58,470 nucleotides of DNA from Gemmatimonadales bacterium (lineage in GTDB: Bacteria > Gemmatimonadota > Gemmatimonadetes > Gemmatimonadales > GWC2-71-9). Each line of letters begins with the position of its first letter. The stretch's first letter is position 1. The translations under genes and the position numbers were made by a program. Where the stretch lies: contig JBFJHJ010000019.1 in assembly GCA_041613315.1 (NCBI GenBank), forward strand, positions 1-58,470. The letters run 5' to 3'. Below, piece after piece: positions 1 through 58,470 of the stretch. The notes under the pieces are model-generated. The model saw nothing but the letters and a program-made list of their open reading frames with translations. It was not told where the DNA came from and ran no database searches.

Positions 1-39
1 CCACCCGCCAGGTGCGGCGGCGCGGGCGGGGATTCCGGA

Positions 40-999
40 GTGACGGCGACGGCGCTCCGGGACCTGGAGAAGCGGATCGCCGGGAGCGTGCGATTCGACG
101 AGCCGCTGGCGCGTTACACGACCTATCGCATCGGAGGGCCGGCGGCGGCGCTCGTCGAACCGGCCGGCCCGGCCGATGTTGTCACCGCCCTGAGGCTCGC
201 GGCGGAGACGGGGAGCCGCTGGCTGGCGCTCGGGCTGGGCTCAAACGTGCTGATCGGCGACCGCGGCTTTGACGGGATCGTTATCCGGCTCGGCAAAGGC
301 CTGGAGACGGTGGAGCGCACCGTGGGGGGCGAGCCGCTCATCTGGCGCGTGGGCGCGGGGCTGCCGACGCCGCTCCTCGCCCGGCAGAGTGCTAAGGCCG
401 GGCTGGCCGGCGTCCATCGGTTGATCGGCGTGCCCGGCACGGTCGGCGGTGGCGTGTTCATGAACGCCGGGGCGCACGGCCAGGACTTCAGCCAGGTCGT
501 GCGGGCGGTCGAACTCGTGACGGCCACTGGCACGGTGCGAGAGGTGCCCGCCGCCGAGATTCGGTGGCGCTACCGGGGGAGCGGGCTCGACGGTGCCGTC
601 GTGATCGGCGCGACGGTGGCGCTGACCCCCGGCGATCCGCGGGCGCTCGAGAAAGAGATCGCGGAGCACTTCCGCTGGCGGAAAGCCGGAACGCCGTTCA
701 ACGCCCCGTGCTGTGGCTCGGTGTTTCGCAACCCGCCCGCGCCGCCCAATGCCGCGAGACGTGGGGTAGCGGGAACAGACGCAGAGGTACCCCGGACGGC
801 GGGGCAGCTCATCGATGCCTGTGGGCTCAAAGGCTTCCAGATCGGGGGCGCGCAGGTCTCGCCAACGCACGCCAATTACATCGTGAACGTCGGTGAGGCC
901 TCGGCGGGCGATGTCGTGGCGGTGATCGATGCCGTCCGCGAGCGCGTGGCGCGCACGTACGGGGTGGTGTTGGAGCTGGAGGTGAAGGTCATCGCGTAA
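40..999 (+). CDS. murB: UDP-N-acetylenolpyruvoylglucosamine reductase
   Basis: TTYRIGGPA, GLGSNVL, IPGTVGG-like GVPGTVGGGVFMNAGA, GSVFRNP, HANYIVN, C-terminal LELEV; GTG start. Confidence 0.95.
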   Translation: MTATALRDLEKRIAGSVRFDEPLARYTTYRIGGPAAALVEPAGPADVVTALRLAAETGSRWLALGLGSNVLIGDRGFDGIVIRLGKGLETVERTVGGEPLIWRVGAGLPTPLLARQSAKAGLAGVHRLIGVPGTVGGGVFMNAGAHGQDFSQVVRAVELVTATGTVREVPAAEIRWRYRGSGLDGAVVIGATVALTPGDPRALEKEIAEHFRWRKAGTPFNAPCCGSVFRNPPAPPNAARRGVAGTDAEVPRTAGQLIDACGLKGFQIGGAQVSPTHANYIVNVGEASAGDVVAVIDAVRERVARTYGVVLELEVKVIA

Positions 1000-1098
1000 G
1001 GAAGCCGGCGCGTCCAGCGCGAGCGCCAGGTGGCCGCCGATTCGGCGCCGGCAGGTCCCGCGCGGCCCGATGCCCGGTTGACGCTCCGAGGAGATCAC

Positions 1099-1677
1099 AT
1101 GACCGACTACTTTGTCCACGAGAGCGCCTACGTCGACGACGGCACTGTCATCGGGAAAGACACCAAGATCTGGCACTTCTGCCATGTGATGTCGGGCGCC
1201 GAGATCGGCACGGGGTGCAGCCTGGGGCAGAACGTCGTGGTCATGCCGCGGGCGCGGATCGGCCACCGCGTGAAGATCCAGAACAACGTGTCGATCTACG
1301 AGGGGGTGGTGCTCGAAGACGACGTGTTCTGCGGTCCCTCCTGCGTGTTCACGAACGTCTCGACGCCGAGAAGCCACGTGTCTCGACGGGACGCGTACCA
1401 GACCACGCTGGTACGGCGCGGCGCGTCGGTCGGCGCGAATGCCACCATCGTGTGCGGCATCACGCTCGGCGAGTACTGCTTCATCGGGGCCGGCGCCGTC
1501 GTGACGTCGGACGTGCCGGCGTACGCGCTCATGGTTGGGGTCCCGGCGCGCCGCGTCGGGTGGATGTGTCGCTGCGGCGAGCGGCTGCACCTGGACGGCG
1601 GCCGGGGCGCGTGCGAGCGCTGTGGGTCCAGGTACCGTGAGGTCGGCGGTGCGCTAGAGCCGATTGACCCCCGCTGA
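1099..1677 (+). CDS. Hexapeptide-repeat N-acetyltransferase (WbpD/WlbB-like)
   Basis: YFVHESAYVD, KIWHFCHV, KIQNNVSIYEGV, VGVPARRVGW, C-terminal CxC...CxxC; ATG 1099 preceded by GAGGAG. Confidence 0.9.
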   Translation: MTDYFVHESAYVDDGTVIGKDTKIWHFCHVMSGAEIGTGCSLGQNVVVMPRARIGHRVKIQNNVSIYEGVVLEDDVFCGPSCVFTNVSTPRSHVSRRDAYQTTLVRRGASVGANATIVCGITLGEYCFIGAGAVVTSDVPAYALMVGVPARRVGWMCRCGERLHLDGGRGACERCGSRYREVGGALEPIDPR

Positions 1678-1719
1678 CGGGCCGTGTAACATTCGCTCTT
1701 TCATACACTTGGGATCATC

Positions 1720-2835
1720 GTGAACGTTCCGTTGCTGGACCTGCGGGCCCAGTACGCTGGGATCAAGGACGAGGTGCTCCCGGCGCTGATGGAGGTTGTC
1801 GAGTCCCAGCAGTTCATCCTCGGCGAGCCGGTGCGGGCCTTGGAGGAGGCAGTGGCACGGCTGTCCGGGGCCGCGCACGCCGTCGCATGCGCGAGCGGGA
1901 CCGACGCCCTGCTGCTGTCGTTCAAGACGCTCGACCTCGCGGTGGGGGACGAGGTCATTACGACGCCGTTCACCTTCTTCGCGACGGCGGGGGCGATCCA
2001 CAACGCCGGCGGTCGGCCCGTGTTCGTCGACATTGACCCGGCGACGTTCAATATCGACGCGGCGCAGGCCGCCCGGGCCGTAACGCCGCGGACCCGCGCG
2101 ATCGTGCCCGTGCACCTGTTTGGCCAGATGGCGCCGATGGACGAGCTCATGGCGCTCGCCGATCGGCATGGGCTGGCTGTCATCGAGGACGCCGCTCAAG
2201 CCGTGGGCGCGCGCCGCCGCATGGCAGGGGCGTGGCGCACGGCCGGCACGGTCGGCACGACGGGCGCGCTCTCCTTTTTCCCCAGTAAGAACCTCGGGGC
2301 GTGGGGCGACGGCGGGATGATCCTCACGCACGACGGTGCGCTGGCGGAACGGCTGCGGCGGCTCCGGACCCACGGCGGCGCCAAGCAGTACCACCACGAC
2401 GAGATCGGGACGAACAGCCGGCTGGACGCGCTCCAAGCGGCGGTACTGATCGCCAAGGTCCCGCACTTGGCGGCGTGGAACGCGGCGAGGCGCGCGCACG
2501 CCGCCGCCTACACCGAAGCGCTCCATGGCATCGAGGGAATCGTGCCGCCGCCGGTCGATCCCGCCAACGAGCATGTGTATCACCAGTATACCATCCGAGC
2601 GGCGCGGCGGGACGCGCTGAAGGAGCATCTCGCGGTCTGCGGGATCGGCTGCGCCGTCTACTACCCGATCCCGCTCCACCTCCAGCCCTGCTTCGCGGGG
2701 CTGGGGTACGGGCCGAACAGATTTCCCGAGGCGGAGCGCGCCTCCGGGGAGGTCCTCTCGCTCCCGATCTATCCCGAGCTCACCGCCCACCAGCGCGCGC
2801 GCGTCGTGGACGCGATCCGGGAATTCGTCGGGTGA
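1720..2835 (+). CDS. DegT/DnrJ/EryC1/StrS PLP aminotransferase (WbpE-like)
   Basis: ASGTDAL, PVHLFGQ, IEDAAQA, SFFPSKNLGAWGDGG, NSRLDALQAA. Confidence 0.93.
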   Translation: MNVPLLDLRAQYAGIKDEVLPALMEVVESQQFILGEPVRALEEAVARLSGAAHAVACASGTDALLLSFKTLDLAVGDEVITTPFTFFATAGAIHNAGGRPVFVDIDPATFNIDAAQAARAVTPRTRAIVPVHLFGQMAPMDELMALADRHGLAVIEDAAQAVGARRRMAGAWRTAGTVGTTGALSFFPSKNLGAWGDGGMILTHDGALAERLRRLRTHGGAKQYHHDEIGTNSRLDALQAAVLIAKVPHLAAWNAARRAHAAAYTEALHGIEGIVPPPVDPANEHVYHQYTIRAARRDALKEHLAVCGIGCAVYYPIPLHLQPCFAGLGYGPNRFPEAERASGEVLSLPIYPELTAHQRARVVDAIREFVG

Positions 2836-3863
2836 GCCGACTCAAGGTCGCGGTCATTGGAGCGGGGAGCTGGGGTCGCAACCACGTGCGGAACCTCGCG
2901 AGCCACCCCGACGTCGATCTGGTCGCGGTCTGCGATCTCAGCGCCCAGCGGCGGCAGGCGGTCGCGCGGCAGTATCCCGCCATCGCGGTGACCGACGCGG
3001 TGGAACAGGCGCTTGGGGACGCCGAGGCGGTTGTCGTGGCCACGCCGGCCACGAGCCACGCCGAGATCGCGACCCTAGCTATTGAGCGGGGGCTTCCCGT
3101 GCTCGTGGAAAAGCCGTTCGCGCTCTCGGCGGCTGAAGCCGAGCGGGTGGCGGAGCTGGCGGTGAAGCGCGCCGTGCCGGTGCTCGTGGGGCACCTGCTC
3201 CTGTTTCATCCAGCGGTGGAGCGTCTCAAGGCGATGGTCACGGCCGGGGAGCTGGGGGACATCTATTACCTGTACAGCCAGCGCGTGAACCTCGGGCAGG
3301 TGCGACCGGACGAGAACGCCCTGTGGAGCTTTGGGCCGCACGACATCTCCGTAGCGCTGGATCTGCTGGGACAGGCGCCCGTCCACGTCGCGGCACACGG
3401 TCGGAGCTATCTCCAGCCTGGCGTCGAGGACGTCGTCTTCCTGATGATGGAGTTCGCATCTGGGATCGTGGCCCACGTGCACATGTCGTGGCTCGACCCC
3501 CATAAAGAGCGGCGAGTCACCGTGGTCGGCTCGCGGCAGATGGTCGTGTTCGACGACATGCAGCCGCGCGAGAAGCTGAAGATCTACGACAAGGGCATCA
3601 ACCGCCCACCCGAGTACGCGTCCTACGGCGAGAGCCTGACGATTCGGGAGGGCGACATCGCGATCCCCCGCCTGCCGAACGTGGAACCGCTCGGGGCGGA
3701 GCTCGCGCATTTCCTGCGGGTCGCGCGTGGGGTCGAGCGGCCGCGGGCGGACGCGGCCGCCGGCGTGACGGTGGTCCGCGTCCTGGAGGCGGCGTCGCGC
3801 TCGATGCGCGAGGGTGGGGCGGTGATCGAGCCGTTCGCCGGCTTCGGATCGGGACGGCGATGA
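2832..3863 (+). CDS. Gfo/Idh/MocA oxidoreductase (WbpB-like)
   Basis: GTG overlaps the upstream stop (GTGA); VAVIGAGSWG, VLVEKP, LWSFGPHD. Confidence 0.9.
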   Translation: MSRLKVAVIGAGSWGRNHVRNLASHPDVDLVAVCDLSAQRRQAVARQYPAIAVTDAVEQALGDAEAVVVATPATSHAEIATLAIERGLPVLVEKPFALSAAEAERVAELAVKRAVPVLVGHLLLFHPAVERLKAMVTAGELGDIYYLYSQRVNLGQVRPDENALWSFGPHDISVALDLLGQAPVHVAAHGRSYLQPGVEDVVFLMMEFASGIVAHVHMSWLDPHKERRVTVVGSRQMVVFDDMQPREKLKIYDKGINRPPEYASYGESLTIREGDIAIPRLPNVEPLGAELAHFLRVARGVERPRADAAAGVTVVRVLEAASRSMREGGAVIEPFAGFGSGRR

Positions 3864-5152
3864 GCCCCGAACAGTCGCTGTTGGCCATGGCGCGGGACCG
3901 CTCCGCCGTGTTCGGGGTGGTCGGGCTCGGGTATGTCGGGTTGCCGCTCGCAGTGGAGGTGGCCTGGGCCGGCTATCGCGTCCTGGGACTGGACGTGAGC
4001 CCGCGGGTCGCCGAGGGTGTGAACGCCGGTCGGTCCCACGTGCGCGATGTCCCGACCGAGCAGCTGGCGCCGCTCGTGGCCGAGGGCCGCGTCCGCGCTA
4101 CCACGGACATGGATTGTCTGAGCGAGGTTGACGTGGTGGCGATCTGCGTGCCCACCCCCTTGTCCAAGACGAAGGATCCCGACGTGTCCTACGTGCTGGC
4201 GGCGGCGGAGCAGGTCGGCCGCACGGTGCGCACGGGGCAGGCGGTCGTGCTCGAGAGCACGACCTATCCGGGGACGACGCGGGAGCTGCTCCAGCCGCGG
4301 ATCGAGGCGAAGGGCCTGCGGGTCGGGCTGGACGTGTTCCTCGCGTTCAGTCCGGAGCGCGTGGATCCCGGGAATACGACGTGGCGCACGCGCAATACGC
4401 CGAAGGTCGTGGGTGGGGTGACCGACGCGTGCCGTCGCGTGGTCCTGGCGTTGTACGAGCCGATCTTCGACACCCTCGTCCCCGTCACGTCGCCCGAGGC
4501 TGCGGAGTTGGTCAAGCTGCTCGAGAACACGTTCCGCAGCGTCAACATCGGGTTGGTGAACGAGATGGCGATCATCTGTGATAAACTCGGCGTAGACGCC
4601 TGGGAGGTGATCGAGGCGGCCGCGACCAAACCGTTCGGGTTCATGAAGTTCACGCCGGGACCCGGGCTGGGCGGTCACTGCATCCCGGTGGACCCGCACT
4701 ATCTCGCGTGGAAGATGCGCGGGTTGAACTACCGCACGCGGTTCATCGAGGTCGCAGGCGAGGTGAACTCCGAGATGCCGGCGTTTTGGGTTCGCAAGAT
4801 CACGGAGCGGCTGAACGAACACGGGAAGGCGGTGCGGGGCTCGCGCGTGCTCGTCGTCGGCGTCGCCTACAAGCGGGATGTGGACGACTTGCGCGAGAGT
4901 CCGGCCCTGGACGTCATCCGGCTGCTGCGGCAGCAAGGCGCCGCGGTCCGGTATCACGATCCATACGTGCCGCAGTTCCAGGACGATGGCGTTGACTTCC
5001 GGTCGGTGCCGCTTACCGCGGAGGAGGTGGCCGGCGCCGACTGCGTCGTCATCGTGACCGACCACAGCACCCTCGACTACGCCGGGATCGCCGCGCACGC
5101 CCAGAGCGTCGTGGACACGCGCAATGCGTTCGGCACGCGAGGGCTTGCGTGA
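3860..5152 (+). CDS. Nucleotide-sugar dehydrogenase (UDP-GlcNAc 6-dehydrogenase, WbpA-like)
   Basis: GLGYVGLP, ICVPTP, ESTTYPGTT, FSPERVDPG, KLLENTFR, GPGLGGHCIPVDP, RESPA. Confidence 0.93.
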   Translation: MSPEQSLLAMARDRSAVFGVVGLGYVGLPLAVEVAWAGYRVLGLDVSPRVAEGVNAGRSHVRDVPTEQLAPLVAEGRVRATTDMDCLSEVDVVAICVPTPLSKTKDPDVSYVLAAAEQVGRTVRTGQAVVLESTTYPGTTRELLQPRIEAKGLRVGLDVFLAFSPERVDPGNTTWRTRNTPKVVGGVTDACRRVVLALYEPIFDTLVPVTSPEAAELVKLLENTFRSVNIGLVNEMAIICDKLGVDAWEVIEAAATKPFGFMKFTPGPGLGGHCIPVDPHYLAWKMRGLNYRTRFIEVAGEVNSEMPAFWVRKITERLNEHGKAVRGSRVLVVGVAYKRDVDDLRESPALDVIRLLRQQGAAVRYHDPYVPQFQDDGVDFRSVPLTAEEVAGADCVVIVTDHSTLDYAGIAAHAQSVVDTRNAFGTRGLA

Positions 5153-6456
5153 AGGTCGCCGTCGTGGGCTCGGGGTATGTCGGACTCGTGGTCGGGGCCT
5201 GTCTGGCAGAGACGGGCAACGACGTCGTGTGTGCCGACGTCGACGAAGCGAAGATCGCACGTCTCCGGCAGAACGACCTCCCCATCTACGAGCCCGGGCT
5301 CGAGCCGCTGATCCGCACCAATCAGGCCGACGGCCGGCTCGCCTTCACGACCGACGTTGGGGCCGCCGTCGGTGCGGCGGAGGTCGTCTTCATCGCCGTC
5401 GGGACGCCTCCCGACGAGGATGGGTCGGCCGACCTGCAGCACGTGCTGGATGTCGCCCGCACGATCGGCGATCACATGACCGGTCCCAAGGTCATCATCA
5501 CGAAGAGCACCGTCCCCGTGGGCACGGCCGTCCGGGTGCGGGACGTCATCGCGTCGCGGACGAAGGAGCGCTTCTTCGTCTGCTCGAACCCGGAGTTCCT
5601 GAAGGAAGGCGCTGCGGTGGACGATTTCATGAAGCCGGATCGGGTGGTCGTGGGGGTGGAGGACGCGGAGGCGGAGGCCCTCTTGCGGGAGCTCTATGCG
5701 CCCTTCGTGCGGACGGGGAACCCCCTCATCTTCATGGACCTCGCGTCCGCTGAGCTGACGAAATACGCCGCCAACGCGATGCTCGCCACCCGTATCTCGT
5801 TCATGAACCAGATCGCCGAATTGTGCGAGCGCGTGGGCGGGGACGTGAACCGAGTGCGCCACGGCATCGGCAGTGACTCGCGGATCGGGTCGGCCTTCCT
5901 CTTCCCCGGTCCCGGGTACGGCGGATCGTGTCTTCCCAAAGACGTGCAGGCGCTCGTCCAGACGGGGCGCGACCACGGCGTGTCGCTCGACGTGCTGGTG
6001 GCCGTTCGCGCCGTGAACCAGCGGCAGAAGCGGCGGCTGGCGGCGAAGCTGGAGACCGTGCTCGACGGTCAGGTGAGCGGCTGCACGATCGCGGTCTGGG
6101 GACTCGCCTTCAAGGCGCAAACGGACGACATGCGGGAAAGCCCGGCGATCGACCTCATCGAGGCGCTGCTGGCCGCCGGGGCCCGGGTGCGGGCCCACGA
6201 CCCCGCGGCGATCGGGACCGCCCGACGGCTGTTTGGCGACCGAGTCGAATACCCCGAGCATTCCTACGACGCCCTGACGGACGCTGACGCGCTGGTGATC
6301 GTCACGGAATGGCTCGAGTACCGCACCCCCGACTTTCGCCGAATGAAGCAGCTCCTTCGGCGCCCCGTGGTCGTCGACGGCCGTAACCTTTACGATCCGT
6401 CGCGCATGCGCGCGATGGGCTTCACCTATGTCGGCATCGGCCGCGGCGCAGCCTGA
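5149..6456 (+). CDS. ugd: UDP-glucose 6-dehydrogenase
   Basis: [53 protein letters not shown]. Confidence 0.93.
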
Positions 6457-7391
6457 TGCGGATGCTCGTGACCGGTGCGGCCGGCTTCCTCGGCTCGCAC
6501 CTCACCGATCGCCTGCTCAGCGACGGCCATGACGTCGTCGGGATGGACAACCTTCTCACGGGGTCGGAGCGGAACGTGGCGCACCTGCGCGACTGCCGCG
6601 CATTCCGGCTCGTGAGTCACGACGTCAGCCGCGTCATCGACGTCGAGGGGTCTCTCGACGCGGTCTTCCACTTCGCGTCTCCGGCGAGCCCCGTGGACTA
6701 CCTCCAGCTGCCGATCCAGACCCTGAAAGTGGGTTCGCTCGGCACACATAACTCGCTCGGGCTCGCCAAGGCGAGAGGTGCGCGGTTCGTGCTCGCCAGC
6801 ACGTCGGAAGTGTACGGGGATCCTCAGGTGCATCCCCAACCGGAGTCCTACTGGGGGCATGTGAATCCCATCGGCCCGCGCGGTGTCTACGACGAGGCGA
6901 AGCGTTTCGCCGAGGCGATGACGATGGCGTACCATCGGGTCCACGACCTGGACGTGCGTGTCGTCCGCATCTTCAATACGTACGGACCGCGCATGCGTCC
7001 CGACGACGGCCGGGTGGTGTCCAACTTCATCATCCAGGCGTTGCGCAACGAGCCGCTTACCGTGTACGGCGACGGGAGCCAGACGCGCTCGTTCTGCTTC
7101 GTAGACGATCTGATCGAAGGGATCGTTCGCTGGTTTGCGCAGGGCGACGCCGAGCCCGTGAACCTCGGGAACGACCGGGAGTTCACCATCAACGAGCTCG
7201 CAAAGGTGGTGCTCCGGCTCACCGGATCGGCGGCCCGCGTCGTGCGCCAGCCGCTCCCCACCGATGATCCCCAACAACGCCGCCCCGATCTCACCCGGGC
7301 CCGAACCCTGTTGGGCTGGGAGCCCCGGACCTCGCTCGAGGAGGGGCTGCGGACGACGATCGCGTACTTCCGCGAGGAGCTAGCCGCATGA
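6456..7391 (+). CDS. UDP-glucuronate decarboxylase (UDP-xylose synthase-like SDR)
   Basis: [51 protein letters not shown]. Confidence 0.9.
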
Positions 7392-8344
7392 CGGTGCGCG
7401 TGTGCGTCACCGGCGCCGTCGGATTCATCGGGAGCCACGTGTGCGCCGCGCTGGTGCGGGCCGGCTACCGCGTCCGAGGTCTCGACAACTTCGATCCGTA
7501 CTACGACCGGGTGCTCAAGGACGCGGCGCGGGCGCGCCTCACCGCCTTGGGGGTCCGGGTCGTCGAGGGCGACGTGCGTGACCGGCGAACGCTGGCCGGA
7601 GCCGTGGGCGGCGCCGAGGCGGTCGTGCATTTGGCGGCGCGGCCCGGCGTCCGCGCCAGCCTGCGTGATCCGCGACGCTGCGCGTCGGTCAACGTGCGCG
7701 GCACCGCCCGGCTGCTCGACGCCTGCGCGCGCGCCGGGGTCTCGCGGGTGGTCTTTGGGTCCTCGAGCTCGGTGTACGGAGGGGCGGTGGAGCCATGCCG
7801 GGAGAAGGACGCCGCCCGCCCCCGGTCGCCCTATGCGGCGACCAAATGGGCCGGGGAAGCCCTGTGCCGCCGCCACGTCCGTCGCTACGGCGGACGAGTG
7901 GCCGCGCTCCGGCTGTTCACGGTGTACGGACCCGGACAGCGACCCGACCTCGCGATCCACCACTTCACGCGTTTCATGACCCACGAGCGGCCGGTCGCGC
8001 GATTTGGCGGCAGCGGGACGGCCCGCGACTACACGCATGTCGACGACGTGGTACGGGGGGTGACGGCGGCACTCGGGTGGACCGCAACCGGATCGCCGGC
8101 ATTCGAGGCGTTCAACGTCGGCGCGGGTCGGCCGGTCCGGCTCGACGACCTGATCGACCTGCTCGCGAGCACCCTCGGCCTCCCCAGCCGGGTGCTGCTC
8201 CGACCGCCGCAACCAGGTGACGTCGGGCGGACGCATGCGGATATTACCAAGGCCCGGGAGATCCTCGGGTACGAGCCGCGCGTCGCCATCGAACCGGGCA
8301 TTGCAGAATTCGTCGATTGGTACCGGGGAGGCACATGGACCTGA
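7388..8344 (+). CDS. NAD-dependent epimerase/dehydratase (UDP-glucuronate 4-epimerase-like)
   Basis: [50 protein letters not shown]. Confidence 0.85.
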
Positions 8345-9045
8345 GGCCCACCCAGCTGCTCGCGCAGGCGAAGGAGCGTTTTCAGCTCCAGGACTATTTC
8401 GGCGCCATCATGCTCTTAGAGGATCTCATTGCCGACGGCCGCGCCTTCGCCGACGCGCACCACCTGCTTGGGCTCGCCAATCACATGGTGGGGCGGACGA
8501 CGCGCGCGCTGGAGTCCTTCGAGCACGCGTTGCAGCTCAACCCGCGGTACGTCGAGGCTCATATTCACCGGGGCATCGTGCTGGCGGAGGTGGGGCGGGC
8601 TCGGGAAGCGGAAGAGGAATTCCGAGCGGCGCGACAGAGCGGCGGGGGCGACCGGGGGGGCGTGCCGGCGCACCACGCGGCGAAGCTGGCCAACCTGCAC
8701 GCCGACCTGGGCGACGCGTACAGCGAAGCGGGCGCGCTCACGTATGCCATCGAGCAGTACCACGCGGCGTTGCGCCTGGGCCCCGATTTCCACGACTTGC
8801 GGTATCGGCTGGGGCGGCTCCTGATGGATGCCGGCCGAACGCTCGAAGCGCGTGAGGCGCTGGAAGCCGTCGTGGCCGCCCGGCCCGAGTCGGCCGATGC
8901 GCTGGCCGCCTTGGGGCTCGCGTGCTATCTGTCGGGCGACGCCGCCAGCGCCCGCGAGGCCTGGCAGACGCTGGCCCGCGCCCAGCCGGGGGACCCGCGG
9001 CCGCGGGCGTACCTCGCTATGCTCGACCGCGGCGGCGGGGCGTAG
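8335..9045 (+). CDS. Tetratricopeptide repeat protein
   Basis: Repeated TPR-like helices (AHHLLG...ALQLNPRYVEAHIHRG; ALRLGPDFHDLRYRLG); ATG after GGAGG. Confidence 0.8.
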   Translation: MDLRPTQLLAQAKERFQLQDYFGAIMLLEDLIADGRAFADAHHLLGLANHMVGRTTRALESFEHALQLNPRYVEAHIHRGIVLAEVGRAREAEEEFRAARQSGGGDRGGVPAHHAAKLANLHADLGDAYSEAGALTYAIEQYHAALRLGPDFHDLRYRLGRLLMDAGRTLEAREALEAVVAARPESADALAALGLACYLSGDAASAREAWQTLARAQPGDPRPRAYLAMLDRGGGA

Positions 9046-9046
9046 C

Positions 9047-9964
9047 GTGAGGCCGAGTCGAGCGAGGGGCTGGGGGCTGGCGGTGCTCACGCTGAGCGCG
9101 TGCGTCGGGGCGGCGGCGGATTATGAGACGCTCGGCGATCGGGCATACGCCGATCGCGATTATGCGGATGCGCTCGTTGAGTACCGCCTGGCGCTGGTGC
9201 GGCGCGCCCCCGACGCCGACTTGCGGGTGAAGGCCGGGCTGGCGGCGCTGATGAGCGGCGATCTGGTCACGGCCACGGAAGAGTACGTCGCGCTCGCCCT
9301 GGAGGGCGGGGACGCGCGCCGCGACGAGGCGGCCGATGGGCTGGCGCGCGTGGCCGACGCGGCCATCGCCGCCGGGGACCAGGCCGCGCTCGCCAGCGCG
9401 CTGGACGGACTCCAGCAGGTGGCGCCGGGTCGCGCCCTCGGCTCGTTCGCGCGCCAGCTCGCCGGGTCATTGGGCACCATGGCGCGGTCGCCGGAGGCGC
9501 TGTCGGTGCTGATCTACGCCGCCGCCGCCGCGCCCGACGCCCGGCTCCAGGACTCGCTGATGTACGCGTACGGTGTGGTGCTGCGGCGCCTACAGCGATG
9601 CGAGGACGCGGTGCCGACGTTCGAGAGCCTCCTGCGGCGCCAGCGCGCGTCGAGCATCGTCGAGAGCTCGCGCGAGGAGCTGGCCCTTTGCGCCCTCGCG
9701 CTCGGCCGGCAGGCGCTCGACCGCGGGCAGCCCGCGGCGGCAGCCGAGTGGTTTTCCCGGGCCGCCCAAGGCGGCGGTGACAGTCCGGCCGCCCGGGTGG
9801 CGTACATCGGTCTGGGCGACGTCCGGTTCGCCCAGGGCGATATCGTGGGCGCGGTTCAGGCGTTCGAGCGCGCCCGCGCCGGCACGTCACCCCGGGACTC
9901 CATCTACGCGATCGTCGCCGAGCGTCTCAACCGCCTCGGGCGTGTCGGAACGGACGTGCCGTGA
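9047..9964 (+). CDS. Putative TPR-containing lipoprotein
   Basis: Signal-like N-terminus ending LSAC; helical TPR-like segments (AYIGLGDVRFAQGDIVGAVQAFERA). Confidence 0.65.
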   Translation: MRPSRARGWGLAVLTLSACVGAAADYETLGDRAYADRDYADALVEYRLALVRRAPDADLRVKAGLAALMSGDLVTATEEYVALALEGGDARRDEAADGLARVADAAIAAGDQAALASALDGLQQVAPGRALGSFARQLAGSLGTMARSPEALSVLIYAAAAAPDARLQDSLMYAYGVVLRRLQRCEDAVPTFESLLRRQRASSIVESSREELALCALALGRQALDRGQPAAAAEWFSRAAQGGGDSPAARVAYIGLGDVRFAQGDIVGAVQAFERARAGTSPRDSIYAIVAERLNRLGRVGTDVP

Positions 9965-9979
9965 GGGGTACAACCTGAC

Positions 9980-10720
9980 GTGATGCGCACTTCCCGATGG
10001 CTCGCCCTGGCGGTGCTGGCGGCGGCGTGTGGCGGTGGGAGACCGGTGCAGTATCCAAGCCCGCAGGCCCTCTTCGATGAGTCGCTCGCGGCCTACCGCC
10101 GGGGCGACTGCGGCTTCGCCCGGCGCGGCTTCGAACGGCTCACCCGTGAGCTCCCGCCACGGGACCCCCAACAAGCCGAGGTTCGCTACTATCTGGCCGA
10201 GTGTACGCTGCGCGGCGGCGACCAGCTGGAAGCCGCGCGGCAGTTCCGCCGCGTGGCCGATGACTTCGCGCGTCACCCCCTCGCGCCCGACGCCCTGCTG
10301 CGGGCGGGAGATGCCTATCGCGACCTCTGGCGTGATCCGGAGCTGGACCCGACCTACGGCGAGACCGCCCTCGCCACCTACCGCGAGCTCGTGGGCCGCT
10401 ATGCCGATACTCCCGCCGCTCAGCGCGCGCAGCTGCGCATCCGTGCCGTGAACGGCATGCTGGCCGCGAAGGAGTTTCGCAACGGCGTGTTCTACTTTCG
10501 GCTGCGCGCGTATGACTCGGCGATCATCTATTTCAAGGACGTGATCGCCAAGTACCCGCTGTCGCCGCACGCGCCACTGGCGGTGCTCCGGCTCATCGAG
10601 ACGTACGACCGGATCCGCTACGACGAGGAAAAGCAGGAGATGTGCCAGTACCTCCGTCAGTACTACCCCCAGGCCGCGGACGGCACATCGGCGTGCCCCG
10701 AGGGCGCCGCGGCGCCGTAG
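9980..10720 (+). CDS. bamD: Outer membrane protein assembly factor BamD
   Basis: Lipobox LAAAC; TPR helices; [24 protein letters not shown], typical of the BamD C-terminus. Confidence 0.8.
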
Positions 10721-10725
10721 GCGCG

Positions 10726-11309
10726 GTGCGGCGAGGCATCTTCGGCGGGTCCTTCGACCCTGTGCACCTCGGGCACCTCACCGTCGCCGCGGCGGCGGCG
10801 GACCGGCTGTCCCTCGATCGGGTGCACTTCGTGCCCGCCCGCCAACAGCCTTTCAAGACCGGCACGCACGCCGCCAGCGCCGCCGACCGCGCCGCGATGC
10901 TCGAAGCGGCGCTGGCTGGCGACGCCGGGGACCCCCGGTTCGTTCTCGACCGGCGGGAGATCGAGCGGGAGGGTGTCTCGTACACCGTCGACACGCTGCG
11001 GGCGATGTCTGCGGAGTTTCCCGACGATCAGTTATTCTTGTTGGTTGGGGCGGACGCGGCTCGGGAGCTCCCGGCCTGGCGCGACGCGGATACCGTCGCG
11101 CGGCTCACGCGGGTGATCGGGTTGACGCGCCCCGGGGAGACCCTCCCCACCCACCCGCTGCTCGCCGAAACGCTCGCGGTGCCGGCGGTGGAGGTATCGG
11201 GTACGGAGATCCGTCGTCGCGTGCGATGCGGGGAGTCACTGCGGGGGCTCGCGCCCCCGGCGGTAGCGCAGTACATCGCGGCGCACGGGCTTTATCGCGC
11301 AGGAGACTG

Positions 11310-11310
<1 letters not shown>
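10726..11310 (+). CDS. nadD: Nicotinate-nucleotide adenylyltransferase
   Basis: [36 protein letters not shown]. Confidence 0.93.
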
Positions 11311-14597
<3,287 letters not shown>

Positions 14598-14616
14598 GGT
14601 CCCCGGATCCCCCCCC

Positions 14617-14750
14617 GGCGGACAGCCGGTAAGGCCGTAGGTCGGTAAGGCGGTCGGGGGTCGGGCTGCGAGCGTCGTTCCTCCCTGCTCGCTGGGGGGC
14701 CTCACCGGCCTACCCCCCTGTCTGCCTTTCGGCCCTTCCGCCTGTCCGCC
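14617..14750. repeat. Inverted octamer tandem-repeat element (GGCGGTAA-like units followed by reverse-complement units)
   Basis: GGCGGACA GCCGGTAA GGCCGTAG GTCGGTAA GGCGGTCG ... TGTCTGCC TTTCGGCC CTTCCGCC TGTCCGCC; intergenic between secA and radC. Confidence 0.7.
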
Positions 14751-14817
14751 CGTTTCCGCGACCCCGGTGCGGCGCTTCGGTAACGCCTCGCTGCGTGAGG
14801 GGTCCGAACGTTTCCCG

Positions 14818-15504
14818 ATGCCCGCCCTGCGCCTGTCCGACACCGGCCCCGACGAGCGGCCCCGGGAGCGGCTCGATTCCCTGGGCCCCGCTGCGTTGAC
14901 GGTTGTCGAGCTCTTAGCGATTGTGATAGGGACGGGTTCGGTGCGGGGGGACGCCCTGGCCCTGGCCCGCGACGTGCTCGGGGTAGCGCGCGGTTCGCTC
15001 AGGCGGCTGACCGGCCGGCCAGCGGCCGAGTTGGCCGGGCTCCCCGGAATGGGTCGTGCCAAGGCCGCCCGGGTCGTGGCGGCGCTCGAGTTGGGGCGGC
15101 GGCTCGGCGTCGAGCGCCGTAGCGTCCGGAGCGCCGTCCGCTCGCCGGCGGATGTGTTCCGGCACTGCGGCCCCGCCTTGGGCGACCTCCCGGTGGAGGA
15201 ATTCCACGTCCTGACGCTGGATGCCCAACACCGGATCACGCGCGATCGCCTCGTGACCCGCGGGATCCTGACCAGCTCGCTGGTGCATCCGCGCGAGGTC
15301 TTCCGAACGGCGATTGCCGAGGCCGCCGCGGGGGTCATCGTGGTCCACAACCACCCGAGCGGCACCCCCGCGCCGTCGACCGACGACCGAGCCGTGACGC
15401 GCCAGCTCGTCGAGGCGGGCCGGCTCTTGGACATCCCGGTCTACGATCACGTCATCGTAGGCGGGGATCAGTACTTCAGCTTCGCGGAGGCGGGACTGCT
15501 GTGA
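14818..15504 (+). CDS. radC: RadC/JAB-domain protein (UPF0758)
   Basis: RPRERL, ELLAIVIGTG, VHPREVFR, HNHPSG, DHVIVG. Confidence 0.92.
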   Translation: MPALRLSDTGPDERPRERLDSLGPAALTVVELLAIVIGTGSVRGDALALARDVLGVARGSLRRLTGRPAAELAGLPGMGRAKAARVVAALELGRRLGVERRSVRSAVRSPADVFRHCGPALGDLPVEEFHVLTLDAQHRITRDRLVTRGILTSSLVHPREVFRTAIAEAAAGVIVVHNHPSGTPAPSTDDRAVTRQLVEAGRLLDIPVYDHVIVGGDQYFSFAEAGLL

Positions 15505-17684
15505 CCGGCGCGCTGACCGCTATGGATACGGCGTTTGCCCGAGCCCTGGCCGAGCGGAAGGACCGGCTCGACTTGGAGCTCATCGAGCGCGCCTTCGCCT
15601 TCAGCACGTCCGCTCACCGGGGCCAGAAGCGGCTCTCCGGTGAGGACTTCGTCTCCCATTCCGTCGAAGTCGCGCGGATCCTGGTCGACCAGCATCTCGA
15701 CTCGGTCACCATCGCGGCGGCGTTGCTGCACGACGTGGCGGAGGACGCGGACATCACGGTCGGCGCGATCCGCGAGGGGTTCGGGCAGGAAGTCGCGGAT
15801 ATCGTGGACGGGCTCACCAAGATCGCGAGCCTCACCTTCCGCTCTGCGGCGGAAGAGCAGAGCGAGAACTACCGCAAGCTGTTGCTCTCCATGGCCCGCG
15901 ATGCCCGCGTCATCATCGTGAAGCTGGCCGACCGGCTCCACAACATGCGAACGCTCGAGCATCTGCCCCGCGAGCGGCAAGAGAGCATCGCGCTCGAGAC
16001 GCGCGAGATCTACGCGCCGCTGGCGCACCGCTTCGGCATGGCGGGGATCAAGGCCGAGCTCGAGGATCTCTCGCTCAAGTTCTTGGAGGCTGAGGAGTAC
16101 CGAGCGCTGGCGGAGAACGTGCAGGCCAGCCGCGAAGAGCGCGAGGAGATGATCGAGCGGTTGCGCGTGCCGCTTGAGGAGGCGCTGCGCGACGCCGGCA
16201 TCGCGAACTTCGAGGTGACCGGTCGGCCGAAGCACCTGTGGTCCATCTACCGCAAGATGCGGCAGCGCGGCCGGCCGTTCGAGGAGATCTACGACCTCAT
16301 GGCGTTTCGCGTGATCGTCGGTTCCGTGCAGGACTGCTATCACGCACTGGGCGTGATCCATCATAACTGGACGCCGCTCCAGGAGCGGATCAAGGACTAC
16401 ATCGCCAGTCCGAAGTCGAACGGTTACCAGTCGCTTCACACGACGATCTTCGGACCCGGCGCGCAGCTCTACGAGATCCAGATCCGCACGCGCGAGATGC
16501 ACCGCACGGCGGAGTTCGGGATCGCGGCGCATTGGGTGTACAAGGAAGAGAAGCGGCGCGACGAGCTCGATCAGCGGTTCGAGTGGTTTCGCCAGCTCCT
16601 CGAGCTACAGCAGGATACGCACACCGCCGAGGAATTCCTTGAATTCCTGAAGATCGACCTCTACCAGGACGAGATTTTCGTGTTCACGCCGAAGGGCGAC
16701 GTGAAGCGACTCCCCAAGGGCGCCACGCCGATCGATTTCGCCTTCGCGGTCCACACCGAGGTCGGGCTTCGCTGTCAGGGATCGCGGGTGAACGGGCGGA
16801 TCGCGCCGCTCCACCGCGAGCTGACTAACGGCGATACGGTCGAAATCCTCACCGGTCCGACCGCCCGCCCCAGCAAGGACTGGCTCAACCACGTGCGGAC
16901 CGCCCGGGCCCGGCACAAGGTGCGGCAGTGGATCAAGCAGGAGGAGGCCGAGCTCAGCGCCGCCCTGGGCCGGGAAATTCTCGAGCGGGAGACGCGCCGC
17001 CGCCGGCTCGAGATGCCGGACGACGAGACGCTCCTGCAGGCGGCGCGGCGGCTCTCCGTGGCCACCGCGGAGAACCTCTACCAGGGGCTCGGGCGGGGCG
17101 ACACGCCGATCGGCCAGGTGATCCGCGCGCTCTTCCCGGACCGTCCCCCCGAAGAGACGCAGGCGCCTAAGCCCACGGCGTTCGGTCGCGTGATCGACCG
17201 CATCCGATTGGGCCGGGGTGTCCGGGTGCACGGCATCGACGGCCTCATGGTGCGCTACGCGCAGTGCTGCCAGCCCGTGCCGGGCGACCCCGTGGTGGGC
17301 TACGTCACGAAGGGCCGCGGCATCTCGATCCACCGCGCCGATTGCCCCAACCTGCTGGGGATGTCCGACGAGCCCGAGCGCCGTGTCGAGATCGACTGGC
17401 AGGCCATGGAAGGCGAGGTCTTCGTCGTGTGCCTGGCGGTGAGTGGTGAGGACCGCCGCGGCTTGTATGCGGACCTCATGGAGGCGATCTCCCAGACGGG
17501 GACGAACATTCGCAGCACCCAACTGACGAGCAAGGATGCCGCAATGTTCGGCTCGGTGTTCGTCGAGGTCGAGAACCATACGCATCTCGCCAAGGTGATC
17601 CGGACGATGCGACGCGTGCGCGGCGTCGCCGCCGTCGAGCGGCGCGAGCCGGTGGTTCAACCGGAGGCCCAGGGCGAGCAGTGA
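15501..17684 (+). CDS. relA: Bifunctional (p)ppGpp synthetase/hydrolase, RelA/SpoT family
   Basis: HD motif LLHDVAED, KLADRLHNMRTL, PKSNGYQSLHT, TGS (FAFAVHTEVG), CCQPVPGD, C-terminal ACT. Confidence 0.95.
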   Translation: MTGALTAMDTAFARALAERKDRLDLELIERAFAFSTSAHRGQKRLSGEDFVSHSVEVARILVDQHLDSVTIAAALLHDVAEDADITVGAIREGFGQEVADIVDGLTKIASLTFRSAAEEQSENYRKLLLSMARDARVIIVKLADRLHNMRTLEHLPRERQESIALETREIYAPLAHRFGMAGIKAELEDLSLKFLEAEEYRALAENVQASREEREEMIERLRVPLEEALRDAGIANFEVTGRPKHLWSIYRKMRQRGRPFEEIYDLMAFRVIVGSVQDCYHALGVIHHNWTPLQERIKDYIASPKSNGYQSLHTTIFGPGAQLYEIQIRTREMHRTAEFGIAAHWVYKEEKRRDELDQRFEWFRQLLELQQDTHTAEEFLEFLKIDLYQDEIFVFTPKGDVKRLPKGATPIDFAFAVHTEVGLRCQGSRVNGRIAPLHRELTNGDTVEILTGPTARPSKDWLNHVRTARARHKVRQWIKQEEAELSAALGREILERETRRRRLEMPDDETLLQAARRLSVATAENLYQGLGRGDTPIGQVIRALFPDRPPEETQAPKPTAFGRVIDRIRLGRGVRVHGIDGLMVRYAQCCQPVPGDPVVGYVTKGRGISIHRADCPNLLGMSDEPERRVEIDWQAMEGEVFVVCLAVSGEDRRGLYADLMEAISQTGTNIRSTQLTSKDAAMFGSVFVEVENHTHLAKVIRTMRRVRGVAAVERREPVVQPEAQGEQ

Positions 17685-17729
17685 CCGCGCGCGGCCGGGC
17701 CGCCTCCCACCCATGATTGTTGTGTAGCC

Positions 17730-19767
<2,038 letters not shown>

Positions 19768-19775
<8 letters not shown>

Positions 19776-20196
19776 CACGCCCCCGGCTCCTCCCGCCCTC
19801 ACCCTCGCCGCGCTTCAAGAGGCCGCCGCGCGGGTCTGGCGCGAGCTCCCAGCCGGCGCCGTCGTGTGGTTGAGCGGCGACCTGGGTAGCGGCAAGACGG
19901 CGTTCGTGCAGGCCATCGCCGAGGCCGCCGGCGCCGAACGTGCCCGCAGCCCGACTTTTGCACTCGTTCACGAGTATCCGTCGCCTCACGGTCCGCTCGT
20001 ACACGTGGACTGCTACCGCCTCCGGACCCCCGCCGAGGCGGCGGACCTCGATCTGTCCGAGCTTTCGGGGCGGGCGCGGCTGCTGCTCATCGAGTGGCCG
20101 GAGCGCGCCGGCCCCCATGCCCCCGCCGCGGATCTGCATCTCGCCTTTGGCCATGCCGGGCAGCCGGACCGCCGCACCCTGGCGCGGGTGACATGA
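19768..20196 (+). CDS. tsaE: tRNA threonylcarbamoyladenosine biosynthesis ATPase TsaE
   Basis: [34 protein letters not shown]. Confidence 0.92.
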
Positions 20197-20921
20197 GCCT
20201 CACCCTCGCCATCGACACGGCCACCGCGCTGGGGAGCGTCGCCCTTGGCGAGCCGGGCCGGCTCGTCGCCGACATCCGCTTCAGCGAGCGACGGCACGCG
20301 GCCGCGCTCGTGCCGGCCATCGAGCAGGTGCTGCGGATCGCGGGGGCCGACTACGACGCGCTCCACCGCCTCATCGTCGCGGACGGCCCCGGCAGTTTCA
20401 CCGGGATCCGAATTGGGGTCGCGACGGCGAAAGGCATCCTGCAGGCGCGTCCCGCGCTCCCCCTCGCGACCACGCCCTCGATGCTGGGCGCCGCCTTTGC
20501 CGCCAGCGCGTTCCACGCCGGGTCGGTCGCCGTGATGTACGATGCCCTCCGCGGCGACGTGTTCGCGGCGGTCTATACCTTTGGGCCCTGCAGCGTCCAG
20601 ACGGAGCTGGCGCCGGTGCGCACGATCCCGGAGGCGCTGCCGGGCAGGTGCGCCGTGGCCCCCAGCGTGGCCGTGGGGGATGGCGCCGTGGCGTATGCCG
20701 ACCTCGTCCGCCGTTGGACCGGGCGCGATCCCGTGGGGCCGCCCGAGGGGGGCGCATCGGCGGCGGCGCTGCTCGAGCTCCTCGCGCTGCCTGGCGCGGT
20801 CCAGGAGGTGCGTGAGCCCGACGCCTTTGAGCCGGTCTACGGTCGCCTGGCCGAAGCCCAGGCCCGCTGGGAGCGCACGCATGGACGACCCTTACCCGAT
20901 CCGGGTGGCCACGAGCACTGA
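20193..20921 (+). CDS. tsaB: tRNA threonylcarbamoyladenosine biosynthesis protein TsaB
   Basis: LAIDTAT, GPGSFTGIRIG, DALRGDVF, EPVYGR; ATGA overlap with tsaE. Confidence 0.9.
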   Translation: MSLTLAIDTATALGSVALGEPGRLVADIRFSERRHAAALVPAIEQVLRIAGADYDALHRLIVADGPGSFTGIRIGVATAKGILQARPALPLATTPSMLGAAFAASAFHAGSVAVMYDALRGDVFAAVYTFGPCSVQTELAPVRTIPEALPGRCAVAPSVAVGDGAVAYADLVRRWTGRDPVGPPEGGASAAALLELLALPGAVQEVREPDAFEPVYGRLAEAQARWERTHGRPLPDPGGHEH

Positions 20922-21336
20922 TCTCCCGGCCATCGCGGCGATCGAGCGGGCGGTGTTCTCCGATCCGTGGTCGGAGGCCGCCTTCGCCACCGAGCTGGAT
21001 GGTGTGGCGCTCGTCGCCGTGCACGGCGCGCACGTCGTCGGCTACGCGTTCGCGCGGGCGGTGGTGGACGAAGCGGAGCTCCGCAACCTCGCGGTCCATC
21101 CCGAGCACCGTCGCCGCAGCGTGGGGCGGCGGCTACTGGCGGCGGTCACGATGGCGTTGAGCACCGGCGGGGTCCGAACGGTGTATTTGGAGGTGCGCGC
21201 CTCCAACCGGGTGGCCCGGACCTTCTACCGGCGGCTGGGGTTCGCCGAAGTGGGGGTGCGGGCCCGCTACTATCGTCGGCCCGTCGAGGACGCGGTGCTG
21301 ATGGCGCGAGGAGTGGCCGTTTCGGAGGGTGCGTAG
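20881..21336 (+). CDS. rimI: Ribosomal protein S18 alanine N-acetyltransferase
   Basis: IERAVFSDPWS, NLAVHPEHRRR, LEVRASN, RYYRRPVEDA; follows tsaB. Confidence 0.88.
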   Translation: MDDPYPIRVATSTDLPAIAAIERAVFSDPWSEAAFATELDGVALVAVHGAHVVGYAFARAVVDEAELRNLAVHPEHRRRSVGRRLLAAVTMALSTGGVRTVYLEVRASNRVARTFYRRLGFAEVGVRARYYRRPVEDAVLMARGVAVSEGA

Positions 21337-21363
21337 AACGGCCACCAAGTGGCGTATCTTTGG

Positions 21364-21392
21364 TTGACAAAAGGACTTGCGAACCCTATAGT
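21364..21392 (+). promoter_or_regulatory. Sigma70-type promoter of ssb
   Basis: TTGACA (21364-69), 17 bp spacer, TATAGT (21387-92), upstream of the GGAGGT RBS of ssb. Confidence 0.75.
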
Positions 21393-21433
21393 TTGTCCCT
21401 GTCCGGGTCCCCCCCTCTGCGTCTGGAGGTCAC

Positions 21434-21904
21434 GTGAGCCGTAGTCTGAACAAGGTGATGTTGATCGGGAATCTCGGGGCGGATCCGGAGGTCCGGAGCA
21501 CGACCAGCGGGACCCGCGTCGCCACGCTGTCGGTGGCGACGAGTCGGTTTTGGAACAACCAGGCGGGCGAACGGCAGGAAAAGACCGAGTGGCACCGGGT
21601 GGTCTTGTGGAACAACCGGGCGCGGCAGCTCGCCGACGTCGTGGAGAAGTACCTCAAGAAGGGTGATCGGGTCTATATCGAGGGCCGGATCGAATACCGC
21701 ACCTGGGAAGATCGGGAGGGGAAGACCCGCTACACCACCGAGATCAACGCCCGCGAGATGATCATGCTGACGCCACGTGGCGTCGTGGACGAGGCACCGG
21801 TGCGGGCAACGGCCGCCAAGGCGGCGGGGGCGGAGGGACGCTCGGAGTCGTACGAGGATTTTCCGGAGGCGCTCGATGAGGGAGACGACGATCTTCCGTT
21901 TTAG
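21434..21904 (+). CDS. ssb: Single-stranded DNA-binding protein
   Basis: SLNKVMLIGNLGADPE, TEWHRVV, YIEGRI, acidic tail DDDLPF. Confidence 0.97.
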   Translation: MSRSLNKVMLIGNLGADPEVRSTTSGTRVATLSVATSRFWNNQAGERQEKTEWHRVVLWNNRARQLADVVEKYLKKGDRVYIEGRIEYRTWEDREGKTRYTTEINAREMIMLTPRGVVDEAPVRATAAKAAGAEGRSESYEDFPEALDEGDDDLPF

Positions 21905-23087
21905 CCGGGCGGCTGCGCTCTTGCTGGCGCTCGCCGCCGGCGGGGTCGCGCACGCGCAGGAGCGACTCCAGGTTCCGACGAGTGATACGCTGCACGTCGT
22001 TGCAAGGGGCGAGACGCTCTGGGAGCTCGCGGAGCGTTACCTGGGCGACCCGCTGCTGTGGCCCGAGATCTACCGCCTGAACACGCTCGTCGTCGAAGAC
22101 CCCCATTGGATCTTCCCCGGCGAGGAGTTGATGCTCGTCATGGGCGAAGGGATGACCCGTGTCGTCCGGCAGCCTGGCGGCGTGGAGAACCCGCAGGCGG
22201 CGCCAGGCGATACGCTGGGCGACCCCTTCGAGTGGGTGACGCGGCAGCCTGGTGGCGAGGAACCGGGGTTCGATGTTCCGCCTGCGCCGGTGGCGCCGCC
22301 GCCCCCCCCGGCGACCGAGTCGGCCCCGTCCATTTTTGCGCGGTCGGCCCGAGCGGTCCCGAGCGGCCCCAGCATCCGGCTCGGCGAAGAGGCCCTGCGT
22401 TACCGGGCCATCCGGCCGGGCGAGTTCTACGCCGCCGGGTTCCTGACGGAGGGCCAATCGCTTCCCTGGGCGGAGGTCCTGGGTTCCACCGCGCGGCCGG
22501 CCCTCCGCTCGCTGTCCGGGAGTTCGACGGCGCTCATCTTCGGCGAGATCCGTGTGCGGGCGCCCGGCGGGGCGACGTACGCGGTCGGCGATTCGCTGCT
22601 CGTGGTGAGCCTGACGGCCGACGTTGGCCGCGGTTGGGGTCGGGTGGTGATCCCGTCCGGGATCGCCCGCGTCCGCCATGTGGACGATCGCGACGTGCTC
22701 GCGGACGTGGTGCAGCAGTTCGACCGGATCGCCGACGGCCAGTTCGCCATGCCGCTCGAGCCGTTCCGGGACCCCGGCCGGGTCGTGCCGGTGCCCGTCG
22801 AGAACGGGATGATCGGCGAGGTCGTGGTGACGCGTGACCGCAACATCGTGCCCGGCCAGCAAGACATCATGTTCATTGATCGGGGGCGGAACGACGGCGT
22901 CGCCCTGGGCGATCTGTTCGTCGCGCTGCGGCCGAGCGCGCTCGCGAGCGCGCCGCTCGACACCCTGGCGTATCTCCAGATCGTCCACGTGCGTGAGCGG
23001 TCCGCGTCCGCCATGCTGACCTACATCAACGACGCCGGCGTGGGTCCCGGCGTGACGGTACAGCTGTTCCGCAAGATGCCGTCGTAG
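21876..23087 (+). CDS. Exported LysM peptidoglycan-binding protein (TsaP-like architecture)
   Basis: Signal peptide ending AHA-Q; LysM HVVARGETLWELAERYLGDPLLWPEIY...PHWIFPG; Pro-rich linker; C-terminal FIDRGRNDGV. Confidence 0.8.
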   Translation: MRETTIFRFSRAAALLLALAAGGVAHAQERLQVPTSDTLHVVARGETLWELAERYLGDPLLWPEIYRLNTLVVEDPHWIFPGEELMLVMGEGMTRVVRQPGGVENPQAAPGDTLGDPFEWVTRQPGGEEPGFDVPPAPVAPPPPPATESAPSIFARSARAVPSGPSIRLGEEALRYRAIRPGEFYAAGFLTEGQSLPWAEVLGSTARPALRSLSGSSTALIFGEIRVRAPGGATYAVGDSLLVVSLTADVGRGWGRVVIPSGIARVRHVDDRDVLADVVQQFDRIADGQFAMPLEPFRDPGRVVPVPVENGMIGEVVVTRDRNIVPGQQDIMFIDRGRNDGVALGDLFVALRPSALASAPLDTLAYLQIVHVRERSASAMLTYINDAGVGPGVTVQLFRKMPS

Positions 23088-23109
23088 CGGACGGAGGGCG
23101 ACTCGCCGC

Positions 23110-23931
23110 CTGTACACTGAACTCCACTTCCTGAGTCTCCTGCTGTATACCGGGACGGCCGCCGTGGCGGCCGTCCCGCTCTCGGGGCTGGCCCGACGGT
23201 CCGCACCTCGACGCCTGACCCTCGCGACCGCCACCACCGCCGTCGCGGCCCACTTTGCCGCCCTCGTCGTCTACGCGGCGGTTTACCGCCAACTCCCGTT
23301 CACGGGGCTCGCACCGACGCTCTCTTCGTTCGCTTTTCTGGTGGGACTGCTGGCCCTTGCCATGCTGTGGCTGACGGGCGAAGGCGCCCTCGTGCTCATG
23401 GCCGCTCCACTCGTCGTGTGCCCGCTCGCTATCGGCCTGCTCGCGGGCTTTGGCGCACCGCCGTCGGCCGGCGCTCCGCAAGGCGGGTGGTTCTTGCTGC
23501 ACGTCGTCGCCAGCCTGGTGGGGATCGCGTTCCTCGGGGTCGCGTTCGTCGCGGCGGCGCTCTACCTGGCGCAGCACCGCGAACTGAAGGTGCGGCGCTT
23601 CGGCGTTATCTTTCAGTTCGTTCCGCCCCTGGAGCAGCTCGACCGGTTGAATCATCTCGCGCTGCTCGCCGGGTTCCCGTCGCTCACGCTGGGGATCGCG
23701 TTGGCGCTCGCTTTTGGAGCGGTGGCGGGAGGAGCGCCAGCGGCGAGCGCGGCGCACCTCGTGTGGGGGTTTTTGGCGTGGGCGGTCCTGGCCGCCATCG
23801 CGGCCGCGCGGATGCTGGGATGGCTCCGGGGGCGGAAGGCGGCGTTAGCCTCGGTCGGCGGTTTCGCGGCCGTGAGCGTGGCCTTCCTCGTGCTCCAGGC
23901 GGTCACGGCGAGTGGCGCGCGGTTTCTCTGA
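23110..23931 (+). CDS. ccsA: Cytochrome c biogenesis CcsA/HemX-family membrane protein
   Basis: Multiple TM helices, WFLLHV, LYLAQHRELK..F...PPLEQLD; directly upstream of hemA; probable CTG start at 23110 (first GTG is 23164). Confidence 0.75.
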   Translation: MYTELHFLSLLLYTGTAAVAAVPLSGLARRSAPRRLTLATATTAVAAHFAALVVYAAVYRQLPFTGLAPTLSSFAFLVGLLALAMLWLTGEGALVLMAAPLVVCPLAIGLLAGFGAPPSAGAPQGGWFLLHVVASLVGIAFLGVAFVAAALYLAQHRELKVRRFGVIFQFVPPLEQLDRLNHLALLAGFPSLTLGIALALAFGAVAGGAPAASAAHLVWGFLAWAVLAAIAAARMLGWLRGRKAALASVGGFAAVSVAFLVLQAVTASGARFL

Positions 23932-23949
23932 GAGCGTGCACAGATTGTC

Positions 23950-25227
23950 ATGAGCATTAGCGTCATCGGCGTCAGTCACCGGACGGCTCCCATCGAGATC
24001 CGGGAACGCTTGGCGTGGACAGACGCCGAGGTCCCGGAGGTGGCGGCGCGTGCGCGCGACGCTGGCGGGTCGGGGGCGGTGGTTCTCTCGACGTGCAATC
24101 GCACCGAGGTGTACCTGTGCGACGCCGGCCCCGACGCGGTGGCGGCGCTGTGGGACCTCGCCGACGCGCGACTCGGCACGCCGGCGGAGCCCTATGGCTA
24201 CATGCGGCAAGACCGTGACGCGGTGCGGCATTTGTACCGTGTGGCGGCGGGGCTCGATTCGATGATTCTCGGCGAGTCCCAGATCCAGGGACAGGTCCGG
24301 CGCGCCTGGGAACTCACCCGACCGTCCGCTGGACCCGTGCTGAGCCGGCTCTTCCAACTGGCGCTGCGGGTCGGCGGGCTGGTCCGCTCGCGGACGACGC
24401 TCGGCGCGGGCGCGGCATCGGTGCCGTCTGCCAGCGTGGAACTGGCGCGCAAGATCTTTGGCGCGCTGGGCGGACGGCAGGCGCTCGTGCTGGGGACGGG
24501 TGAGGTCGCGGAGTTGGCCCTGGCCTGCCTGACGGGCGACGGGGTGAAGACGGCGCTCGTGGCGCACCGCAACCGCGAGCGCGGCGCCGAGCTGGCGGCG
24601 CGACTGGGCGGACAGGCGATCGGGTACGACGCCGCGTGGTCTCGCTTCGCCGAGGTCGATATCGTCGTATGCTCGACGGCGGCGCCCCACGCCGTGGTCC
24701 GAGCCCACGCGGTGGCGCCGTTTGTGGCCCGCCGGGACGGCCGCCCGCTCTGCATCCTCGACATCGCCGTGCCGCGCGACGTCGATCCCGACGTCGGCCG
24801 GTTGGAGAACGTGTTCCTGTACGATATCGACGACCTGCAGGGCGTCGTCGCCGGTACCCTGGGCAGCCGCCAGCGCGAGATCCCCGAGGCGGAGCGCATC
24901 ATCAGCCGAGAGGTGGAGTTCTTTTGGGAGTGGTACCGGGGTCGGGGCGTCGTGACCACGATCCGCGCGCTCCGGGAACGCATGGAGAGCGTCCGACGCG
25001 ACCAGGTGGCCCGGACGATCCGCCGTCTCGAGCACCTCGGGCCGGAGGACCGCGAGCGCGTGGAGCACCTGAGCCGTGCGCTCATGAACAAGTTCCTGCA
25101 CGGGCTCACGGTGCGCCTGCGCGGCGCGGCCGGAAACGGCAACGAGACCCAGCTCGCCGACGCAGTCCACTATCTGTTCGACCTCGACGTAGCGGGGGAC
25201 GCCACCGACGCGCAGGGAAGCGAATGA
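23950..25227 (+). CDS. hemA: Glutamyl-tRNA reductase
   Basis: GVSHRTAP, LSTCNRTE, GLDSMILGESQI, DIAVPRDV, LYDIDDL. Confidence 0.96.
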   Translation: MSISVIGVSHRTAPIEIRERLAWTDAEVPEVAARARDAGGSGAVVLSTCNRTEVYLCDAGPDAVAALWDLADARLGTPAEPYGYMRQDRDAVRHLYRVAAGLDSMILGESQIQGQVRRAWELTRPSAGPVLSRLFQLALRVGGLVRSRTTLGAGAASVPSASVELARKIFGALGGRQALVLGTGEVAELALACLTGDGVKTALVAHRNRERGAELAARLGGQAIGYDAAWSRFAEVDIVVCSTAAPHAVVRAHAVAPFVARRDGRPLCILDIAVPRDVDPDVGRLENVFLYDIDDLQGVVAGTLGSRQREIPEAERIISREVEFFWEWYRGRGVVTTIRALRERMESVRRDQVARTIRRLEHLGPEDRERVEHLSRALMNKFLHGLTVRLRGAAGNGNETQLADAVHYLFDLDVAGDATDAQGSE

Positions 25228-26171
25228 GCGAGCGGGTGCTCGTGACGGGCGGGGCGGGGTTCATCGGTTCCCACGTGGCCGAGCGCTACCTGGCGGAGGG
25301 CTTCGAGGTGACGGTGCTCGACGACCTGTCACACGGGAAGCGCGAGCACGTCCCGGCCGGGGCCGCCTTCGTGCAGGCCGATGTCGCCTCACCTGAGGCC
25401 CGTGCCCTGCTCGCCGAGGGGGCGTTCACCGTGCTGAACCATCACGCCGCCCAGGCGGACGTCCGTGTGTCGGTCCGTGACCCCGTGTTCGATGCCCAGG
25501 TCAATCTCCTGGGGCTGCTCAACGTGCTCGAGGGCGCCCGCGCGGGCGGCGTGCGCCGCGTGGTCTTCGCGTCGTCGGGCGGGGTCGTGTACGGCGAGGG
25601 GACGCCGCCCTTCGCCGAGGAGGCCGCGAAGCTGCCGGTGTCGCCCTACGGCGTCAGCAAGCTGGGGTCGGAGTACTACTTGGCGGCGTACGCCCAGCTC
25701 TACGACCTCGAGACCGTGGCGCTCCGATACGCGAACGTGTACGGTCCCCGGCAGGATCCGCACGGCGAGGCCGGAGTGGTCGCGATCTTCTGCGACCGCC
25801 TGCGGGCGGGGCAGCCGGTGACCGTATACGGCGACGGAGAACAGACCCGCGATTACGTGCACGTGTCCGACGTCGCCCGCGCCAACCTCGCGGCCACCAC
25901 GTGTGCCGTGCCGCCGCTCGGCGCGATCGACGACGTGGCGTTCAACGTGGGCACCGGGGTGGAAACCAGCGTCAACGCGCTGGTGGCAGGGTTGCGGGAG
26001 GCGACCGGCCGCCCGGTGCCCGTGGACCGGGCGCCCGCGCGGGCGGGCGAACTTGCTCGGAGCGCCGTCCGCATCGCCAAGGCCGCCCGCCTCTGGGGCT
26101 GGGGGCCCACCTGCTCGCTCACGGCGGGGCTCAAACAGACCTATCACTGGGTTGCGGAGGAAGCGGCATGA
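25224..26171 (+). CDS. NAD-dependent epimerase/dehydratase (GalE-like)
   Basis: LVTGGAGFIGSH, HHAAQADVR, YGVSK, RYANVYGPRQDPHGEAGVV. Confidence 0.9.
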   Translation: MSERVLVTGGAGFIGSHVAERYLAEGFEVTVLDDLSHGKREHVPAGAAFVQADVASPEARALLAEGAFTVLNHHAAQADVRVSVRDPVFDAQVNLLGLLNVLEGARAGGVRRVVFASSGGVVYGEGTPPFAEEAAKLPVSPYGVSKLGSEYYLAAYAQLYDLETVALRYANVYGPRQDPHGEAGVVAIFCDRLRAGQPVTVYGDGEQTRDYVHVSDVARANLAATTCAVPPLGAIDDVAFNVGTGVETSVNALVAGLREATGRPVPVDRAPARAGELARSAVRIAKAARLWGWGPTCSLTAGLKQTYHWVAEEAA

Positions 26172-26881
26172 TGCTGCAGGTGGGAGGCGCGTTGCCGACC
26201 AGCGCGTGGGAGCTGATCACGGCGTCGTCCCAGGCGACCAAGGGGGTGATGGCCATCTTGTTGCTGTTCTCTGCGGTCAGCTGGTTCCTGATCGTGCTCA
26301 AGGTGGTGCAGTTTCGACGCGTGCGGCGGCAAGCGGACCGGTTTTTCGACGAGCTGGAGCGAACCACCCGCCTGGAGGATGCCTATCACGCGGTGATGAA
26401 ACTGCCGCCGTCGCCGTACGGTCGTCTCCTGCGGGAAGGCGTCAATTTCTTCTCCGAGCTCCGTCCGGGCTCCCTCCAGGCGGAGCGGGGCGCCGGGGTC
26501 GCCACGCTATCGCACACGCAACTCGAGGTGCTGCAGATGATGCTGGGGAAGGAAGTGGGCGCAGAGCGGGACATCATGGCCCGGTTCCTCCCATGGCTCG
26601 CGACGATCGGCTCGGTGAGCCCACTGCTCGGTCTGTTGGGGACGGTGATCGGGGTGATGAACGCGTTCATCGGCATCGCCGCGGGCGGCTCGGGGAACAT
26701 CTCCGCGGTCGCGCCCGGGGTGGCGGAGGCGCTGATCACCACCGTGCTCGGGCTCGCGGTGGCCATCCCGGCGGTCATCGCCTATAACGTGTTCGTCAAC
26801 CGCCTCGGGCTCTTCGCCGGCGAGCTGGACGGCTTCGCGCGGGAGATCGTGGGCACCATGGCCAGGGAAGGGAAGGTGTGA
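26168..26881 (+). CDS. tolQ: MotA/TolQ/ExbB proton channel protein
   Basis: LATIGSVSPLLGLLGTVIG, VAPGVAEALITT.LGL.VAIPA; first gene of a tol-pal cluster. Confidence 0.9.
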   Translation: MMLQVGGALPTSAWELITASSQATKGVMAILLLFSAVSWFLIVLKVVQFRRVRRQADRFFDELERTTRLEDAYHAVMKLPPSPYGRLLREGVNFFSELRPGSLQAERGAGVATLSHTQLEVLQMMLGKEVGAERDIMARFLPWLATIGSVSPLLGLLGTVIGVMNAFIGIAAGGSGNISAVAPGVAEALITTVLGLAVAIPAVIAYNVFVNRLGLFAGELDGFAREIVGTMAREGKV

Positions 26882-27318
26882 GAGTGGCGAGTCGCGGAGT
26901 GCACGAAGGCCTCCACGCCCGCGGTGAGCTCCCGCTCGCGGCGGACATCAATGTCACGTCTCTGGTGGACGTCGCCTTTGTGCTGCTTATCATCTTCATG
27001 ATCACGGCGCCCATCATGCAGGGCGGGGTGGACGTGCAGCTCCCGCGCGCCGAAGCGCGCCCGCTGCAGCCGCGCCAGGGCTTGATCGTCTCGGTGGACC
27101 GCCAGGGGCGGATCTTCGTCGACGAGAACCCCCTCACGTACGCGGACTTCCGCGCCGGCTTCCGGGCGATCGTGACGGCCCGGCAGCCCGAGGGCGTCTA
27201 TCTTCGCGCCGACAGTCGAGCCACCTACGGCGATGTCGTGCGCGTCCTGGCGGTCATGCGTGCGTCCGGGGTGGGCGACGTGGGACTCGTTGCTGAGGAC
27301 GAGCGGATCGGACGGTGA
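26878..27318 (+). CDS. tolR: TolR/ExbD biopolymer transport protein
   Basis: INVTSLVDVAFVLLIIFMITAP, VYLRAD. Confidence 0.9.
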   Translation: MRVASRGVHEGLHARGELPLAADINVTSLVDVAFVLLIIFMITAPIMQGGVDVQLPRAEARPLQPRQGLIVSVDRQGRIFVDENPLTYADFRAGFRAIVTARQPEGVYLRADSRATYGDVVRVLAVMRASGVGDVGLVAEDERIGR

Positions 27319-28022
27319 GCAGGCGGCCGATGTGGCGCGCGGGGCTGCGGGGGCGCGAGCCCCGTGGGAACGGCGTAGCGCTCCTCGGGACGCTGGTCAT
27401 TCACGGCGCCATGGCCTTGGGCATCGCGGTCTCGCCCTCGATGGTGCCTCGGGCGATGCCCCCGGTCTATCAGGTCGAGCTCGTCGCGGCGCCGCGAGCG
27501 GAGCCGGAGCGCCGAAAGGCGCCCGAGGTCGTGGAGCGGCCGGCCGAGCGGCCGATGCCCTCACCCACGACGCCCCGCCGCACGTCGGTCGCCGAGACGC
27601 CACCGCCCCCCGTGGCTCAGGCGGAGCAAAAAGAGCTGCCGCCCCGGACGAATCCCGTCGAACAGCCCGCGCCGGGCGTGGAGCCGTCCACGGGCAGCGA
27701 CGTGGCCACGGTGAAGGTCAGCGGCATTGCGTTCGCCTACCCGGAGTACTTGCGTAATGTCGTGGCCCAGGTCTACCGGCGGTGGCAGCGTCCGTCGGGC
27801 ACCGTGTCGCTGCGCGCCGAGGTCTTGTTCTTCATCCACCGGGACGGCTCGATCTCGAACCTCCACTTCGTCCGACGCTCCGGAAGCTTCGCCTTCGACC
27901 TCGAGGCGCAGGGCGCGATCGAAGCGGCGGGCACGGCGCGCGCCTTTGGACCGCTCCCGGCAGGGTATAATGCAGATGTGTTGCCCGTGAGCTTCTTCTT
28001 CGATCCGTCGAGCACGCGATGA
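27315..28022 (+). CDS. TolA/TonB-family energy transducer
   Basis: Single TM with His, Pro-rich linker, C-terminal domain IHRDGSI...RSGSFAFD.EA. Confidence 0.8.
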   Translation: MSRRPMWRAGLRGREPRGNGVALLGTLVIHGAMALGIAVSPSMVPRAMPPVYQVELVAAPRAEPERRKAPEVVERPAERPMPSPTTPRRTSVAETPPPPVAQAEQKELPPRTNPVEQPAPGVEPSTGSDVATVKVSGIAFAYPEYLRNVVAQVYRRWQRPSGTVSLRAEVLFFIHRDGSISNLHFVRRSGSFAFDLEAQGAIEAAGTARAFGPLPAGYNADVLPVSFFFDPSSTR

Positions 28023-29437
28023 CGGCCGCCGCGGCGCCGCGTCGCGCGAGCGTCCACGTGGGTGTTGGGCGGGCCCTGGGCACGCTGCTCACGTTGGCCG
28101 CCCTGGCCCACCCGGCTCGGGCTCAGGACACCGTCCCGCCGGTCGAACAGGGGGTCCGGATCGGCATCACGTACACACCGGGTCAGCGGCCCGGGCTGCT
28201 CGTGCTCGGTGGGCTGCGGGCGGCCGCGCTCGACTCCATCCGGGCAATCCTGGAGCGCGACCTGGACTTCAGCGACCGCTTCGAAATGATCTCGCTTCCC
28301 GCGGGGGAGGGACTGACGCTGGGAATGGTGGGCTCGGCCGGCGAGCCCGCGCCCGCCGACCCACCGGCGACGGGGTCGCCCGCGCCGTTCGTCAACTACC
28401 CGCTGTACGCGGCGCTCGGCGCAGAGTTCGCCGTGGCGGTCGATCCGGGCGCCGACTCGAACTGGGCGGCGGTGAGCCTGTACGACGTCCGCGGGGCGGG
28501 GGAGCGGGAGCGCGCCCGCGTCTTGTTGCGGGACCCGGCGGATCCCGAGTTTCGCCTCGACGTCCACCGCGTGGCGGATCGGCTGGTCCAGGCCGCCACG
28601 GGCGAGCCGGGCATCGCGGCTTCCGGCCTGCTGTTCCTCGTGCGGGATCGTGTCTACCGCATCGACCCCGACCGAGCCGGGTTCGCCCCGGTCACGCCCG
28701 AGGGGGTGAGCGCCTTTTCCCCGACCTGGGACCCCCGGGGACAGCGGATCGTCTACAGCGAGCTGGCCGAGGGGTGGGGTCGGATCGTCGTGCACGACCT
28801 CCGGACGGGTGCCCGGAGCGTCGTACCGCCCACCACGCGCTACCTCAACTACACCCCGGTCGTCTCGCCCGCCGGGCGCACGCTCGCCTACACCCGCAGC
28901 GACGATGAAGGCACCGATATCTACACGTACAACTACGCCGCCAACTGTTGTTTGGAGCGCTTGACGGTGGGGCGCTTTTCGGATAACCTTTCCCCCACCT
29001 TCAGCCCGGATGGACGGCAGGTGGCGTTCGTGTCCACTCGGGCAGGGCTGCCGCAGATCTATGTGATGGCGGTGGATGGGACGCGCCAGGAACTGTTCGC
29101 GCCGTTCGACTATGGCGTGACCGGGAGTTCGTTCGCGCCCGAGTGGTCGCCGGACGGCACGCGCATCACCTTTCATCGTGACGTGCAAGGCAGTCCGCAG
29201 GTCTTCATCATGGACGTCCGGTCCCGGGTGGTCCGGCAGTTGACCAGCGCGGGGCGGAACGAGGATGCAACGTGGGCGCCGGACGGGCGCCACCTCGCTT
29301 TCGTTTCGGACCGCACCGGCACCCGGCAGATCTGGGTGATTGATATCGAGACGGGCCGGATTCGGCAGCTCACGACCGTCGGAGGCGCGAGCCTACCGGC
29401 GTGGTCACCACGGTTTACACAGCCGACACCACCATAA
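28019..29437 (+). CDS. tolB: TolB-like beta-propeller (PD40 repeats)
   Basis: DLDFSDRF; repeated P.WSPDG/FSPDG..AFVS units; position between tolA-like gene and pal. Confidence 0.85.
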   Translation: MTAAAAPRRASVHVGVGRALGTLLTLAALAHPARAQDTVPPVEQGVRIGITYTPGQRPGLLVLGGLRAAALDSIRAILERDLDFSDRFEMISLPAGEGLTLGMVGSAGEPAPADPPATGSPAPFVNYPLYAALGAEFAVAVDPGADSNWAAVSLYDVRGAGERERARVLLRDPADPEFRLDVHRVADRLVQAATGEPGIAASGLLFLVRDRVYRIDPDRAGFAPVTPEGVSAFSPTWDPRGQRIVYSELAEGWGRIVVHDLRTGARSVVPPTTRYLNYTPVVSPAGRTLAYTRSDDEGTDIYTYNYAANCCLERLTVGRFSDNLSPTFSPDGRQVAFVSTRAGLPQIYVMAVDGTRQELFAPFDYGVTGSSFAPEWSPDGTRITFHRDVQGSPQVFIMDVRSRVVRQLTSAGRNEDATWAPDGRHLAFVSDRTGTRQIWVIDIETGRIRQLTTVGGASLPAWSPRFTQPTPP

Positions 29438-29450
29438 TCATGGAGCGACG

Positions 29451-30083
29451 ATGAAACTCAAGTTCGCACTCACGCTCGGTGTGGCGGTCATCGTGACGGC
29501 GGCTGCGGCCGCCTGTGGCGGACCGCCGCCGCCGCCGCCACAGCCCGCGGTCGATTCCGCGGCCATTCGGGACTCGATCGCCCGGGCGCGCGCCGACTCG
29601 ATCGCGCGGGCCCGCGCCCGCGAGGACAGTATCCGTCGGGCTCGGGAGCGTGATGAGGCGATGCGCCGCGCCCGCGAGGATTCGGTCGCGCGCGCGACCA
29701 CGGCCGCCGTTCGCGCGATGCTACAGGCGCGGGTGAACTTCGACTTTGACCGGTCGAACATCCGGCCGGGTGATGCCCGGGTCTTGGATCAGAAGCTCGC
29801 GATCCTCCAGGCCAACCCGAACCTGCGCATCCAGATTACGGGGCACTGTGACGAGCGCGGCTCCGACGAGTACAACATGGCGCTGGGCAACCGGCGCGCG
29901 CTGGCCGCACGGGCGTACCTCACCGATCGTGGCATCGCGGCGGACCGCATCGGCACTCGCTCTATGGGCGAGCGCCAACCGCTCGCGGCGGGCAGTAACG
30001 AAACCGCCTGGGCACAGAATCGTCGCGACGAGTTTGAGATCACGGCCGGCGGCGACCGGCTGGTTCGGCCCGGCGGGATGTAA
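29451..30083 (+). CDS. pal: Peptidoglycan-associated lipoprotein (OmpA/Pal family), copy 1
   Basis: Lipobox AAAC; FDFDRS, ITGHCDERGSDEYNMALGNRRA, AWAQNRR. Confidence 0.9.
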   Translation: MKLKFALTLGVAVIVTAAAAACGGPPPPPPQPAVDSAAIRDSIARARADSIARARAREDSIRRARERDEAMRRAREDSVARATTAAVRAMLQARVNFDFDRSNIRPGDARVLDQKLAILQANPNLRIQITGHCDERGSDEYNMALGNRRALAARAYLTDRGIAADRIGTRSMGERQPLAAGSNETAWAQNRRDEFEITAGGDRLVRPGGM

Positions 30084-30101
30084 CCGCGGGAGGGGTTGCA
30101 C

Positions 30102-30136
30102 GGCGCGCCGCCGCCCCGAGCGGACGGCGGCGCGCC
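30102..30136 (+). terminator. GC-rich stem-loop after pal copy 1 (terminator or mRNA-stabilising hairpin)
   Basis: Perfect 12-bp inverted repeat GGCGCGCCGCCG / CGGCGGCGCGCC without a U-tract; second long imperfect hairpin at 30178-30224. Confidence 0.5.
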
Positions 30137-30247
30137 TGCCGGATTGATGGGCACACAAGCGAGCAATCACCGTGCGTCGGCTCGGCGCGAGACCCGGGTG
30201 GTCGGGGTTTTTCGTGCCGGGCCGCATGTGCCAAGAACGGAGTGATC

Positions 30248-30793
30248 ATGCGATTCACGAGTGCTACGACCCTTGCCGTCGCGCTGGCGCTGGCCGCCTG
30301 CGGTGGGCGGGAAGGCCAACAAGGGCAACAAGAGCAGCAGCAGGCCGCGCCGGACAGCATCGCGCGCGCCCGCGCGGCCGCGGACTCCGTGGCGCGTATC
30401 CGGGCGCAGACGGAAGAGGTCCGCACGATGGTCGCCCAGCGGATCCATTTCAATTTCGACCGTGCCCAGATCCGGCCGGCCGAGGATACGCGCATCATGG
30501 AACAGAAGGTGGCGATCCTCCAGGCCAATCCCGGCCTGCGCGTCGAGATCACCGGGCATTGCGATGAGCGTGGCCCGCGGGCGTACAACCAGGCGCTCGG
30601 CATGCGTCGTGCGGACGCCGCCAAGCGGCTGCTCACGAGCCGTGGGATCGCCGCCGATCGCATCACGACGCGCTCGCGGGGCGAAGACGAGCCGTTGAAC
30701 CCGGCACGCAACCGGGAAGCATGGGCCCAGAACCGTCGCGCGGAGTTCGCGATCACCGCAGGCGGTGACCGGCTGGTCCGGCCGGCGCGGTGA
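30248..30793 (+). CDS. Peptidoglycan-associated lipoprotein (OmpA/Pal family), copy 2
   Basis: Lipobox LAAC; IHFNFDRA, ITGHCDERG..YNQALGMRRA, AWAQNRRAEF; clear paralog of the upstream gene. Confidence 0.88.
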   Translation: MRFTSATTLAVALALAACGGREGQQGQQEQQQAAPDSIARARAAADSVARIRAQTEEVRTMVAQRIHFNFDRAQIRPAEDTRIMEQKVAILQANPGLRVEITGHCDERGPRAYNQALGMRRADAAKRLLTSRGIAADRITTRSRGEDEPLNPARNREAWAQNRRAEFAITAGGDRLVRPAR

Positions 30794-31569
30794 GAACGGC
30801 CTGGCTGCTCACCGCCGTGCTTGCCGTCAGCGGGTGCGCGCTCAAAGGCGACGTGCGGCGGGTCGAGCGGCAACTGCAGGGCCTCCGGGCGGAGACCACC
30901 CAGTCGGATTCCGCCCGGGCCGAACAGCTGGAGCAGGTGTTGGCCTTCCAGCAACGGGCCCTGGACTCCCTGTCCGTCCTGGTCCGGCGTGTCACCCTGT
31001 TCCAGGGCGACATGCGGACCGATCTCACGGAGGTCCAGCGCCAACTGGTACAGATCCAGGAGCTCACCGGCCAAAGCCAGCAGCGCCTGACCGAACTTCG
31101 CTCGCGCCTGGACCGGCGGGATGATGAGGTGCCCGCGACCGGGGCGCTCGACGATCAGCGTGCGGGGCGGCCGGCCGGGCCGGCGGGCGCGGACATCGGA
31201 GCTCAGCAGCTGTACGACCTCTCGCTGCAGCAGCTCCGCCGCGGCAGTCCCCAGACGGCCCGGGCGGGGTTCCGCAAGCTGCTGTCGGACTTCCCGCAGC
31301 ACCCGCTCGCCGGCGACGCGCAGTTCTTCATCGGCGAGTCGTGGGAGGAAGCCAATGCGGACTCGGCCGCCGTGGCCTACGAGCAGGTCGTCCGGAGATA
31401 CTCGGACTCACGCCACGCGCCCACCGCGCTCTACCGTCTCGGACTCATCGCCGAGCGGCGCGGGGACCGCCGGGCGGCACAGGTGTATTACTCACGCGTC
31501 GTCGCCGGATACCCGCGCTCCGAAGAGGCGCAACTCGCCAGGGCCAAGCTGGGGACGCCACAGCGCTGA
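30790..31569 (+). CDS. cpoB: Tol-Pal system protein CpoB/YbgF-like (coiled coil + TPR)
   Basis: Lipobox-like SGC, coiled coil, FPQHPLAGDAQFFIGE, APTALYRLG, YPRSEEA; directly after pal. Confidence 0.8.
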   Translation: MRTAWLLTAVLAVSGCALKGDVRRVERQLQGLRAETTQSDSARAEQLEQVLAFQQRALDSLSVLVRRVTLFQGDMRTDLTEVQRQLVQIQELTGQSQQRLTELRSRLDRRDDEVPATGALDDQRAGRPAGPAGADIGAQQLYDLSLQQLRRGSPQTARAGFRKLLSDFPQHPLAGDAQFFIGESWEEANADSAAVAYEQVVRRYSDSRHAPTALYRLGLIAERRGDRRAAQVYYSRVVAGYPRSEEAQLARAKLGTPQR

Positions 31570-31596
31570 CGCCCGGCGGCGTCCGGCCTCCGGACC

Positions 31597-34500
31597 ATGA
31601 AGGCGAAACCTCCCAAGGGCGACATGCCCTTCCTCGACCACCTCGAGGAGCTGAGGTGGCGCATCCTGTGGAGCCTGCTGGCGCTGACCATCGGCGTCGT
31701 CGTGGGCTTCTTCGTCGTCCAGCGCTTCGACGTGCTCGGCCTGCTCCGGGTCCCCATCGCGCCGTATCTGCCCGACGGCCGCCTCTTCGTCACCCGACCC
31801 ACCGACGCGTTCATGATCACGCTCAAGCTGGCCGTGGGCGTGGGCTTGGTGCTGGCGTCGCCGGTGATCGTCGCCCAGGTGTGGCTGTTCCTCTCTCCCG
31901 CGCTCTTCCCCCACGAGCGGCGCTACCTGATGCCCGCGCTCATCGCGGGGGCCAGCCTGTTCCTCGTCGGTGTGGTGATGGCGTATCGCTGGGTCCTCCC
32001 CGCGGCGCTGCGGTTCCTGCTCATGTTTCAGCGCGAGGATCTGGAAACCATCATTACCGCGAACGAGTACCTCGCCTTCGCGATCCAGTTGATCGTGGCC
32101 TTCGGCCTCGTGTTCGAGCTGCCCCTCGTGATGGTGCTGCTGGCCGGGTTGGGCCTCGTGTCGCCCGCCACCTTTGCGCGACAGCGGCCCATCGCCCTCG
32201 TGTTGGCCTGTGTCGTGGCGGCGCTGGTCACGCCGCCCGACGTCGCGTCGATGGTGCTCATGCTGGTCCCGATGTGGGTGCTGTACGAAGCGGGGATCGC
32301 CGTGGGGCGCGTCGCGTACCGCCGCCGGGCGCAGCGGACGATCGGGACGGCCGCCCTGGTGCTGCTCGCCGTGGCGGCGGCGCCGGAGCAGGCGGCGGCC
32401 CAGCAGCCCACGCCGCCACCGACCGACACCGCTCGCGTGCGCGTGGACTCGCTCTCCCAACCCATGGATACGGCGGCCGCTCGTCGCTTGGGCCTTCCCA
32501 CGGCGCCGAGCCGCTCCCTCCCGCCCGCCGATTCGGTGCTCCAGGCGCTGCTGCGTCGCGCCGGCTATACCGTCACCCGCTACGCCGGGGATAGCGTCAC
32601 GCTGTTCGGGGAGACCAACGAGATCCAGTTGGTGGGGTCGGCCCTGATCGAGCGCGACGGCACGACGCTCGAGGCGGATACGGTGAGCTTCCGCCAGGCG
32701 GCGTGCCGCCTCCGCGCCAACGGGTCCCCGGCCTTGTTCGAAAGCGGCACGGTGCTCGTCGGAGAGGGGATGCGCTACGACACGTGCGAGCGCCGCGGCA
32801 CCGTCGCCAGTGCGCTGACCAGCTTCCAGCAGTCGGGCGTGACCTGGTACCTGCGGGGCGGCCTCGAGATCGATTCGGCGTCCACCCGCGTCTACGGGGC
32901 TTCCAACGACATGACGAGCTGCGACCTGCCGACCCCGCATTACCACTTCGCGGCGGGGAACGTCAAGTGGGTCACGAACACGATCATGGTCGCCCGGCCG
33001 GCCGTCCTGTACGTGCGCGACGTCCCGATCCTGTGGTTACCGTTCATCTTCCAAGACATGCGGACCGGCCGGCGCACCGGCCTCCTCGTGCCACGCTTCG
33101 GCCTGAGCGACCTCGTGCGCCCGAACGAGGGCTACCGGCGCCATGTGTCCAACCTGGGCTACTACGTGGTGCTGAACGACTACCTCGACGTCCAGGCGTC
33201 GCTCGACTGGTTCGCGGGGAACTACATCGGTGTGAACGGCCAGATCCGCTACCGCTGGCTCGACCGCTTCCTCTCGGGCAACCTGGCCATGTCGCGCCTG
33301 TTCGAGGAGGGCCTGGCGGGGGAGCCGGGCGGCCGGTCGCTGCGGCTCCAGTGGAATCACGAGCAGAGCTTCAGCCAGCGCACGCGACTCACCGCGAGCG
33401 TAGACTTCGCCACGAGCGCGCGCGTCGTGCAACGCAACGCCGTGGATCCGTTTCTCCAGACCGCGACCCTCGGCAGCCGCTTGAATTTCAACAAGCAGTT
33501 CGACTGGGGCACCGTGTCGTTGGGTGGCAGCCGCACACAGGATCTCAGCAATGGAACCGTGTCGCAGACACTACCCACGCTCAGCCTCACGCCCCGGGCC
33601 ATCAACCTGTCGCGCGACGTGACGTGGTCCCCCACGATGTCGCTCACCAACACCCAGACGTTCGATCAAGGTCCGCCGATCCTCATCGCGCGACCGCCCC
33701 TGGACGGCGTGGCCCGCGACGACTCCCTCTTTCCCGACACGCGGACGACATCGCTGTCCGTCGGGACACCGTTACGGGTGGGCCAGTGGAATTGGACCAA
33801 CAGCTTCACCGTCGTGGACTTCCGCACGACGCGTCCCCAGACCCAGCCGTTCACGTTTCCGGATCCCAACAACCCGGCCGACAGCGTCAACCGCTACCTC
33901 GGCGAAGACTTCCGCACAGAGGTCAACTGGGAAACCGGGATCAACCTTCCCACCCTGTTTTCCTCCTCGTGGAAACTGCAGCCGTCGGTGGGGATCCGGA
34001 ACACGACCAGTGGGCCGTTCCTGCTGCGCAACGCCTTCACCCAGGGCGGATTCGTGAGCCAGGGGAAGCGCCTGGCGTTCGGCGCCAGTCTCTCGCCCAC
34101 CCTCTTCGGGTTCTTTCCCGGGTTCGGCCCGATCGCGCGCATTCGGCACGCGGTCTCGCCGCGGATCACTTGGAGCTACGCGCCCGCGGCCGACGTCCCG
34201 GACGCCTACGCCCGCGCCCTGAACCCGACGAACCCCGACGCCGTGCGGACCAGCCCGGCGCTGCATCAAGTGAGCTTCGGGCTCTCACAGATCTTCGAGG
34301 CGAAGCTCGAGTCGCCGCCGGGGGACACCGCCACGGATCCCCGCCAGGCGCCCAAGCGCAAGCTGCTCAGTATCCAGACGTCGTCGATCACCTATGACTT
34401 CGAACAGGCCAAGCTGGAAGGCCGGAACGGGTGGCGGACCCAGAGCCTCCAGAACACGCTCACGAGCGAGCTCCTCCCCGGCTTCAGCGTCGCAACGACC

Positions 34501-35103
34501 CACGACCTGTGGAACGGCCCCGTCGGGCTGGACACGTCGCCGTTCGATCCGTTTCTCCAGTCCGTCTCGGCCCGGTTCACCCTCTCCGCGCGGACCTTCG
34601 CCAGCATTCTGGGGCTGCTGACCGGTCGGGCCCCCCCGGAGGAAGGCCCCGAGGAGCGGCCGGGCCCCCAAGACCTGCTCCAACCCAGCGGAACCGGCCT
34701 CGGGCCGCCCACGAGTCTCGATGCCATCTTGGACCGCCAAGCGACCGCGCCGAGGGGCCGCGGATTGTCTGCGGCGTTCACCTACGATGACCGGCGCACC
34801 CGGCCGCAGCCCGACGCGCCGGCCAGCCGCGCGTTCGGGACCAACCGGACGCTCGGCATGCAAGTCGGCTTTTCCCCCACCGACAACTGGGGGGTGTCGT
34901 ATAACACGCAGTACAATTTCACGACGGACGAATTCACTCAGCACGTCCTGCGGCTCGATCGAGACCTGCATCGCTGGCGCGCCACGTTCTCGTTCATCAA
35001 GTCGCCCAACGGGAACTTCGCGTTCAACTTCTTCATCTCGCTGCTCGACCAGCCGGACATCAAGTTCACCTACGATCAGCGCACCGTCCGCCGGGAGCGC
35101 TGA
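31597..35103 (+). CDS. tatC: Fusion protein: twin-arginine translocase TatC (aa ~1-240) + internal signal peptide + LptD-like LPS-assembly outer membrane protein
   Basis: MPFLDHLEELRWR, QVWLFLSPALFPHE, FGLVFELP, VTPPD, LYE (TatC); then TSCDLPTPHYHF, LYVRDVPILWLPF, RRTGLLVPRFG, LGYY, RDLHRW (LptD-like); no stop between the two parts. Confidence 0.85.
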   Translation: MKAKPPKGDMPFLDHLEELRWRILWSLLALTIGVVVGFFVVQRFDVLGLLRVPIAPYLPDGRLFVTRPTDAFMITLKLAVGVGLVLASPVIVAQVWLFLSPALFPHERRYLMPALIAGASLFLVGVVMAYRWVLPAALRFLLMFQREDLETIITANEYLAFAIQLIVAFGLVFELPLVMVLLAGLGLVSPATFARQRPIALVLACVVAALVTPPDVASMVLMLVPMWVLYEAGIAVGRVAYRRRAQRTIGTAALVLLAVAAAPEQAAAQQPTPPPTDTARVRVDSLSQPMDTAAARRLGLPTAPSRSLPPADSVLQALLRRAGYTVTRYAGDSVTLFGETNEIQLVGSALIERDGTTLEADTVSFRQAACRLRANGSPALFESGTVLVGEGMRYDTCERRGTVASALTSFQQSGVTWYLRGGLEIDSASTRVYGASNDMTSCDLPTPHYHFAAGNVKWVTNTIMVARPAVLYVRDVPILWLPFIFQDMRTGRRTGLLVPRFGLSDLVRPNEGYRRHVSNLGYYVVLNDYLDVQASLDWFAGNYIGVNGQIRYRWLDRFLSGNLAMSRLFEEGLAGEPGGRSLRLQWNHEQSFSQRTRLTASVDFATSARVVQRNAVDPFLQTATLGSRLNFNKQFDWGTVSLGGSRTQDLSNGTVSQTLPTLSLTPRAINLSRDVTWSPTMSLTNTQTFDQGPPILIARPPLDGVARDDSLFPDTRTTSLSVGTPLRVGQWNWTNSFTVVDFRTTRPQTQPFTFPDPNNPADSVNRYLGEDFRTEVNWETGINLPTLFSSSWKLQPSVGIRNTTSGPFLLRNAFTQGGFVSQGKRLAFGASLSPTLFGFFPGFGPIARIRHAVSPRITWSYAPAADVPDAYARALNPTNPDAVRTSPALHQVSFGLSQIFEAKLESPPGDTATDPRQAPKRKLLSIQTSSITYDFEQAKLEGRNGWRTQSLQNTLTSELLPGFSVATTHDLWNGPVGLDTSPFDPFLQSVSARFTLSARTFASILGLLTGRAPPEEGPEERPGPQDLLQPSGTGLGPPTSLDAILDRQATAPRGRGLSAAFTYDDRRTRPQPDAPASRAFGTNRTLGMQVGFSPTDNWGVSYNTQYNFTTDEFTQHVLRLDRDLHRWRATFSFIKSPNGNFAFNFFISLLDQPDIKFTYDQRTVRRER

Positions 35104-35110
35104 TCGCCCC

Positions 35111-35141
35111 GCTCGATTGTCCTCTGCGGAGGACATCGAGC
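35111..35141 (+). terminator. Stem-loop downstream of tatC-lptD
   Basis: GCTCGA-T-TGTCCTC-TGCG-GAGGACA-TCGAGC; no U-tract. Confidence 0.45.
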
Positions 35142-35147
35142 CCGCCG

Positions 35148-35181
35148 ATGACACCGCATAACCCATTGTGTTATAATAACA
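35148..35181 (+). promoter_or_regulatory. Sigma70-type promoter with overlapping palindrome
   Basis: ATGACA (35148-53), 18 bp, TATAAT (35172-77) with extended TGn; palindrome TGTTAT-A-ATAACA (35169-81). Confidence 0.6.
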
Positions 35182-35256
35182 TATGACAGAGCCCCGCACG
35201 CGGCACGCTCCCTGCTCACTTGCGTGGCGAGGACGCCTTTATCGAGGAGAGCGCGT

Positions 35257-36417
35257 ATGCGACGCCTGATGGTGATACTCGTGGCCGGATTCGTCGTGGC
35301 CGCATGCCGGGAGTCCACGGCGCCCGGCATCGCCCGGCCCGAGAATCTCACGTACGACCTCCAGCCCAGCGGCGACCCGGCAGAGCCGGCGGGCATCCTG
35401 CTCCGCTGGGATGCGGTGACCGACCCCGGGCTCGAGGTATACCGCGTGTTCTCGCGCCCGGGGCAATCGGGCGCCTTTGGCCTGCGCGCATCCACGACGT
35501 CGACCACGTTCCACGATCGTGGCCGGCCGGATCTCGAGTATTTCGTGGTTGCGGTGAACAGCGACGGTCGGGAGAGCGCGGAGAGTGACCATGTGATCGT
35601 GGACGAGCGGCTCCGGCTTCAGGCGCCAAACTCGCTCAGCAGCATCACGCTCAGCCGCGCGATCCACCTCTTGTGGTCGGACAACCCCTATACGGCGGCG
35701 CCGAACGGCTTCAAGCAGTACCGCGTATACAGCACCGGATTCTCCCTCGACGACGGGCTGTGCGACCCCGCGTGGCGGCTCGAGGGGACGACGGTGGCGC
35801 CCGAGTTCCTGGTGGGCGCGATCACCAACGGCGTGCCGCTCTGCTTCGGCGTCTCCGCCGAGAGCATCGAGGGGTTCGAGAGCCTGTGGTCGCCGCTCCG
35901 GGCCGACACGCCGCGCCCGGATGCCCGCAACATCGTGATGGCGGCGGATCAGTTTGATCCGAGCATGAGCGGATTCCGGTTCTGGCTCGACGCCAACGGC
36001 GACGGCGCAGCCGGGGCGTCCGAGCTGGGGCTGGTGCGCAGCGGCGCGCTCGCGAACAACGACTTCGTCGTGAGCCGGGATGTGAACGGCAACTTCTTCT
36101 TCGTCCCGCTCCGGGCCAACACCACGGTGGCATTGTATGGCACCCAGCCCATCGCGGATCTCACATCCATCGACGTGGCGCCGGTGTCCGGCTACAGTCG
36201 CGTGGCGATCCAGGCGCTGCCCCGCTTCGGCTACGTCTTCCAGATGGATGGGGGCGACGGGTTCGCGCGCTTCGGCGGCATTCGGGTCACGCACGTCGGT
36301 CGCGACTTCGTCATCTTCGACTGGAGCTATCAGACCGATCCGGGCAATCCGGAGCTGTCGGTCGGGGCCGGGATTTTCACGGCCGGCAACGGAGGCCTGA
36401 CGGTCGTGCGTCAGTGA
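35257..36417 (+). CDS. Lipoprotein with two fibronectin type III-like domains, function unknown
   Basis: GAGGAG RBS; lipobox VAAC; LRWD...YRVF...YFVVAVNSDGRES and LLWSD...YRVY...GVSAESIEGFES FN3-like patterns. Confidence 0.7.
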   Translation: MRRLMVILVAGFVVAACRESTAPGIARPENLTYDLQPSGDPAEPAGILLRWDAVTDPGLEVYRVFSRPGQSGAFGLRASTTSTTFHDRGRPDLEYFVVAVNSDGRESAESDHVIVDERLRLQAPNSLSSITLSRAIHLLWSDNPYTAAPNGFKQYRVYSTGFSLDDGLCDPAWRLEGTTVAPEFLVGAITNGVPLCFGVSAESIEGFESLWSPLRADTPRPDARNIVMAADQFDPSMSGFRFWLDANGDGAAGASELGLVRSGALANNDFVVSRDVNGNFFFVPLRANTTVALYGTQPIADLTSIDVAPVSGYSRVAIQALPRFGYVFQMDGGDGFARFGGIRVTHVGRDFVIFDWSYQTDPGNPELSVGAGIFTAGNGGLTVVRQ

Positions 36418-36428
36418 CACCGGCGTGC

Positions 36429-36552
36429 GGGGTGAGCGGTGAGCTGATCAGCTAAAGGGTGCACCGCCCGGCGGCCGGCCAGGTCCGGGCGAGCCCGCCG
36501 CTGGGCGGAACGTGGCAGGGCACACGACCCGCCGCCGCTCACTGCTCACCCC
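36429..36552. repeat. Inverted heptamer tandem-repeat element (GGTGAGC / GCTCACC)
   Basis: GGGGTGAGCGGTGAGC (36429-44) and GCTCACTGCTCACCCC (36537-52) are 15/16 complementary; inner stem CCGCCCGGCGGC / GCCGCTGGGCGG. Confidence 0.65.
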
Positions 36553-36593
36553 CCGGAGTGAACCCCGCCGCCCTCCGGCGTATATTCCCTCCC

Positions 36594-38093
36594 GTGCCGA
36601 CTCCGATCGTGCTCACGGGGGACACCCTCACCCTCGACGGCGTCAGACACGTGGCCCGCGATGGCGCCCGCGTCGAGATCGACCCGGCGGCCGCGGACCG
36701 CGCCGACCGCTCCCGCGCGGCCGTCGAGCGAATGATGGTCTCCGGCGAACCGGTCTACGGGGTCAACACCGGGTTCGGAAAGCTCGCGAGCGTGCGCGTT
36801 GCCCCCGACCGGCTCGTCCAGCTCCAGCGCAATCTCATTCGCTCGCACGTGGCCGGCGTGGGTGACCCGCTTCCCACCGATGTCGTTCGCGGCCTGATGC
36901 TGCTCCGCGGGAACGTGCTGCTCAAGACGACGAGCGGCGTCCGGGCCGAGCTCGCCCGGCGGCTCGCTGCCATGCTGAATGCGCGCATCCATCCGATCGT
37001 GCCAGAGCAGGGCAGCGTGGGGGCGAGCGGCGACTTGGCACCGCTCGCCCACGTCGCACACGCCATGATGGGCGAGGGCGACGTCGAGGTGGCGGGGGAG
37101 GTCCGGTCCGCTGGCGACGCGCTCCGCACGGCGGGGATCGAGCCGCTCGATTTCCTCGCCAAAGAAGGCCTCGCGTTCATCAACGGGACCCAAGCGCAGG
37201 CCGCGATACTCGCCCTCCTGGTCCACGATGCCCGGGCGTTGTGGCGCGTCGCGCACGCGGCGGCGGCGATGAGTCTCGAAGCACTGTTGGGGACGCCGGT
37301 CCCGTTCGACGAACGGATTCATCGCGAGCGTCCCCACCCCGGGCAGGCGCGCTCCGCCGCCCTCATGCGCGAGCTACTCGCCGACAGCGAGATTCGCGAG
37401 TCACACCGCGCGGACGACCCGCGGGTCCAGGACGCCTACAGCCTCCGGTGCGCGCCGCAGATCCTGGGGTCGGTGGCCGACGCGCTCGACTTCGCGCAGC
37501 GTATCGTCGAGATCGAGCTCAACGCGGCGACCGACAACCCGCTCGTCTTCGGCGCGGAGGTGCTCTCGGGCGGCAACTTTCATGGCCAGCCGGTGGCGCT
37601 GGCGTTGGACGTCCTGGCGATCGCGCTGACCACGCTCATCAATGTGGCGGAGCGCCGCATCGATCGTCTCGTGAACCCGGATCTCTCCCAGGGGCTGCCG
37701 CCGTTTCTCGTCGAGGACGCGGGATTCCATTCCGGCTTCATGATGGCGCAGATCTCGGCCGCCGGTGTCGCGGCCGAGTCGCGCGTCCTGGCGTCGCCCG
37801 CCAGTGTCCAGTCCATCCCCACCGATGCCGGCCAGGAAGACGTGGTGCCGATGGGGATGGCGGGCGCGTTCAAGGCCCGACGCATCCTCGCGAACGCCCA
37901 GCGCGTCGTGGCCTGGGAACTCCTCTGTGCGGCGCAGGGGCTCGAGTTCCGCAAACCGCTCGCCCCCGGTCGCGGGGTCGCTCGGGTGTACGAGCGGGTG
38001 CGGGCGCTCGTGCCGCGGCTCGAGGAGGATCGGCCGCTCACGCCCGACCTCGAACGGCTCCGCGGCGCCTTGGCGCGAGAGGAGTTGCTATGA
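36594..38093 (+). CDS. hutH: Histidine ammonia-lyase
   Basis: [21 protein letters not shown] (MIO), [24 protein letters not shown]. Confidence 0.96.
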
Positions 38094-39760
38094 CGACCAC
38101 ACAGGCGCGGCCGGTGCGCGCCCCGCGCGGTTCGACGATCTCGTGCCGCGGGTGGGTGCAGGAGGCGGCCCTGCGCATGCTCATGAACAACCTCGACCCC
38201 GACGTTGCCGAGCGGCCCGCGGATCTGGTGGTGTACGGCGGCACGGGACGAGCCGCCCGTAGTTGGGACGCCTTCGACGCGATCTGCCGCACGCTGCGGA
38301 CCCTGGCGGACGACGAGACGCTCCTCGTGCAGTCGGGCAAACCCGTGGGCGTGTTCCGCACCCATGGGGATGCGCCGCGCGTCCTGATCGCGAACGCCAA
38401 CCTGGTGGGCCGCTGGGCGACGTGGGAGCGCTTCCGCGAGCTCGAGCGGGCCGGTCTCACGATGTACGGCCAGATGACGGCCGGGAGCTGGATCTACATC
38501 GGCACGCAGGGGATCCTGCAGGGCACCTACGAGACCTTCGGCGCCGTGGGCGCACGCCATTTCGACGGCTCCCTGGCCGGTCGCCTGGTGCTCACCGGCG
38601 GGCTTGGCGGGATGGGCGGAGCGCAGCCCCTCGCGGCCACGATGAACGGCGCGGCGTGCCTCTGCATCGAAGTGGATCCCGCTCGGATCCGGCGGCGGCT
38701 GGACACCCGCTATCTCGACGTCACGGCCGTCTCGCTCGACGACGCCTGGCGGCGCGTGTGCGAGGCGCGCACCAAGCGCGAGCCACTCTCCGTCGGGCTC
38801 CTCGGCAACTGTGCGGACGTGCTGCCGGAGATCGTGCGCCGCGGCTGGGTGCCCGACGTGCTCACCGACCAGACGTCCGCGCATGATCCGTTGAACGGCT
38901 ACATCCCCTCGGGCCTCAGTGTGGAGGAGGCGGCCGCCCTGCGGCGCGCCTCGCCGGACGAGTATGTCGCGCGGGCGCGCGCCTCCATCGCGCGCCATGT
39001 GGAGGCCATGCTGGCGCTCCGGCGGCGGGGCGCGGTGACCTTCGACTATGGCAACAACATTCGCACCGAGGCGCGGGACGCCGGGGTGGACGACGCGTTC
39101 GAGATCCCCGGCTTCGTCCCCGAGTACATCCGTCCGCTGTTCTGTGAGGGCAAAGGGCCCTTCCGGTGGGTCGCGCTCTCCGGCGCGCCGGAGGATCTCT
39201 TCCGCACCGATCAGCTGGTGCGCGAGCTGTTCCCCGAGGACGAGCACCTCGCCCGATGGATCCGGCTGGCGCGCGAGCGGGTCGCGTTTCAGGGGCTGCC
39301 CGCGCGGATCTGCTGGCTGGGGATGGGCGAGCGCGCGCGCTTCGGCGGCGCGCTCAACGACTTGGTGCGGACCGGCGCGCTCTCCGCTCCCATCGTGATC
39401 GGCCGCGATCACCTCGACACCGGCTCGGTGGCGTCGCCGTTTCGGGAGACCGAGGGCATGCGGGACGGCTCCGATGCCATCGCCGACTGGCCGATCCTCA
39501 ATGCGCTCCTCAATACGGCGTCCGGGGCCTCGTGGGTCTCGTTTCACCACGGCGGCGGCGTCGGGATCGGGAACAGCCTGCACGCGGGGCAGGTGATCGT
39601 GGCGGACGGCACGGCGGCCGCGGCCCGCCGCCTGGAGCGCGTGCTCACCAATGATCCGGGGATCGGTGTCGTGCGCCACGCGGACGCCGGGTACCCCGAG
39701 GCCGTCGCGACGGCGCGGGCGCATGGACTCCCGCTGCCCATGCGTGGAGCGGACGACTGA
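38090..39760 (+). CDS. hutU: Urocanate hydratase
   Basis: [47 protein letters not shown]. Confidence 0.97.
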
Positions 39761-41019
39761 GCACACTGCTGGTCGGCGCCACCCAGGTCGTCACCTGCCG
39801 CGGCCCGGCCCGCGCGCGGCGCGGAACCGAGATGGCGGCGCTGGAAGTCCTCGAGGGCGCCGCGGTGTTGATCGGCGACGACGGGCGGATCGCCGGCGTG
39901 GGGCCGCTCGCCCGCCTGCGGGAGGCCGCGCCCGATGCGGCGGTGACGGAGGTGGACGGCGTCCTGTTTCCCGGTTTCGTCGACGCGCACACCCACGGCG
40001 TGTTCGGCATGGCGCGTACGGCGGACCACGAGCGGCGAGCGCGGGGCGAGGACTACAAGGCGATCGCCGCCGCCGGCGGCGGCATCCTCTCGTCGGTCCG
40101 CGACGTGCGGGAGCGGACGGCGGACGAGCTCGCCGACCTCACCCGGCGGCGCCTGCGCGCGCTGCTGGAGCTCGGCACCACCACCGTCGAAGTGAAGTCC
40201 GGGTACGGGCTCTCCACCGAAGCCGAGCTCAAGCAGCTCGACGTCATCGGCCGCATGGCCGACGCCGGCCCGGCCGTGATCCCCACCTTCCTGGGAGCGC
40301 ACGAAGTGCCGCCGGAGTTTCGCGATCGCGCCGACCAGTACGTCGAGCTCGTGATCAGCGAGATGCTGCCCGCGGTCCGGCGCCAGGGCATCGCGCGCTA
40401 CTGCGACGTGTTCTGCGAGCCCGGGGTCTTCAGCGTGCCGCAGGCGCGCCGGGTCTTGGAGGCCGCGCGGCAATGCGGGCTGGGGCTCAAGCTGCACGCC
40501 GACGAGCTCGATCCCTCTGGTGGGGCCGAGCTGGCGGCGGAGCTGCAGGCCGTGAGCGCGGACCATTTGGCGGCCATCTCGGACCGGGGCGTGGCGGCGC
40601 TCTCGGCCGGGAACACCGTGGCGGTGTTGCTCCCGGGCACGATGCTCTTCCTGGGTCGGCGCCAGCAGGCGCCGGGGCGCCGCCTCGTGGATGCCGGCGC
40701 CGCGGTGGCGCTGGCGACCGACTTCAATCCGGGAAGCTCGCCCGGCATGAGCCTGCCGCTGATGGGCATGCTGGGCGTCTCGCAATTGGGGCTCCTCCCG
40801 GCCGAGGCGGTGATCGCGATCACGGTGAACGGTGCGGCGGCCGTGGGGGCAGCCGATCGGGGCCAGATCGCGACCGGGTTCCGCGCCGATGTGGTACTGG
40901 CGGCGATCCGGGACTGGCGGGAGCTGGTGTATTGGTACGGGGGAAATCTCGTGAGCGGGGCGTGGGTGGGCGGCGTGGGTTGTCACATTCGGCGGGGGCC
41001 CGTAACTTTCCTCGTTTGA
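39757..41019 (+). CDS. hutI: Imidazolonepropionase
   Basis: [44 protein letters not shown]; probable CTG start overlapping the hutU stop (first ATG is 39832). Confidence 0.93.
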
Positions 41020-41067
41020 CGGGTTTCCCCAATTCGCTGAGGCATCCAAAGCCGGCCGAGGTTTGCC

Positions 41068-43401
41068 CTGAATACCGAGAAGGCCAAGGAAAAAGCCCGC
41101 AAGTTCGAGCTCAAAGAACAGTTCGACAGAGCCATCGAGCTCTACAACAAGATCATCGATGAGCTCGAAGGCACGCCGGAACTGGACAGTGAGCTCGCGC
41201 TCTTCAACAAGGTCGGGGACCTCTACCTCAAGGTGGGGAACGTGTCCTCGGCCGTGGAGCTGTACGAGCGTGCGGCCAACCGATATGCCGAATCGGGGCT
41301 CGCCAACAACGCGATCGCCCTCTGTAACAAGATCCTCCGGAATGCGCCCGGGCGCACCCAGGTCTATCTCAAGCTGGCCAAGCTGATGGTCGAGCGGGGC
41401 TTCGTCGCCGAGGCGAAGCAGAACCTCTTGGAGTACGCCGACCGGATGCAGCGCACCGGCCGGCTCGACGAAGCCTTCCTGGCCCTCAGGGATTTCGCGG
41501 ACCTCTCGCCGGACAACGACGAGATCCGGCTGGTGCTCGCGGAACAACTGAAAGCGGCCGCGCGCACCGATGAGGCCCGCGACCAGCTCTCCAAGCTGTA
41601 TGGCGAGTTGCAGGCGGCCGGGGACACGGGCAAACGGCGGGCGACGGTCGAGAAGATGCGGGAGATCGATCCCGAGTATGACGTCGAGGCGGCGCCGCCG
41701 CGCCGGCCGTCCAGTGCTGGGGGGAAGACCACGGAGTTGGTCTTTCTCGACCTGGACGAGTCGGGGCAAACCGCCGAGGCGCCCCCGCCGCCCCGCGCAC
41801 GCCCGCGTCGGCCGCCGGTCGAGGAGCCCGAGGACGACGCGCTCACGATCGAGACGAGCGCGCTCGCCGAGCCCGACGAAGACGCCGCGAAGGGCACCGA
41901 GGACGCGCTTGACACGCTCGAGGTCGACCGCTCGTCGGCGGAGTTCGCACCGCCCGACGACCTCGAGACGCAGGAGATCGAGGGCCTCAACGCAGGGGCG
42001 GCGTTCGATGTGGGCGGCGACATGCTGGAGCTCGAGCCGAACGTGCTGGATCTGGAGATCACGCACGGCGGCGCCTCCCTGGACCTGGAAGGGGACGCGG
42101 GCGCTGCGAGCCTGACGCCGAGCGACGAGCTCGAGGTGGTCCACGGTGGGCCGGACGCCAGCCAGGAGTTGGCGGGGCTCGGCGAGGACGACGGCGGGGC
42201 GATCGAGGTGCCCGATCTCGACCTGGCCGCGGAGCTCGAGGATGAGGAAGAGGAACGAGCGCCGCCGCCGCGGGAACGGCGTCCCGCGCGACCCGCCGAC
42301 TTTCCGGGTCCCGAGATGATCGGGGAGCTGCCGCCCAGCCCGCCGGACGTGGCAACGCTCGAGGTCCAGGTCGCCGACGACCCCGATAATCCGGATCTGC
42401 ATCGCAGCCTCGGCGAGGCCCTGATTGAGCACGGCGACCGCACGAGGGGGCTTGAGGAGCTGGACATTGCCCTCAACGCGTTCGAAAGCAGGGAAGACTG
42501 GTCGCGGGCCGAGAGCATGGCGGAGGAAATCCTTCGCCTTGATCCCAATAGCATCCGTCATCATCAGAAACGGGTTGAGTACGCGTTTCGGAAGGGCGCC
42601 AAAGGCCGGCTGATCGACGCGTACCTCGGGCTCGCGGACGCCTTGTTCCGCAGTGGAGCCGTCGATCGCTCCCGGGCCGTCTACGAGCGCGTGCTCGAAC
42701 ACGATCCCGGCAACGAGCAGGCGCGGATCGCCCTGGAGACGCTCGACGCGGCTCCGGCCGAGGCGCCCGCGCCCATGGCCGCACCGCCGCCGCGCACGGC
42801 CGCGGCCGCCCCGCCACCGAAAGCGCCCAAGCCGGAGCCAGCGGCGCCGGTGCGGCAGGAGTCGGGGGCCGGGTTTGTGGATCTGGGCGAGCTGATTCTG
42901 GAAGGCGAGCCCCGCGCGCGCGACACGCGCATGCGCATCGAGGAGGAGGAGCCGACCGGCGACGAGCAGCGAGACTTCGAGCTGATGCTGGCGAAGTTCA
43001 AGCGCGGCATCGAGGCCAATGTCGAAGACGAGGACTGGCAGGCGCATTACGATCTCGGCATCGCCTTCAAGGAAATGGGGCTGCTGGACGAGGCGATCTC
43101 GGAATTCCAGAAGGCGCTACGCTCCGTCGAGGGGCGCCTGAAGACCACGGAAGCGCTGGGCCGGTGTTTCTACGACAAGGGGCAGTTCTCGGTCGGCGGC
43201 ACCGTCTTGCGCCGAGCGATCGATTCGGACCGCGGAACGGACGAGCAGAAGATCGGGTTGCTCTACTGGCTGGGCCGCTGTGAGGAGGAGCAGGACCGCG
43301 GCTCGCAGGCGCTCGAATGTTACCAACGGGTGTTCGCGGTCGACATCTCCTTCGCCGACATCCGCAGCCGTGTGAAGAGCCTCGCCGGAGCGGCGAAGTA
43401 G
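41068..43401 (+). CDS. Large TPR protein with acidic central linker
   Basis: N-terminal TPRs, Asp/Glu-rich middle, C-terminal HYDLGIAFKEMGLLDEAISEFQKA TPRs; frame open from 41041 with CTG 41068 after GAGG (first GTG is 41233). Confidence 0.8.
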   Translation: MNTEKAKEKARKFELKEQFDRAIELYNKIIDELEGTPELDSELALFNKVGDLYLKVGNVSSAVELYERAANRYAESGLANNAIALCNKILRNAPGRTQVYLKLAKLMVERGFVAEAKQNLLEYADRMQRTGRLDEAFLALRDFADLSPDNDEIRLVLAEQLKAAARTDEARDQLSKLYGELQAAGDTGKRRATVEKMREIDPEYDVEAAPPRRPSSAGGKTTELVFLDLDESGQTAEAPPPPRARPRRPPVEEPEDDALTIETSALAEPDEDAAKGTEDALDTLEVDRSSAEFAPPDDLETQEIEGLNAGAAFDVGGDMLELEPNVLDLEITHGGASLDLEGDAGAASLTPSDELEVVHGGPDASQELAGLGEDDGGAIEVPDLDLAAELEDEEEERAPPPRERRPARPADFPGPEMIGELPPSPPDVATLEVQVADDPDNPDLHRSLGEALIEHGDRTRGLEELDIALNAFESREDWSRAESMAEEILRLDPNSIRHHQKRVEYAFRKGAKGRLIDAYLGLADALFRSGAVDRSRAVYERVLEHDPGNEQARIALETLDAAPAEAPAPMAAPPPRTAAAAPPPKAPKPEPAAPVRQESGAGFVDLGELILEGEPRARDTRMRIEEEEPTGDEQRDFELMLAKFKRGIEANVEDEDWQAHYDLGIAFKEMGLLDEAISEFQKALRSVEGRLKTTEALGRCFYDKGQFSVGGTVLRRAIDSDRGTDEQKIGLLYWLGRCEEEQDRGSQALECYQRVFAVDISFADIRSRVKSLAGAAK

Positions 43402-44391
43402 GTGGCGCCGCAGCTCACGCGCGTCGCGCTGGCCGCGATCCAGCAGCCGGTGCGCGGCGAGCTGGACGCGTGTTTCGACGCGGTGGGCCGGATCATCGCC
43501 ACCGACTTCCCCCACATCGCCGACGTCAACGCCCACTTGTTGCGCATCAAGGGCAAGATGCTGCGGCCCACCCTGGCCCTGCTCGCCGGACGCGCCACCG
43601 GGACGCTGACGCCGCGCACGGTCACCCTCGCCGCGGTCGTGGAGTTGATCCATCTGGCCACACTCATCCACGATGACTCCGTAGATCACTCGGTGCTGCG
43701 GCGCGGGCAGCCGACCGTCAATGCCCTGTTCAGCCACCAGGTGGCGGTGATCATGGGCGACTACCTGTACTCGCGGGCGATCATCGAGTTGGTCCGCATG
43801 GACGACCTGGAGCCCCTCCGAGTGCTGAGCCGGGTGACGAACGAGATGACGGTGGGCGAGATGCGCGAGCTCGAGGCGCATGACTCGCTCACGTTTGCCC
43901 CCGAGGACTACGATCAGCTGATCGACGCGAAGACGGCATCGCTCATGGCAGGCGCATGCGAAGTCGGCGGGCTGGAAGCGGCGCCGGCCCAGCGCGCCGC
44001 CCTCCGGCGCTACGGCCGCGCCCTGGGCATGGCGTTCCAGATCACCGACGACCTGCTCGACTATACGAGCAGCGAAGACGTGACCGGCAAGCCGGCGGGC
44101 CTCGACTTGCGAGAGCACAAGATCACCCTGCCGCTCATCGCGGCCCTGCCGCTCATGGCGCCGGACGAGCGCCGAGTGGTGGAGGCCCTGATGGCCGATC
44201 CCGAGCCCGCGGACGACGCCATCGCCACGGTGGTGCGGATCGTCGAGGCCCGGGGAGGCATCGAGGCGGCGCGCGAACGGGCCCGGACGTTCGCCGACCA
44301 GGCGGAAGCCGAACTGGACGACCTCCCCGCGAGCCGTGCCCGCGACGCGCTGCGCGACGGCATCACCTATGCCATCGAGCGTCGGAGCTGA
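43402..44391 (+). CDS. Polyprenyl diphosphate synthase
   Basis: GKMLRP, HDDSVD...RRG, GDYL, KTASL, FQITDDLLD. Confidence 0.93.
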   Translation: MAPQLTRVALAAIQQPVRGELDACFDAVGRIIATDFPHIADVNAHLLRIKGKMLRPTLALLAGRATGTLTPRTVTLAAVVELIHLATLIHDDSVDHSVLRRGQPTVNALFSHQVAVIMGDYLYSRAIIELVRMDDLEPLRVLSRVTNEMTVGEMRELEAHDSLTFAPEDYDQLIDAKTASLMAGACEVGGLEAAPAQRAALRRYGRALGMAFQITDDLLDYTSSEDVTGKPAGLDLREHKITLPLIAALPLMAPDERRVVEALMADPEPADDAIATVVRIVEARGGIEAARERARTFADQAEAELDDLPASRARDALRDGITYAIERRS

Positions 44392-44393
44392 GC

Positions 44394-44666
44394 GTGGCCA
44401 TCGGACCCCGCCGTCCGCTCTTCTACCTCACCGTCCTGACGATCGGCTTCGTGCTGGGCGGCTTCCTATCGGCGCTGCTGCGCCGCTTCCTGCCGGCGGG
44501 ACCCGCCAAGGAGTTCTTTACCTGGACCGTCACCCCTTCCGTCGGGCCCCTACACCTGGATCTGATTATCTTTAGTGTGACGGTGGGGCCCTTGGCGGTG
44601 CAGGTGTCACTCTTGGGCATCGTGGGCATCGTTCTCGCGTACCTGCTCGCCCGATCACTCTTCTAA
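44394..44666 (+). CDS. Small membrane protein (DUF4321-like)
   Basis: Hydrophobic N- and C-terminal segments around GPLHLDLIIFSVTVG; GTG 3 nt after the upstream stop. Confidence 0.6.
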   Translation: MAIGPRRPLFYLTVLTIGFVLGGFLSALLRRFLPAGPAKEFFTWTVTPSVGPLHLDLIIFSVTVGPLAVQVSLLGIVGIVLAYLLARSLF

Positions 44667-44678
44667 GCGAGGGTGCCG

Positions 44679-44948
44679 ATGCCACTCATGGTGCTTCCGT
44701 TGATCGGCAATATCGGGATGCCAGAGCTCCTGGTCATCATGGCGGTCGTGCTGCTGGTTTTTGGGGCGAAGCGACTGCCGGAGATCGGAGCGTCGATGGG
44801 CAAGGGAATTCGGGAGTTCAAGAAGAGCATCCGGGATGTGCGGGAGAGCATTGAAGACAGCGATACCGAGACCACGGCACCCCCGCGCCAGATCGACCGC
44901 CCGGCGGCCCGGCCGACGGACGGGGATCCGAAGAAGCTGAGCGAGTAG
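44679..44948 (+). CDS. tatA: Twin-arginine translocase TatA/TatE subunit
   Basis: IGMPELLVI..VLLVFGAKRLPEIG.SMGKGIREFKK. Confidence 0.93.
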   Translation: MPLMVLPLIGNIGMPELLVIMAVVLLVFGAKRLPEIGASMGKGIREFKKSIRDVRESIEDSDTETTAPPRQIDRPAARPTDGDPKKLSE

Positions 44949-44950
44949 CC

Positions 44951-46828
44951 CTACCGCCTTCCGCCGAACCCCAGCGGATTGGTCGCCCCGGGCGGGAGCC
45001 CGGGTTGGTCGGCCGCTTCCCGCTCCAGCCGCGCCAAGTCGCTGCGCCGATCCACCACGTTGGCCCGCTCACGCAGCGATGCCATGATGGCGTTGACCCG
45101 GGCCTGCCGCGCCTGCTGTAACACCTGTTGGCGAAACGCCTCGAGGTCGGCCACGAACGCCGCGCTGTCGGCCGGCACCTGGGCGATCGGCTCGACAAAG
45201 AAGATCGCCCGCTCCCCTTCGTAGGGACCTCCGGCCGTACCGACGGGGAGCCCGAAGGCCGCCCCGATGGCCTGCGGGGCGTCCTGCAGCACGGGCTGGA
45301 GCGGCACACGGGCGAATGGGCCGATCGTTCGCCCCTGCTGGCCTTCCGCCCGGGCGGCGTCGGCGAGACTCCTGCCGCGCCTCAGGTGGTCGGCAATCCG
45401 TGCGGCGCGTTCCCGGGTCAGCTCCCACCTGCGGGCGCGGCTCGCCGCCGCTACGACCTCGTCGCGGATGGCGCTGAGGGGCGGGACGGTCGCGGGCGCG
45501 ATGCTGTCGAGCCGGAAGACGTAGTAGGCCCACGGGGCTTCGATCACGGGTGAGGTCTCCCCCGGCAGCGACTCGAACGCCCACAGGCCGACGTCCGGCA
45601 CCGGGCGCGTCCCGAGCCGCAGCTGATCCCCCTGAAACAAGGCCGCCCGGTCGATCGGCAGCCGCATCCGGGCGGCCACCGTGTCGAGCGCCGAGGGCAC
45701 GGTCTGTTCGGCCGCCAGGATGTCCAGCGAGTCGGCCCGGGCGTCTACTTCCTCGAGGTGTGGCGCGCCGAGGCGGATGGGGATGAGGATGTGCCGGGGG
45801 TGATAGCCGTCGGCGCTCTTCGACTCGAGCTTGATGAGGTGATAGCCGAATTGGGTGAGCACCGGATCGGACAGCTGTCCGGGGCGCAGCGCCAGCGCCG
45901 CGTCCTCGAACGCGGGCACGAAGTCGCCCCGGCGCGCCGGGCCCAGGTCGCCGCCGTTCGGTCGCGTGACCGAGTCACCCGATTCGCGCTGCGCCACCTC
46001 GGCGAAATCGGCGCCGCGCCGCAGCTCCTGCCGGATCGCCTCGACCCGCTCACGCGCTGCGGCCGAATCGGCCGCGTTGGGCACGCGGGAGAGCGAGACG
46101 AAGCTGAGGAATACCCGCTGCGGTCGGCGGAACGCGTCCTGGTTGGCGCGATAATACGCGGCCACCTCCTGATCGCTGAGCCTCACCGAGTCGTCGGGCA
46201 CCACGACGGCGGGGACCAGCGTCACCACGCGGGCGGTCACCGAGTCGGCGCGGTCGCGGTAGATCCGCCACAGCTCGGCGTCGGAGACGTAGACCTCGGC
46301 CGTCACGCGTTCGAGGAAGCGGAACCGGGGAAGCTCCTCGCGGTAGCGGGCCTCGAGCGCGAACACGAGTTGGGGATCGGCGCCGGAGCGGAGATAGCGT
46401 TGATACTTCGCGAGGTCGAACCGGCCCTCGGTCTGGAACTCGGGTACCTGCGTGATCTCGGGCGGCGGCGCGTTGAGCATCGCGTCGCTCACCTCGTCGT
46501 CCGTCACGCGGATCCGGCGCCGCTTGTACTCCTCCTGGAGGAGCATCTCTTGCACGAGCTGCTCGAGCACGGCGTCCTCGAGCTGACGCTGCTCGTCCAG
46601 CGACAGGGCGGGGCCGCCCGCCTGCCGCTGCTGTTCCTGGGCCCGCTGCACAGCGGCGTAGAAGCGCTGCCGGTCGATCTTCTGGCCGTTGACACGCGCG
46701 ATTTCGTCGGCGAACTGGCTGCCCTGGCCCGAGATGTCCATCCCGAACTCGAACACCATCCAGGCGACGAACGACACGGCCACGATCAGCATGATCCAAG
46801 GCGCGATGCCGCGCATGGTGCGCATCAT
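44951..46828 (-). CDS. SurA/PpiD-like periplasmic chaperone with parvulin PPIase domain
   Basis: N-terminal TM, IARVNGQKI, FQTEGRFD...Y, DFAEVAQRES, GGDLG, FVPAFEDAA, TQFGYHLIK. Confidence 0.88.
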   Translation of the reverse strand: MMRTMRGIAPWIMLIVAVSFVAWMVFEFGMDISGQGSQFADEIARVNGQKIDRQRFYAAVQRAQEQQRQAGGPALSLDEQRQLEDAVLEQLVQEMLLQEEYKRRRIRVTDDEVSDAMLNAPPPEITQVPEFQTEGRFDLAKYQRYLRSGADPQLVFALEARYREELPRFRFLERVTAEVYVSDAELWRIYRDRADSVTARVVTLVPAVVVPDDSVRLSDQEVAAYYRANQDAFRRPQRVFLSFVSLSRVPNAADSAAARERVEAIRQELRRGADFAEVAQRESGDSVTRPNGGDLGPARRGDFVPAFEDAALALRPGQLSDPVLTQFGYHLIKLESKSADGYHPRHILIPIRLGAPHLEEVDARADSLDILAAEQTVPSALDTVAARMRLPIDRAALFQGDQLRLGTRPVPDVGLWAFESLPGETSPVIEAPWAYYVFRLDSIAPATVPPLSAIRDEVVAAASRARRWELTRERAARIADHLRRGRSLADAARAEGQQGRTIGPFARVPLQPVLQDAPQAIGAAFGLPVGTAGGPYEGERAIFFVEPIAQVPADSAAFVADLEAFRQQVLQQARQARVNAIMASLRERANVVDRRSDLARLEREAADQPGLPPGATNPLGFGGRR

Positions 46829-46926
46829 AGATCTGCGTTCCTCACGGGCGGGATTCCTGTCCGGTCGAGGCCGCTAAGTCTAAGCGTGACAAGGCGGAAT
46901 CTCAAGTCGGTAGCGGCTGCAATCTG

Positions 46927-46956
46927 TTGACAGGCGTCATTCTGGCACACTACTTT
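46927..46956 (+). promoter_or_regulatory. Sigma70-type promoter in the divergent intergenic region
   Basis: TTGACA (46927-32), 18 bp, TACTTT (46951-56). Confidence 0.6.
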
Positions 46957-46993
46957 CGTGACGCTCACAGCCTCGTCCTCTCGTCACCGCCTT

Positions 46994-48769
46994 ATGGCTT
47001 ACCAGAGCGAAATCGAGAAGCTCGAGCAGCGTTTCCGGGAGAAGCCGGAACAGTGGTTCGCGGCCCTGGCGGACGCCTACCGCAAGGCTGGCGACCTCGA
47101 GCTCGCGCTCGATCTGGTGCGAACCTGGGCCGAGAAGCGGCCGAACTACTCGAGCGGGCTGATCGTCCTGGGCCGCTGCTTGGTGGATCGCAAAGACGAC
47201 GCCGAAGCGGCTGAGGCGTTCGAGCGGGTGCTGGCGATCGACGCCGAGAACATCATCGCCCTCAAGTCGTTGAGTGACATAGCGATACGCCGCAGTGACC
47301 CCGGCACCGCTCGTCACTGGCTCCAGCGCCTCATGGAAGTGGACCCCATGAACGACGAGGCGCGAGCGACCCTCGAGGAGCTGGCGCTCCTACCGGCGTC
47401 CTCTGCCCCAGCTGCCCCCGCCCCCTCTCGCGCGGCCCCGCCCTCGGCACAACCGGGCGAGGAGAAGGCAGAGGCGGAGGACGATCCTGACGACGTGCTG
47501 GGTGGGATTGCGATCGAACGGCCTGGGCAGGAGGCCAGGGAGTCGGCACCCGCGATGCCGCCGGAGGAGTTCGAGCTGGAAAAGTCCGACGCCGCGGACC
47601 TGCCCGAGACCGGGATCGCCAGCGAGGCCGCCGCACTCGCCGCGATGGAGCCAGGGGTCGGGGGCGCCGGCGCGCGTAAAGCGGGCGAGGGGGACGCCGG
47701 CGAGCCGGCCGAGGCGGGGGGCGAGGGAGGCGACGAGGTGATCGGCGGGGAGCTCGAGTTCATGGCGTTCGACGAGCGGCTGGACTGGGACGCCGGGGAG
47801 ACCATGTCCCATCAGATCACCGAGGAAGTGTTGGACCAGATCGCCGACGTCCACGAAAAGACCCTCGACCCGCCGGTGCATGCGCTGCCCGGGCTCGAGA
47901 CGACGGAGGTGCCGGATATCGGTCGGCGCGCCGATGAGGACGTGGCGGCCGAAGCGCCTCCCGAGCCGGAGGAGGAGGCTGCGGCGCCCGAGCCCGAGGA
48001 GGAGGCGGCAGAGCCCGAGCCGGTGAGCGCTGCGGCGCCCGAGCCGGAGGAGCCGGAGGTCGAGCTTCCGCTCATCCTGCCCGAGGAGCTCGGTGCGGCG
48101 ACCGACGCCGCCGAGCCCGAAGTGGACCCGGTCGTCACCGAGACGATGGCACAGCTCTATGCCAGGCAGGGTCACTATGCCGAGGCGGGCGACATCTATC
48201 GCCAGCTCGCGGAGCGGCGGCCCGACGATCCGGCGCTCGTGCGGCGCGCTGCCGAGATGGAGGCGGCGGCTCGCTCGTCGGGCGAGCACCGTGCCCCGGC
48301 GCGCGCCAAGCGGTCGTCGCTCGGGGTCACGCGGGGCGAATCGGCGCGGGCCTTGCTGCGCGGCATCTTGTCCGCTCGGCCGTCGGGAGACACGGCAGCG
48401 ACGCGGCGGGCGACGCCCGCGCCGGCACCTCCACCTTCCGGAGGAGCAGGACTGCTGGACGACATCTTCGCCGATGACGCGGCGGGCGCGGTACCGGGTG
48501 GTGAGCCGGCGCGAGAGGCCGAGGAGGAGCTGTCGTTGGAGTCGGTCTTTGGGGACGACGAAGGGGATCTCGATGCCCCCAGCGCCCACCGCGACGTAGA
48601 CGTCCCGCCGCGGTCCTCGGGGCGCACGGGGGGCCCGCCGGAGGCGGCGTTCTCGTTCGATCAGTTCTTCGGCGCGGCGGAGGAATCCGCGGGTGGTGCG
48701 GAGGGCGGGCAGGGGGGCGGTGAGGACGAGGACGATTTCAAAGACTGGCTCAAGGGCCTCAAGTCCTAG
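46994..48769 (+). CDS. TPR protein with long acidic, Pro-rich regions
   Basis: N-terminal TPRs (FAALADAYRKAG), VVTETMAQLYARQG TPR, C-terminal FKDWLKGLKS. Confidence 0.75.
   Translation: MAYQSEIEKLEQRFREKPEQWFAALADAYRKAGDLELALDLVRTWAEKRPNYSSGLIVLGRCLVDRKDDAEAAEAFERVLAIDAENIIALKSLSDIAIRRSDPGTARHWLQRLMEVDPMNDEARATLEELALLPASSAPAAPAPSRAAPPSAQPGEEKAEAEDDPDDVLGGIAIERPGQEARESAPAMPPEEFELEKSDAADLPETGIASEAAALAAMEPGVGGAGARKAGEGDAGEPAEAGGEGGDEVIGGELEFMAFDERLDWDAGETMSHQITEEVLDQIADVHEKTLDPPVHALPGLETTEVPDIGRRADEDVAAEAPPEPEEEAAAPEPEEEAAEPEPVSAAAPEPEEPEVELPLILPEELGAATDAAEPEVDPVVTETMAQLYARQGHYAEAGDIYRQLAERRPDDPALVRRAAEMEAAARSSGEHRAPARAKRSSLGVTRGESARALLRGILSARPSGDTAATRRATPAPAPPPSGGAGLLDDIFADDAAGAVPGGEPAREAEEELSLESVFGDDEGDLDAPSAHRDVDVPPRSSGRTGGPPEAAFSFDQFFGAAEESAGGAEGGQGGGEDEDDFKDWLKGLKS
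47960..48058 (+). repeat. In-frame ~27-bp tandem repeat encoding PEPEEEAAA-like units
   Basis: CCCGAGCCGGAGGAGGAGGCTGCGGCG followed by three diverged copies. Confidence 0.65.
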
Positions 48770-49213
48770 GTGCGCGTCGCCGTCCTCAACGGGCCCAACC
48801 TGAACCTCCTCGGGACCCGCGAGCCGTCGGTGTACGGTACCGCGTCGCTCGCGGATGTCGAGCGCTCGGTGCGGGAGCGGGCGCGGACCCATGGCGTCGA
48901 GCTCGACTGGCATCAGACGAACCACGAGGGCGAGTTCGTGGAGCTGGTCCAGGCGCTCGCCGGCCGGGTTGACGGGGCGCTGGTGAACGCCGCGGCGCTG
49001 ACCCATACCTCGCTCGCGGTGCGAGATGCGTTGCTCGCGGTGCGGGTCCCGTTCATCGAAGTGCACCTCAGCAACATCTACGCTCGGGAACCCGAGCGGC
49101 GCCGGTCCCTCATCGCGGACGTGGCGGTAGGCGTCGTCGTCGGCTTCGGCGGCCTCAGCTACGTCCTGGGGCTGGATGCCCTGGTCGCGCACCTGACGCG
49201 TGAGCGCGCCTGA
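48770..49213 (+). CDS. aroQ: Type II 3-dehydroquinate dehydratase
   Basis: LNGPNLNLLGTREP..YG, QTNHEG, THTS, EVHLSNIYARE. Confidence 0.95.
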   Translation: MRVAVLNGPNLNLLGTREPSVYGTASLADVERSVRERARTHGVELDWHQTNHEGEFVELVQALAGRVDGALVNAAALTHTSLAVRDALLAVRVPFIEVHLSNIYAREPERRRSLIADVAVGVVVGFGGLSYVLGLDALVAHLTRERA

Positions 49214-50297
49214 CCGCCGCGCCGCGCGCCGAGCGGCGCTCGTCGCGGCGCTCGCGGCGGAGGGGTTGGACGGGCTCGTCGTGACCCACCTGCCGAACGT
49301 CCGTTACCTGACGGGGTTCACCGGGACGGCGGGCGTGGCTGTGGTGCTGCGCGACGAGACGATCTTCCTGTCCGACTTCCGCTATCGCACGCAGGCGGAG
49401 AGCGAGGTGGCGGCGCTCGCCCGGGTGGAAATCGCGCCGGACGATGTGTGGGGACGCCTCTGGCAAGTCCTGGCGGAGTATCCTGGGATCGAGACGATCG
49501 GCTACGAGGCGCAGGCGGTCACCGTGCGGGACGCGGGCCGGTTCGCCCGCGCCGACCCGCCGCTGCGCTTTCGTTCGGTCGCGGACGTCGTCGAGCGGCT
49601 TCGCGTGCGGAAGGACGCCGAGGAGGTGGAGGCGATCCGGCGGGCCGCGGCGCTGGCCCAGGACGCGCTCGCCCAGACGCTGGGCACGGTGCGCGCCGGG
49701 CAGCGTGAGCTCGACGTGGCGGCGCGGCTCGAACACGAGCTACGCTGCCGCGGGAGCGAATGGCATCCGTTCCGCACGATTGTCGCGTCGGGACCCCGGA
49801 CGGCGCTCCCACACGCCCGCACAGGGACGCGCGTACTCGAGCCGGGGGACTGGCTGCTCCTTGACTTTGGGGCGGAACTGGATGGATACTGCGCGGATAT
49901 CACTCGCACCGTGGTCGTGGGGCGCCGGGCCGACGAGCGCCAGCGGGCCGTGTATGAGCTTGTGCGCGATGCGCAGCTCGCGGCGCGGCGGTCGGTTCGC
50001 GCGTGCATGACCGGGCGTGACGCCGACGCGAGTGCACGCCACGTGATCGACGCCCGCGGCTTCGGGGACGCGTTTGGGCATTCCCTCGGTCACGGACTTG
50101 GCTTGGAGGTGCACGAGGCGCCGCGGTTGAGCCGCACGAATACCGACCCGCTGCCAGAGGGCGCCGTGGTCACGCTCGAACCGGGTGTCTACCTGCCGGG
50201 GTGGGGTGGGGTGCGGATCGAAGACGACGTGTGCCTGCGGACCGACAGTGCGGAGTTGCTGTCGGATGGGCGGACGGAACTCCTGGAGTTGACGTAA
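49200..50297 (+). CDS. Xaa-Pro aminopeptidase (M24 family)
   Basis: NVRYLTGF, DFGA...GYCADITRT, HSLGHGLGLEVHE.P, EPGVY, GVRIEDD. Confidence 0.93.
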   Translation: MSAPDRRAARRAALVAALAAEGLDGLVVTHLPNVRYLTGFTGTAGVAVVLRDETIFLSDFRYRTQAESEVAALARVEIAPDDVWGRLWQVLAEYPGIETIGYEAQAVTVRDAGRFARADPPLRFRSVADVVERLRVRKDAEEVEAIRRAAALAQDALAQTLGTVRAGQRELDVAARLEHELRCRGSEWHPFRTIVASGPRTALPHARTGTRVLEPGDWLLLDFGAELDGYCADITRTVVVGRRADERQRAVYELVRDAQLAARRSVRACMTGRDADASARHVIDARGFGDAFGHSLGHGLGLEVHEAPRLSRTNTDPLPEGAVVTLEPGVYLPGWGGVRIEDDVCLRTDSAELLSDGRTELLELT

Positions 50298-50303
50298 GAG
50301 GGC

Positions 50304-50864
50304 ATGGCGACGACGGCGGACTTTCGCAACGGACTGGTGCTCGAGATCGATGGGCAGCTCTTTCAGATCGCCTATTTCCAGCATGTGAAGCCCGGGAAGG
50401 GCGGCGCGTTCGTGCGCAGCAAGCTGAAGAACGTGAAGACCGGTGCGGTGATCGACCGAACCTGGACCGCGGGCGAGCGGGTGAACGACGTTCGGCTGGA
50501 ACGGCGCCCCGTGCAGTACGCGTACCACGACGGGCATCTGTACCACTTCATGGACATGCAGAGCTTCGAGGACATCCCGATCAACGACGACGTGATCGGT
50601 CACGACCAGCTCAAGTACCTGAAGGAAGGGATGGAGTGCACGGGACTCGTGCATGACGGAACGGTGATCATGGTCGAGCTGCCGTACTTCATCGAGCTGG
50701 AGGTGGTGGAGACCGACCCCGGTGTCCGTGGTGACACGGCGCAGGGGGGCACGAAGCCGGCGAAGCTCGAGACGGGCGCCGTGGTCCAGGTGCCGCTCTT
50801 CGTCGAGCAGGGCCAGCGGATCCGCGTGGACCGGCGGGACGACAAGTACCTCGAGCGCGTATGA
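50304..50864 (+). CDS. efp: Elongation factor P
   Basis: HVKPGKGGAFVR, PGVRGDT, KPAKLETG, VPLFV. Confidence 0.97.
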   Translation: MATTADFRNGLVLEIDGQLFQIAYFQHVKPGKGGAFVRSKLKNVKTGAVIDRTWTAGERVNDVRLERRPVQYAYHDGHLYHFMDMQSFEDIPINDDVIGHDQLKYLKEGMECTGLVHDGTVIMVELPYFIELEVVETDPGVRGDTAQGGTKPAKLETGAVVQVPLFVEQGQRIRVDRRDDKYLERV

Positions 50865-51340
50865 TCGACCTCAAGTTTCTCGAGACGCTCCTGGAGCTCT
50901 TGAACTCCTCCAAGGCCGGCACCATCGAGGTGCGCAAGAACCTGTGGAGCACGACGATCCGGGTGTCGAAAGACGTGGGCTTTCGTGACAGCGGGCCGGT
51001 GGCGTACCACGTGGCCGCCGCTCCTGCCGCCGCTGCCCCTTTAGCCTCCGGGGCCGGGACGGCCGCAGCGGGAGAGGCGGGGACCCCGAAAACGCCGCTG
51101 GTCGAGATCAAGTCCCCCATGGTCGGGACGTTCTTCGCCCAGCCCGAGCCCGGTGCGGACCCGTACGTGCGCGTGGGCAGCCGCGTCGTGCCCGGCCAGC
51201 CGCTCTGTATCATCGAGGCGATGAAGATCATGAATCCCATCGACGCCGAGGTGTCCGGCGTGATCCGGGAGATCGCGGTGCAGGACGCCCAACCCGTGGA
51301 GTTCGGCCAGGTCCTGTTCCGGGTGGATCCTCATGGCTGA
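50861..51340 (+). CDS. accB: Acetyl-CoA carboxylase biotin carboxyl carrier protein
   Basis: IKSPMVGTF, CIIEAMKIMN biotinylation motif, PVEFGQ. Confidence 0.95.
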   Translation: MIDLKFLETLLELLNSSKAGTIEVRKNLWSTTIRVSKDVGFRDSGPVAYHVAAAPAAAAPLASGAGTAAAGEAGTPKTPLVEIKSPMVGTFFAQPEPGADPYVRVGSRVVPGQPLCIIEAMKIMNPIDAEVSGVIREIAVQDAQPVEFGQVLFRVDPHG

Positions 51341-52493
51341 TCCCAAGGCCGGCGCCCCGTTCAACTTCAAGGCCGCGATCACCGAGATGGTGAAGCATGG
51401 GGGGTCGGACCTGCACCTCAAGGTCGGCCGGCCCCCGACAGTCCGCGTGGCGGGCGAGCTGATCCAGCTCAAGCAGAGCCCGCTCAAGCCCGAGGAGCTC
51501 AAGTCGCTGGCGGAGCAGATCATGACGCCCCGCCAGGTGAAGGAGTTCGCCGAGCACAAGGAGTCGGACTTCGCGATCGGCGTGCCCGGCGTGGGCCGGT
51601 TTCGGACCAACGTGTTCCAGCAGCGGGGGACGCTCGCGTTCGTGTTCCGGGCGATCCCCTACGAAGTGAAGACGATGAAGGATCTCAACCTGCCCCCCGT
51701 CCTCGAAAAGATCTGCCTCAAGCCCCGCGGCCTCGTGCTGGTCACGGGCGTCACCGGCGCCGGCAAGTCCACGGCGCTCGCGGCGATGATCAACCACATC
51801 AATCAGCACCGCCGCTGCAACATCATCACGATCGAAGACCCGATCGAGTTCCTCCACCGGGACGGGATGGCGAACCTCTCCCAGCGGGAAGTGGGCGTGG
51901 ACACGGTGTCGTTCGAGTCGGCGTTGCGACACGTCCTCCGGCAGGACCCCGACGTGATCCTGATCGGAGAGATCCGTGACCGGATCACGTTGGACACGGC
52001 GATGAAAGCCGCCGACACCGGCCACCTCGTGTTCTCGACGCTGCACACCGTGGACGCGACGCAAACGATCAACCGGGTCATCTCGTTCTTCCCGCCGCAT
52101 GAGCACGACGCCGTCCGGAACCTCCTCTCCACGGCGCTGGAAGCGGTGGTGAGCCTGCGGTTGGTGCCGACGAAGGACAACCGGAACCGCGTGCCGGCGT
52201 GCGAGGTGCTCGTGAATACGGCCGCGGTGCGCGATCACCTGCGGGACCAGGAAAAGGCCCTGAGCGTGCCGGACCTCATCAAAGAGGGGACCGTGCAGTA
52301 CGGCATGCAGTCCTTCGACCAGTCGCTGATGCAGTGGTACCGCAAGGGGGCGATCAGCTACGAGAGCGCGCTGTTCTACTCCAGCAATCCGAGCGAGTTC
52401 GCATTGCGCCTGAGCGGCATCGAGGCCTCGTCCGACCGCACCTTCGCCGAAGAACTGATGGAAGGCGGCGGCCTCGAAGGACAGACGCCCTAG
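51333..52493 (+). CDS. pilT: PilT/PilU family type IV pilus retraction ATPase
   Basis: [16 protein letters not shown], Walker [49 protein letters not shown]. Confidence 0.9.
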
Positions 52494-52497
52494 CGGC

Positions 52498-53856
52498 ATG
52501 TTCAAGAAGGTCCTGATCGCGAACCGCGGGGAGATCGCCCTGCGGGTGATCCGGGCGTGTCGAGAACTCGGCATCGAGACGGTCGCCGTGTACAGCGAGG
52601 CCGACCGGGACTGCCTGCACGTGCGGTTCGCCGACGACGACGTGTGCATCGGCCCCCCACCGGGCCGCCTCTCCTACCTGCGGATCCCCAATCTCATCGC
52701 CGCGGCCGAGATCACGGGCGCCGACGCCATCCACCCGGGCTACGGCTTCCTCGCCGAGAGCGCCGAGTTCGCCGAGACGTGCGCGGCGTCGAACATCACG
52801 TTCATCGGGCCGACCCCGGAGCAAATCCGCCTGATGGGGGACAAAGCGGCCGCGCGCAAGCTGGCGCAGGAATTGAAGATCCCGGTCGTGCCCGGCTCGC
52901 CGGGGGCGATCGACGATCAGGACACGGCCCTGGAGATCGCCGGCGAGATCGGGTTTCCCGTGATTATCAAAGCGGCCGCTGGCGGCGGCGGCAAAGGGAT
53001 GCGCGTCGCCCGCGATGCCGAGGGCTTCACCCGCGCCTTCCAGCTCGCGCGCAACGAGTCGCTCGCCGCGTTCGGGTCGGCAGAAGTGTACGTCGAGAAG
53101 TACCTGGACCGGCCGCGCCACGTCGAGATCCAGATCATGGGCGATCGGCACGGCAAGGTGATGCACCTGTGCGAGCGGGACTGTTCGATTCAGCGGCGCC
53201 ACCAGAAGCTGATCGAGGAGGCACCGAGCCCGGCGCTCACGCACGAGCTGCGCACCGCCATGGGTGACGCGGCCGTGCGGGCGTCCGCACACATCGGGTA
53301 CGTCGGCGCCGGCACGGTGGAGTTCCTGCTAAATTCGGACGGCAGCTTCTACTTCATGGAGATGAACACCCGGATCCAGGTCGAGCACCCCGTCACCGAG
53401 ATGGTCACCAACTTCGACCTGGTCAAAGAGCAGATCCGCGTCGCGGCCGACGAGCCGCTGAGCTTCACCTTTCACGGCAATCGCCTGCGGGGCCATGCCA
53501 TCGAGTGCCGGGTGAACGCCGAAGACCCGTTTCGCAACTTCCAGCCGTCCCCGGGCACCATCACGGTGTTCCATCCGCCCGGCGGACCGGGCGTGCGCGT
53601 GGACACCCACATCTACGCGGGCTACACGGTGCCCCCGTACTACGATTCGCTCATCGCCAAGCTGATCGTGCACGGTAACTGCCGTGAGGAAGCGCTGGCC
53701 CGTCTGAGCCAGGCGCTGGACTCGTTCATCGTGGAGGGGGTCACCACGACCATTCCGTTCCTGCAGCGTGTCGTGCACCACGCGGCGTTCCAGTCCGGGA
53801 ACGTGGACACCAAGTTTCTCGAGCGCGAGACGGCGCTGTTCGCCGCCGAGTCATGA
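52498..53856 (+). CDS. accC: Acetyl-CoA carboxylase biotin carboxylase subunit
   Basis: [50 protein letters not shown]. Confidence 0.97.
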
Positions 53857-54596
53857 AGCTCTCGATATATTTCACGCCGCTGGGCCTCGCCCCGGGCGAC
53901 ATCGCCGGCAAGCCGATCCTCGTGATCGACGTGCTGCGGACGACCACCACGATCGTGGCCGCCTTGGCGAACGGGGCGAAGGCCGTCATCCCGGCGCCAA
54001 GCGCCGAAGAGGTGTCGCGCCTCGCGCAGAACCTGGAACGCGGGTCGGTGGTGCTGGCCGGTGAGCGGCGGCTGGAGCGGATGGAGGGATTCGACGTCGG
54101 GAACTCGCCGCTCGAGATGACACGCGAGGCGGTGGAGGGGAAGACGATCGTCATGTCCACGACCAACGGGACCCCGGCCATCGTGGCGGCCGAAGCGGGC
54201 CGGCCCGTGGTCCTGGGGGCGGCGACCAACTTCACCGCCGCCGCCGAGCGCGCGCGGGCCGTGTTCGGCGCCGACGGCGAGATCGTGATCCTCTGCAGCG
54301 GGCGCAGCCGGATGTTCGCGATCGAAGACGCCTACGCCGCGGGGCGGTTCGCCCAGGCGTTGATCCCGGGTCGCCAGCGCCGCTCGGCGGACCTCAACGA
54401 TGCCGCGATCGCCGCGCTGGAGCTGGTGCGCCGCTACGGCGACAAGTGGAAGACCGCGATTGCGGCGAGTGCCGCGGCCCGCGAGCTCAAGAGACTGGGC
54501 TTCAAGAACGACGTCGCCGCCGCCGCAGAGGTGGACGCGCACGCCATCGTCCCGGTCTACGCCGGCCGGTTGGTCACCGTGCCCGACCGAGGATAG
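53853..54596 (+). CDS. 2-phosphosulfolactate phosphatase (ComB family)
   Basis: [33 protein letters not shown]. Confidence 0.88.
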
Positions 54597-54597
54597 C

Positions 54598-56913
54598 ATG
54601 CGCCTCGACCCGCGCCACCGCCAGGAACTCATCGCCATCGTGTCCCTGCTGGTCGGCGTCTTCATCGGGTTGACGCTCCTTCCCTGGGATGTCACCGGTC
54701 CCGCGGGCCGCTTCGGCGGCCGCCTCCTGTGGACGTACCTGGGCCTCGGCGCCCCCCTCATTCCCGTGGCCGGGGTGGGGCTCGCCCTCGCCGGCTTCGG
54801 CCGCCTGGGCGGCCTTGATTTGCGGCGGGCCGGGGTGTTTGCCGGGGCGATGCTCGTGCTCGCTCCGTTTGCCGTCGCCCTCGTCACGGGTGCCCGGTCG
54901 GTGGCCGACTTCCCGCCCGACTACGACGCCTGGAGCCTTGCCCAACGGCTCGCCGGCCTCGGTCCCGCGGCCATCGCCGTCGGCACGACCGCCGTCGTGG
55001 GCACCGCCGGCGCCGTGATTCTCGGTGTGCTCGCCCTCTCGGCCCTCACCATCTACACGTTCGGCTGGCACCCCTTCCGACGTCTCGCGGCGGGCGCGGG
55101 CGGCCGGCGCGACACGGCCGGCGACGCCTGGGCCGTGCCCGCCGCTGGCGCGGACGAGGACGATCTCGACGTGCTCGGCGAAGCCGACCGGGCGGATGGC
55201 CCGGCGGGCGGGACGCGCCGGGGCCGGTCCACCCGACCGTCCGACCGCCCGACCGCCGGCGGCGGGGTGGAGGACGAAGGGTTCCACGAGCTGCCGCCGC
55301 TCGATCTCCTGAGCGCCCCGCCCCCGGAGTCGCTCAACGGCGGCGACGAGGAGATCGAACGCCTCGGGCGCGTGCTGATCGACACCCTGGGCACGTTTCG
55401 CGTGGAGGGGCGCATCGTCGGGCGGACCATCGGGCCCGTCGTCACCCAGTACGAGGTGGCCCCGGCACCGGGGGTGAAGGTGGGCCGGATCGCGTCCCTG
55501 GCGGACGATCTGGCGCTCGCGATGCGCGCGCCTTCCATTCGGATCGTGGCGCCCATTCCCGGCAAGGCCGCCGTGGGCGTCGAGGTCCCCAACCCGCAGC
55601 CGCGCATCGTCACCCTCCGCGAGCTACTCGGGAGTCCCGAGTGGGACCGCAGCCGGGCGATCCTCCCGCTCGCGCTCGGCCGCAACCTGGAGGGCCGCCC
55701 CATCGTCGCCGACCTCGCCAAGATGCCGCATCTCCTGATCGCGGGCGCGACCGGCTCCGGCAAATCGGTCTGCATCAACGGCATCATCACGAGCCTGGTC
55801 TACCGGTACACGCCGCGCGAGCTCCGGATGCTCCTGATCGACCCCAAGATGGTGGAGCTCTCGACGTACGATGCGCTGCCCCACCTCCGCCATCCGGTGG
55901 TCACGAACAATCGCCAGGCGGCGCAGGCCCTGCGGTGGACCATCCTCGAGATGGAGCGGCGCTACGCCCTGTTCCACGCGAACGGCGCGCGCAACATCGG
56001 GGACTTCAACCGGCGGGTCCTGGACGGGCGGGGGTTGGTTGAGGTTGTGAGCAGTGAGCTGGGAGCGGGGCTGGACGCTGGTCGCTCAGGTTCCGAACGG
56101 TTGGCAACGCCTCCAGAGATTGGCCGGGCGACGGCCGCCCCAGCGCACCGCTCACCGCGCACTCGTCCGTACGACGACGGCCCGCTTCCCTTCATCGTCA
56201 TCGTCGTGGACGAGCTGGCCGACCTCATGATGACCGTCCAGGCGGAGGTGGAGAAGCCGCTGGCGATCCTGGCGCAGAAGGCGCGGGCCACCGGAATCCA
56301 TCTCCTCCTCGCGACCCAACGCCCCAGCGTGAACGTCATTACCGGGCTCATCAAGGCGAACTTCCCGAGCCGGATCGCGTTCCGCGTCGCCTCCAAGGTG
56401 GACAGCCGGACGATCCTGGACCAGAACGGCGCGGAGACGCTGCTCGGCAACGGCGACATGTTGTTCCTGCCGCCTGGGCGCAGCGAGCCGATCCGGATTC
56501 AAGGAGCGTTCATCGGCACGGAAGAAACCGAGGGCGTGACCGCTTGGTACGGCGCGCGCATCGCAGCGCGCGAGGCTGAGCTCGCGCGGCGCGGCCTCGT
56601 GGGCGCGCGCCGGACCGAAGACGACATCCTGGCGATCGTGGAGGCGCTCGAGGCAGAGGAGCACAAGGCCGGTGGTGCGGGCCCCGCGCCCGGCGAACGG
56701 GACGCCCTGTTCCGCGACGCCGCGGAGACGTGCATCAGCAACCAGCTCGGGTCCACATCGCTGCTCCAGCGCAAGCTCCGCATCGGGTACGGCCGGGCGG
56801 CGCGGATCATCGACCAGCTGCACGACGCCGGCATCCTCGGCCCTCCCGACGGCTCGAAGCCACGCGAGGTGCTGATCGGTATAGGGCAGTTGGACGAGTA
56901 CTGCGACGGGTGA
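54598..56913 (+). CDS. ftsK: DNA translocase FtsK
   Basis: N-terminal TMs, GPVVTQYE, PHLLIAGATGSGKS, IDPKMVEL, VDELADLMM, ATQRPSV, gamma domain STSLLQRKLRIGYGRAAR. Confidence 0.96.
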   Translation: MRLDPRHRQELIAIVSLLVGVFIGLTLLPWDVTGPAGRFGGRLLWTYLGLGAPLIPVAGVGLALAGFGRLGGLDLRRAGVFAGAMLVLAPFAVALVTGARSVADFPPDYDAWSLAQRLAGLGPAAIAVGTTAVVGTAGAVILGVLALSALTIYTFGWHPFRRLAAGAGGRRDTAGDAWAVPAAGADEDDLDVLGEADRADGPAGGTRRGRSTRPSDRPTAGGGVEDEGFHELPPLDLLSAPPPESLNGGDEEIERLGRVLIDTLGTFRVEGRIVGRTIGPVVTQYEVAPAPGVKVGRIASLADDLALAMRAPSIRIVAPIPGKAAVGVEVPNPQPRIVTLRELLGSPEWDRSRAILPLALGRNLEGRPIVADLAKMPHLLIAGATGSGKSVCINGIITSLVYRYTPRELRMLLIDPKMVELSTYDALPHLRHPVVTNNRQAAQALRWTILEMERRYALFHANGARNIGDFNRRVLDGRGLVEVVSSELGAGLDAGRSGSERLATPPEIGRATAAPAHRSPRTRPYDDGPLPFIVIVVDELADLMMTVQAEVEKPLAILAQKARATGIHLLLATQRPSVNVITGLIKANFPSRIAFRVASKVDSRTILDQNGAETLLGNGDMLFLPPGRSEPIRIQGAFIGTEETEGVTAWYGARIAAREAELARRGLVGARRTEDDILAIVEALEAEEHKAGGAGPAPGERDALFRDAAETCISNQLGSTSLLQRKLRIGYGRAARIIDQLHDAGILGPPDGSKPREVLIGIGQLDEYCDG
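56047..56162. repeat. Inverted heptamer repeat element inserted in-frame in ftsK
   Basis: GTGAGCA GTGAGCT GGGAGCG ... AGCGCAC CGCTCAC CGCGCAC. Confidence 0.55.
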
Positions 56914-57027
56914 AGTGAGAAGTTAAGAGTGAAAGGTGAAAAGTGAAAAGTGAAAGGCGAAAAGTGAACGCTTCACTCTTCACCGTTGTCTACTCACTTT
57001 TCACTTTTCACTTTTCACTCTTGTCAC
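56914..57027. repeat. Inverted heptamer tandem-repeat element (AGTGAAA)n / (TTTCACT)n
   Basis: Eight AGTGAAA-like units (56914-56969) followed by about six TTTCACT-like units; AT-rich island after the ftsK stop. Confidence 0.9.
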
Positions 57028-57115
57028 GCACTGAGCTATTGGGGGGAGAGAACTTTCGCGACGTCAAGCAATCATTTGGTGATGGAGCCGGTGGGTGGCG
57101 GGGTTAGCTTTTCGG

Positions 57116-57517
57116 GTGCCAATCAAGTCCGATCCGAATGACTGGAAAGACCCGCGGCATCGGCTGGGGGTGGAGGGCGAGGAAGCCGCGATCGCTCACC
57201 TGCGGGAGCGGGGCTGGCAAGTACTCGACCACCGCTTCCGCATGGGGCGCCTGGAGATCGACCTCGTGGCGCGGCGCGAGGGCATCGTCGCCTTCGTCGA
57301 GGTCAAGACCCGCATCGGATCGGGGTTCGGCAGCCCCCTCGAGGCGGTCACCTGGCGGAAGCAGCGGGAGATCGGGCGGGTGGCGCAGGCGTGGGTGGAT
57401 CGCCGCGGGGTGGGCGGCGAGACCTATCGCTTTGACGTAATTGGAGTTACGCTCTCGCGCGGCGGCCGGCGCGTGATCCAGCACGTGGAAGATGCTTTCC
57501 GGCTCGGGTGGCGGTAG
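57116..57517 (+). CDS. yraN: YraN family protein (UPF0102)
   Basis: LG..GEEAA..L...[26 protein letters not shown]; start could alternatively be 57095. Confidence 0.88.
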
Positions 57518-57623
57518 ATGTTTTTCGGTATATATTCGGGTGTGCGAGCGACGATGTCATCTTTTCGCTTTTCACCTTTCCCGCTCCATCACACAACGCA
57601 CTCTCGTCAGCTCTGAGGATGCC

Positions 57624-58470
57624 ATGGCCGTCAAACAGCAGCAGGATGCGACGCCGGAGATCGGGAGCCAGCTCTCCGATGAGCGCCGGAAGGCCCTGAA
57701 CCTGGCCATCTCGCAGATCGAGAAGGCGATCGGCAAGGGCTCGATCATGCGGATGGGGCAGGAGGAGGCGCGCGTGCGGGTGCCGGCCATCTCTACCGGC
57801 GCGCTCAATCTCGACGCCGCCATCGGGATCGGCGGGATTCCGCGGGGGCGGATCACCGAGATCTACGGTCCGGAGTCGAGCGGCAAAACGACGATCGCCC
57901 TCCACGTGGCCGCGAACGCGCAAAAGGCGGGCGGGGTGGCGGCGTTCATCGATGCCGAGCACGCGCTCGACGTCGAGTACGCGCGGAAGCTCGGCGTGGA
58001 TCTCGAGAACCTCCTGGTCTCGCAGCCCGATACGGGCGAGGAGGCGCTGGAGATCGCCGAGATCCTGGTGCGCTCGGGTGCCGTGGATGTGATCATCGTG
58101 GACTCGGTGGCGGCGCTCGTGCCGAAGGCCGAGATCGAAGGCGACATGGGCGACGCGCACGTCGGGCTCCAGGCGCGGCTCATGTCCCAGGCGCTTCGCA
58201 AGCTCGCCGGGAGCATCAACCGGTCGCGCACGTCGGTCGTGTTCATCAATCAGCTGCGCGAGAAGATCGGGGTGATGTTCGGGAATCCCGAGACGACGAC
58301 CGGCGGCCGTGCACTCAAGTTCTACTCGTCGGTGCGGCTCGACGTGCGGCGCATCGGCCCCGTGAAGGAGCGCGACGAGATCATCGGCAGCAAGGTCCGC
58401 GTGAAGGTGGTGAAGAACAAGGTCGCCCCACCGTTCCGGCAGGCGGAATTCCACATCATGTTCAGCGAAG
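57624..58470 (+). CDS. recA: Recombinase RecA (runs off the window end)
   Basis: [80 protein letters not shown]. Confidence 0.97.

Follow-up and report, generated by a model that had tools for sequence, protein, structure and literature searches.

Genomic context and integrity of the tatC-lptD fusion

The window analysed here (a stretch of 58,470 nucleotides, taken as a whole) belongs to a metagenome-assembled Gemmatimonadales genome that is 83% complete. It holds a run of Tol-Pal genes, followed by one long ORF whose single frame runs from TatC through a signal-peptide-like segment into LptD, and further downstream the only TatA/B/E-family gene found in the genome. The features are:

26168..31569, + strand: tolQ, tolR, tolA/TonB-like gene, tolB, pal, pal and cpoB-like TPR protein gene (upstream run)
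31597..35103, + strand: tatC::lptD fusion ORF, 1168 aa, stop-free (Pfam domains, homologues, contigs)
31597..32319, + strand: TatC, residues 1-241, six membrane helices (models, fold, hydrophobic segments)
32320..32340, + strand: basic residues 242-248, forming the cytoplasmic end of helix 6 in TatC and the predicted n-region of the signal peptide
32341..32382, + strand: hydrophobic h-region of the predicted internal signal peptide, residues 249-262
32383..32400, + strand: predicted c-region, residues 263-268, ending Ala-Ala-Ala; the cut would fall between bases 32400 and 32401
32401..32469, + strand: predicted mature N-terminus Gln269, then a Pro-rich, D-(S/T)-x-containing stretch modelled with low confidence
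32470..35103, + strand: LptD (LptD_2), N-terminal beta domain (~327-481) and beta-barrel (~490-1163) (model, fold)
44673..44948, + strand: tatA

The original prediction placed the fusion at the end of a tolQRAB-pal-pal-cpoB run, and the upstream genes support this; in most of the phylum sample, too, a tol-pal-cpoB run lies before tatC-lptD. Between 30700 and 35500, the only promoter-like site lies past the end of the ORF, and terminator-like sites were absent.

The uninterrupted 1168-codon frame was confirmed. Its codon usage is coding-like throughout (GC3 of 0.82-1.0 per 40-codon block), and assembled contigs from two studies, used here rather than raw reads, cross the junction without gaps: X3 (31300-34463, 0 differing letters) and X4 (31300-33526, 1 differing letter), which share their study with the possible source runs, and X5 from the second study (32293-32547, 0 differing letters). 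The motifs quoted earlier for TatC (HLEELRWR, FELP, TPPD, LYE) and for an LptD-like protein (TSC..PHYHF, VPILWLPF, GLLVPRFG, RDLHRW) are present in the translation, and PF00902 and LptD_2 (PF19838) both score above cut-off in the one ORF. Both Pfam domains also occur in all 120 best listed homologues (119 besides the query, each a 90%-identity cluster). The fusion is thus real: one ORF encodes a complete TatC and a full-length protein of the LptD fold. Some homologues begin nine residues later, at the position of Met10 (31624), and translation may start at this alternative codon rather than at 31597. No second tatC or lptD was found in the 83%-complete genome, making the fusion the sole copy of each gene found.

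Features of the two halves

The TatC half matches PF00902 over residues 14-225 (205 bits, cut-off 25), passes TIGR00945 (196 bits against 132.7) and contains six hydrophobic segments. It shares the six-helix fold of solved TatC structures (E. coli 9DZZ, Aquifex 4B4A), with TM-scores of 0.82-0.84, Z of 19-21 and rmsd of 2.8-3.2 over 222-231 residues. The signal-binding residues are likewise common to both: F98 and E107, invariant in 120/120 best listed homologues, align with F94 and E103 of E. coli 9DZZ, which the available text of a 2026 Tat review describes as key twin-arginine binding residues (PMC13673990). Unlike in ordinary TatC, the C-terminus runs on into a seventh hydrophobic segment and then into LptD. 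Among fused or extended TatC forms, the same available text lists haloarchaeal proteins with 14 and 10 transmembrane segments, and it makes no mention of LptD or Gemmatimonadota (PMC13673990). Our search for long TatC proteins retrieved the same fusion alone among the matches listed (best 120 of 392).

Assignment of the C-terminal part to LptD held for LptD_2 (138 bits, cut-off 22.5, best stretch 465-669) and failed for two proteobacterial equivalog models, PRK03761 and PRK04423, which scored far below cut-off (25 against 944 and 14.5 against 683 bits); PF04453 gave no match. Membership is nevertheless indicated by the fold of the predicted model, whose N-terminal beta domain and large barrel match solved LptD. 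The top 15 Foldseek matches are LptD-containing entries (E 2e-24 to 1e-16; 14 are named LptD and 4Q35 is titled only 'membrane protein'). Residues 292-1153 of the model align with 32-764 of 4Q35 at Z 15.9 (605 residues, rmsd 8.2); for unrelated barrels Z is still as high as 13-15, but their alignments cover fewer than 400 residues. Proteobacterial LptD (E. coli 9KN3, 4Q35; Neisseria 7OMM, 8H1S) thus has the two domains in common with our protein, with ~600 residues aligned, but identity is only 10-16%, and our protein is longer and belongs to LptD_2 instead of PF04453. It also differs in its cysteines: those of proteobacterial LptD at the C-terminus form inter-domain disulfides, whereas here the only cysteines (370, 397, 442) lie far from it. 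To judge from sequence and model, both halves look intact, with predicted activities.

A signal-peptide-like segment at the junction

The junction (residues 242-268), which the original prediction did not mention, looks like LptD's own Sec signal peptide, with a basic stretch and a hydrophobic core leading to Ala-Ala-Ala and Gln269. In all 120 best listed homologues the n-region is net positive, the hydrophobic core reaches at least 2.6 (Kyte-Doolittle, 8 residues) and a Gln follows within 16 residues of the core. Small residues occupy positions -3 and -1 of the first such Gln in 108 of 120 cases, against 73 of 309 for other Gln further along the linker. Gln269 is the sole invariant column between 234 and 290 (81/81 aligned homologues), within an otherwise variable linker. 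As scored by an in-house heuristic rather than SignalP, and among homologues that are kin and not independent, a compliant cleavage site precedes a Gln in 61/61 fused and 22/22 unfused loci; under a rule blind to the +1 residue, the top-scoring site has Gln at +1 in only 43/61 and 10/22, respectively. The signal segment of fused proteins is as hydrophobic over 19 residues as that of unfused LptD (1.76 against 1.78), and the linker from Gln269 to the first strand of the N-terminal beta domain (~67 residues) is of similar length (median 67 fused, 66 unfused, scored in 47/61 and 19/22 loci). Unfused LptD, too, has the Pro-rich stretch and its D-(S/T)-x motifs.

Gln is also the residue that this genome favours at +1: among 300 predicted N-terminal signal peptides, surveyed with a heuristic blind to that residue, 102 have it there (34%; background 2.8%). 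Gln after signal peptidase I sites has been documented for Bacteroidetes (PMC5837995); with the bias predicted here, this Q-rule would extend to a Gemmatimonadota genome. A search for plant-type glutaminyl cyclase (PF05096), the one type sought, found none in the genome. When 1142 long ORFs of the genome were scanned for internal-signal polyproteins, the fusion ORF and one unconvincing match (in an 11-helix protein on C2) were recovered.

Distribution and origin of the fusion

In the survey of relatives suggested earlier, tatC-lptD was fused in 59 of the 67 sampled genomes of the family. Outside the family the two genes are nearly always separate but adjacent; G035 and G073 carry lone fusions in f2, and G035 keeps the full TatC tail before the signal. 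The separate tatC and lptD (LptD_2, PF19838) of other Gemmatimonadota stand in the same order, mostly after cpoB, and their LptD shares a signal peptide ending small-x-small and then Gln; in contrast to the fusion, tatC there has a stop codon and a short tail, and lptD its own start. In 8/8 split f2 loci examined, the lptD start overlaps the tatC stop as GTGA. Within the family, separate but adjacent genes occur in G001, G010, G078, G127 and G206, and in G007, G012 and G096 tatC is absent from the locus and lptD directly follows cpoB. The halves have separated several times, independently, inside the family.

Since the stop and start codons already abutted or overlapped in unfused ancestors, coupled tatC and lptD output probably predates the fusion, and a fixed stoichiometry of the two proteins, the purpose proposed earlier, is no more than a possibility. 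The fusion itself probably arose when a coupled tatC-lptD pair lost its stop and start, a reversible step.

A probable polyprotein processed by signal peptidase I

Because the halves are joined by what seems to be LptD's intact export signal, cleavage of the chain into two proteins is most likely. We consider it very probable, judging from the sequence, that tatC-lptD encodes a polyprotein from which signal peptidase I releases an inner-membrane TatC and an outer-membrane LptD. The TatC helices would direct the ribosome to Sec and insert into the inner membrane, with the basic stretch past helix 6 remaining cytoplasmic. LptD's old signal peptide would then insert as a seventh crossing and start the export of an unfolded 900-residue LptD, and signal peptidase I would cut after Ala268. 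LptD, with Gln269 as N-terminus, would take the normal BAM route and work with LptE, while TatC, extended by a 27-residue remnant that is kept or trimmed, would remain in the inner membrane as partner of the single TatA. The fusion would be tolerated because processing restores two ordinary proteins. Genes for two signal peptidases I, Omp85 proteins, M50 proteases, LpxC, LptE and LptF/G are present in the genome. In E. coli, release of the domain downstream was the aim of constructs in which an internal helix of a polytopic protein was followed by a signal peptidase I site (PMC5449189). Of the readings initially offered, the cleaved polyprotein is well supported, with an internal signal peptide and a predicted site at Ala268/Gln269 as its mechanism, while the trans-envelope bridge is poorly supported.

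The idea that the remnant helix substitutes for TatB was found unsupported: its orientation would presumably be opposite to that of TatB, and just one TatA-family gene is also the norm where tatC and lptD are unfused (8/8 f3 and 5/8 f2 genomes, the f2 set including the fused G035 with two). Two such genes occur in 6/24 f1 genomes.

A counterpoint to cleavage is that an 8-residue hydrophobic core with Ala-x-Ala could persist for a while uncut. It is conceivable, though unlikely, that slow, partial or regulated cutting leaves some covalent TatC-LptD chain across the periplasm. If so, the persisting chain would be the first link between the Tat core and the outer-membrane LPS insertase, beside Tol-Pal, and could tie LptD maturation to Tat assembly.

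Similarly improbable is a reading in which translation of LptD begins mostly at a start codon within helix 6 of TatC, which would make its signal peptide truly N-terminal and leave the full-length product to supply TatC only. In 51/61 fused loci an ATG, GTG or TTG codon lies in frame past the LYE motif and ahead of the hydrophobic core, and GTG at 32302 in the window would yield a plausible signal peptide. However, 10/61 loci have no such codon, the positions are scattered and mostly coincide with helix 6 Val codons, a Shine-Dalgarno-like match of at least 4 bases accompanies only 14/61, and no conserved internal start exists among the 61 fused loci. TatC, moreover, would still emerge joined to LptD and require the same cleavage.

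Improbable, too, is an uncleaved bridge: the seventh helix would remain in place to anchor an LptD that folds into the outer membrane still joined to TatC, and sites of LPS insertion would thereby be coupled to Tat export. The fusion is maintained across dozens of genera, and a tether may be geometrically feasible because ~67 residues, partly of low confidence in the model, separate Gln269 from the first beta-domain strand. Yet the cleavage motif is retained in 61/61 fused loci, neither segment nor linker has drifted towards an anchor or tether relative to unfused LptD, and the repeated separation of the halves, three times with tatC gone from the locus, makes a permanent bridge unlikely. A tether might also hinder the movement of the TM5/TM6 domain that the available text of the Tat review describes as required (PMC13673990).

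Tat-dependent export in cis, with TatC reading the Arg-rich linker as a twin-arginine signal and exporting its own LptD passenger, is very improbable. RR-x-[FL]-[LIVMF] occurs in 0/120 linkers, whereas 19 proteins of the genome, most but not all of them credible substrates, do match a Tat-motif pattern; in addition, Tat moves folded proteins, whereas barrels reach BAM unfolded. An RR pair is nonetheless present in the linker of 62/120 best listed homologues, and the Tat review reports Tat signals that lie internally, behind membrane helices (PMC13673990).

Finally, a sequencing or assembly error that deleted a stop codon, which a contig-based check of a metagenome-assembled genome might admit and which could apply to the lone fused G035, has almost no probability here and is refuted as an artefact at this locus by agreeing contigs, the 119 other clusters and the prevalence of the fusion in the family.

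Precedents and implications

In the main text of papers, our literature search found no published description of a TatC-LptD fusion. To our knowledge, cleaved polyproteins are rare in bacteria, and FbcH is the one close precedent. Thony-Meyer, James and Hennecke (1991) reportedly described Bradyrhizobium japonicum FbcH as a cytochrome b/c1 precursor, one gene yielding two proteins, in which an internal, signal-like linker carrying an Ala-x-Ala site is said to come after a polytopic inner-membrane protein; both products are reportedly subunits of one inner-membrane complex. One gene with an internal signal would be common to both systems, although here processing is predicted, the products would join unrelated machines in two membranes, and the released part would be a 900-residue outer-membrane barrel. 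In viral polyproteins, host signal peptidase likewise cuts at internal signal sequences, which translocate the next protein, but these belong to the eukaryotic ER system, whereas two core bacterial envelope genes are involved here.

Among the best 120 fusion homologues listed, those that a source names are called TatC, apart from one 'hypothetical protein', and lptD is therefore hidden in annotation across the whole family. The LptD barrel is essential in studied Gram-negative bacteria. If the chain is cleaved, it would supply two membranes, and an essential outer-membrane barrel would be exported with six membrane helices ahead of it and set free by an internal cut. The family would then offer a natural system for testing whether co-translational export can bring a large barrel to BAM, whether TatC tolerates a seventh helix, and what clears a signal peptide that stays attached to a membrane protein.

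TatC and LptD in a single reading frame

A single ORF joining the Tat translocase component TatC to an LptD-like protein, as put forward in the original prediction, was borne out: 31597-35103 (+) comprises 1168 codons without internal stop in one frame, and both Pfam models score over their cut-offs (TatC, 205 bits, residues 14-225; LptD_2, PF19838, 138 bits, C-terminal part). In the AlphaFold2 model of the protein (81 aligned homologues; mean pLDDT 77.9), a helical N-terminal domain leads through residues 247-288, modelled with low confidence, to a beta domain and then a large barrel. TM-scores between this model and TatC structures are 0.82-0.84, and its best 15 Foldseek matches are LptD-containing entries. 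The LptD part is full length, since 292-1153 of the model can be aligned to 32-764 of 4Q35 (Z 15.9, 605 residues aligned, rmsd 8.2). It belongs to the LptD_2 type, whereas the models of proteobacterial LptD are not passed. The TatC half keeps, in 120/120 homologues listed, the equivalents of F94 and E103, named as twin-arginine binding residues in the excerpted text of a 2026 review (PMC13673990). Both halves are ordinary members of their families. A search of the genome (83% complete) revealed no second tatC or lptD, the fusion ORF holding the sole copies found.

Distribution of the fusion

The fusion is real and family-wide. Assembled contigs from sequencing runs X3 and X4, as well as one from X5 (a second study), span the junction with no gaps, differences or break there. 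Both Pfam domains are present in all 120 best homologues listed, whose named source organisms are Gemmatimonadales/Gemmatimonadota. Relatives do not always have separate genes: among 67 genomes drawn evenly from the family of the window's genome (f1), 59 are fused, 6 separate and 2 without clear state. Fusion was recognised by one stop-free match over the junction (55 genomes), by reading of the locus (3 more) or, in the last, by a frame open through the signal to the contig end; without one unpublished genome (G085), the count is 58/66. Outside f1, where loci were hand-chosen rather than random, fusions were found in 2/11 loci of family f2, 0/8 of family f3 and 0/16 of more distant families, two additional loci having stopped at contig edges.

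In one fused locus (L041, genome G081), the tatC match is split over two frames close to the 5' end, which is either an assembly error or a frameshift.

The junction and its predicted cleavage site

Past TatC helix 6, a basic stretch leads into a hydrophobic core, which is followed by Pro-Glu-Gln-Ala-Ala-Ala and then Gln269. A net positive n-region, a hydrophobic core and a Gln at most 16 residues after it are found in 120/120 homologues listed. Small -3/-1 residues precede the first Gln after the core in 108/120 cases, versus 73/309 for other downstream Gln; the 12 misses include the window's own protein, in which Gln265 precedes the proposed site. Gln269 is the sole invariant alignment column within 234-290 (81 aligned homologues). 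According to our own heuristic, a compliant cleavage site is present in 61/61 fused and 22/22 unfused loci, the latter excluding three with truncated or shifted starts. Since fused and unfused loci share this site and are alike in segment hydrophobicity (1.76 vs 1.78) and in the length from Gln269 to the first strand (median 67 vs 66), the junction segment is predicted to be the signal peptide of unfused LptD, intact within the fused chain.

Of 300 signal peptides predicted in the genome without regard to the +1 residue, 102 have Gln at that position, a twelvefold excess over background (2.8%) that suggests a Bacteroidetes-like Q-rule at these heuristic signal peptidase I sites. In Bacteroidetes, Gln is the first residue of most signal peptidase I substrates and is then cyclised, according to excerpts of PMC5837995, the main text of which contains no Gemmatimonad*. 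The plant-type glutaminyl cyclase model (PF05096) has no match in the genome. Because Gln is favoured at +1 here, its invariance at 269 within an otherwise variable linker has the expected look of a used cleavage site, the site rule being crude enough to rank the Gln site first in just 43/61 fused loci.

Evolutionary history

tatC and lptD adjoin throughout the phylum sample. In 8/8 split f2 loci, a GTGA overlap combines the lptD start with the tatC stop, so that a small deletion would be enough for fusion. On an LptD tree of 47 taxa (a chosen subset; 520 columns), the fused/separate label costs 11 changes, both f2 fusions are placed next to unfused sisters (branch support 100/100) and separate forms are nested within fused f1 genomes; a wider FastTree agrees. 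A single clade of f1 and the two f2 fusions, a group defined after the tree was seen, is rejected (p-AU 1e-7). The tree does not settle the f1 base versus f3 and so leaves a single f1 origin unproven. Such easy gain and loss favours a tolerated fusion over a needed covalent link.

The lone f2 fusions are L033 (genome G073) and L034 (G035), each with unfused sisters; G035 additionally has, on contig C2, a second copy of tatC next to its second tatA-family gene. Split TatC proteins of L035 (G127) and L008 (G001) end in …SIGT and …TISGT before the stop, like the start of the fused linker, which is a sign of secondary fission. At L029 (G007), L025 (G012) and L113 (G096), tatC is missing, and cpoB is followed by an lptD that carries a signal peptide of its own; G007 and G012 have a tatC on a different contig.

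Neighbouring features

29451-30083, first of two tandem Pal/OmpA-family lipoprotein genes
30242-30793, second of these genes
32425-34326 (fusion) and 29451-30793 (pal genes), D-(S/T)-(A/I/L/V/M/T) motifs from a motif scan
35148-35177, strong sigma-70-like site (11/12), ahead of the next gene
~35260-36417, lipoprotein gene, conserved and unnamed, with no Pfam match

The stalk of the first Pal/OmpA-family lipoprotein is helical and repetitive. The fusion contains ten D-(S/T)-(A/I/L/V/M/T) motifs, every one past the predicted cut and five of them in residues 277-334. Relative to expectation, the motif occurs 1.52x in 112 exported-type proteins versus 0.90x in 666 without hydrophobic segment. Excerpts of PMC8550257 describe it as the Bacteroidetes O-glycosylation motif; these counts are a hint that a similar system may exist in Gemmatimonadota.

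Proposed processing

Judging from its sequence, the fusion is very probably a signal-peptidase-cleaved polyprotein supplying two membranes. The genome encodes signal peptidase I (two genes), Omp85 genes, LptE, LptF/G, LpxC, TatA and M50 proteases. TatC would be inserted by Sec, the internal signal would begin LptD export and signal peptidase I would cut after Ala268; the released LptD (900 residues) would proceed to BAM, and TatC (268 residues including the remnant) would stay behind. We infer that the fusion works like Bradyrhizobium FbcH, reportedly one gene giving two proteins through an internal signal-like linker. Excerpts of PMC5449189 describe E. coli constructs in which a signal peptidase I site was placed behind an internal helix for domain release.

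That an internal translation start supplies LptD is very unlikely: an in-frame start precedes the core in 51/61 fused loci, the window's among them, but is missing from the other 10, and start positions are not conserved. The original prediction had offered either a cleaved polyprotein or an uncleaved trans-envelope bridge. The former is favoured by the predicted site in every fused locus; a permanent TatC-LptD bridge, although compatible with the geometry, is very unlikely, as no linker feature is altered in its direction between fused and unfused loci and tatC is gone from the locus in three f1 genomes. Tat export of LptD in cis by the TatC half is extremely improbable, with a Tat motif in 0/120 linkers.

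No publication on a TatC-LptD fusion was found by title or abstract start among articles outside subscription journals; at the same level, the literature on bacterial polyproteins with internal signals and on TatC fusions contains no report of one, and the 2026 Tat review (PMC13673990) mentions neither LptD, Gemmatimonad* nor polyprotein. The cleaved-polyprotein arrangement is surprising and directly open to test, and its outcome is probably two ordinary proteins.
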